Source: Octopus vulgaris
Taxonomy: Eukaryota
Assembly (NCBI GenBank): GCA_951406725.2
Contig: OX597820.1
Coordinates: 97,464,001-97,528,000, forward strand
Direction of reading: 5' to 3'
DNA: 64,000 nucleotides
Positions within the stretch are counted from its first letter, which is position 1; every line of letters starts with the position of its first letter. The notes beneath the pieces are model-generated. The model was not told the origin of the DNA. It worked only from the letters and a program-made list of their open reading frames with translations, and did not search any database. This document shows positions 1-64,000 of the stretch, piece by piece. Made by a program: the position numbers and the translations under genes.

Positions 1-389
1 ATAATACATACACATACATACATACATACATACATACATACTTAATACATACATACATACAAACAAACATACATACATACATACAAACATACATACATAC
101 ACATACATACATAATACATACTTTAATAATACATACATACATACATAATACATACATACTTAATACATACATAATACATACATAATACATACATACATAA
201 TACATATATACATACAAACATACATACATACATACATACATACATACATACATACATACATAATACATACAAACATACATACATACATACATACATACAA
301 ACATACATACATAATACATACATACATACAAACATACATACATACACACATAGATACATACATAATACATACATACAAACATACATACA

Positions 390-420
<31 letters not shown>
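1..420. repeat. (CATA)n degenerate tetranucleotide microsatellite
   Basis: Read directly from the sequence; ends about 30 bp upstream of the SoxF ATG. Confidence 0.95.
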
Positions 421-422
<2 letters not shown>

Positions 423-452
423 GGATATAGAGAAATAGATATCAAAGAAATT

Positions 453-553
453 ATGAAGACAATGTTTCGACCTTGTCACAACAGTAACAACAACAAACTT
501 TCACTACAAGAACATAAACAACATCAACAGAATCGCGAAACGACCACAGGACT

Positions 554-589
<36 letters not shown>

Positions 590-2328
590 GTCGTCGTCAA
601 CGTCGTCGTCGTCGTCACCACCAACGCCACACACGACGCTGAATGTAAATAAGAACAGGGCTTCACCTTCTCCGTCGCCGTCGCCGTCGCGCGCATTATC
701 ATCTCTTCCCTCAACTCCCCTTTTAACAACTACCTCTTCCACCCCCTCCTCCGCTTCTTCTACGCCGTCCTCCTCTTTCTCTGCCACCGCCTCTTTTGCT
801 GCTGCTGCTGCTGCCGCTTCGTCGGTTGCTCTGCACGACTCCTCCCCCTCTGCCCCGTATCGCACCTCCTTCACTTCTTCTACCTCCTCCTCCTCCTACT
901 CTTCTATTTCCCCGTCCGTTATTCACTCCCTCTCCTTCTCTCCTCCTCACACCCTGCCGGTTAAGTCTCTTACTTCCACCTTAGCTGGCTCACAAGAAAC
1001 AGGTGGTTACTTCTCCAGTAGCAATAGCAATAGTGGTAGTAGTAGTAGTAGTAGTAGTAGTAGTAATAGTAGTAGTGAAAGTAATAAGAGTAGTGGTAGC
1101 AGTAGGAGTAACAGCGTTGTCAGTGTCAAGAGCGAGAGCAGCAGCGACAGTGGTTATCCAATTAGCAGCAGCAGGAGCAGTGCTTGGGGAGAGGGCGGTG
1201 TCAGCGGCGTTGTTGTCAGCAGCAGCAGCAGCGGCAACTGTAGTAATAGTGGTGGTGGCGGCGGTGTTTGTATTATTGATGGTGGTGACGGTGGTGGTGG
1301 AAGTAACCTACGCGTCATCAACCCTGCTGGAAGTATATTTGCCACTCTGAATTTCGATGTTGACTATAACGGCGACCTGAATTCGCCTTCTCGTATCTCC
1401 TGCTATAATAATAATAATAACAGCAGCAACAACAGCAACAACAACTACGACAACGATAATAATAATAATAATAATAATATTAATTGTAATAATTATAATA
1501 ACAATAATTGTATTAATAATTGTAATAATAATTGGTTTTTCGGACAGCTTTTACCGTGGCTGAAACCGAATTCGTTTAGAATGCACACCACTTTGCAATC
1601 ACCGACAACAGCTACGGTAACACCAACACCAACAACAACACCATCACCGCAACAACAACAGAAACAACATCAACAACAGTCACAACAACAACAACCACAA
1701 CATCCTCATCATCATCATTCCTTTCAAAAACTCCAGTCTCCTCATTCTGGGGGGCATCAAACATCTCTTCTTTCGATTCCACCATTTGCTCTAACACCTG
1801 TACAACAGCAACAACAACAACAAGTACAACAACAACAACAATCTCAAAATCAATCACAGCAACAATTACAACAACAACAACAACATCACCAACAACAACA
1901 GCAGCAACATCATCATCAGCAATTTCATCCAGAGTGGATGCTGGGCGGAGGAATGTTGTCTGCTCAACAACAACAACAACAGCAACAGCATCACCAGATG
2001 TCGAACTCGGAACGTACGTGGGCCCGGTCTATGGAATTTACCAGTGCGGGCTCTGTCGCTGTCGCCGGCCCAATGGCCAGCCTGGGGAACAATAGCTCTG
2101 CCTCGGTCGGATCGAGCGTAGTAGCCGTGAACCACGGTACCCCGAATGGTACCACCAACACTAATAACAAACCTTACACAACGGCGACGGGTGGCCGAAC
2201 GAGGCGCTCGGAACAGACGCATACGCCCAGACCTATGAATGCCTTCATGGTGTGGGCCAAGAAAGAGCGCAAGAAGTTGGCGGATGAGAATCCGGATGTC
2301 CATAACGCTGACTTGAGTAAAATGCTCG
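453..2328 (+). CDS. SoxF: SoxF-class HMG-box transcription factor, first coding exon (long low-complexity N-terminus plus N-terminal half of the HMG box)
   Basis: The ORF encodes [34 protein letters not shown] (2229-2328), which matches the SoxF HMG signature as I recall it (Sox7/17/18, Drosophila Sox15). Similarity stops at G|GTAAGT (2328|2329), the phase-1 intron position known in SoxF/SoxD HMG boxes. The start codon at 453 is less certain than the 3' end. Confidence 0.9.
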
Positions 2329-2696
2329 GTAAGTTGTTATTGTTATTTATATTGTTTTTAGTTTATTTATCTATTTCTTCGTCTTTGAAGAAATGCGTTT
2401 AGTGTAATCCTTACCTACCAGTTTTGCGTAAACACGCGTAAAACACGTCAACATATATATATATACACACAGGATAATCGTTCATTCCTGATATATATAT
2501 ATATGTATGTGTTTGTGTGTGTGTGTGTATATACACACACTGCACTTGAACATTATTGAAATTTCGTACATATACATGTAAATGTATATATATATATACA
2601 TGCATAATGCACCCCTTATTCCTTCGAAATTAGGAATATGCAGTCTTCGAAACATGTCGAGAATGAAGGAATTTTGTTAAATCGTCGTTCAACTCC

Positions 2697-2755
<59 letters not shown>

Positions 2756-2910
2756 ATATGATATTCATGTACATACAGTATACATGTATGTATGTATCTG
2801 TTGATACGTAAGTTCATATGCGTGGTTAAAGGTGTTTTTTTAAACATGTTATGTATCACTATGCATATGTATATAAAACATGTGTGTGCGTATATATACA
2901 TATATATATG

Positions 2911-2964
<54 letters not shown>

Positions 2965-3112
2965 AACAAACATACACACATGTATACACACACACACACA
3001 TACAAGTAAGCACAACATATGTGTAAAACAAGGTGGAAAAAGTTATACTCGAATAGTGAAGGTACAGCAATGTGCTTTTTTAAATCACTGCTGTAAAAAC
3101 ATAACAAAATAA

Positions 3113-3151
3113 CTGCTACTCAAGAGTTTCACGTTCCCGTTCGTCGGGCAA
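3113..3151 (-). ncRNA. Minimal type-I hammerhead ribozyme motif (U4C core)
   Basis: Minus strand reads ttgc-CCGACGA-acg(ggaa)cgt-GAA-actc(tt)gagt-A-gcag. All three stems can be drawn; GUA cleavage triplet. Confidence 0.7.
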
Positions 3152-3187
3152 TTTTTTTCGTAATGTTGTTGCACTTTTAATAAAAAA

Positions 3188-3237
<50 letters not shown>

Positions 3238-3429
3238 TGTGTGTGAGTATGGATATGTATGTGTTTATACATGTATACATGTTTACACGAGTGTGTGTGT
3301 ATATATGTATGTTTATAAATATGTATTTGTTTATATATAATATATGTAAGTTTACACGTTTGTATATGATATATAGATGGATGTGAATGAAAGTATGTGA
3401 GTGAGTTGGTATGTGTCTATGTGTATACC

Positions 3430-3660
3430 TATTTCTTTATTATCCACAAGGGGCTAAACATAGAGGGGACAAACAAGGACAGACATAGGTATTAAGTCGC
3501 TTACATCGACCCCAGTGCGTAACTGGTACTTGGTTTATCGACCCCGAAAGGATGAAAAGTAAAGTCGACCTCGGCGGAATTTGAACTCACAACGTAACGG
3601 CGGACGAAATGCCGCTAAGCATTTCGCCCGACGTTCTAACGTTTCTGCCATCTCGCCGTC
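3430..3660 (-). mobile_element. tRNA-derived SINE family 2 (Nin-domain-like)
   Basis: Reverse complement of ...gagttcaaattccgccgaggtcgacttt(g/a)c(c/t)tttcatcctttcggggtcgataaa..., which recurs many times in the window. Confidence 0.85.
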
Positions 3661-3839
3661 CATGTGTATACCTTTAGACATATTTATCTGTGCTTCCATG
3701 TATGTAATTTTCTGCGTATTTATGAACACACATACACACACGCACTTTGCATGTAAATGTGTCTATTTTGTGCCCCCAGCATGATTGTAGCTTTAAAGCT
3801 GAAACAAGTTAAAGGAAGTTTTATAATCATATAAACATG

Positions 3840-3874
<35 letters not shown>

Positions 3875-4029
3875 ACTCACACACACACACACACACACAC
3901 TCACACACTCACACACTCACACATGTTCGCATATATTTACAGACATGCGTTCAGCTACGTATATCTGTTTATCTATCTATCTATCTATGGTACTACTTGG
4001 GAACAGTGGGCCCGGTGCGCGCATCCGCG

Positions 4030-4220
4030 CTAGTTAGTCGTGACTAGTCGATCCTACAACGGCTACCTAGCAAAGTAAATAAAACACAAAATCACAAAGT
4101 AAATTTTTTTTAAAAACAAAGTACATAACACAAAAAACACAAAGTAAGGATCGACTAGTCATGACTAGCTAAGCTCCAGCATGGATCGACTAGTCATGAC
4201 TATCTATGCTCCAGCATGGC
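4030..4220. repeat. Inverted repeat (tagtcgtgactagtcgatcct / aggatcgactagtcatgacta) with a local direct duplication of the right arm
   Basis: Arms at about 4036-4056 and 4147-4168. The right arm plus ctccagcatgg is repeated at about 4182-4220. Confidence 0.7.
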
Positions 4221-4625
4221 CATAGTTTAATGACTGAAAGAAATAAAACATAATTAGGGTTATTCCGAAGTACATGTTACCGAGACAATCACACAATCAT
4301 ATAAACCCTGTACATGAAAGGAAACCTATTACACACACACGCACGCACACACACACACACACACACAGACACACACACACACACACACACACAAACAAAC
4401 ACATGCACACGTCTTCATAAACATATACAAACACACACAGGCACGCACACACACACACATACATGCACGAACGCACACACACACACATATAACATGACAG
4501 TGGTGGAAACTTAATCACACTACAGACACGTGTTTTCAACGTCTTAAGAATGCGAATTGGGTGGCGGTTGAATGACGAAATGTCATGTGTGTATGTATGT
4601 ATGTATGTATGTATGTATGTAGAGT

Positions 4626-4672
<47 letters not shown>

Positions 4673-5058
4673 GCGTATATGTATATGCGTTTGTTTGTTC
4701 CATGTACGTTTTTCTTCTTCCATACATCTGGTCCTTAATATGAAGTACGCATCTTGTATGTTTATTTGTTTATGTACATTATGTATATTGAATATATATA
4801 TATATATGTATATAAGCTCATGGTGTGACTGCGTGGTAAGAAGCTTGCTTCCCAACCACTTGATTCCGCGTTCAGTCCCACTGCATGACACCTTGGGCAA
4901 ATGTTTTGTACTATAGACTTTGGCCGGCCAAAGCCTTGTGAATCGAAATGGTAGAGGAAACTCGTATATATGTGTGTTTGGGTCCGAAAGAAGACTGCCG
5001 TGATGCATACATACATACCTGTATATATATATATATATATATATACTTACATGCATAC

Positions 5059-5102
<44 letters not shown>

Positions 5103-5107
5103 TTACA

Positions 5108-5158
<51 letters not shown>

Positions 5159-5204
5159 TATATATATATATATATATACATACATGCATACATATATATA
5201 TGCA

Positions 5205-5745
5205 TCTTTTATCGTTTACTTGTTTCAGTCATTAGACTGCGGTCATACTGCAGCAACGCCTTGAAGTTTTAGTTGAATCGACCCCAGTACTTGCTTTTTA
5301 AATCTGGTACTTATTCTATCGGATCCTTTTGCCGAACCGCTAAGTTACTTGGATGCAAACACACCAACACCGATTGTCAAGCGGTGGTGGTGGGACAAAC
5401 ACAGATATAATGGCTTGTGCACGTGCGCACACACACACACATACGATGAGCTTCTTCTAGTTTCCGTCAGCCAAATCCCCTCACAAGACTTTGGTCGACC
5501 CGTGCCTATAGTAGAAAACTAAAGTCTTGTGAGGGGATTTGGCTGACGGAAACTAGAAGAAGCTCATCGTATGTGTGTGTGTGTGTGCGCACGTGCACAA
5601 GCCTTTATATCTGTGTTTGTCCCACCACCACCGCTTGACAACCGGTGTTGGTGTGTTTGCATCCAAGTAACTTAGCGGTTCGGCAAAAGGATCCGATAGA
5701 ATAAGTACCAAGGTCTCACGCAGTGAGGCTGAACCGGGAACCATA
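5205..5745 (-). mobile_element. SINE family 1 copy containing a ~190-bp fold-back inverted duplication
   Basis: Arms 5305-5492 and 5521-5710. SINE sequence resumes at 5711. Confidence 0.9.
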
Positions 5746-7272
5746 TACATAAATGTGCGTGTGTATTTGTGTTTGTCCCCCCACTATCCCTTGACAACTG
5801 TTGTTGGAGTGGTTACGTTCGCGTAACATGGCTGTTCGGCCAATGCGATCGACAGAATGAGTACAAGGCTTTAAAAATAAATAAATATATGGGTGATTAT
5901 TCTAGGTGTTGCTCTTGCATGGTTTGCAGTCTGACTGAGCGAGTGGAAAAAAAGGTTAATATAAAGATCTTCACACGTTAACAAAAGCCCCAACTCCTAA
6001 AAAAAAAAATTCAGCCTGCTGGGTGCTAACAACTGTATAGAAAACGAATATGACAAAAAAAAAAAAAAATAAATAACCTGGTGGGTGGGAAGAGGACTTT
6101 CGGAAAATTCACAAGATCCGATTTTTTCGTCATAACTTTCAGGAAAATGGACACGTTTTTGGTTATTGGAGGATCCGATTCTGAAACAAAAGTTTTCAAA
6201 AGTTGCTTTTTCAAAATTTGGATTTCCCCTATCCTCTTCATTTTTCACTTCTTCCGAATTTTTTTTTTTTCTGTTTTTTCTTTTTTTTTTTTTGCGAAAT
6301 ACATAGAAAAATACGAAGATTAGGATTCTGAAAAAATTTTGTTTGTAAAATTTCAATTTTTCAACAAATATATATTTATATAAGCTCGTCGTATATATGT
6401 ATATATATGTGTGCGTTTATTTTTCTGTGTCTGTGTTTGTCCCCCTGGCATTGCTTGACAGCCGATGCTGGTGTGTCCCCGTCACTTAGCGGTTCGGCAA
6501 AAAAGACCGATAGAATAAGTACTGGGCTTACAAAGAATAAGTCCCGGGGTCGAGTTGCTCGACTAAAGGCGGTGCTCCAGCATGGCCGCAGTCAAATGAC
6601 TGAAACAAGTAAAAGAGTAAAAGAGTAATATACACCCCAACCCCTTTCTCTCTCGATTCTACGGCCTTGGCCTTCAAGCAGGCTATCCACATGCTAGAAA
6701 TAACAGCCAAAACTGCGATAACATAATGAACACCTTTTAGAGTGTTTTTTTTTTCTTTTTCGTTTTAGTGACCGGGCACTGCCGTGATCCTTTTTACTGT
6801 TTCACTATAAGAAACAGACAAAACAATCGTTCATTTTCACTTTTAGATAGGGAGGGGGGAATTAGTAAACACAAATTCAAATTTTTTTTATGAAAAACTC
6901 CGGGGCTAAAGCAGTTTCGCACCTCTCCTTGACAAATGCAGTTTTTTGGAACAATATTTTCGGACTCCTACGCTTTTGATGTCGGAGATTAGCAATATGC
7001 AAAAAGAATTTTTTTCTTAATTTCGCCTCTACCCGCTCCCAAGTTAAATTTTTGATTTTGTTTACTTTAAAGAGATCGTAATCTCCGAGATAGGAATCCA
7101 GAAAATGCATTTCTCAAGGAGAGGTGCGAAATTGCATGAGCCTCATTTTTTCCATATTCTTAATCTCCGTATTTTTCAACGTAGATCGATTGAAAATTTA
7201 AGAAAAAAAAATTTTTTTAAGTTAAAAAAAAACACTTTAATTTCTGCGTAAGATCTGGTAAGCCTAAACGAG

Positions 7273-7328
<56 letters not shown>

Positions 7329-7351
7329 TATGTAACATGATGCAACAAAGT

Positions 7352-7451
7352 GTACCCTGATGATCCGTTGTAGTTGAGCATCTAACATGCACTCGGAACA
7401 CCTATTGCAGGGCTCTAGAAATAACCACGATGTTGAAACGAGTGTAGGAAC
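7352..7451 (+). ncRNA. Degenerate hammerhead-like motif with long stem II
   Basis: gtacc-CTGATGA-tc cgttgtagtt...aaccacgatg tt-GAAA-cgagtg-TA-ggaac, just after a (TA)n tract. Stems are imperfect. Confidence 0.4.
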
Positions 7452-7557
7452 CAGACTATTAACTTGTTTTGATTCTTATTTCTCATCTCTCTCTTTCCCC
7501 GCTTCTCCTTCACCCTCTCCCCCCTCTCTCTCTCTTTACACACACGTAAATATATAC

Positions 7558-7614
<57 letters not shown>

Positions 7615-7617
<3 letters not shown>

Positions 7618-7772
7618 TCTTTTACTTGTTTCAGTCATCTGACTGTGGCCATATTCGAGCAAATCGATCCCAGGACTTATTCTTTGTAAGCCTAGTATTT
7701 ATTTTATCTGTGACGTAAACACACCAGCATCGGTTGTCAAGCGATGTTGGGGGGACAAACACAGACACACAA

Positions 7773-7825
<53 letters not shown>

Positions 7826-7982
7826 CGTATATACGACAGGCTTCTTTCAGTTTCCGTCTACCAAATCCACTCACAAGGTGTTGGTCGGCTCGAGACTATA
7901 GTAGAAGACACTTGCCCAAGGTTCCACGCAGTGGGACTGAACCCAGAACCAAGCTACTTATCACACAGCCACTCCTGCGCCT
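7615..7982 (-). mobile_element. tRNA-derived SINE family 1 (CORE-like ccttgggcaagtg motif, internal microsatellite)
   Basis: Matches the recurrent consensus ggagtggctgtgtggtaag...gggttcagtcccactgcgtggcaccttgggcaagtgtcttctactatag...gactgaaacaagtaaaagag. Confidence 0.85.
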
Positions 7983-8037
<55 letters not shown>

Positions 8038-8041
<4 letters not shown>

Positions 8042-8220
8042 ATCCAAACAAGAAAATACACAAAACCACAGCAACGCGAGGACGTGGAACAAATAAAAAG
8101 TATTATTGGACGCTCAGGAAAGAAGGGAAGAAGGAGAGTTTAACGTTTCGAGCGGAGCTCTTCGTCGGAAACATAGGAGAAGGAAAGATCCAGAGGAAAA
8201 AAATCGCCAGCGGTACTCAT

Positions 8221-8224
<4 letters not shown>
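8038..8224 (-). mobile_element. Family-A hammerhead-bearing Penelope-like non-autonomous repeat in (TA)n; HHR at 8138-8172
   Basis: Minus strand gttt-CCGACGA-a-gagc(tcc)gctc-GAA-acgt-T-aaac, flanked on both sides by (TA)n. Confidence 0.75.
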
Positions 8225-8260
<36 letters not shown>

Positions 8261-8302
8261 CAATAATAATTCTCTAAAAGGGCTATAGACAGTAACTGCT
8301 CG

Positions 8303-8540
8303 ATAACATAAGGGACTAAAGCCATCTGAATATGGCTAGGGACAGGCAGGTGGTGGGGGTGTTACTGTTGCATTTAGCCCCAGGCGAACATCGACGTCAC
8401 TTGCAGGTTAAGGGCACCGTGACGGTGTCGAGCCTTTCTGGTGACGTCGATGTTCGCCTGGGGCTAAATGCAACAGTAACACCCCCACCACCCTGCCCTG
8501 TCCCTAGCCATATTCAGATGGCTTTAGTCCCTTATGTTAT
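8303..8540. repeat. ~100-bp-arm inverted repeat (fold-back)
   Basis: Arms 8303-8400 and 8441-8540 are near-perfect. The 40-nt spacer contains its own hairpin, ggcaccg-tga-cggtgtc. Confidence 0.9.
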
Positions 8541-8927
8541 ATATATATATAAACTCAGTTAATATATATATCTGTATATAAAACGTGAACTTACTAATAT
8601 AAAACATATATATTTACATACACATGTATACATACGTATATATATATGCAAAGCCTGCGCGTGTTTGTGTATGTGTGTGTGTGCACTTCCTAGTTGGAAG
8701 TTCAAAGGTCACGTTGACCAGTCCTCTGCTCGGTCGCAAGGTTATCAAAAAAAAAAAAAGAAACAAAAAAGAAAGAAAAAAAGGAGGGGCCTTGATCTAT
8801 TAGTCATCCATCCCAGAATCATACATATTTTAAACTTTGTATACATACGTTCGTACGCATTCATAATTATGTATGTATGTATGCGTATACATATGTACGT
8901 AACCATGTGTGTGTATATATGTGTTCG

Positions 8928-9011
<84 letters not shown>

Positions 9012-9036
9012 ATGTGATGGACAGTGGACACACGCA

Positions 9037-9096
<60 letters not shown>

Positions 9097-9100
<4 letters not shown>

Positions 9101-9300
9101 ACCGCGTGTGTACCGTAGGCGATTTTTTCCCTCCGTCTTCCCTTCTCTGGATCTTTCCTTTTCCTATGTTTCTGACGAAGAGCTCCGCTCGAAACGTAAA
9201 ACCCTCCTTCTTCCCTTCCTTCATGAGCGTCCAATAATACTATATTTGTTCCACGTCCTCGCGTTGTTGTGTTTTCTCTTGGTGTTTTATGTTTGGATTA

Positions 9301-9305
<5 letters not shown>
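9097..9305 (+). mobile_element. Family-A hammerhead-bearing repeat; canonical-core HHR at 9168-9202
   Basis: gttt-CTGACGA-a-gagc(tcc)gctc-GAA-acgt-A-aaac; predicted cut after 9198. (TA)n on both sides. Confidence 0.8.
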
Positions 9306-9350
<45 letters not shown>

Positions 9351-9870
9351 GAGAGAGAGAGAGATATATAATGAGATATATATATATATATAATGAGATA
9401 TATACAACACACATAATACATAAGCGAGACCCATAATGTGGTTGCACGAACTACGAGAAATGCTAACCAATTTATATTTAAATTATACCCTAGCGACTTA
9501 TAAATGAAGGAAACATAGTATATCAAATAAACGATGAGATGGACAGAGTGGATACGATAGAGGTTCGAATCGACGTGTTGGTCATGATGAGAACGCTTTC
9601 AGAGCAATAATAAGTTCCATACACATATGCTTCGAAGTTGATGAAGCTGTTAGAAATAGCGAAATATCCTGTGGTATTGAGATAGTAGTTAAATATTAGG
9701 TGATGTACTCCTAGAGAGACCATGCCTCTGAATAAGATGGAATTGTCCCTTGGCAGTTGGGTCTGCTCAGTCAAGGATGACCAGGGGCTAAAGCAGAAAA
9801 AAATAAGCCAGACACACGTACATACATATTACATGCATAGGCACAAGCACACACATATACAATCAAATGC

Positions 9871-9901
<31 letters not shown>

Positions 9902-10622
9902 TCTAATTTAGGGCAAGCAGTTTTGAAGGGAGGGAGTTTGTCATTACCATACGCCCGAGAACATCTATCTATCTATCTATTTTTTTTCCTTTCCTCTTCC
10001 CCCCCTTAAAAAATTTTTTTTATCCCCCCCCCCTTTTTTTTGTCCTCTTTCTTTCCCTTTACGATCCCTTTTGATCGAAAACCAAACCCCATTTTTTTTT
10101 ACCCCCCAAAAGAAAAGCTCTACCTTGTAATTTGTCCTGTCTATGTGCAGCCCTGTGTGGTTAATAAAGAAACATATCTATCTATCTGTCTGTCTGTCTT
10201 TCTGTCTGCCTGCATGCCTCTCTGTCTGTCTGCCTGTCTCTCTCAGTCAGTCAGTCAGTCAGTCTGTCTGTCTGTCTATGTATGTATGTACCCACACACG
10301 CAATCATGTTTTGCGTTCTATTTCTCTGTTTACATCACCGAAACATATATGCGCGCGCGCGTGTGTGTGTGCGTGTGTGCGCGGTCATGTATGCACATGT
10401 ATCTATATCTATATGCGTGTATATGTACATATGTGCATACATATATGCTTATATATATATGTTTGTGAGTGTGCGTGTGCGTATATATATATATATATAT
10501 GCGTGTACACACAAGCATACATACATACAAACACACATACAAACATATATATATATATATGTGTATGCATATAATTTAGGGCAAACAGTTACGAAGGAAG
10601 GGGCTTAGTTATTTCCATACGA

Positions 10623-10996
<374 letters not shown>

Positions 10997-11438
10997 AGTG
11001 TATGTTATGTATCTCCTCTTCCCAACCGCAGCAGCATGGATTTTAGCGTACTCCTAAAATTCTAACGTTCCGCTATGCACAGGGCAAAACGAAAATACGA
11101 TTCCCACTTGTCACCAGTTGGCAATATGATACGGGGGAGCCGTGGTTTGTTTGTAAATCTAATCTCAAGCTGGCTTCATGTTTGATGTCTCAGTGTAGGC
11201 ACAAGAATTTGGTACTCCACTGAGCGTTTGGACTCGCGTGTGTCGAAATTGATGGGAGCGTCCCATAATATACATAAACGCTACGTTTATCATATTCCTA
11301 CTGACCCACTAATATATATATATATATATAACATATATATATATTATATAGTTATATTATGTATATATATATTACATATATATATATATATATAACATAT
11401 ATATATATATTATATAGTTATATTATGTATATATATAT

Positions 11439-11479
<41 letters not shown>

Positions 11480-11506
11480 CAATTGCAGCATGGAAGGTGT
11501 TTGTAA

Positions 11507-11548
<42 letters not shown>

Positions 11549-11549
<1 letters not shown>

Positions 11550-11934
11550 TAGCAGTATCGCCCGGCGTTGCTCAGGTTTATAAGGGAAATAACTATAAAG
11601 CATTTTTAGAGAGTTATAGCCAAAAAATAGCAAAAAAATGGAAAAAAAAATGATGGTAAATTTTTTTTTGAGAGTTAAAAAAGGTGGAGTTGCGTCCCCT
11701 AGACGGTCTGTGGTTTGGGTTTCTGATTCTCGACCCCATGTCGAATTTATCGATTTTTTTCAGAACTGGGGGAACTTTTCAAAATTTTCGCTGCGTTAGT
11801 TTTGAATTATGACATTGGGCTATGTGTGTGTCAAGTTTCATCAGAATCGGTTGAAAGCCGTGGTCAGAGTGAGGGTACGAGAAAACAGACACACAGAAAA
11901 CGCACAGACAAACTGCCGTTTATATAGAGAGAGA
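11549..11934 (-). mobile_element. Non-autonomous Helitron
   Basis: Minus strand begins A|TCtctctctatataaacggcag and ends with subterminal hairpin cctgagcaacgccggg followed by ...tgCTAG|T. Inserted at an AT dinucleotide inside (TA)n with no TSD. Confidence 0.75.
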
Positions 11935-12057
11935 TATACATATATTATATATATATATATATATACATATATTATATATATATATATACATATATTATAT
12001 ATTATATATATATATATATCTTATATTATATATTATATATATATAATATGTTGAGTT

Positions 12058-12362
12058 CGGCCATGCTGGAGCACCGCCTTTAGTCGAGCAGGTCGCCCCC
12101 AGGACTTACTCTTTGTAAGCCTAGTACATATTCTATAGTCTCTTAAACCGCTAAGTTACGGGGATGTAGACACATCAGCACCGGTTGTCAAGCGATGTTG
12201 GTGGACAGACACACCAACACACATATACGACGAGCTTCTTTCAGTTTCCGTCTCACAAGGTTTGGTCCGCTCGAGGCTTTTGTGGAAGACACTTTTGCAA
12301 GGTGCCACACAGTGGGACTGAACTCGGAAGTAAGCAAGCTACTCACAGCTGCTCCAGCGCCT
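12058..12362 (-). mobile_element. SINE family 1 (diverged)
   Basis: Match to the family consensus. Confidence 0.8.
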
Positions 12363-12567
12363 AGATTATATATATCTTATATATATTACATATATATATT
12401 GTATATATATATATTATATATATTATATATACATATTATATATATATATATTATATATACATATATATATTATATATTCATATATATATTATATATTATA
12501 TATACATATATATTATACATATTACATATACATTTATATTATATATATGTATAGTATATTATATATG

Positions 12568-12604
<37 letters not shown>

Positions 12605-12828
12605 AATATATATACTTGATGCAATTATGTATGTATATATATATATATACATATATATATATACATACATATATATATATACACACATACATACATAAGC
12701 AAGTATTTGGACTTGTTGAATGCTCGAAATGAGGAGGAGTAGATAGACAGCCGACAGCTGATGAAGGGTCCTTCCTTGGTCTTATTTGCACTGTTGGTGT
12801 CCTCCTGTACCCATATATGTATGTATAT

Positions 12829-12862
<34 letters not shown>

Positions 12863-13159
12863 GTATGTATGAATGAATGTATGTATATATGATGATGATG
12901 ATGATAAAGATGTATATATATATATATACATATATAATATTATATATGTGTATGCTTATATACACGTGCATAATAAATATATAGACACACACACGCATAT
13001 ATATATTTATCATCATCATCATATATACATACATAAATACAAGCGCAAACGTGTTTTCATCCATGTACTTGCGCATCTATTAACCTATATCTGTATACTT
13101 ATATACTTTTTTATATACACGCTCACGTAATTATGTATGCACGCGTACATCCATTTATC

Positions 13160-13237
<78 letters not shown>

Positions 13238-13786
13238 GTCTATCTATCGCTTTCTTCTCTCAATTTGACTGTCTGTCTCTCTATGATATAGTGGGAGAGG
13301 GAATAATAAATGAATTAATAATTTTGTATAGTATTCCCCAGCGGTGGTGCCCCAGCATGGCCGCGGCCTTCGAGCTAAAACATTTTTAAGGATTTAAGGA
13401 ATATGGACACGATCCTTGGTTGCTTGAGTTATTAGCCTTTAATCTCGTGTATAAATTGTTTGTAAATAAATACGCTATCGTTAAGGTGTCGACAAATTGT
13501 TAGATTGTAGTTAAATTGTTGTGTATATCCTCCCACGACAACTGGTCAACTTTGTCCTAAAAAGAAAAGCATGTGGTACACAGGTTGTTGGTGGAACGAC
13601 TGTCATTCGGTACCTGTTGCCTTTGTTGTTGCTGTAGCCACCACCTGTAGCACGTGAATCAGCTGTGGTCCAGAAGAAAACTGCGTGACACGGATATTTG
13701 TCGACATCTGTAGATGCCAGAAGAAAACAAAACAAAACAAAAAAAAGCAAAACAACAAGAACAAAAACAAAACAAAAAAAAATGTT

Positions 13787-13964
13787 TACTCTTTACTCTT
13801 TTACTTGTTTCAGTCATTTGACTGTGGCCATGCTTGAGCACCGCTTTTAATCGAGCAAATCGACCCCAGGACTTATTCTATCGGTCTCTTTTGCCGAACG
13901 GGGACGTAAACACACCAGCATATACATATATGTGTATGTATGTATATGTATATACATATATATG

Positions 13965-14031
<67 letters not shown>

Positions 14032-14768
14032 TATGGTCAAGTCACTTTCGAGTGCTACTGGTAACATGTAACCCAGTACAACCTGTTGCATGGTCGGGTC
14101 GTTGGCGACTAAACCTGCAACTCCACCAAGCTTGCTTGGTGAGGAGGGTGTTTATTGGACACCCTGCGGGATGAAAAACAAAACCCGTCAAAGGGCCGAG
14201 GAACTATTGAGAGTCAACGGCCATCCAATAAATGTCTTAAGGCTGTATCATGTGCGGGGACATAGAGATAATCGGACTGAATACCCGATCGCGTGGTTAA
14301 ACCATTGGGAGTGAAGGACTCCCAGCCTTTGTTAGGGCATCCTTCTAGGAGAAGGTAACTCAGGTAACTGGGATAACTCCGACATAAAACCTGCGGCTCA
14401 GTGGTTACCGATGATGTTGACTTGTTCTTCTTTTCGGATTATGACTGCTGTTGCTTAGTAAGTGGGATTGACTCAGTGCACAGCCTTTCCTCACTTTAAA
14501 AAAAATCTTCTTGCACAGGCATTGCACGATGACATTGATTAAGCTTCGTGCAATGGCCATACTCGATAACGAAGGGGCAGCCACCATATATATATATATA
14601 CATACATACGACGGGCTTCTTTCAGTTTCCGTCCACCAAATCCACTCGGAAGGCTCTTGTCGGCCCCGAAGCTATAGTAGAAGACACCTGACGAAAGTGT
14701 CACGTAGTGGGACTGAACCCGAAGCCATGTGGTTGGTAAGCAAGCTACTTACCACACTGCCACTCCTA
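13787..14768 (-). mobile_element. SINE family 1 split by an insertion into its internal microsatellite
   Basis: 3' half at 13787-13920 and 5' half at 14607-14768. Confidence 0.7.
14030..14585 (+). mobile_element. Retroelement-derived insert resembling an RTE-clade 5' UTR
   Basis: GC-richer block containing gggcatccttctaggagaaggtaactc, similar to the RTE 5'-UTR motif as I recall it. Bounded by (TA)n. Confidence 0.4.
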
Positions 14769-15848
14769 CTCCAATTTTAGCTACAATCTAACAATTTGAA
14801 ATACCTTGTGTTATTTTGTGCGTGTGCGCGTTTGGGTCTGTGTTTGTTCTCCCACCACCGCTTGAAACCGGTGCTGTTGTGTTTACGTCCCCGTAACGTA
14901 GTGGTTCGGCCAAAGACATCGATAGATTAAGTAACAGGCTTATAAAGAAAAAAAAATTCTGGTGTCAATTTGTTCGACTAAAAATATTCTTCAAGGCGGT
15001 GCTGCAGTATGGCCGTAGCCTACCGAATGAAACAGGTAGAAGGTAAACGATGATAGTTTTATTAGAACAGTCGAACGAAATGGTGCTAAGCATTTTGTCC
15101 GACACATCGTTAGAGCGCCGAACGAAATGCCGCAAAGCATTTTGTCCGACCCGGTGAGGTCGACTTTGCCTTTCATCCTTTCGGGGGCGATTAAATAAGT
15201 ACCAGTTACGCACTGGAGTCGATATAGTCGACTTAATAACTATGTCTGTCCTTGTTTGTCCCCTCTGTGTTTAGCCCCTTGTGGGTAATAAATAAATAGG
15301 TACCAGCTACTTTACGTTCTGAGTTCAAATTCCGCCGAGTTCTACCTACCTTACTTTCCTTCTTTTCGGGGTCGCTGAAATACACGATATTTATTCTATC
15401 GGAGATTTTTTTTCTCCCCCCACCCCGAGCTACTAAGTTACGGCATTGTAAATAAAACTACACCGGTCTGCAAGCGATGAAGGTGGTGGTGGTGGTGGGC
15501 AGACATAAAGACACGCACACGTTCCCCACCCCGCTACATATACGACAGGCTGCTTTCAATTTCCGTCTAGCAAATATGCACCTACGAGGCTTTTGTCGGC
15601 TCGCTGCTACACACACACACACACGCACATGCATTAACCAAATAGTGAGCTTATTGGGGTTATCTTAATGATACCTTTAATCAATCCCAGGGTTAATCTC
15701 AGATCGTCGAAATTCCTCGACTCACTGTATAACAACAACATATGCAAGGTCTTCACTGTATGTGTATGTAAATATGCAGAAAAGCTACACAGATGTATTA
15801 TCCCCTCAGAAATATTGCCCGCCTTCTTGTAATGCATACGAACATGCG

Positions 15849-15891
<43 letters not shown>

Positions 15892-15949
15892 ATAAAGATA
15901 GATAGACACACACACACACACTCATAAAGATAGATAGACACACACACAC

Positions 15950-16002
<53 letters not shown>

Positions 16003-16616
16003 TAAATAAATATATACTTATACATGAATATATGTATAAATTTATATATATGTATATATGCATAGATACATGTATATATATATATATGTATATATATACG
16101 TATATATGCATATATGTATATATGCATATATGTATATATATATATATGTATATATATATGCATATATATGTGTATGTATGTATGTATATATATGTATATA
16201 TATATATGAATATATGTATATGTGTATATATATGGAAAAATATGAAAATATGTTTATATGTATATATGTATATGTTTATATATATATGTATATGAATATA
16301 TATATGTATGTATGTATATATATATATATATATATGTATGTATCTTTCCTGATACATGTATATATATATATATATATAGATACATGTATATATATATATG
16401 TATATATATATATACGTATATATGCATATATGTATATATGCATATATGTATATATATATATATGTATATATATATATGCATATATATGTGTATGTATGTA
16501 TGTATATATATGTATATATATATGAATATATGTATATGTGTATATATATGGAAAAATATGAAAATATGTTTATATGTATATGTTTATATATATATATGTA
16601 TATGAATATATATATG

Positions 16617-16659
<43 letters not shown>

Positions 16660-16757
16660 AATAATACTTTATTTGTTCCACGTCCTTGCGTTGTTGTGTT
16701 TTTTTGTTTTCTTGTTTGGATTAACCTTATATACATATATGCATATATATGTATATG

Positions 16758-16837
<80 letters not shown>

Positions 16838-16934
16838 GTATATATATATATCTGTATATATATATATCTGTATATATATATATCTGTATATATATATATC
16901 TGTATATATATATATATCTGTATATATATATATA

Positions 16935-16977
<43 letters not shown>

Positions 16978-16980
<3 letters not shown>

Positions 16981-17123
16981 TAATCCAAACAAGAAAACAA
17001 AAAGACAACGACGCGAGGATGTGGAACAAATAAAGTATTATTGGGCGCTCAGGAAAGAAGGGAAGAAGGAGGGTAAGACGTTTCGAGCGGAGCTCTTCGT
17101 CGGAAACATAGGAGAAAGAAAGA
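16978..17123 (-). mobile_element. Family-A hammerhead-bearing repeat; HHR at 17073-17107; inverted partial copy at 16658-16727
   Basis: Minus strand gttt-CCGACGA-a-gagc(tcc)gctc-GAA-acgt-C-ttac; the 3' side of stem I is mutated. Confidence 0.7.
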
Positions 17124-17285
17124 TATGTATATATAACTATGTACATATATATATATATGTGTATATATATATATATATATATACATATATGTATATATAT
17201 AACAAAGTGGGTTATAGATATATGAATATATATATCTATATATATGTATGTATATTTGTATATATATATACATATATGTGTATGC

Positions 17286-17317
<32 letters not shown>

Positions 17318-17544
17318 GTATGTATGTATGTATATGTGAGTGTGTATTTGTGTCTGTCCGCCCCCACCATCGCTGGCCAACTGATGTTGGTGTGTTGATG
17401 TCCCCGTAATTTAGTGATTCAGCAGAAGAGATCGATAGAATATGTACTAGGTTTACACGACAGAAATCGTGGGGTCGATTGTTCGTGTAGATGCAATGCT
17501 CCAGCATAGCCACAGTCACATAACTGAAACACATAAAAATTAAA

Positions 17545-17589
17545 AACTATGCCATTTTAATGTTGAGCAACACCGGGTATATCTGCTAG
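17545..17589 (+). mobile_element. Helitron 3'-end fragment
   Basis: ttgagcaacaccgggtatatctgCTAG|T resembles the 3' end of the element at 11549. Confidence 0.5.
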
Positions 17590-17594
17590 TACAT

Positions 17595-17625
<31 letters not shown>

Positions 17626-17630
17626 CTATA

Positions 17631-17678
<48 letters not shown>

Positions 17679-17970
17679 CATATATATATGTATGTATGTA
17701 TGTATATATATGTATGTATGTATATATATGTATGTATGTATGTATATATATGTATGTATGTATATATATGTATGTATGTATATATATATATGTATATGTA
17801 CATATATGTATGTATGTATATATATATATGTATATGTACATATATGTATATATGTATATATATATATGTATATGTACATATATGTATGTATGTATATATA
17901 TATATATGTATATGTACATATATGTATATATGTATATGTATATATGTATATGTACATGTATGTATATATG

Positions 17971-18012
<42 letters not shown>

Positions 18013-18031
18013 GTTTGTATATACGTATATA

Positions 18032-18062
<31 letters not shown>

Positions 18063-18081
18063 ACATACATGCCTATATATA

Positions 18082-18388
18082 ACTTAGAACTTAGAACTTA
18101 GAAATGTTTTTGCCAGTATTGGCCCAGGCCATGTCTAACTTAATAGCACCACCTGGCGAAGTCTTTCAATTCAGGATTTGGGCACCAAGGCCCATTCGAG
18201 CAGAGAGTTATTGTTTGCGGAGACATACCCGTGTATGGGTGGTTTGTCCGAGACTGTTTGAAAGAATTTGTCCAAAGACTTCTTGAATTTTGTGTGGTCA
18301 GTTTCTTTTTTGACGTGTCCTGGTGTAATGTTGAAGAGAGCGGGTCCAATTGAGGTGAAATAGTTGTGCCGTATTGTCGTTATGTGAT
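18082..18388 (-). mobile_element. 5'-truncated LINE (CR1/L2-group-like) 3' end with (TTCTAAG)n tail
   Basis: Encodes [13 protein letters not shown]...FKKSLDKFF...DKP..GY...NSLLEW, resembling an ORF2 C-terminus. Followed by a short 3' UTR and a tandem-repeat tail. Confidence 0.7.
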
Positions 18389-18494
18389 TTATATTTATAT
18401 ACATACATGCCTATATATATATGTATATATATATATATTTATATACATACATGCCTATATATATATTATATATATATTTATATACATACATGCC

Positions 18495-18527
<33 letters not shown>

Positions 18528-18544
18528 TTATATACATACATGCC

Positions 18545-18613
<69 letters not shown>

Positions 18614-18621
18614 GTATATAT

Positions 18622-18655
<34 letters not shown>

Positions 18656-19534
18656 ATACATACATGCCTATATATATTTATATATATATATATATATATA
18701 TACACATACATGCCTATATATATGTATATATATATATGTATATATCTATATATATATATATACATACATGCCTATATATATTTATATATATATATATATT
18801 GTTTCTGTGTGCTCCTCATAATCATATCAAATCGCCTAATTATTCTAGCATTGCTAATAAACCCGTCTCATCTGTCCGTGAGATCATTTTCTCTTCTCAC
18901 TTACTCCATTTGTTCCTTCAGTCTTCATCCCGTAGTTTGTATAACAGTCCCTCATTAACTGTTGACAAATGCGTTGATTCGATATTGTGCTATGTACGAT
19001 ATAAAAAGGCTCTACAGTAAGTACACTATGGAACCGAAAGCTATAAAAAAAAAGTCTAAGTGTATGTGTATGTGTGAGGGAGATGAAGCGATGAGAAGCA
19101 TATTCGCCTGCTTGTTTTTTTGGGGGATGGATGGATGGGTGGTAGTGGTGGGGTTGTATTCGGTATTTAACCACCCGGGGTGAGGGTGGTAGTGGGGCAC
19201 TTTGCATCGTTGTTTTTTCGTTCTGCTCTGCTGTATGTCTTCCATTTTTCGTCTTCTTTTTTTTTCCACAACTCCTAGAGCAGGGTCAACCGTTCGTTCT
19301 TTGCGACAGTCGTCTCGTTCGTTACATTGACGTCGAACGAAGAAGACGCTTTTTTTTTTTTTCTCTTTCAGTATTTCAAGTGACGTTTGAAACAGGGTAG
19401 CTGTTGAACAGGCATTGCCTGTGTATGTTTTCAGTGTTGCAACAAAGCGAACTGCTGTAAGAAACGGCGATAGCACAATAAAAATAGATGGGTATTTTTC
19501 TTAACGCATATACATATACATATACATACATATA

Positions 19535-19568
<34 letters not shown>

Positions 19569-20058
19569 CATATACATATACATATACATACATATATATA
19601 TATACATATACATACATATATATATGTGTGTATATATATATATAATATAATATATTAATAAATAAAACATATGCATATATATACATATATGTACGTACCT
19701 ACCTCTACATGTATATATACACGCATATATGAGTACTGGACACCAAAAAAACGTCGAACACAATGAGAAAGGAAAACAGAAACAAATACAAGGAACTGGA
19801 CATTTTTCTTAAACAACAAAAAAATAGAGTACATGACAAATAACACAAGGAAAAAACCCCTTCTTCAGTCGCCATGGTTTCATCTACTCTACGTTTGGAA
19901 GGTGAACAATCTTACTTAGAAATGGATAAAACATATGCATATATACATACATATATGTACGTACCTACCTCTACATGTATATATACATGCATATATGGGT
20001 ACGAGGTACGTACATATATGTATGTATATATGCATATGTTTTATTTTATTTATTAATT

Positions 20059-20104
<46 letters not shown>

Positions 20105-20170
20105 ATAAAGATGGTAAGACAACAAAAGAATGAAAGATACCTCGATATTATGTAAATAGAGGAATTTATG

Positions 20171-20361
20171 TGTAAATGTAATATGTGATAATTATTCGGT
20201 AGCCATGATAAAACTCCGAGTTTCGGATGTAGGTGTGGAAAACCACGCCGCTATCTCTTCAGTTATCCGGCCATCTTGAATAACTGAAGAGATGGCGGCA
20301 TATCCGAAACTCGGAGTTTTATCATGGCTACCGAATAATAATTGTCACATATTACATTTAC

Positions 20362-20362
<1 letters not shown>
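20171..20362. mobile_element. Inverted pair of hammerhead-bearing repeats (Penelope inverted pseudo-LTR-like); HHRs at 20208-20266 (-) and 20280-20322 (+)
   Basis: Both arms read ataa-CTGAAGA-gat...atcc-GAA-actc(g)gagt-T-ttat. Confidence 0.75.
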
Positions 20363-20416
<54 letters not shown>

Positions 20417-20501
20417 GTGTATATGTATATATATGTGTGTGTGTATATGTATATATGTATATGTATATGTATATATGTATGTATATATATATGTATATAT
20501 G

Positions 20502-20574
<73 letters not shown>

Positions 20575-20648
20575 ATATATATATGTCTATATGTATGTAT
20601 GTATGTATATATATATATGTATATATGTATGTATATATATATATATTA

Positions 20649-20700
<52 letters not shown>

Positions 20701-20710
20701 ATATATTATA

Positions 20711-20831
<121 letters not shown>

Positions 20832-20863
20832 ATATATACACACACACAATAGAATGTTAGGGG

Positions 20864-21112
20864 ACACCTACATTACTAGAAATAAGAGCTAAACCGCTCT
20901 GATGTTGTAGCTAACGCACATGAATAAAAACGTGCACTAATAGGGCCCATAGTCTCCCGAAAAGTCCCGCTCAATACAAGAGAGCCGAACAATCGAGCAT
21001 TAAGAATTCTAGGTCGGCACTTTTCGGATAGGATTATGGTCCCTGTTAGTGTATATGTGCATTAACTACAGTATTAGAGTGGTTTAGCTCTGATTTCTAG
21101 CAGTGTAGGTGT
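20864..21112. repeat. Old imperfect fold-back / MITE-like inverted repeat
   Basis: acacctacattactagaaataagagctaaacc... pairs with ...ggtttagctctgatttctagcagtgtaggtgt. The inner segment ccgaaaagt pairs with acttttcgg. Confidence 0.7.
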
Positions 21113-21354
21113 TTGCCATCATCTTACTCACACATTGAGTGACATTTGTAAGTCTCCTTTTTGCTGAAACATTGCAAATTGCTGTTTACATTAATTTTAT
21201 GCATACACACACACACACACACATATATATATATTGGCCTGCTCGCTTAGCCAGCGGGGTGGCGTCATTTGAAGGCTAAAACAATGCGAAGCGCATTGTG
21301 ACCAGCGATGTGTAGCAACATCTGATAGCCTGGTCGGTGACGGTGACGGTGATG

Positions 21355-21396
<42 letters not shown>

Positions 21397-21683
21397 AAGA
21401 ATTTCTTTATTCACCATAAGGTTGAGAAAAAGAGGGGACAATACGGGGACAGACAAAACAAACTTTGGGGTCAAGGTATCGAATGAGACGAAACGTATGA
21501 ATAAACAAACAATTAAAATATATACAATTAAATGACAATGAGTGATTAACAAAAAATGAAGCGGAGGACGCGGTTGACCCCACAAACCCCATACTCACAC
21601 TGATGACTTTGCTTTCTCCTTTTTTTTATATTCTCGATTAAACAGGTTCTTTCACTCGCAACATACTTGCTATATACATACAT

Positions 21684-21757
<74 letters not shown>

Positions 21758-22118
21758 CATCTTTTACGAAACACTTTGCGTCAGACATTTTTTCTCCAGC
21801 CTTATTTCCCGTTTCATGTGGAAAACGAAAAAAGTAGATTAGCTCGAGACTGGAGATAAACATACCTGTGTGTATGTGTGTGTGTGTGTGTGTGTGTGTT
21901 TGAGAGAGACAGAGAGAGAGATACATGTGCATATAAATTTTAATGCAAGAAGGATGGATTGAACCAGCTTTATTACAAAACACTAAAATTACTTTAACGC
22001 ATCATTATCGGCTGCTATTTGCTGAATGTTAGATATCATAAATCATACGCGATATTGCATTGATATGATTCAACAATAGCTGTATAAATTAGCATCCTAG
22101 GATCGCCAGAGTCAAAAC

Positions 22119-22155
<37 letters not shown>

Positions 22156-22274
22156 ATATATGCATTTATGTGTATTTATGTATGGATGTATATATGTATC
22201 TATGTATACCTGTGTGAATGTTTATGTATAAACACACACACACATATATATGTGTAAACTCATGTATCTCTCTC

Positions 22275-22349
<75 letters not shown>

Positions 22350-22440
22350 ATACAATACAAATGTGTGTGTGTGTATATAAATACTATATATACAGGTATA
22401 TATATATATAGATATGCCCGCCATATATATATATATAATA

Positions 22441-22480
<40 letters not shown>

Positions 22481-22833
22481 TATATATATATGTATATATA
22501 CTATATATATATGTATATATACTATATATATGTATATATATACTAGATATATGTATATAGATATATTACATCCATACCTATGTATGTGTATACATGTATA
22601 TATTCTATGTATATAGATATACTACACATATGTGTGTGCGTATAGATATGCTACATACATATAAACATGTATATATTTATATACATGTATATATATATAT
22701 AGGTATACTACATGCATATATTTATATACAAGTATATATTTGTATGTATATAAATATACTGCATACATGAATATATTTATAGACAACTATATATATATAT
22801 ATACATCCATAAACATATATATACATGTATGTG

Positions 22834-22864
<31 letters not shown>

Positions 22865-23666
22865 GACATGTAGATATGTATGTATGCACGTACTGCCTAC
22901 GTATACACACACCTGCCTTTCTTCAAACGTTTCAATATTTCATTTTCATATTATTTGTATGGAAATAATTCTAATCCCATGTTGTGTCGTTTATGCATTT
23001 GGTCCTCTTATAATCTTTTAAAGATTATTCTATTATGCTCTCCAGGGACTAAATACTAATAAATCTTTCCAACCGTGGTCATCCTGCTTCCCGTTTCCTG
23101 CAGTCGATATACTATTAAATCATGCATAGAAGGTACTTTGATGTGTTTTGTTGATTGCCAAACCCGCTGCTATTTCTACAAGGTAGGATGAAGTCGAGGA
23201 TTCCTCGTTAGTTCTTGGAATTATGCTATTTAACCCTCCAAGTCAACCCTGATCTCTGATCAACCAAAACTTTGATCAAATATGTATCATCTGGTCAATT
23301 TGTGTACACACACACGCGCGCGCGCACACGCACGCACACACACACAAACATACACATCTGCACATATTGATGCATACATATAGATAGATAGATAAATAAA
23401 TAGATAGATAGATAGATAGATACATACATACATACATACATACATACATACATACATACATGCAAAAATACCCTGCTGACGTTGCTGAAATTCCAATGAA
23501 CGGATCAAGATTAGAAACCGGCTCTTTCTCTATTGGCTAGAAATCTTGAAATAAAACTGGATAATGACATACACACATGAATGCATGCAGACTAGATAAC
23601 ATCATTGCATGCATACTTACACACTGATACACATACGCATGTTTTAAACTAATATACTATAATCCG

Positions 23667-23809
23667 GGATGCAGCACGGACTTTGTCAGTGAACAGGTCG
23701 CGGTCTTAAAGCGACGAAAATATTTTGACAAATTAAACTTAAATGTTGAAGTGAATCGAACAGCTTTTGTGTGTTTCTTAAATGGCTTACAAACACCTTC
23801 CACGCTGCA
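23667..23809 (+). mobile_element. 143-bp retroposed insertion with a 13-bp TSD, carrying a G3:C8 hammerhead (23682-23732)
   Basis: TSD atactataatccg at 23654-23666 and 23810-23822. Motif reads tttgtca-GTGAACA-g-gtcgc(ggtcttaaa)gcgac-GAA-aatatt-T-tgacaaa. Confidence 0.75.
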
Positions 23810-24446
23810 ATACTATAATCCGCTATTTCTCAAAAGGGAAAGAGCCAGTGAAAATTAAGAAGGGATCCAACAAATTGTTGTGGTATATAAAAGAATTAAA
23901 CATTTTATATAAAAAAATTCAACTTTTTAACATTGTCCAACACCAGGGCGAAGGAAGAAGAATTAATTATATGGAGTCAAACTCTATGACAGGGGTGTTA
24001 AACATACACGGCTCGCAGAAATGCTTACTCTGGCTCCCTGCTAAATTATATACGCAAAATTAATAATTTTTAATACTGGGAACAGTGGGTAGGTTAGGAG
24101 ATCATAGAGTTTCTCTAGGTTGAACCACTACCCTCCCTCCAAACCGGGAGATCACAGCTCCAACTCTATGGACATGTGATGTGAACGTTACTGCAAAGTT
24201 TCACAAGAAGGATCATTCAAGACTAAGCAATGTGTTGGAGACATAGAGATAGATCAAGAACGAGGTGATTGGATAATGTCCATTGTCTTGGTTGGTCAGC
24301 TTTGGAATTAATCCATGAAATCTATTGATTGCTGTTGCTTCTGATAGGATGCCGCGGAGGAGATTCCCGAGGGCTCTACCCACCATGATCTCCTCAGTAA
24401 TACCGTCTAGAGAAGCTGGATGGATGGATGAATTTTAAAATATTTT

Positions 24447-24880
24447 GTGGCTGTGTGGTAAGTAGCTTGCTTACCAAACACATGGTTCCGGGTTCAGTCC
24501 CACTGCGTGGCACCTTGGGCAAGTGTATTCTACTATAGCCTCGGGATGACCAAAGCCTTGTGAGTGGATTTGGTAGACGAAAACTGAAAGAAGCCCGTTG
24601 TATATATGTGTATGTATGTATGTATGTATGTATGTATGTATGTATGTATGTATGTATGTATGTATGTATGTATGTCTGTGTATGTCTGTGTTTGTCCCCC
24701 CAACATCTTTTAACAACCGATGCTGGTGTGTTTACGTCCCCGTAACTTAGCAGTTCGGCAAAAGAGAACGATAGAATAAGTAGTAGGCTTACAAAGAATA
24801 AGTCCTGAGGTCGATTTGCTCGACTAAAAGACGGTGCTCCAGCATGGCCACAGTCAAATGACTGAAACAAGTAAGAGAGT
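24447..24880 (+). mobile_element. SINE family 1, near full length
   Basis: tRNA-like A/B boxes, internal (TATG)n and gactgaaacaagtaa tail. Confidence 0.9.
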
Positions 24881-25329
24881 AAATGGGAGAGAAGAGCACG
24901 TATTGCTAGTATGCGGATCTCTTAATCCATTTACGTTGGCTTAAATTATGATTTGGATTTTATGAATAATTAATTGTTCCTTATCTGACCCGTGTGATCT
25001 GGTTTGTATTTCAATCCTGCTCGTAAAGCCAAATTAAATTTTATGCAGCAGCTCTATTGCTAAGGATGGAATATGCCAACGTCATTCATTAAAATATTTT
25101 TTGTGGCGTGGTGGAGACACTGATGTTTGGTTTGTGAAGTTTAGAATTGCTGCGCTACTTCACAGTATAAACTAATTTAATTATAACTAAAAACTGCATT
25201 TTTGACAGTAAAATTAGAAAGTATTTGCCATGACGTTAATTAATAGCAGTCCATTAAATCGGGGTCCGTTTATGTGTGAAGACACACACACATACATTTA
25301 TATATATCATAAGTGTGTTTACTTATATA

Positions 25330-25413
<84 letters not shown>

Positions 25414-25693
25414 GTTGAACTGTCTAAAGTCGAAAGACGCCTGTTGTTTTTGTCCTGTTATTATTATTATTGTTTTTTGTATTTATATTCGTGTGGTATC
25501 GTCCGTTTTTCTGTCCTTGTTTTGATCCTTTTTCCAAGAAATCTAATGCTCGTAGCTTAGTTTTTCCTTGGGGCTGGCCGGATCGGAGCGATCACAAGAT
25601 TAATCGGCCGAAATTGAGTCCTTTTGAACGTTTTGCGTTCTTGTCCCATTTTGTATTTTTATATATATTTTTTATATATACATATATATACAT

Positions 25694-25816
<123 letters not shown>

Positions 25817-25838
25817 CACACACATATATATATATATA

Positions 25839-25986
25839 CAATTGCAGCGTGGAAGGTGTTTGTAAGCCATTTAAGAAACACACAAAAGCCGTTCGATTCA
25901 CTTCAACAAACTTAAATGTTCAAGTGAATCGAACGGCTTTTGTGTGTTTCTTAAATGGCTTACAAACACCTTCCACGCTGCAATTG
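25839..25986. repeat. Perfect 65-bp inverted repeat of the same family as 23667-23809
   Basis: Arms 25839-25903 and 25922-25986 are exact reverse complements. Another fragment lies at about 11479-11511. Confidence 0.9.
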
Positions 25987-26037
25987 CTTTCGTTCCAGCA
26001 CACGATCTCAGATCAAATCACTTGCTATGCGAGTACA

Positions 26038-26116
<79 letters not shown>

Positions 26117-26404
26117 TACAATTTTGTCTGGTTCGATTTCCACTCAATTATTTATTTTTTCTAAAATTTTCGTTGCGTCTTGCAACCTTTTCAATAGTCA
26201 TTGACACTGTCCGTTATCTGAGTTGCCTTCTTTTTGTTTGTTTGTTTGATTGTGCGCATGTGTGTGCGTCAGTGTGCATGTGTATGCATATATGTATGTA
26301 TATATGCATAAGTATATATGTGTATATGTGCGTATATATGTGTATATATATATATATGTATACATATGTATATATGTGTGTACATATGTATATATATATG
26401 TGTA

Positions 26405-26471
<67 letters not shown>

Positions 26472-27480
26472 GTGTGTGTGTGCTTTGTCCTCACCACTTG
26501 ACAGCCAGAGTTGGTTTGTTTACGTCTCCGTAACTTAACAACTCGGCAAATGAAAACTAATATAATAAGTACTACACTTAAAAACAAAAAAAAGTCCCGA
26601 GGTCGATTTGTTCGGCTAAAACCCTTGAAGGCAGTGAGTACTCCAGCATGACCGCAACCCAATGAGTGAATCATGTAAAAAAAAAAAAAAGGTAAATATG
26701 GCCGCAGCCTTCGGGCTGAAACATTTTAAAGGATTTTAAGGATTTATTCTTTTACTCTTTTACTTGTTTCAGTCATTTGACTGCGGCCATGCTGGAGCAC
26801 CGCCTTTAGTCGAGCAACTCGACCCCGGGACTTATTCTTTTTGTAAGCCCAGTACTTATTCTATCGTTCTCTTTTTGCCGAACCGCTAAGTGACGGGGAC
26901 GTAAACACACCAGCATGTGTAGAATTTTAAAGTCGATGCGTCAGACTAAAGGTAAAGATCAGGAAGATGTGACGTTCATCTCATGCCTCAAGGCATTAAA
27001 GGGACGTGAAAAAATAATATGAAATGAAGGGAAATGAAATGAACTGTAATAAAACAATGGTATTAAGGTTAGTCTCTCCGTCGCCACTAAAAGGACCACC
27101 AGGTGGTGGAACAAACCTTAAGTTTCTCGCCTTCTCGGGTCAAAAACAAAGCGTGATGAGAAAAGGATAGAGAAAGAAGTAGTATTTAGAAATTCATTTA
27201 TGGTCGGTAGAAGATTTAGATTTTTTTTTTCTCTTTTCTGTGTATTTTAACATTTTTTTTGTTTTTGTTTTTATAAATATACATTGACCCGGAAGTAAAA
27301 TCTTCGATACAGACAGACGTGACCTGCTAATTGACCGAGAAAGGTAAAAAAAGAAAGGAGGAAAACAAACACATAAATAATAAACAGATAGAGAGGGAGG
27401 TGTGAATGTGAGCGTGTGTGTGGGTTTGTGTGAGAGAGAGTGAGAGAAAGGGGGAAAGGGAGAGTCAGATAGAGAGAGGG

Positions 27481-27512
<32 letters not shown>

Positions 27513-28026
27513 AAGTAAAATAAGATTTAATGGGTTTCATCTGACCGAAAAATAGTAACCTTTGCTCTTTCATTCTCAGATAGCTTGCTTTTATCTCTTT
27601 TATTGTTGTTGTTTACGTGTGCGTACACACACACATACACACACACGGACAGACACACAAAATGTGTCTGTGTGGCTGTGTATATACACACACACACACA
27701 CACACCACCCATACTCACATATATATCTACATAAGCACGACATTCTCGTGCTGGCTTCTAAGTAGATCGTATCTGAACTAAACATCTGCTCAACAAACTC
27801 TTTACTTTTGACGTCTATCTCTTACCAGCCCCGTCCCAAGTCCTTTCATTTTAGTCGTGATTGTCTTCTCACATGCTACCCCCATATTTTTGAAATAGTT
27901 TTTAAAATAACTTCTGTCGGCTTATACTGGATGTAAAGTCAAAGGCGAGTGGTCAACGAGGTCTCTTAGCAGTTTCTAGATACAGGGTTTCGTTTCCGCA
28001 GCGCGTCATCTTAGCCAAGTGTTTTT

Positions 28027-28768
28027 GATATTCACAACCTAAAAGGCGGCGAGCTGGCAGAAACGTTAGCACGCCGGGCGAAATGCGTGGCCGTATTTCG
28101 TTCGCCGTTACGTTCTGAGTTCAAATTCCGCCGAGGTCGACTTTGCCTTTCATCCTTTCAGGGTCGATAAATTAAGTACCAGTTACGCACTGGGGTCGAT
28201 GTAATCGACTTAATACCTATGTCTGTCCTTGTTTGTCCTCTCTGTCTTTAGCCCCTTGTGGGTAGTAAAGAAATAGATATTCACAAACTAGAAGGCGGCG
28301 AGCTGGCAGAAACGTTAGCACGCCGGGTGAAAAGCGTGGCCGTATTTCGTCTGCCGTTACGTTCTGAGTTCAAATTCCGCCGAGGTCGACTTTGCCTTTC
28401 ATCCTTTCAGGGTCGATAAATTAAGTACCAGTTACGCACTGGGGTCGATGTAATCAACTTAAACCGCTTGTCTGTCCTTGTTTGTCCCCTCTGTGTTTAG
28501 CCCCTTGTGGGTAGTAAAGAAATAGATATTCACAACCTAGAAGGCGGCGAGCTGGCAGAACCGTTAGCACGCCGGACGAAATGCGTGGCCGTATTTCGTC
28601 CGCCGTTACGTTCTGTGTTCAAATTCCGCCGAGGTCGACTTTGCCTTTCATCCTTTCGGGTCGATAAATTAAGTACCAGTTACGCACTGGGGTCGATATA
28701 ATCGACTTAATCCATCTGTCCTTGTTTATCCTCTCTGTGTTTATAGTCCCTAGTAGGTAAAAAAAAAA
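28027..28768 (+). mobile_element. Three head-to-tail SINE family 2 copies, 249-bp period
   Basis: Units start with gatattcacaa at 28027, 28276 and 28525. Confidence 0.9.
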
Positions 28769-28789
28769 GGAACAAAACTAACAATAAAT

Positions 28790-29032
28790 CAGCGGTTCTC
28801 ACCTGGAGTCCATATTGTCCTTGTGGATCTACATAAGATTTTATTGTTAAAGTTAATATGTAATAGATTGCTTATACTTCTTCTACAATACACAACTTTT
28901 GATATTGTTCCTAATAATCTTTAACTATAAAAATATAATTGGCTTTTTTAAACATTGAATAGCTATGACAGTCCACCTAAGTAAGACAAGAATCAAAGAG
29001 GTTCAAAGGTGAAAAATGGCTGAGACCCACTG
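28790..29032. mobile_element. hAT/Charlie-like MITE remnant
   Basis: Degenerate TIRs cagcggttctcacc and ggctgagacccactg, with TA-centred 8-bp flanks. Confidence 0.45.
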
Positions 29033-30992
29033 TTATAGATCAATGGAAACTGAGGCCGGCCATGGGCAAACTGCAGCCCGCAGGACTATCTGAATGGCAA
29101 CTCTAACGAGAAATTACCTTGAATTTTGTTGTCAGAAGTGCGGCTCCGTCTGGAACCTAGGGGTGGTTCGGCAAAAAGAGACCTATAAAATAAGTACCAG
29201 GCTTTAAATAATAAGTATCGGGGTCAATTTATTCCACCACACCCTTCAAGAAAGACACTGTCCCAACATGGCTGCAGTCTAAAAACTAAAAGATGGAAAA
29301 GAATAAAAGTGTACTCGTATATATTGCGAATATATATGTGCACGCATGTGCGTGTGTAGACATACCCGGATATTTGGAAGCACACTTCCAAAGACGAGTG
29401 ATTCCCCCCACCCCCACCCGCGACCCAGTTAATTATATGAGCTATTGTTTTCCCTTCTAACATCTCCAAGGTAGTGGAAACAGCCATTAACAGTTACGTT
29501 CTTTAACAACTTGAAACTCTCTCTCTCCTCAGTGATCACTCGCACAGCTTCCTCATACCATTCACCAGTGGGCTCTCGTTTCAAGAAGTTTGGTGAAAGC
29601 TGGTATTCACAAACGGAGAAATATTACTCAGTACATAAAACAGAATGTGCGTATTCATTCAGACGTTGAACATTCTTGAATCATAATTTTGAGTTTCACG
29701 TTTCCAGTAATTGAAACGACTGAAGTTAGATAGTGGTGGGATTATTTTACGTGCAAAACTTAACGAATATATCGAAATAGGATTTCGATTTGTTACTAAA
29801 AAATGTGTCACAGATTCATTTGTTCAACTCTCATGCGTGATACACTAATCTATTCAATGCAAAAAGAATTGTTTTCATGTGTAGGTTTCAAGTGCTTTCA
29901 CTTTTAGACTTAGATGGCGGGTATTGTTAAAGAAATTTTGATGTTGATGAAAACTGGATATTTTTCATTATATGATCATCTTTAATTGCATGTCATATTT
30001 CTTGTTCAAAATTACAAGCGGCTCTAACATGATATTAAACTTCTCCGAGATACAGAGATTACACACTCTGGAACTTTAAACGCAGGAGACGAAGTTTTCT
30101 ACAATAGAACCGTTGATAACCACCAAATAAACTACACACACACACACACACACACACAGCTCGAATTTTGAAGACATTGCCTGATTTTATCAAAATTCGG
30201 ATAATTCCAATCATAGAGCTTTATACAATTTTGAGCCGAACACTTAAAACAACTAAATGTCAAATCAATAATAATTACCTTCGTTAAATTTGCTATTGTG
30301 TATACACACACATCCATATATATGTATGTGTAATGTGTGTGTGTGTGTGTGTGTGTTGAGATGGCCACGTAAAATAACTTCGTGAAAAAGTTTTAAAAGG
30401 TTAAAGGTACTGGGATTGGTAAAAGTGATAATAAGCGTCACAGGCAATTCTTTTAGCCTTTTCACCGCTTTGCAAACATAGCAGTTTACGTGTTATAGAT
30501 TACGTGTCGATATTACAAGATACACATTTGTACTTCAACAGAAGTTAGACTAGCTATGAAATATGAGTACCCGGATGTGTCAAGTCAGCAAAGAGAAAAA
30601 CCGATCGCTTTTCTTTTTGCCCTCATCAGTTCAGCTCCTGCTTATCTGTGTCTATATATATTATGCATATTATACATGGATGAATATAGGTATATGCTTA
30701 TATATATTATACTAATGTATATAACATATATATTACATACATATTATATGAATATGTGTGTGAGTTTGTGCTAGTGTTCGTTCCCTCTCACCGTTAAACA
30801 ACTTGTGTTGGTTTGTTTACGCCCCCTGTAATTTAGAGTTTTGACAGAAGTACTGGAGTCGATTTGTTCGACTAAACCCTTCAAGGTAGTGATCCAGCAT
30901 GACCTCGGTCCAATTTCATGTCGAATTCTACTTGGTGAAATTACTGATTACTTCTTAATTAATTATTTTTACCCTTTGTTATTATTATTATC

Positions 30993-31033
<41 letters not shown>

Positions 31034-31053
31034 CATGTTTAAATGTTTATATC

Positions 31054-31110
<57 letters not shown>

Positions 31111-32478
31111 ATGTACACACACACACAGAGTTCTAGTTACATATAAACGAGAGAATACTCATTGTGTGCATGTATACTTTATTTTTATTAGTGGACATTT
31201 GATGAATTGCTCTGTTATAAGTCGTAGTTTTCTCACCACATGCTCTCAGGAAACTTCCGAGAACAACATACATTATTAGTGAGGCACCTGTTGAGCCGAT
31301 TCTGATTGATTCGGAGCTTTTCTATACGTACATATAACGCTACCCAACATAAATATAAGCTATGGGAAATAACTCAAATGGGCCATTGTCATAATCTATA
31401 TAGAGTATGTCGGTGCTCATGTACTAATTGATGTACACAAAAAATTGATAATGAACTGAAAATCGTTATTTAGTTGGCAATTGAAAATAAAAGCTTAGCG
31501 TCTGGGCACTATTAACGACTCTCAAAAACAAGGGAGATAATTACAAGATATTTATCAACACAGAAAATTGTATCTGATCAACGAAGTAAGGTGATCAACG
31601 AAGTATGATCTCAAATCTATTCTGATCCGCAGACTCTGATTTTTCTCAGGCAGAAAAAGATTAAAAAAAAAATTTTATCCCCTACAATTTGCATCATGCC
31701 CACCTCCAATATATAAATGAATAAATAAATACAATACAAAAATTCCACTGTTCCTCCAGCCTCCCAAAAGAAACTCTTAGAGATAAGGGATAGAACTTCC
31801 AGCCGTGACCATCTTATTTCTTAAAGAGTATGTAGTATTATACAATATGTTCTTTATTGAAGATTGCAAGGTATTATTCGAGGAATATTTGACTGTGTTT
31901 TTCAGCATGTGAAGCGACCATATGGCTGTTCGCTTGTTGGCTCAGATGCATGCCAGTTATACACTGTGGTTGATTTAAGAGTCAAGTAAGATTTAGCTGC
32001 TGTTTTCAGCACGTCACACCAATACACGGAAGCTCTTTCATTGGTTCGAATGTATACCAGTTATACTCTGTGGTTGATTTAATAGTTTCTACCTCTTCTA
32101 CTGAAGAATTTGTCATTATGCTATAAAAAATGATGTTTAATAATCAACATTTTTTAAATCTTAGGTGAAATTTCGTTGCAGTCGTCGAGTTCACTTTTCG
32201 CAATTATATAGATATATAATATTTATAAATAAAAGGCAGAGCATTGGGAATCAATAAACGAAGATTCAATTAAATAGATACTTTCTGAGTAGAAAACCTT
32301 TGCCGAAAGAAAATTTCTCATTCACCCTTGGGGAGAGGGAGCGTCATTATTAAGATATTGGATTGGCAGAATTGGTAAAGCGAAAGACAAAATGCTTTAT
32401 AATAATTTCTCTTTTCGTTCTGAGATCAAATTCTGCCAAACTTATTCGGATTTCATTGTCTGTGACTTACCTCCTCCT

Positions 32479-32601
32479 CTTCTTCTTCTTCTTCTTCTTC
32501 TTCTTCTTCTTCTTCTTCTTCTTCTTCTTCTTCTTCTTCTTCTTCTTCTTCTTCTTCTTCTTCTTCTTCTTCTTCTTCTTCTTCTTCTTCTTCTTCTTCT
32601 T
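32479..32601. repeat. Pure (CTT)n trinucleotide tract (~41 units)
   Basis: Read directly from the sequence. Confidence 0.95.
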
Positions 32602-33502
32602 TGGGGGCGGCGAACTTGGCGGAATCGTTTGCACGCCGGGCAAAAAATGCTTATCAGCATTTCGTCCGTCTCTACGATCTGAGTTCAAATTCTGCCGAGG
32701 TCGACTCGACTTTCCCTTTCATCCTTTCGGAGTCGATGAATTAAGTACCAGTGAAACACTGAGGTCGAGGTAATCGACTAGACCATCAAATTTCGGGCCT
32801 TGTGCTCATAGTAGAAAGGATTATTGTAATTATTTTTTATTACTTTTATTACTTAAGGCTGGCGGAATCGTTTGTCAAAATGTTTAGCGGTATTTCGTTT
32901 GTCTTTACGTTCTGAGATCAAATACTACCGAGGTCAGTTTTGGCTTTCATCCTTTCGAGGTCGATAAAATAAGTTCCGGTCAAAATCGACCTCTCCCTCT
33001 TCTCAAAATAGCTAGTACCCCGCCTTCAAAATTGCTAGCTTGTGCCAAAATTAGAAAGCACTATTATTATTATGCTGAAAGTTTACAACTAAGACGTTTA
33101 ACTCTGGCTGGCTCAGACCATCTACCTCTAAATAAGTACCATGGGATATGTATAAAAGTAAAATATAATGGAGATCAAAGATAGAAATAGTCACTTAGTA
33201 TGTAAGGCGGAAGCTTCGACCCGCGGTGTCCCTTGTTCGTTCATGGAGTTTAAGATAAAGACAGGAGAGATTATTTTTAACACTTTAAAAATAAAGTGCG
33301 TAGAGACGAGAAATGACACCTGCACCTGTGTAAAAACAAGAATGAGTTTTTCAAGTTCAGGTGAGGCATTCCATGAAAATATTGGCTAGGTGGTTTATAG
33401 CGCGCACGCTCGCACTCGCACGCACACACACACTTTTTGTGTGCGTGCGAGTGTATGTATGCGTGTATTTATTTGTGTGTGTGTGTGTGTGTGTGTATAT
33501 AT

Positions 33503-33885
33503 TCTTTTATTTGTTTCAGTCAGTTGATTGCGGCCATGCTGGAGCACCGCCTTTAATCGAACAAAATCGACCCCAGGACTTATTCTTTGTAAGCCTAGTA
33601 TTTGTTCTATCGGTCTCTTTTGCCGAACCGCTAAGTTACGACGACGTAGACACGCTACCATCGGTTGTCAAGCGATGGTGGGGGACAAACACAGACAAAC
33701 ACGCACACACACACGCACGTACCCCCCACACATATATATACGACGTGCTTCTTTCAGTTTCCCTCTACCAAGTCCACTCAAAGCTTTGGTCAGCCCGAGG
33801 CTATAGTACAAGACACTTGCTCAAGGTGCCACGCAGTGGGACTGAACCCGGAATCATGTGGTTGGTAAGCAAGCAACTTACCACG
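33503..33885 (-). mobile_element. SINE family 1
   Basis: Match to the family consensus. Confidence 0.85.
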
Positions 33886-33996
33886 TTTGTATGTATATAT
33901 GTGTGTATGTATATGTGGATGTATGGCTATATGAGTAGGTACGTACACACACACACACACACACAGACACATATAAATATACTCTATATGTATGCA

Positions 33997-34027
<31 letters not shown>

Positions 34028-34269
34028 GTGTTTGTAAATATATATATATATATAAATCTTAGTTTGATTTCTTGTATACGAGCAAAGCCATTCCTAGAAA
34101 GATTCATTGAAATAAGTCATTGTTGATGCAATGTGAGTCCCTTGTATGACTCTTGAGCCCGGCCAAAGATTTTCACATTCTATTTCATAATCCACAGTTA
34201 TGCTGGCTGGTAGAAGGAACAGGTGCCACAGTATATAAAGCAAAGAATATTCTTTGCTATTATGAACGC

Positions 34270-34710
34270 AATTGCATCATTAAAAGACTGACAGTGTCTT
34301 TGGATTTTTATAGCAACCAGCCGTTATTGACATAGGCGTCAAAAAACAGCCGGTCATTATACTGGCGTAAGACCATATAACTGTCAACGGTAGCTGATTA
34401 TTATCATGTCATTAAATCGCATTGCTGTCAATGACAGCTGGTATTTATATCGGTTTTAGGTATCATAGCTATTATAACAGCTGGTATTTATACTGTCATT
34501 AAACGTCATAGCTGTTAATAACAGCTGGTAATTAGATTGTCATTAAACGCCAAAACTGTCAATAACATCGTAATTAGAGCGCTATGGCTAACAATACAAT
34601 AACAGTTTTTATAACGTCGCTATATTATATAGTTGTCAATAACAACTGGTATTTATACAGTCATTAGGACTTACAGCTCTTAATAATAGCTAGCATTTAT
34701 ACCGTTCTTT
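34270..34710. repeat. Degenerate ~43-bp minisatellite
   Basis: Units resemble gctgtcaataacagctggtatttatactgtcattaaacgtcata. Confidence 0.7.
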
Positions 34711-36052
34711 GATCACAACGGCGAGAATAACTTATATTTACATATAACAATGTTACTTGCCATTGTTGCTGTCAATACGCTGTAGAATTATTCTTTAGGC
34801 TTCATAGCTTTTATACTGTTTAGCCCAAAGGGAAGTCAGTGCATGCAAGAGTTCTCAAACATATCTTCCTCGTCGTCGTCGTCCTCGTCATCATCATTTA
34901 GCATCTGTTTTTCATGTTGGCATGGGTTAGACGGTTTGACTGGTACTGGTAAGCGGGTAGTTGTACCAGGCTCCAGTCTGATTTGGCTGCCTTGATTTCT
35001 ACGGTTGGGCGCCCTCCCTAACGCCAACCACTCCCAAGAGTGTAGTGGGGAAGCCTTTTTACGTGTCACTGTCACTGGCCACAACTACGATTTAACTTGG
35101 CTTGACGTGACTCTCAAGCACAGCAAATCGCCAAAAGTGTCGATCATTTGACATCGCCTCCGTGATCTTGTTTCACTACCTCAAGGCGAATAGTTAACTG
35201 AATTGAAATTACTGGAACATAACTTATTGATCTTTGAAAGGTTGTGTGTGTACCAGCACTTGATTGGTACGTTATCCATCTCAAAAGAGTGACAGGCATT
35301 TTGTCAGGCGCTCTACTGGTTCCAAGAGTCTATGTCCTTTAATAAATAATTCTTTATACTATAGGCACAAGTCCTGAAATTTTGGTGGGGGTGGGGATGG
35401 GGGGAATACGTCGATTACATCGACCTCAGTGCTTAACTGGCACTTATTTTATTGACTTCAATCGGATGAAAGGCAAAACCAGCCTGGGCGGAATTTGAAC
35501 TCAGAGGGTAAAGATGGACAAACATGCCGCTAACTAATTTGTCAGGCGAGCTAACGATTCTGTTCGCTTGCCACCATGTCTGTTCTTCAATAATGAACAT
35601 AAAAATAATACCTTCTTAGTGTCACAACGGTAAAATTCTTCGAAAAAAACATCATGTTAATAGTGCATAAATCTATTAATGCATGCATGCATACATACAT
35701 ACGCTCATATCCACATATGAACATCCACACACATACACACAGTGCACACAAATACACACACACACACATATACCTGTATACACACACATACATGCACTAC
35801 ATGTAAATATATATGTATACACAAGTGCATAAATATATACATAAGTGCATACGCATATATACACACAGGTTGGTTTAGCAGGCCTTCTGGCATTTAAGGG
35901 ATATGTAAAAACAGTACTTTACGATTTTAAATGATATTTTTACAATTTTGTTGCGAACATATTTTATGTAAACTGTTTTAAATATTTTAGAAAAATGTCA
36001 AGTCAGCATAAAACTATATGAGAATATTCGTCGTCTCAAGAACTTCCATATT

Positions 36053-36125
<73 letters not shown>

Positions 36126-36180
36126 CAATCTATCAATATATATATATATAATAAACACGTTTGCGTGAATCTCGTCTACC

Positions 36181-36259
<79 letters not shown>

Positions 36260-36279
36260 ACCCCCCCCCCCCCAAAAAA

Positions 36280-36452
36280 AAGGATGAGCAACAAACAAAA
36301 AGTACAACAGCGCGAGTACCTGGTACATGTAAAATACTAGCAGACGTTCAAGGAAGGAAAGAAAGATGGTTTAACATTTCGAGCAATGCTCTTCTTCAGA
36401 AACAGAGGAAAGTCCAGTAGAAAGGAAGACGGAGGAAGAAAATCGCCGCCGA
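36280..36452 (-). mobile_element. Diverged family-A repeat; HHR at 36369-36403
   Basis: Minus strand gttt-CTGAAGA-a-gagc(att)gctc-GAA-atgt-T-aaac. The stem II loop differs from other copies while stems I and II are retained. Confidence 0.65.
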
Positions 36453-36609
36453 TTTTATATATACAAACGCTTATGTGACCCTATATATATATATATGTAA
36501 ACGTCTATGTTAATCTATATATTTATGAATAAAGTTGAGTATAGAAATTCGGGGTGACCCCAACCAAGAATTTTTGATGTAACACATGTCCTTGTGGAAG
36601 CTGTTGTGC

Positions 36610-36687
36610 GCGGCTGAAGAAGGTCACAGACATACATTATGCATTGTTATAAATCTGTCTAATAAAGGCCCGAAACATATGTACCGC
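36610..36687 (+). ncRNA. Type-I hammerhead ribozyme motif with long stem II insert
   Basis: gcgg-CTGAAGA-a-ggtc...ggcc-c-GAA-acatatgt-A-ccgc. Perfect palindromic stem III and GUA triplet. Confidence 0.7.
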
Positions 36688-36736
36688 TGAATCCTTCGCA
36701 TCATGTTTTTATTTTATTTATGAATAAACGTTTATG

Positions 36737-36782
<46 letters not shown>

Positions 36783-37199
36783 CATATATATATATCATGC
36801 ACACCGGACAAACACCCAACGTATCCTTTTCTAAAAATTATATAGAGCATATTTTGGGGGAAAGACTTAGATGTTATTACAAGTAAATCGTGCTTCTACA
36901 CGGATTTCTGACATAAGCAACATATTGTTTCTGGAACGGGCGACGAAAGGTTGTAATTCTGCGCGGGAACACTATCATCCCTTTCCTGTTCATGCCTCCA
37001 TTACCTCAAGAATATTGTTCTTATATAGGCTGTACCCATATGTTATTACTTAGGGAGTGAGGGATCATTAGGGCAACAAGTTGAAAGGTACAGTTAAATA
37101 AATACCTCACTTTTATAATTTCATATCTCGTCCGCAGCAGAGCGACCCTCGACAACCGTGCATACATACACGCAAATCTCTCTCTCTCCCATGTATGTT

Positions 37200-37295
<96 letters not shown>

Positions 37296-37569
37296 GTATG
37301 TATGAATAAATGTGTGTATGTATGTATGTATGTATGTATGTATGTATGTATGTATGTATGTATGAATGTATGTATGTATGTATATATATATATCAATGTA
37401 TGAAAATATGTATGTATGATATATGCATGTATAAATATATGTATGCATATATCTATGTATGTATATATATATATGTGTGTATGAATATGTGTTACGATAA
37501 GTGCTTGTATGAATACATGTAAGTCTGATATATACATGTATAAATACATGTATGCATGCATATATGTAT

Positions 37570-37600
<31 letters not shown>

Positions 37601-37703
37601 CATTTATGAATATATGTATGTATGTATATGTATGTTTATATATATATAGATGTATGCATGTATGAATATATATATGCATGTATTTAAATATATATGTATG
37701 ATA

Positions 37704-37770
<67 letters not shown>

Positions 37771-37920
37771 GAGTAAAGTTAAAACATGGTCTGAGAAAAA
37801 ATAAAAAAATTGTAATGCTCATAACAATTTTTTTATATTTAAATCCCTTAATAAGAAACGTGAAAACCATGTTTTAATTTTATTCAACTGTTATATTATG
37901 CTATACACATTCACACAAAA

Positions 37921-38015
<95 letters not shown>

Positions 38016-38087
38016 AAATATGTATGTGTGTAAAGATACCTGCATATGGGTGTGTGTGTGTGTGTGTGTTTCTGAGCACTATACACT

Positions 38088-38142
<55 letters not shown>

Positions 38143-38615
38143 GATGTATATTTTATGCGTATATATATATATATATACAAAATAAAGAGAGAGAGAGGTA
38201 TATTTTATGTATATATAATATGCGTAATGTATATATATATGTGCGTGTATTGTATTATTGTGTGTATACATATACATAAATATATGCATATACGTGCATA
38301 TACACACGCACACACTCATATATATAATTATATATATATACATATATATATATATATGCATATATATATATATGCATATATATATGTTTATATATATGTA
38401 TAAGTATATGTATATATGTATATACATATTTACGTATCTACATATATATGTGCGCGCGTATATATATATATATGTATATCAATTTAAATAATGAGGGAGA
38501 TAAATTGAATGTTAATTTAATTAATATCAATTTAAAACCAGTAGCCTAGCATATAGAAAAATCTGAAAATTCAGAAAATTTGTAATACGTGCATATAATA
38601 GGGGTGACCACTAAA

Positions 38616-38721
38616 TGGACATCCAATATGCTAGAAATAGATCTAATTACAAAGAAAAGAATGTTCTCTTTCCTTTGTAGTTAGATCGTAGGTGATCTTC
38701 TTCTAGCATACTGGATGTCCA
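38616..38721. repeat. Imperfect inverted repeat
   Basis: tggacatccaatatgctagaa pairs with ttctagcatactggatgtcca; gatctaattacaaag pairs with ctttgtagttagatc. Confidence 0.75.
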
Positions 38722-38759
38722 GTGTGTGTTGATGCCTATTATACGCATGTATATATATA

Positions 38760-38923
38760 TAGGCGCAATGAGTGGGTGTGTAGTTAGAAACCTGCTTCCC
38801 AACCACGTAGTTCTGGGTTCAGTCGTACTGCTTGGCACCTAGGGTGTCTTCTACTATAATAGTCTCGTGCCAACGAAAGCCTTGTGAGTGGATCAGGTAA
38901 ACGGAAACTGAAAGAAGCTTGTC

Positions 38924-38981
<58 letters not shown>

Positions 38982-39143
38982 ATATGTATAACTATATATA
39001 TATCTATCTATCTATCTATATATATATATATATATATACATATGTATATATATGTATAACTATATATATATCTATCTATCTATCTATCTATATATATATA
39101 TATGTATGTATCTAATATTTATACATGCATACACATACACGCG

Positions 39144-39178
<35 letters not shown>

Positions 39179-39385
39179 ATGTATTTATTTGAGTGTCTGT
39201 GTTTGTGGCCCTCCCCATCGACTGACAACAGATGTTTAAGCTCCTAAATCTAGCGGTTCGGCCAAAGAGAACGACAGAATAAGTACTAGGCTTACAAATA
39301 ATAAGTACTGGAGTCTGTTTATTTGACGAAAGGCGATGCCCAAACATGGCCGCGGTCAAATGACTGAAACAAGTAAATAAAGAGA
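38760..39385 (+). mobile_element. SINE family 1 with expanded internal microsatellite
   Basis: Head and tail match the consensus; the internal TA-rich tract is about 260 bp. Confidence 0.8.
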
Positions 39386-39687
39386 ATAAATACATGTGTT
39401 TAATCAAATATATTTACTTAGATATATATATATATATATGTATTATATATATATATATTTAGATAGATTGATAGATTATGTATATATATATATATTTATT
39501 TATTATGTGTATATATATATATTATATTATATGTATATATATATATATGTATATGTATGCATATACACATGTATACATATATATATCTATATCTATATAT
39601 TTATCTATATACATATATACATATCTATATCTATATATATATATTTATGTATATACACGTATATATATGTATGTACACACATATATA

Positions 39688-39734
<47 letters not shown>

Positions 39735-39764
39735 GTATATATGTATATATACATATACATATGC

Positions 39765-39811
<47 letters not shown>

Positions 39812-40360
39812 ATATCTATATACATACATATATATACATATATATATGTATATATATAGATATAGGTATATACCTATGTATATATATATATAATATGTAT
39901 AGAGATATACATATATGGATATACATATGTATGTATGTATATATATACATATATACACATACGTGTATATATATATATATATATGTATATAGATATAGCT
40001 ATATACACATATTGCTATGTATGATATTAAATATGTATATATATATATATTTACACAGATATATAATGTATGTGTCAGTATATATAATATATATGCATGC
40101 ATGTATATAGATATAGAGAGGTGTGTGTATATAAGGTACATGTAAAAATAAGTATGTGTATTTGTGTGCGTGTGTATCTCGATATGTATTCATAACTAGC
40201 TATTTATGTATCTGTCTCTACATTTCTACTTATATATACTTGTATACATACATATATACATACATATATATATATATATACATATATGTATATGTATATA
40301 TATACATATGTGTATATATAATTATATATACATATATGTACATGCATATATATACATATT

Positions 40361-40395
<35 letters not shown>

Positions 40396-40452
40396 TATAT
40401 ATAAATATTTATATATCTACAAGTCTATACTAAACAGATATGCGTCTATATC

Positions 40453-40492
<40 letters not shown>

Positions 40493-40536
40493 GTATATAA
40501 TATGTATATATATATACATATATATGTATATATATA

Positions 40537-40594
<58 letters not shown>

Positions 40595-40927
40595 TATATA
40601 TATACATACATGTATATATAAATATTTATATATATACATACATGTATATATAAATATTTATATATATACAAGTTTGTATTAAACAGATATGCGTCTATAT
40701 CTATGTGTGTGTGTGAGAGCGAGAGACGAGGGTACAGAGTGGGAAATCATGTGTGTGTGTGTATTTACATAACACCTTCGTGCGTTTGCCTGTCTATTTA
40801 CGTATAATGATGCAAGCATGACCCAATTTGTGTAACCAGTACTTCGGTTCCTAATTTAATCTATAAGTATATGTAAGCTGAGATTGGAAACATGTTTATG
40901 TCAAAGCAATGTATATATATATATATA

Positions 40928-41345
40928 CTCTTCTACGCTTTTACTTGTTTCAGTCATTTGACTGTGGCCATGCTGGAGCACCACCTTTTAGTCGAGCAAA
41001 TCGACCCCAGGACTTATTCTTATGTAAGCCCAGTACTTATTCTATCGGTGTTTTTTGCCGAACCGCTGAGTTACGAGGAGGTAAACACTCCAGCATCGGT
41101 TGTCAAGCGATGCTGATGGGATAAACACAGGCACACAAACATATGCACATACACATACATGTATACATATATACATATATACGACGGGCTTCTTTCAGTT
41201 TCCGTCTACCAAATCTACTCACAAGGCTTTGGTCGGCCCGAGGCTATAGTAGAAGACACTTGCCCAAGGTGCCACGCAGTGGGACTGAACCCTGAACCAT
41301 GTGGTTGGTAAGCAAGCTACTTACCACACAGCCGCACCTACGCCT
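40928..41345 (-). mobile_element. SINE family 1, full length
   Basis: Match to the family consensus. Confidence 0.9.
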
Positions 41346-41780
41346 ATATATATATATATATATATCAACACTCACATTTAGTATATATATATACACATAC
41401 ATATATATATATACATATATGCATTGTTTCTCTTACTATGTGTTCTTTTCATTCTGATGTCTATTACAGACATGTATATCCTTATTAGAGAAAGGTAATA
41501 CACACACATACATTTACTGATTTATACGAATATTTCCTTAGAAAGACCCTCTTTGGGAAACAGATATTAAAATGCACACGTATTTATATGTATGTATCTT
41601 TATACAGTTGTGAATGCATGTTTACATGTGTGTGTATGTTCGTGCTCGCTCGCGCGCGTATGTATGCATATGACTATATATGTGCGTGTCTATGTTTGTG
41701 TGTATGTATGTGTGTATGCATAAGTCTATGTGTGTATGTATCTTTCCCTTATAGGTCTATATTATATATGTATGTATGTA

Positions 41781-41825
<45 letters not shown>

Positions 41826-42135
41826 GTATATATATGCGTATATATATATATATACATACATATATTTATTTATAGACGCAATGTATTTACATACACACAC
41901 ATACGAATTATGGAAGGAGTCGAAGAAATTCTAGTCAAATTTAATCTTCCTAAGTTTACGTAATCAATGTTTTAATTAATATTATTTTAATTTGACATTT
42001 CAATTAAATTGTACCGTCTATTTCTATAGCATTGAAGTAGAAAAAGACATTGAGTTCAATGTCATGTTACACAATCAATCTTTAAATTGTCTCTTGCGCA
42101 AGCCCCGAATAAAAATGCGCGCGATACGCGCGCGC

Positions 42136-42178
<43 letters not shown>

Positions 42179-42231
42179 TATATATATAAATATATATATA
42201 AAATATATATATATAAATATATATATATAAA

Positions 42232-42735
42232 CGGAGTGGCTGTGTAGTAAGTAGCTTGCTTACAAACCTCATGGTTCTGGGTTCAGTCCCACTGCGTGGC
42301 ACCTTGGGCAAGTGTCTTCTACTATAGCCTGGGCCGACCAAAGCCTTGTGAGTGGATTTGGTAGAAAGAAACTGAAAGAAGCCCGTTGTGTATATGTATA
42401 TGTATGTATATATGCATGTGCGTGTGTCTGTCTGTGTTTGTCCCCCCCAACAGCGCTTGACAACCGATGCTGGTGTGTTTACGGCTCCGTAACTTGGCTG
42501 TTCGGCATAAGAGACTGACGGAATAAGTACTAGGCTTACAAAGAATAAGTCCTGGGGTCGATTCGCAGTACATACATATGGGACGAAGTGTATAACATAC
42601 ATAAATCGACTTAGTTGATCGAGTATCATACACTTGATATCATCTAGGTATGCTTGATGCTTACTAGCCTCCTGTACCAAAACCATTTTAGATCACAGTA
42701 TTTTATTACTTGTGTATGTAAATGTGTATACAAAG

Positions 42736-42787
<52 letters not shown>

Positions 42788-43213
42788 CTAGGGCTTGTAA
42801 TTTCCGGATGTATATATATATATATATATATATAATTATTTATATATATGTATATACATATGCTCTTTTACTCTTTTACTTGTTTCAGTCATTTGACTGT
42901 GGCCATGCTGGAGCACCGCCTTTAGTCGAGCAAATCGACCTCAGGACTTATTCTTTGTAAGCCTAGTACTTATTCTATCGTTCTCTTTTGCCGAACCGCT
43001 AAGTTACGGGGACATGAACACACCGGCATCGGTTGTCAACGCAGACACACAAACACACACACATATATATATACATATACACGACAGGCTTCTTTCAGTT
43101 TCCGTCTACCAAATCCACTCACATGGCTTTGGTCGGCCAGAGGCTATAGTAGAAAGCACGTGCCCAAAGTGACACGCAGTGGGACTGAACCCGGAACCAT
43201 GTGGTTGGCAAGC
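42232..43213. mobile_element. Inverted pair of SINE family 1 copies (42232-42563 on +, 42863-43213 on -)
   Basis: Consensus matches in opposite orientation, about 300 bp apart. Confidence 0.85.
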
Positions 43214-43415
43214 ATCTTTAACAAGAATAGTTGTTAAAGAATAATAAATTTGCACCCTACCAAATCTACTGAGCACTCCTTTAATTTAATTTAAAATTGA
43301 TTTTAACATAAACAAACACACATATACACATGCACTTATATAAATTTGTATATAGTTACACGTACACTCACAACCAAAGTCACATCCACTCACCCACACA
43401 CACACAAATATATAT

Positions 43416-43448
<33 letters not shown>

Positions 43449-43450
<2 letters not shown>

Positions 43451-43520
43451 CTTAGAATAACTTAGAAAGGTTTTGGCCAGTATTGTCCCAGGCCATGTCC
43501 AGCTTAATAGCACCACCTGG
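43449..43520 (-). mobile_element. LINE 3' UTR/tail (same family as 18082-18156) fused downstream of the tRNA-Glu copy
   Basis: aacttagaa...gccagtattg(t/g)cccaggccatgtc(ca/ta)(g/a)cttaatagcaccacctgg is shared with 18082-18156. Confidence 0.85.
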
Positions 43521-43530
43521 TAAATAAGCG

Positions 43531-43602
43531 TTCCCATGCCGGGAATCGAACCCGGGCCGCCTGGGTGAAAGCCAGGAATCCTAACCACTAGACTGTATGT
43601 AT
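43531..43602 (-). pseudogene. tRNA-Glu(TTC) copy with eroded 5' acceptor strand
   Basis: Minus strand gtctagtggttaggattcctggctTTCacccaggcggcccgggttcgattcccggcatgggaa. D, anticodon and T arms are intact; positions ~1-9 are replaced by (CATA)n; no CCA. Confidence 0.85.
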
Positions 43603-44225
43603 GTATATATATATATATATATGCAAATAAAAATTCTGTTTGGGGTATAGACTTTGCAATTTACTTTAGAAAATTAATCTACAGATATCGGATAACAGAT
43701 TCGATTATGCAACAAGAACCGACTGTTGCGTACGTATATATACGCATATACTACTTTTCTTTATATATATATACACATATTGCTATGTTTGACATTAAAT
43801 TTCATCGTGTGTGACTTTCCATATCTTCTGCATGTAGACATGTGTTAAGTGTTTACTTCGTATACATACATCATTCCGAACACCCTGACGGGGAGGAAGC
43901 TTGTCTTGTCTTGAGTGTATTTCTAAGTGGTATCAACAAAACACGTGAAGTAGATTGTGTACATCAGTTTGTTATTTGTACTCCTCCTCATCTCGTGCGT
44001 AGAAATACGGTTATTGTTTTTATTCTGTTCGTGTACCTACGCGCCCGCGCGTGCATGTAGGTATGTATGTAGGTATGTATGTAGGTAGGCATGTATGTGC
44101 GAATGTTTTTAGGCAGTTAGGAATATGTTTGTATATATATATATATATATATATATGGTCTTTAGTATGTATGTGCAAATATGTTTATGTATATTCGACA
44201 CACATACACAAACATATACTAGACG

Positions 44226-44268
<43 letters not shown>

Positions 44269-44486
44269 TGTTGGTGTGTGTGTATATATATATATACGTG
44301 TGTGTGTGTACAGAATTATAGATACATTCACAAAGAAATACATGTATATATTTATGCATATATATTAATTGCATGTATATATTCATATATTAATATATAT
44401 ATATTATTTATATAGATATTTATTCATATATATATGTATGTATATATATATATATTTATATAGATATTTATTCATATATATATATG

Positions 44487-44583
<97 letters not shown>

Positions 44584-44975
44584 ATATGTATGTATATATA
44601 TATTTATATATAATATAGGCGTAGGCGTGGGTGGGTGTTAGGAAGCTTGCTTCACAGCCACATGGCTCCGGGTTCAGTCCCACTGCGTGGCCCCTTGGGC
44701 ATGTGTCTTTTACTATAGCGTCTAGGCGGCTAAATCTTTGTGAGAAAGATTTGGTTTGCAGGGAGGGGGGGGTTCATGGACCTTCCACAATACATTATAT
44801 ATAAAGGGTTGCAGAGTCGCACCGATTACTAGGTAGCAGAGAATCTGCCTGGGGTTAAACCTGTAGTAATATTGAACAACCACGCAATCTATTTACCTTT
44901 CCCGCCCCCACACTTGCGCACTAAGTTAAATACACAGTGAAAATACACGAAATATGTAATGTATGTGTGCATGCA

Positions 44976-45012
<37 letters not shown>

Positions 45013-45266
45013 GCGGACCTATATATATAATCTGTAGTATATATGCCTATGTACATGTGTGCGTTTATATGTATATATTATATGTGATAAAATGTTCATA
45101 TCTATTTGTGTTTGTGTGTACATATATATAATATTTACATTATATATATATAACCAAAATAAGCAACATTGTAATCACCCCATTTTGAATTATATGGATA
45201 ATAACCATACTAAATTCTGGTGCCTTTAACTTAAGTACCATATTCAACTGAATCTAAATTTTACTG

Positions 45267-46663
45267 AGGCTGTGTGGTAAGTAGCTTGCTTACCAACCAC
45301 ATGGTTCCGGGTTCAGTCGCACTGCGTGGCACCTTGGGCAAGTGTCTTCCACTATAGCCTCAGGCCGACCAAAGCCTTGTGAGTGGATTTGGTAGACGGA
45401 AATTGAAAGAAGCCCGTCGTATATATGTATATATATGTGTGTGCGTGTGTGTTTGTCCCCCTAGCATTGCTTGACAACCGATGCTGGTGTGTTTACGTCC
45501 CCGTAACTTAGCGGTTCGGCAAAAGAGACCGATAGAATAAGTACTGGGCTTACAAAGAATAAGTCCCGGTGTCGATTTGCTCGACTAAAGGCGGTGCTCT
45601 AGCATGGCCGCAGTGAAATGACTGAAACAAGTAAAAGAGAGAGAATATACACGTAATGCATGTTCGATTTATATCTACGAAGCGTAGAAATCCTTGAAGT
45701 TAATGGCTATATCTTAATGAACAATGTAATGGATCAGCAAAGACGTTCATCATTTTAATTTACACTAATTTCAGATATTAATCTAACAGCAGAAATGATG
45801 TCCAGGACGAATATAATAATACCGAGAGTGTAATATGCCATAATGGTTTTAATAATTAATTAGATAATTTTTTAAATATTAATTTACAGTTGTTCATGGT
45901 GTGGTAAGTAGCTTGCTTACCAACCACATGGTTTCGGGCTCAGTCCCACTGCGTGGCACCTTGGGCAAGTGTCTTCTTCTGTAGCCTCGGTCCGACCAAA
46001 GCCTTGTTAGTGGATTTGGTAGACGGAAACTGAAAGAAGCCCGTCGTATATATGTATATGTATATATATATATGTATATATATATGTGTGTGTGTGTCTG
46101 TGTTTGTCCCCCCCCCAACATCGCTTGACAACCGATGCTGGTGTGTTTACGTCCCCGTAATTTAGCGGTTCAGCAAAAGATACCGATAGAATAAGTACTA
46201 GGCTTACAAAGAATAAGTCCTGGGGTCGATTTATTCGAATAAAGGTGGTGCTCCAGCATGGCCACAGTAAAATGACTGAAACAAGTAAAAGAGTAATTAA
46301 TGAATTAATATATTATATATGTAAAGCGCGTGTCCTCATTTTAAAACCTGATACTTTTTCTATCGGTCACGTACCCTGAACCGCGAGGTCAAGCGGTGGT
46401 TCATATAAATACAAAACACAAAGATACACGCATATACACATGCGTGTGTTATCGCGCACACACACTTCAATTTTCTTAAGTTCATAAGCATATAGACGTA
46501 GGAGTGGCCGTGTGGTAAGTAGCTTGCTAACCAACCACGTAGTTCCGGGTCCAGACCCACTGCGTTGCACCTTGGGCAAGTGTCTTCTAGTATATAGCCT
46601 CGAGCCAACCAAAGCCTTGTGAGTGGATTTGGTAGACGGAAACTGAAAGAAGCCCGCCGTGTG

Positions 46664-46694
<31 letters not shown>

Positions 46695-46915
46695 ATGTAT
46701 GTGTGTGTCGATATGTTTGTGTGTTTGTCCCCACAATATCGCTTGACAACCGATGCTGGTGTGCTTACGTCCCCGTAACTTAGCGGTTCGGCAAAAGAGA
46801 CCGATGGAATAAGTACTAGGCATCCAAAGTATAAGTCCTGGGGTCGATTTGCTCGACTAAAGGCGGTGCTCCAGCATGGCCACAGTCAAATGACTGAAAC
46901 AAGTATAAGAGTAAA
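45267..46915 (+). mobile_element. Cluster of three same-strand SINE family 1 copies (45267-45640, 45895-46275, 46498-46915)
   Basis: Three near-consensus full copies. Confidence 0.9.
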
Positions 46916-47694
46916 AGCGTATTCCATGAAATCGACCTCTGTTTCCCAATGAAATCATGATAACCACACATTATTGCAGCGGTTTGATGAACAATACGCG
47001 ACAGACTTAATTCCCCCTAGTTTCTGTCTACCAAATCCACTCATAAAACGATTTTGTCGGTCTGAGGTCACGGTGGAAGGCATTTATCTAAGGTGCCACG
47101 CAGTGGGATTCAACGTAAGACCACATCGTAAAGAAACAAGCTGTTAATCACACTAGTGCGTCTTGGTAAAAATTTTCGAACAGCTTTGCAAGCTATTAGT
47201 AATTTCATAAAATAATTTTCATTCGAGAAACAGGGTTTATGATTGGCAGAATCGCTTTCATTACAATCTTAGTTCAAAAGGAGAGAGAGAGAGAGAGAGA
47301 CATGATATTAATAGTACAAGATACATCAGGGCAAAACCTTAGACTTGACATATTTCATCGGGGCATGCTATGAGCTTGATAATAAAAAAAAGAAGCAAAG
47401 AGTCCTGTAAAAGGGCAAATTATGTTTGACAAGGAGCTACAACAGTTCAGACTTTAGATTAACAACAGGTTTAAACAGGAAAAAGCATGAGATTTTCGAT
47501 ATAGTTAAAGGCCTAAGAAATTGAAGCAAGGTGTGTTCAAAACTAGGACGAATTTCCCCAAAATCATAATGTTATCTTTTCGTTTTTAACAGTATCTCTT
47601 TTCAGCTGAAATTAAAACAAAGTGAACTCGCCGTGAACTAGAAGTGTTGCTTATTGGCAAATGCAAACATACATTTGTGTGTGTGTATATGTGA

Positions 47695-47758
<64 letters not shown>

Positions 47759-47806
47759 CATACATTTGTGTGTGCGTGTAAGTGTGTATGTGTGTATATA
47801 TATATT

Positions 47807-47880
<74 letters not shown>

Positions 47881-48091
47881 TAGGTATATATATGTATATA
47901 TGTGTATATATATATGTGTATATATATATATTTATGTATTGTGTATAAATATGCATATGCATATGTATAAATATGCATATGTATGAGTATATATGTGTGT
48001 GCATATATATTTATATGTATATAGTATACATCTATGTCTACAAATGTAGGTATATTTAAGTTTATATACGCATATTTACCGATATCCATAT

Positions 48092-48154
<63 letters not shown>

Positions 48155-48454
48155 AACGCATTTATGTATATATATAATTATAACAATAAGGGTTTTTGCA
48201 ACAAGTTGCTTGACCACATAACGAAAATTTTAGAAATAGCAGCCAAAGGACTACTATTTCCTTTTTCTACAAAAATATGTCTCCACAGACAACAATATTT
48301 GTAACTCACATGATATATATGTATATTAAATATATATGATTGATTGATTCTAGTTTCAGCTCATGAGCTGTGGCCATGCTGGGGCACCGATATACGTATA
48401 TATATATATATATATACATAATATATATATATACACATACAATATATATATTTA

Positions 48455-48527
<73 letters not shown>

Positions 48528-48544
48528 ATGTATATATAGGCTCT

Positions 48545-48920
48545 GGCGTGGTTGTGTGGTAAGAAGCTTGCTTCCCAACCACATGGTTCCGGGTCCAGTG
48601 CCACTGTGTGGAACCTTGGATGAGTGTCTTCCACTATAGCTTCGGACTGACCAATGATTTGTGAGTGGATTTGGTAGATGGAAACCGAAAGAAGCTCGTC
48701 CTATATAAATAAATATATGCATATGTTTGTGTGTCTATGTTTGTCCCCCAACCAGAGCTTGATAACCGATGTTGGTGTGTTTACATCCCCGTAACTTAGC
48801 GGTTCGGTGTAAGAGACCGTTAGAATAAGTACTAAGCTTACTAAGAATGGGGTCGATGTGTTCGACTGAAGGCGGTGCTCCAGCATGACCGCAATCAGAT
48901 GACTGAAACAAGTGAAAGAA
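48545..48920 (+). mobile_element. SINE family 1
   Basis: Match to the family consensus. Confidence 0.85.
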
Positions 48921-49376
48921 AATAAGAATATATGTATATATACATGCTATATATATATATGTGTGTGTGTATATATTTATAATATAAAAGTGCAAGTGCG
49001 ATCGTGTGTGTGTGTATATATAGAAACTGTGAGAAGAGTACGTGTGACAAGGATAGTAGAAGCTACAGCTAATATTCTCATCAAAAACATCAATCTTAAA
49101 CTAACTCCCCGTACATCTCTTCCTTATTACCTCCCGTAAATCTGAAATCAGAATGATCTATTGCACCCGGCTCCCCACCTCTCCCTCTCCCATTCCCCGC
49201 ACGCCGCACCCCAGGAGCTTTTGTTTACTTTAGCAAACATATGTTTCGAATATTGGACATAAAATATAAAGCTTTTAAGGAGGAATATACACGCTCTCTA
49301 AATCTTTGTGTGTGAGAGTGAATGAATGTGTGTGCGCGCACATGTTTACGTAGACATACATGTATGCAGGTACATG

Positions 49377-49416
<40 letters not shown>

Positions 49417-49540
49417 CTATGAACATATATGCACGGTGTACAAATGTTTGTGTTATTAAGTACATATACATAAAACTCACACATGCATTGATATATATAT
49501 ATATATATATATATACACATTTTATATGTACATGTGCGGG

Positions 49541-49580
<40 letters not shown>

Positions 49581-50140
49581 ACATATGATTATAAGTGTGT
49601 GTGTGTGTGTGTGTGTATCTCTCTCACTCTCGCTCTCTCCACGCTCACACACACACTTATATAAGTTATAAAATTACAAAGCTAAGTCGGTGAAAAGCCT
49701 CTGTGTGTGTATGCACGCGCACACACATGCACACGTGTGTGTATGTGTATACATCTATATCTGTCATATATATGTAGACTTACATGCGTAATGTGAATGC
49801 ACATATGTAGCTAAGTAAAATACAAATCATGCATAGCAAAGAACAAAGACGTGGATGAGTGAAGGTGCCCTAGACGTCCTCCGCTGCCCTCTATAATGAA
49901 AGAATGTGCGTATAGGAAATGCTCTTCCAGAAGATAATCGTGGACCATCAAAGTACGGAGGTTGAAAAATCCGACATTCCCACAATGATTTCTGCATATA
50001 AGAATTTATATAATCTTAAATTGGTTTTTAGTAGCTACCTGTCATTTGCTTGTCTTACTTAGTCAAAACCCTTCTCATCTCCCATCTGCTCTTAATCTTT
50101 GCCCACACCATCCGAGAGATTCGTTTATATCGTCAATATG

Positions 50141-50365
50141 TCCTTTCGTTACCAACCCAGCTGAAACCGGCTCTGGCTCTTTAGTATAAATGTCTGGTTT
50201 TCAAAAGTTCTGAATTGAAACCTTCCACCAAACCTTAGTCACAATTTATGTCCCTAACTCTAGCTTAATGATAACGATGTTATTTTACCTAATTCTTTGT
50301 TATATTTAACATAATTGGAAGAAACACTGAGCATCTCAAAATAAATTCAGTAACGAAAGGGTTAA
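50141..50365. mobile_element. piggyBac-like MITE remnant
   Basis: cctttcgttac ... gtaacgaaaggg-TTAA terminal inverted repeat; the left TTAA is not retained. Confidence 0.4.
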
Positions 50366-51822
50366 GTCGTCTGAAGAACTGTCAACTCCATATACTGCCC
50401 ATGTGTCTTGCTTTTTTTTCTGCTTGATGTAATTTTTCAAGGAAAGGCTCTTTTATTTTGGCTGTCATCCCTGACTATTCGCTACTGCTGGCCATCTCCT
50501 TTCTGTCTGTCTCCAAGACAGTAGTGTGCTACTAATAGCTGTGGCTTCGAGAGGGGTCCCATTTTCGTTAGTTTCTGGTATCGATTACGAGGCAATTTCT
50601 TTTCGCTATTTTTACAGCTATAACTGGTAGTTCTTTGAAAAATACAAATGCTTCTGATACCCGTTTTTCTCGCAAATGATTCGTTTGACATCAATTTTCT
50701 CTTTACTCTTACCTTCCCACTTCTTTTAGACAGAAAGCTCTTAAATATCTTTTACTGCTTCACCAGTCGCATGCTCTTTCTCCCTGCAACAAATAGAGAC
50801 GGTCGTGTGGATTACAGAAATTGATCAAAAACTCTATGTACAGGCAAATCCCCCCATTTGTCCGCGTGCCATTCCGTCTCATTTTGGTGCTTACCACCGG
50901 TGCATATTGTGCCGCAAAAGTGACACATCAATGGCCAACCACGCTTCCAATGTCTGTTATTTTGTGGGACACTAAGCCTATTGGATCTAGTTAGACTGAT
51001 TCACAAAATCTGCATTTTTTAAAAGGAAGTGAAACTCTGAAAATCTGCTATAATAATGTAGTTTTCCACTCTTATTGCTATGAAGTTATGATGTTTTGGA
51101 GAAAATTTGGATGGCAAAGTTAAAGAGGTTTAAGAATCGAAAGAAATTGTGTATTTTCAGCCAAAAGCGAGACAGAAATTTTCTGCGTTTAGCGGAGCGG
51201 TGTCAACTTTAATGTTGTACCCTGTGAAATTTATAGTTTAGCGTCTGTGAAATGACCAGTTCTTTGTAGGTTTCTAAATAACCAGAAATACCTAATTTCA
51301 TTGTAGGTTTCTAAATAAACAGAAATACATAATAAAATCAACATGTATCATCTTACTGTTTCTTTTTCTCTTCATTGATTGTATGTTTTTTATTATTTTT
51401 TAAAAATTTGTCATATTGATATACTTGTCTGCGTGTATTTACTTTATACGTATTTCAGTATTATGTATACCTGACACGTATTTGTGAACTTCATTAATAT
51501 ATAAGTGCATGTGTGTGTGTGTATGAAAAGCGTGCGTCTATCTCCAAAACTCCAAAGTTGTGAAACGTTTTCATGCTTGGATTTGTAAACTACGATAAGA
51601 ATAACAGTGGTCAAAAATATGCAATATACTAACACAGAAAAATTAAAACAAAACACGCGGGTGAAAAGAATCTCGTGGTGTGAAGAATCAATACAGAACA
51701 ACGTGCAGCACAGACACGGGTGAAGTGAAACAACACAGCGTGCGGTTGTCATAACAAGCTGTTAACGCCTCGCTGTTTGTTATATATATATCTGTATATA
51801 TATATATGTATATATACATATG

Positions 51823-51886
<64 letters not shown>

Positions 51887-52059
51887 CATATATACGACGG
51901 GCTTCTTTCAGTTTCCGAGGCTATAGTAGAAGACACTTTACCCAAGGTACCACGCAGTGGGTCTGAACCCGGAACTATGTGGTTGGTAAGCAAGCTACTT
52001 ACCACACAGCCACTCCTGCGCCCATATACACACGCACATATATAGTATATACATGGACA

Positions 52060-52139
<80 letters not shown>

Positions 52140-52242
52140 GTATATACAGTGTGTATGTATTATCCATGTATATACTACATGTGCGTGTGTATCTACTATA
52201 TATATATATGTATATATATATGTATGTATATATATGTATATG

Positions 52243-52297
<55 letters not shown>

Positions 52298-52784
52298 GTA
52301 TATATATATATATGTGTGTGTGTGTATATATATATACACACAGACATACTATGTTTGCGTCAGGAGGAATGCCGATGTGGTTGATGTACAAATAGAACGT
52401 AACAATTTCACCCACTTTCGTCTCCCCTCTCCTTTTTCAACCTCTAGCATCAACTCAAAATTGTCTCTTTAATGCTGTCGCTGTTATGAACTCTTCATCG
52501 CACATATCTCGTTTCACCAATGTCTAAATTGCATCAACGAGAAGTTTTGTACGACGAATGCTTTCTTACGACATATCTTTTAGTTGTGATTTTATTTATC
52601 TGTTTGTGGATTTATTCTTTTAAGTATTTAAAGAAATGTTTAACTTTGTCATAATCAAGATTCTTTAATGCTTTACATTTTTATAGTTTGGTCTCATAGC
52701 TTAAAGGCTTGCAAATATTTGAGTCTCTTTTCGGTTGTTCTGATTTGCTGATTCATGTTGTGTTGTGCATTACACACACACAAC

Positions 52785-52855
<71 letters not shown>

Positions 52856-53036
52856 AATACACACACACACACACACACACACGAATATATATAGAGACGA
52901 ATACCACCTCTCTCTATGTGATAATTGTTAAGATATTTTTCTTAACGTGAAACCAGTGGTAATCTTAATGCACAAATAAAGTAATTTTATCCATTAATGT
53001 GGTTTTAAACACTCATTCTCATTATCCGACATTTAC

Positions 53037-53108
<72 letters not shown>

Positions 53109-53177
53109 ACACTTATACATATAATAAATATAGAAATATAGCTTTAATATAACTTGTCACCTGCTGAAGATAATGTT

Positions 53178-53222
53178 GCTGTGCTGATGACGCCTATTGA
53201 AACAGAAACACGTATTTACAGC
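53178..53222 (+). ncRNA. Degenerate hammerhead motif
   Basis: gctgtg-CTGATGA-cgcctattgaaaca-GAA-acacgtat-T-tacagc. Stem I is 6 bp, stem III is near-palindromic, stem II is poor. Confidence 0.45.
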
Positions 53223-54186
53223 TGTTCTCTTGTCTTTAGTCGATCAGATTGTCGTTTCTTTGATGGCATGTCCACTTTGGAGAAATTCTTGATTCTTGAA
53301 ATTATTATTTAGAGTTGGGATCAACGGCCACAGGAAGTGGAGGTAATTTTCAATAAATCAAGGATCTGTGAATGTATTGGTATATGTATATTTAAATGGG
53401 TGTGTTTGTGCGTGTTATCCTCTTCGTCCGCCTCCTTTAACGGCCATTTTTCATGCTGGCATGGGTTGAGTCTCCAATGTCTGCTTTGGCATAGTTTCTA
53501 TCTTTTGATGCCCTTTCTAACGCCAACTACTTTGCAGAGTGTACTAAGTGCTTTTTCGTGTAACCGAAACTAGCAAGGTCATGTAAGAACAAGAACTAGC
53601 AAAAACAAGAAAAAGAAACAAAAAGGGGTTGGGGGTTGGTACATAGTATTTATGATACTAATTTTTAATTCAAGCAGTAGGCTTTTTGCCTATTTTATAT
53701 ACTACAGGTCTGTCCTATACATTCCGTATAATTTAATTGCCTTTTGATAACTCAAATCGTTTTAGGTTTAAATACTGTACTGTAAATACAGTTCTGGTAA
53801 GAGCAGTACTTTATTGTATTACCTCTCAGGAAGCAGACCCACATTAAGACCTATAGAGACCGTAAGCTCTTAAAAGATGTGGGCTCCATATGTATGTAAT
53901 TCAAAATACAAATAATAATAAACCATAAATTAGTTATTTTTATTTTTCAAAATGAAATAAAAGTAACAGTAAGATGGAAAATAAAGTTTGTTCTTGTATA
54001 CTTTCAGTTTATTTATATTTGAAAAGTTTTCCTACTTTTTTTTTTAAATTTCAAAGTCTTTGATTAAATCTCACGTGACACCATGAACTTTTCGAAATTA
54101 TATTTCCAATCATACAAACTACTTCGAATATTATTTTAGGAAGGTTAATATGATTTCTTTTTTGCCGTGAACCATTTACCATTTCT

Positions 54187-54419
54187 TATTTCTTTACTGC
54201 CCACAAGTGGCTAAACATAGAGGGGACAAACAAGGACAGATAAACGGATTAAGTCGATTACATCGATCCCATTGCGTAACTGGTATTTATTTAATCGACC
54301 CCGAAAAGATGAAAGGCAAAGTCGACCTCGGCGGAATTTGAACTCAGAACGTAGCGGCAGACGAAATACCGCTGAGCATTTCGCCCGGCGTGCTAACGTT
54401 TCTGCCAGCTCGCCGCCTA
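54187..54419 (-). mobile_element. SINE family 2, full length, with 17-bp TSD
   Basis: TSD aaccatttaccatttct at 54170-54186 and 54420-54436. Confidence 0.9.
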
Positions 54420-54584
54420 AACCATTTACCATTTCTGTGGTGCTCAACCACCTTCTATTGATGCCCTAAGCACGTGCGTATTTTGCTTAATGGTTAATCC
54501 AACCCAGCCAGGAAAGATAAAAGGTAAAGACAAAGTGGACCTCGGTGGTATTTGATCAGAGAATATAAACTTGACGTAAGTAGG

Positions 54585-54935
54585 TCTCTCTCTCTAACCG
54601 CTCAGTGGAAGTCGACTCTCGGTCACTCGTTGGATCAGTGTTCTCCAGTCAGTTCTATCCTGGGCCGCTTCTTTCAGATTGGCTATGTCCATTCCGGTAT
54701 CACTCCTGATGGTGTCAATCCAGCAGGTTCTTAGTCGGCCTCTTCCTCTCTTGCCACTGACCATTCCGAGCATAATGTCCTTCTCCAGGGATTTTCTCCG
54801 CATAATATGACCGAAATATGCCAATCTATGCTTGGTGATCCTAGCTTCTAGAGACATTTTCGGCCTTATCTGCTTAAGAACTTCTCCATTTGGTGAACCT
54901 CGCTGTCCATGTGAGGAAATTTATACGGGACTTAA
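54585..54935 (-). mobile_element. 5'-truncated RTE-clade (BovB-like) LINE 3' end
   Basis: Encodes ...SLEARITKHRLAYFGHIMRR.SLEKDIMLG.V.GKRGRGR...W.D.I...DR..WR, a characteristic RTE ORF C-terminus. Confidence 0.85.
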
Positions 54936-55829
54936 ACGAATCCACTTACACACAAACATCGTTATGGTATTTAACATACCAGGTCACTTATTTTATATAC
55001 CCTGGGAGAATGAAGTAAAGTCGCACTCGTCATGATTTGAACAACACAAAAGTAAAGGTCTATTACAATATCATAGATTTATAAGGACCAGGTAACAGTT
55101 GATTAAGTGACAAATATTTATAAATTATTTTACGACACTGAAATGCAAAATCGACCGCAGTACAATTTGAACTCAAAATATAAGGAGATGTTATAATGCA
55201 ACGAAATTATGCGGAATTTATTTAAATTAAAAAGGGGCCATTGTCGAGTTAATATTATTCTCCATAATTGGTTGGTATTTATTTGCTCTATCAGATACCA
55301 CATTAATTAACCCTTTTGGCATGAAACTGCCTGATACACGCCCTTAGTTTTATAACACAAACTTCCTGTTATGGCCTGACAGCAGGGCGTGAAAGACATT
55401 TCGCTTCGCGTGTTACTGGTTCGGCCAAGCACTGACCAGTATAACCGGGAACTAGTAGTAGTAGTAGTAGAAGTCATTTTGTTTTGTTTAGTGGGTAACA
55501 CCCTATCTCCCAACCATACAGCTGTTAGGGTGTATTGACAGATATATGTTTGGGTGTGTTTCATTTTATGAATTTGTGAAAGAGGTCAAGTTGCATGTGC
55601 CTTTGTACCCAACCTCCCCGTCCCATTCTTGGTTTCTCAGAGGTTCGATGTAGTTGATAACCAGTGATCAAACTAACCATTACACACAAACGTACAAGCG
55701 CTCGCACACACACGTACGCTCCCCCATACAGATACACACATATATGTATGTATTGTTATTTTGGGGAGGGTCGGCTTACCAACAAACACATTTTGACTTT
55801 ATTGTTATTATTAGTTTATTTGTCAGAGT

Positions 55830-56168
55830 TCTTTCGTCTCGTCACACATCCTGTGACCTTTTCAAGGACTACGTGTTCTTCTCCCGGACGCGTGTGTCAT
55901 TATTAGCGTAATGACCCACACAAGACATAACAAGATTTGTTTCAACACACAATTTCCCATGTGACCGCGTGTGTACTGTTGGCGATATTTTTTCTCTGTC
56001 TTACCTTCTCTGGATCTTTCCTTCTCCTATGTTTCCGACGAAGAGCTCCACTCGAAACGTAAAGCCCTCCTTCATCTCTTCCTTCCTGAGCGTCCAATAA
56101 TACTATATTTGTTCCACGTCCTCGCGTTGTTGTGTTTTCTCTTTGTGTTTTCATGTTTGGATTAACTA
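55830..56168 (+). mobile_element. Longest family-A repeat; HHR at 56031-56065
   Basis: gttt-CCGACGA-a-gagctccactc-GAA-acgt-A-aagc; ends in (TA)n. The 5' boundary is uncertain. Confidence 0.7.
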
Positions 56169-56865
56169 TATATATATATATATGGTGTGAATAAAGGTGC
56201 ACAACATATAACCAATATTTAGAAGACCAAGCTTATCTTCATTGAAAGAGTATATTGTGAAGAATTGTCCATGTATTTTATTTTAGTCAAATATGATTTC
56301 TGTTGGTCGCCATAGTTTTGAGGATTACAGAGTATACGCACTCAACATACGGATATACGCTTGTGTGTGTGCGTGTGATTGCATGTGTATGTGTGTCTGT
56401 GCTGACACATATGTGCGAGTGCATGCACTCGTGTGTATAGGTGAATGGAAATGGTAAGGGACGCAAATACTGCTGCGCTATTCTTCGTGACTCCTACGAA
56501 ATTGGATAATTACTGAAGATTTTGAAAATACTAACTGAGCGGCTCATATTCCACTTATATTATCACAGTATATTAATACAAGCGCGCGCAATAGACAGAC
56601 AAGCAGTGAGACACACGCATGCGCATGTATGCTTATTTTACACACGAGAAAGGGTAGAAAAGTTCCTGGCGTCAAGGGTGTCATGAAAGGGTTATTTGGA
56701 GGCTCTCAACCTTCCGAGTTCTTTTACAGGGCTTAGAAAAACTGAAGGACCACTACAATAAGTGTGTGACTCTGTGAGGGGAATATGTTGAATAAAATCA
56801 CAATTAACTGATCCCTCTGTATTTTCTCTTATCCAAAGTCAAATATATATATATATATATATATA

Positions 56866-57125
56866 AGAAGCCCGTCGTATATATGTATATATATATGCGT
56901 GTGTCTGTTTGTGTGTCTGTGTTTGTCCCCCTAGCATTGCTTGACAACCGATGCTGGTGTGTTTATGTCCCCGTTACTTAGCGGTTCGGCAAAATAGACC
57001 GATAGAATAAGTACTGGGCTTACAAAAGAATAAGTCCCAGGGTCGAGTTGCTCGATTAAAGGCGGTGCTCCAGCATGGCCGCAGTCAATTGACTGAAACA
57101 AGTAAAAGAGTAAAGAGTAAAGAGA
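56866..57125 (+). mobile_element. SINE family 1, 3' half
   Basis: Match to the family consensus. Confidence 0.85.
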
Positions 57126-57180
<55 letters not shown>

Positions 57181-57723
57181 GTCACATGTATGTATGTATG
57201 TAATCGAGGAGGTACTGAAAAGTTCTTGGCTTTGGGTAACAGAAAATACAGGAGGATCAGTTAATTATATATGTAATGTATGTGTGAATGTCTGTGTATT
57301 TATATACTTATTAAAGTATGTGCGCATGCTGGTACATATACACGTTATAAAGCTAATATTGATAATCGGACGCTAAAGTGAACTCCTATAGTCATATTCC
57401 TACTTAAGTAGTGTTGAAAAATATTTTCTATGACATAATTAATACTTACGTTACTTACGTGGGATTTAGCTTAATCTGTCATCAAATTTGAACTAAAATT
57501 GAATTCCAATTAAATTTTGTCACGTCTCAAAATAAATAGTAAAGATTTCTAACTTATGAACAAAGATAAAAATTTTATGAGATTTACACTGAATCATGCA
57601 TTAGAATGATAATTATTTTGTTTACTCTAGAAAGATAAAACTGGAAGTCGAGAGCGGGGCGATTTGAACTCGGAACACCACTAAGTAACTTACTCTGCTG
57701 CCGACAGTCTTTTTCTGTCGATT

Positions 57724-58110
57724 CTGGCAGAATCATTAGCACGCCGGGCGAAATGCTTAGCGGTATTTCGTCTGTCGTTACGTTGTGAGTTCAAATTCCG
57801 CCGAGGTCGACTTTGCCTTTCATCCTTTCGGGGTCGATAAATTAAGTACCAGTTACACACTGGGGTCGATGTAATCGACTTAATACCTATGTCTGTCCTT
57901 GTTTGTCCCCCTCTGTGTTTGGCCCCTTGTGGGTAGTAAAGAAATAGGTATTTCGTCTGCCGTTACGTTCTGAGTTCAAAATCCGCCAAGGTCGACTTTG
58001 CCTTTCATCCTTTCGGAGGTCGATAAATTAAGTACCAGTTACGCACTGGGATCGATGTAATCGACTTAATCCCTTTATCTATCATTGTTTAGCCCTCTTT
58101 GGGCAATAAT
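57724..58110 (+). mobile_element. SINE family 2, ~1.5 tandem copies
   Basis: Match to the family consensus; the second copy restarts at ggtatttcgtctg (~57947). Confidence 0.85.
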
Positions 58111-59174
58111 GGAAGGTGTAGAAAGTCGGTGTTGTACATGTACAATGATTCTTTAAATTTTAAACCGCCAGTCAAAGACACACACACACAGACTAATATA
58201 CGAACGTAGATACTGTTGTAAAGCGGATGGGTAATTTTGCTTATAAACACACGCGCTGGTTGTAGATAATGAGAAAGAAAAAACTGAAATCACCGAAAAA
58301 AAAAGACAAAACAAGCAAAAAATGCAGTTGTGTGATGAAAAATTTATGACAAACATCAGTAATTAATTGATTGATTTGTTAGTAATAGAATGGAACAAGA
58401 CTGGATCGATGCATTTTATTGGTCAAACCAATTCACCCAAGGTAAAATCATACTGAATTCCAATCTCTCAAAGAACGCTTACATGAGAACCAGCTCTTCA
58501 GTGACGCCTCACAACCAACTGGGTTTAGAGATGAAATGTATAATTTTCTTATGTTGAGATCTTTAACTGAGAATTCATGAAGATGCTTGCGATACATAAG
58601 CCTTCACTCTTTACTGAAACCCCTTCCTTTTCATGACCTTTCAATAAAAACACAAAATAGTCATACATCAACTTATATTTGTAATTGGCGCCAAGACATG
58701 CGACTTGACTTGTAAAACGACGTAATACGAAAAACCATTTGAGAAAAATTTATTAGCTTATATAATCTGTTTCAAAAAATGGTTTGGACATATTTTCACA
58801 TGCATTTTGTATGATTTTCCACTTCAGCACTGGTTTTTTGGGTAGCTTTCTTTTTTTTATTAAAATTCTTACATGCTTTTAAAATATGTTCGCTGAGATA
58901 GACCAACTGAAGTTCAAGTATATTTTTACCATTAAAATTCCCTTTTAGCATTCATACTTCTCTTGTATAAAGTAATAATTATTTGTTCACATTGTTTGGA
59001 ATTTTAATTATGTATTATATTGTAGCTTCGAGGTTTTAATGATGTGGTTGTTTAGCTTTAGAGTGACATTGTAGGGTAGATGTGAGAGGCCGGATCCGGC
59101 CAGTTTGAACATAAAATAGGTAGAATTTTTGGGCTGGATATGTTCGGTTTGAATATAAAAGAGTTAAAAACGAT

Positions 59175-59420
59175 GTAAGGTCGAAAAAGACGTAACTCGA
59201 AATGACGTAAGAGGAGATGTGCCTGTATAGTAAAAGTAACACACCTTTTTTCTTAGGATTCCTAGACTATGATAAAAATGATACAAATTTAGTTCTTGTT
59301 GATAAACCCATGGCGTAAGGTCGGAAAGGACGTAACTCAAAGCGACTTAAGTTGAGGTATGCCTAAATAGTGAAAGTAACACTTTTTTTTTCCGGGATTC
59401 CTAGACTATAATGAGAATGA
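59175..59420. repeat. Diverged 140-bp tandem duplication
   Basis: gtaaggtcg...gacgtaactc...gattcctagactat at 59175 and 59315. Confidence 0.75.
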
Positions 59421-60011
59421 TAATCTACGTAAATCTGCTAGATAAGAACTTGTCCCTGCTGATAACCCAGTTATATCTCTGCTTGGTGCAGGCTTATCAT
59501 GTTAACTTTAACGGAAAATTATGCTATCTGATTAGCTATCCATCTACTGGACTTTAAAAAAAAAATTGACTATCAATCAGTTTGTTTTATCTCAACTTTA
59601 TTTACGTTTATATTCGTTCCTGCTACAAGCTCAAGCCGTGAAATTTTGGGTTTAGGGTTAGTCGGTTATATCGATCCCAGTGTTCAACTGGTACTTATTT
59701 TATCGACCCCGAAGAGTTGACAGGCAAAGTAGACCTCGACGGAATTTGAATTCAGAACATAGAGACAGACGAAAAGACCGCAAAGCGTTTTGTCCGACGC
59801 ACTAACGATTCTACCTGCTCACTGTCTTGTTTGCGTTTATAATATTAGAGATAAGATGAGGCGATGTGTTGGCAGAATCGTTAGGACGGTGAGTATTAAG
59901 TTGTAATAAGTTAAGTAAATTTTAATTAATTAAAATTAGAATGTAGTGGGTGCGGGCAGCGAGTCTAGTCTTTAGTGATATTACGAAAAACCCGATAATG
60001 ACTTACACACA

Positions 60012-60069
<58 letters not shown>

Positions 60070-60071
<2 letters not shown>

Positions 60072-60335
60072 CCCTTATTTCGCTCTCGCGTCTCATGTTT
60101 GATCTTTGACCTCTGGCCGAAATCAGATCGCCATGTTGATTCGTTAGCTACTGCACGCATTTTTTCTCTCCTTCTTTCTGTGTATTTCTCTCTCTGTGTA
60201 TCTTTCTGTTGAAGAGCGTAGGCTCGAAACGTTAAAGACTTGTTTTATTTATATTTCCTGAGCGCCATACTAATACAATTGTTCGTTTGTTTTCCACCTG
60301 CCTTCGTCTTTTGTTTATTTTCATAAAGCTTCCCG

Positions 60336-60381
<46 letters not shown>

Positions 60382-60613
60382 TGTGTGTGTGTGTTCGAAG
60401 TCAGGACGCCATGATAGATCGTTAGCTCCTACACGCATTTTTTCTCTCCTTGTTTCTCTCCTTGTTTTTTTTCTGTGTATCTTTCTGTCGATGAGCGTAG
60501 GCTCGAAACGTAAAAGACTTGTTCTATTTCTATTCCTGAGCGCTATACTAATACATTTGTTTGTTTGTATTCCACCTGCCTTCGTCTTTTATTTATTTTC
60601 GTAAACCTTCCCG

Positions 60614-60617
<4 letters not shown>
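60070..60617 (+). mobile_element. Two tandem family-B hammerhead-like repeats separated by (TA)n; motifs at 60201-60238 and 60480-60517
   Basis: tcttt-CTGT(T/C)GA-(a/t)-gagc(gtag)gctc-GAA-acgt-(T/A)-aaaga. The downstream ttcctgagcg..atactaatac is shared with family A. Confidence 0.65.
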
Positions 60618-60696
<79 letters not shown>

Positions 60697-60796
60697 GTAT
60701 ATGTATATATAATATATGTATATATATATAATTTCCTTCACCTCACTTTCTATTTTGTATCATATCTAAATTAACTATTAATTATTCTCTCACACC

Positions 60797-60848
60797 GTCT
60801 CCGATGAAGGGATATGATAAATAAATATCCTGGAAACAGCTGTAAGAC
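60797..60848 (+). ncRNA. Type-I hammerhead ribozyme motif (U4C core)
   Basis: gtct-CCGATGA-a-gggatat(gataaataa)atatcct-g-GAA-acagctgt-A-agac. Confidence 0.7.
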
Positions 60849-61120
60849 CTTCTATTTATAAATGTTCTAAAATCTACTCAGCCTTGGTTTTTATCTCATT
60901 ACGGAAAAAAATTATATATATATATATGTGTGTGAGTGGGTGTGTGGGTGTGTGTGTATTCTTTTATTTTTATTTGTTTCAGTCATTTGACTGCGGCCAT
61001 GCTGGAGTACCTATGTATATATGATATATATATAAACATTAAAAAATGCCACCCACACGTGCGTGGGGGTATGGGTATGTTTGTAAGCGTGTGCGTGTGT
61101 GTATGTGTAATGCCTTCAAT

Positions 61121-61310
61121 CTGTCCTTCAATCCTGCGACGAACTGGCTTCCTGCTCAAGGAGAGTGTTGTGATCTCGGTTACTCATACGCCATGGAAAC
61201 CGGGATATAGGATTTACATGTAGGCGCCTTTGTGTGTATACATATATACATACATATGTATAGTCATAAGAATGGAGTCAAACCAAATAGTAATATTTTG
61301 AAATCATTTA

Positions 61311-61344
<34 letters not shown>

Positions 61345-62472
61345 CTCATGGCATGAACGACATACTCTACTGATTTAATTTTATTATGTATAATTAATTA
61401 TAATTATAGATCGTTAAAAGAAGTGCCCCAGCGTGGCCGCAGCCGAATGTCTGAAGCCATTTATAGAGAATATGTGAAGTAGGAACACTAGAAAGCTTTC
61501 GGGAACTATTTTTCTTCTATTTTTTAAATTGTGATTGGACTACGGCCATACTGGGGCACCGCCTTGTCGAATAAATTGACACCAGTACTTATTTGTTTTT
61601 TAAGGCCTATTTATTCTATCATGCTGTTTGCTAAACCATGAAGTTACGGGAACGTAAACCAGCCAGTACCGGTTTTCAAGCACAAAAACGAAGTCATGCA
61701 TGCATACGTACGGAATCTTCCGTCGAAGATGACATGTAAGTGTTCAGTTTTTGCTGAACTATTTGCACAGATGATATGTTTATAGTGGTCAAATGTATGT
61801 GCTGTACATTAGTCCACTCCCTCCATCAACTCGACATTGTCTGAACATGTGCACAAGAACGAAATGGGGTCGCAGGGTAACGTGAAATGAAGAGTTTTGC
61901 TCAAAAATACAACGCGCGCTCTGTCCAGGAATCGAACCCACGGTCAAGCGATTGTGAGTGTAATACCCTAACCACGATACTTTCTCTATCCGTCTATTAT
62001 CCTGAACCGCTAACTCGAGCGGTGCTTCAGATTTGCTCAAAAATACAACGCGCGCTCTGTCCAGGAATCGAACCCACGGTCAAGCGATTGTGAATGCAAT
62101 ACCCTAACCACGATACTTTCTCTATCCGTCTATTATCCTGAACCGCTAATTCGAGCGGTGCTTCAGATAAATTACTAACACAAAAGACGCATGCGCGCGC
62201 ACACACACAGGTGATATTACATCAAAATATTAATTATAATTATATACATTCTCAATAAGGCGACGAACTGGCGGACTCTGTCCTTCAATCCTGCGACGAA
62301 TCGGCTTCCTGCTCAAGGAGAGTGTTGTAATCTCGGTTACTCATACGCCATGGAAACCGGGCAATAGGATTTACATGTGGGCGTGTTTGTGTGTATACAT
62401 ATATATACATACATATGTATAGTCATAAGAATGGAGTCAAACCAAATAGTAATATTTTGAAATCATTTAATA
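61121..62472. repeat. ~190-bp dispersed direct duplication (61121-61313 and 62278-62472)
   Basis: Near-identical blocks offset by ~1157 bp. Confidence 0.85.
61896..62167 (-). repeat. 136-bp tandem duplication covering the tRNA-like head of a third SINE family
   Basis: Units 61896-62031 and 62032-62167. The minus strand carries tggttagg...gggttcgattcc A/B boxes. Confidence 0.8.
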
Positions 62473-62534
62473 TATAGCACGTTTCAGGTTTGTGTGATAT
62501 ATAATGTACAAGATACATAATATCTTAACGTTCC

Positions 62535-62590
<56 letters not shown>

Positions 62591-62594
<4 letters not shown>

Positions 62595-62748
62595 ATCCAA
62601 ACAAGAAAGCACAAAAAAAAACACAACAACGCGAGGACGTGGAACAAATATAGTATTTTTGGGCGCTCAGGAAAGAAGGAAAGAAGGAGTGTTTAACGTT
62701 TCGAGCGGAGGTCTTTGTCGGAAACATAGGAGAAGGGAAGACAGAGGA
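62591..62748 (-). mobile_element. Family-A repeat with decayed HHR (62691-62725)
   Basis: Minus strand gttt-CCGACAA-a-gacctccgctc-GAA-acgt-T-aaac. Confidence 0.7.
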
Positions 62749-63021
62749 AAAAAAAAAAAAAATATATATATGTATTACTCTTTTATTCTTTTACTTGCTT
62801 CAGTCATTTGACAGCGGGCATGCTGGAGCACCGCCTCAAAGGGTTCTAGTCGAAGAGATCGATCCCAGGACTTCTACTTTGTAAGCCTAGTACTTATTTC
62901 ACCGGATATTTTTGCCGAACCGCTAGGTTACGAGGACATAAAACATACAAGCATCGGTTGTCAAGCGATGGTGGGTGGAATATATCTATATATATATATT
63001 TATATAAACATATACATATAT

Positions 63022-63216
63022 ATACTTTATGATTAGGTTCAGCAAAGATTTGCTTCACCACATACCGAAGTTTAGAAATAGCAGTCAAAAAATCTTAGCT
63101 ATTCCTTCTACTTTAAAAGGGACTCCCAGAAGGAATAGCTGAGATTTTTTGACTGCTATTTCTAAACTTCGGTATGTGGTGAAGCAAATCTTTGCTGAAC
63201 CCTAATTATAAAGTAT
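63022..63216. repeat. ~88-bp-arm near-perfect inverted repeat
   Basis: Arms 63022-63109 and 63128-63216 with an 18-nt spacer. Confidence 0.9.
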
Positions 63217-63312
63217 TACTTAAGCTTACCATGAAATGGTCTTTTTCATGCCGAATTCTACTTGGTGAAATTACTGATTACTTCTTAATTAATCAATTTT
63301 ACCCTTAATTAT

Positions 63313-63478
<166 letters not shown>

Positions 63479-63889
63479 CTTTCACTGGTTTTAGTCATTG
63501 GACTGCGGCTATGCAGGGACACCGCCTTGTATATATTATGTATATATATATATGTATGTGTGTCTGTTTATGGCTGTAGCTTGATGAAATCTCTCACAAA
63601 TGGAATTGTTTACATGCAAAATGGTGTAAGTCAGCCCATTACTGCCGACTTGGACTTTGCTTTTTAAGGAGGGCGAATGTCAAAGCATATCTACTGCAGC
63701 TGATACCTTACCGGAAGAAGTTAGAACCAACTTCCGGACCTCTCACAACTCTCAAACTTCAAGCTGTCACTGCCTAACACGGATACCACGGCTAACAGAG
63801 ATTACGGGAATATATGTGTGCGCGTGTGCGTGCGTGTCTATACGTATATATATGTAATTACATATATATGTGTGGGTGTATGTGTGTGC

Positions 63890-63941
<52 letters not shown>

Positions 63942-64000
63942 TAAATATATATAATATACAGGCATACACGGTCGCGGGTTCAATGCCAGTGCGTGTCGCA

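Follow-up and report, generated by a model that had tools for sequence, protein, structure and literature searches.

A G3:C8 hammerhead variant in the 5′ leader of a high-copy Penelope-like element of Octopus vulgaris

The pair between positions 3 and 8 is a tertiary contact of the active hammerhead core. For metazoan Penelope-like elements (PLEs), Cervera and de la Peña (2014, PMC4209133) describe minimal hammerheads (min-HHRs) with an extra base and a palindrome, in solo and opposite-strand copies. In the accessible text and figures of that study, U3-A8 is the only 3-8 covariation reported, none of the 56 aligned motifs has G3, and the descriptors were unable to find one; the accessible part of Perreault et al. 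(2011, PMC3088659) also gives U3:A8 as the sole natural covariation reported. G3:C8 forms have been engineered (PMC3884650, PMC8495972). For PAc, the Poseidon element of Anolis carolinensis (Frangieh et al. 2024, PMC11167929), a single G8C or C3G change abolishes cleavage and the double change restores it partly; cleavage requires protein, and neither cleavage nor hammerhead mutants affect insertion. A natural G3:C8 pair was not found in the literature searched, a set outside which most subscription papers, including Lünse et al. 2017, fall.

The window analyzed here is a stretch of 64,000 nucleotides from Octopus vulgaris (contig OX597820.1, positions 97,464,001 to 97,528,000). A sequence-only reading had proposed that it holds a natural G3:C8-swapped hammerhead inside a 143-bp unit bounded by an exact 13-bp direct repeat. 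Repeat, core, 7-bp stem I, 5-bp stem II and palindromic stem III are all present in the window letters as claimed; an extra base, G23696, had been overlooked. The features, all on the plus strand, are as follows.

23654..23666, +: left target-site duplication (TSD) copy, 13 bp, an exact repeat of 23810-23822
23667..23667, +: extra G, absent from the element's genomic upstream sequence and likely cap-derived
23668..23781, +: 5′ leader of the PLE transcript (distal pseudo-LTR end); the same sequence ends the 5′ and 3′ pseudo-LTRs in loci L127-L130
23682..23732, +: PLE-type minimal hammerhead motif (type I), from letters, folding and the PLE min-HHR consensus available in PMC4209133
23682-23688/23726-23732, +: stem I, 7 bp
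23689..23696, +: variant core G3-U4-G5-A6-A7-C8-A9 plus an extra nucleotide (G) before G10.1, from pattern counts and the sister lineage
23697-23701/23711-23715, +: stem II, GTCGC/GCGAC, 5 bp
23702-23710, +: loop II
23716-23718, +: G12-A14
23719-23724, +: palindromic AATATT, stem III
23725, +: U17, with the predicted cut after it
23782..23811, +: first ten codons of the PLE ORF, up to the internal reverse-transcription (RT) start site A; ORF start as in L128 and L129
23810..23822, +: right TSD copy, whose first two bases (AT) overlap the element end (family continuation ATTG)

The core GTGAACA occupies 23689-23695, with G3 at 23689, C8 at 23694 and A9 at 23695, and the extra G lies between A9 and G10.1. 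Under the min-HHR criteria of PMC4209133, the motif has what a type I PLE hammerhead has: stems I and II around the core, G10.1-C11.1, an extra base after position 9, palindromic 15.2/16.2 and loop 3, A15.1-U16.1 and H17. The canonical core C3-U4-G5-A6-N7-G8-A9 is what the window family lacks; positions 3 and 8 are nonetheless Watson-Crick complementary, as G3:C8 here and as C3:G8 in a sister lineage. The extra base, the palindromic stem III and U17 are all usual in PLE hammerheads. Rfam reported no hammerhead in the window at the gathering threshold or at E<=10, and all 56 rows of Fig. S3 in Cervera and de la Peña begin CUGA or UUGA, which bears out the earlier expectation that CUGANGA descriptors miss this family.

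Folding predictions for the 145-nt RNA give pair probabilities of 0.64-0.92 for stem I and 0.98 for stem II, and the 56-nt motif folds with z = -2.4 (4/200 shuffles equally good). The 2-bp stem III is unformed in the predicted monomer ensemble, where a G3·U17 wobble lengthens stem I (p=0.62). We also considered the whole unit as a TIR/MITE; a UGCAGC/GCUGCA stem closes the 145-nt RNA, but we rejected this reading because the overall fold is no better than shuffles (z -0.42; z 0.19) and the long-range pairing varies among five natural copies.

The 143-bp bounds describe the window insertion well, with the qualification that the AT starting the right-hand repeat also fits the element's continuation, so that the duplicated target is 11-13 bp. 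They do not describe the element: most copies run ~60 nt beyond the window copy's end, 499 retain upstream sequence, and the autonomous form continues into an ORF. What had been read as a separate family is instead a fragment of a PLE pseudo-LTR plus the start of its ORF. Long copies read ...CTCAG-ATG at the 5′ boundary. The start codon lies inside the unit, and the single common variant in 23782-23811 is synonymous; another phase of the unit stays open for 70 codons, but this frame was discarded, since a common variant breaks it and the true ORF is the MAYKH frame.

Unit and ORF are continuous in L128 and L129. In L129, positions 3304-4426 duplicate the 3′ end of the locus at 98.4% and then enter the ORF, as a pseudo-LTR does; this 1.1-kb pseudo-LTR ends in the unit, with G3:C8, directly before the ORF. 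In locus L094, a 530-aa ORF encoding RT motifs and GIY-YIG lies 1.1 kb upstream of the unit, and L130 has a 1,025-aa open frame (PF01541, E=1.8e-5). Both ORFs carry DKS-G and YVDD, RT motifs identified by eye, and PF01541 at the C-terminus; the Pfam RT model matched neither. Relatives are annotated ‘reverse transcriptase domain’, the nearest named protein being a hypothetical RT-domain protein of Octopus vulgaris (55%). A CQSNCAVC cluster, an extra Zn-finger of the form CX2-5CxxC, lies in the linker before the GIY-YIG domain, and Craig et al. describe such a linker Zn-finger between RT and EN as marking the Neptune and Nematis clades. Judged by these motifs, the parent is an EN+ Penelope-like element with a Neptune/Nematis-type linker, the placement following from the linker motif. 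The family is a recently active, autonomous PLE. Its pseudo-LTRs carry long ACAT/AC microsatellite tracts whose length varies between copies (L128 7170-8820; L129 3304-4220), so the element spreads simple repeats besides inserting into TA repeats.

Elsewhere in the window, a second insertion of the same family at 25838-26040 is head-to-head, with arms that end at site A and near site B and are both truncated downstream of the hammerhead, and a 37-bp scrap of the family lies at 11478-11514. Further observations are a partial tRNA match at 43539-43594 on the minus strand (41.7 bits, model positions 9-63, anticodon loop TTC) and short tandem arrays of 136-278-bp units at 28027-28743, 59175-59445, 60118-60656 and 61896-62168, which resemble other interspersed repeats.

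G3:C8 is the state of the family rather than a peculiarity of the window copy. A DNA search of the 2.8-Gb genome gave 2,138 candidates, 40 of them scored, and a 21-nt core-plus-stem pattern with positions 3, 7 and 8 free matched 6,272 times genome-wide; the reversed pattern, used as control, matched 0 times, so the core-plus-stem pattern is not a product of chance. By subtraction of the other classes, 5,747 of the 6,272 matches (91.6%) are G3:C8, a figure biased to younger copies because the patterns require exact flanks. Both G3 and C8 are therefore consensus, the point that the sequence-only reading had put up for checking. The remaining classes are G3·G8 (203), G3 with A8 or U8 (146) and non-G3 (176); C3:G8 is absent among the first 100 of the 176 non-G3 matches listed. 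Among 173 classed arms, unselected at positions 3 and 8, G3 occurs in 172 and C8 in 158, the latter divided by subfamily into 8/9 (oldest), 46/53 (old) and 104/111 (young). The same core appears in loose contig ends from runs labelled organisms A and C. A C3:G8 subfamily within the family was sought and rejected, as 19 of 20 loci inspected from 343 hits belong to the sister lineage. On C16, at 0.6-6.5 Mb, at least 19 G3·G8 copies are clustered, probably by segmental duplication, and inflate the genome-wide G3·G8 count.

The sister PLE lineage, found by protein search, shares 34-38% amino-acid identity over the N-terminus and has open frames of up to 1,312 aa. Upstream of the homologous ORF start, its motif reads C3:G8, keeps the extra G and U17, and has a stem II altered in a compensatory way; an older sister branch reads CUGAAGA and has 14/16 bases around the core in common with the family. 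Both partners of the 3-8 pair have thus changed while the other invariant core bases stayed, and on this sequence comparison the contrast between G3:C8 and C3:G8 is a true natural covariation. The sister motifs themselves are off canon, with C9 in one and an imperfect stem I in the other, which suggests that PLE hammerheads are under loose constraint. Within the sister lineage, a very young family (L212-L221, for example L219 1353-1400) has many open frames of ~1,310 aa and a hammerhead with C9; a donor-like GTAAGT site lies ~30 nt upstream of the core both there and in the older branch L131-L150. We also noted U3:A8 hammerhead-like motifs in L091 (2457 and 5926, plus strand; 8403, minus strand), L101 (2770, plus) and L076 (206, minus), those of L091 close to another RT/GIY-YIG-like ORF. 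Counting the C3:G8 sister lineage, this genome may hold the 3-8 pair in three Watson-Crick forms.

The earlier proposal that the double change reflects selection on catalysis has evidence on both sides. In its favor, subfamily changes spare the core and stems: columns with variants at 10% or more number 6/9 in loop II and 8/62 in the rest of the leader, as against 0/12 in the core, 0/10 in stem II, 0/6 in stem III and 1/14 in stem I, the last a U-A to U·G change that keeps pairing, although the columns are few and the power of the comparison is modest. Together with the C3:G8 sister, this pattern favors selection on the active fold. Against it stand three observations. Copies span the predicted cut site, so their RNA templates were uncut. 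Nor do 5′ ends accumulate at the cut: 16 of 30 loci from 133 matches were junctions there, 5 of them explained by stem I microhomology, compared with 3/30 loci from 519 matches at the control start +2 and 11/30 from 289 at +7, giving an estimated ~50-75 ends at the cut, not above ~50 at +2 or ~105 at +7. Finally, mismatched G3·G8 copies are in roughly fivefold excess.

This excess is specific to one change. Counted by hand from listings covering C1 to C12:28.8 Mb, C8 to G occurs 63 times and its mirror, G3 to C, 11 times (p=5e-10, with copies that are not independent); the other mirror pairs are balanced (C8 to U and G3 to A, 53/62; C8 to A and G3 to U, 23/27). Position 8 is accordingly the least stable core position. 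A reading of G3·G8 as an intermediate clade between C3:G8 and G3:C8 came from a first tree (6 changes) that had position 8 included; with position 8 masked, the clustering almost disappears, and the oldest sampled subfamily is already G3:C8 (8/9). In the masked tree, G3·G8 copies are scattered, with 17 changes against 20.7 when shuffled (19/500). By this distribution, G3·G8 copies are recurrent and not one relic clade, arising either from source elements with the mismatch or from a mutational hot spot.

The ends of the copies record how they were made. Among 92 arm ends at 57 sampled loci, 83 fall at two narrow sites, 35 at site A, which is the window copy's end, and 48 at site B, ~60 nt further on, at codons ~10 and ~30. 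At 32 of the 57 loci the copies are inverted, as head-to-head pairs, and 27 of these 32 (counted from the listing) have one arm per site, one tailed and one short; an inverted 5′-truncated copy with a ‘tail’ on one end only is what Craig et al. describe for EN+ PLEs. Non-simple TSDs of at least 8 bp, mostly 11-14 bp, occur at 14/57 loci against a null of 2%; one of the 14 is really a microsatellite, and many other loci lie in TA repeats where a TSD is unreadable. A TSD is thus typical of the family and points to target-primed insertion, as earlier deduced from the window copy.

As for the 5′ ends, 63 of the 76 arms that lack genomic upstream sequence begin at the A or G of AG-ATG. An extra G is found at 18 of 34 free junctions (p=2e-5 against 20%), these being the remainder after removal of 29 explained by the partner arm or the TSD, and the window copy, with G23667, is among them. 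Cap copying is a known behavior of retroelement reverse transcriptases, and the extra G is likely a copied RNA cap. In head-to-head pairs, loop II type differs between the arms in 9/35, a rough fraction because part of the sample was picked for likeness to the window, and an age marker is concordant in 29/30. Since arms of different subfamilies often occur in one pair, two RNA molecules serve in many events, making a partner available for a hammerhead that depends on a dimer. These copies would preserve traces of how PLEs work in vivo: internal priming at two sites, one for each strand, run-off at an end that is likely capped, and a pair of RNA templates for each event. Neither cap-G nor two-template signatures in PLEs are reported in the literature searched, with most subscription papers outside its scope.

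We consider it probable that the window insertion is the 5′ leader of a PLE plus ten codons, and that the family-wide G3:C8 state likely keeps the 3-8 pair intact in a ribozyme of weak activity, which would need a second RNA or the element's protein for cutting. The two parts of this reading differ in strength. For insertion, we are confident of the following scheme. The transcript would start at AG, with the hammerhead in a leader of ~115 nt followed by the ORF. The element's protein would bind two capped RNAs and nick both target strands ~12-13 bp apart, and reverse transcription would be primed internally, with site A serving one strand and site B the second, as for PAc in vitro (PMC11167929). 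The cDNA would then run off at the capped 5′ end ~145 or 210 nt away, yielding thousands of short copies, of which the window copy would be a solo site-A product. For the ribozyme, we lean modestly toward a motif that is inactive on its own and likely cleaves weakly once palindromes are paired or the protein aids folding, with loss of the cap. With a 2-bp stem III and a G3·U17 wobble extending stem I, the monomer is predicted to be inactive; in the integration complex, the AAUAUU palindromes of two RNAs could pair and allow a cut after U17, 58 nt from the cap and 56 nt short of the AUG. Cleavage would sever the cap from the ORF and could retire the RNA after copying; cutting would be dispensable for making the insertion.

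A bolder version makes G3:C8 an active, trans-only ribozyme of the integration complex. Two capped RNAs, attested by paired arms of different subfamilies that both reach the cap, would be held by a dimer of the RT-endonuclease; stem III would form from their palindromes, and cleavage would strip the ORF of its cap and put the templates out of use. We regard this version as doubtful. If it were true, PLE hammerheads would be a two-RNA switch tied to integration and not a means of releasing the element from a precursor, and one genome would be using the 3-8 pair in all three of its Watson-Crick versions.

The opposite possibility, that the same element carries a motif catalytically dead or negligible in activity, with a fold retained to bind protein, pair RNA or control translation, and with G3:C8 a tolerated drift state, has several observations in its favor: copies derive from uncut RNA, no excess of ends marks the cut site, G3·G8 is in excess and spread across several subfamilies, and the G3·U17 wobble has p=0.62 in the monomer fold. 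It is also in keeping with published work, since PAc insertion is unaffected by hammerhead mutants and no RNA-seq ends were found at the PAc cut site (PMC11167929), and since metazoan PLE hammerheads are poor cutters in vitro (PMC4209133). However, both 3-8 partners became complementary while U4, G5, A6, A9, G12, A13, A14, A15.1 and U16.1 stayed unchanged, and such a joint change amid constant core bases is not predicted by a fold kept for its stems only. On balance, we view a dead motif as unlikely.

Other alternatives concern the boundaries of the copies. The 5′ boundary resembles a splice acceptor, for which reason the cap reading is our interpretation: the 499 copies with upstream sequence keep a branch-point-like ACTAAC, a pyrimidine tract and AG right before the unit, and the intron of Drosophila virilis Penelope ends at the 5′ side of helix I (PMC4209133). 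Copies could then derive from a spliced RNA with a tiny first exon, or from an RT stall at the junction, and the extra G could be exon-derived or added by RT. But the copies start in two registers, both taking in 1-2 bases of the would-be intron (AG or G), and upstream of them stands one G followed by unrelated letters, whereas a spliced exon would leave a longer common sequence; we find this origin improbable. Less credible by far is the original framing, a free-standing retrozyme- or SINE-like unit of 143 bp released by its own ribozyme. The clean TSD and the thousands of short copies would suit it, and animal retrozymes have been proposed to derive from pseudo-LTRs (bioRxiv 10.64898/2026.07.22.740005). 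The unit is, however, continuous with the PLE ORF start, its ends lie away from the cut site, and its copies occur singly or head-to-head rather than in head-to-tail arrays cut at U17. A non-LTR retrozyme is a non-autonomous head-to-tail unit delimited by its ribozyme; here the ends lie at the presumed cap and the RT start sites.

Taken together, the window holds a genuine natural variant, common to its whole family, of a ribozyme already known, in an element of a familiar kind. The 3-8 transversion swap, which in the laboratory gives a partial rescue, is here the established condition of a high-copy animal retroelement with recent activity, and current descriptors and Rfam consequently undercount PLE hammerheads. 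With a long open ORF, a C3:G8 sister and natural G3·G8 mismatches in one genome, the octopus offers a test system for the role of the PLE hammerhead.

Among described systems, the metazoan PLE min-HHRs of Cervera and de la Peña (PMC4209133) differ at the core, which has C3 or U3 in 56/56 rows of Fig. S3 and G3:C8 here; their extra base has the consensus H, with G in one row, and is G here. Natural U3:A8, seen by Perreault et al. (PMC3088659) and in the Cercyon PLEs of Schistosoma, is likewise a Watson-Crick 3-8 covariation in nature, but it involves two transitions that keep the pyrimidine-purine order, whereas G3:C8 involves two transversions that flip it. Animal non-LTR retrozymes (PMC7229834; bioRxiv 10.64898/2026.07.22.740005) are also short, high in copy number, hammerhead-bearing and tied to PLE pseudo-LTRs; they are described as tandem, non-autonomous units, in contrast to the dispersed by-products of an autonomous element described here, with ends off the ribozyme cut. 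PAc (PMC11167929) resembles the octopus element in having a ‘tail’ defined by two internal RT start sites close to the ORF start, cutting of both strands, AT-rich targets, a hammerhead adjoining the start codon and insertion from uncut RNA. By contrast, the PAc pair is C3:G8, with C3G/G8C a laboratory rescue, whereas here G3:C8 is natural, the leader contains the entire motif (with the predicted cut 56 nt ahead of the AUG), the tail measures ~60 nt and a Cys cluster of Neptune/Nematis type sits in the ORF linker.
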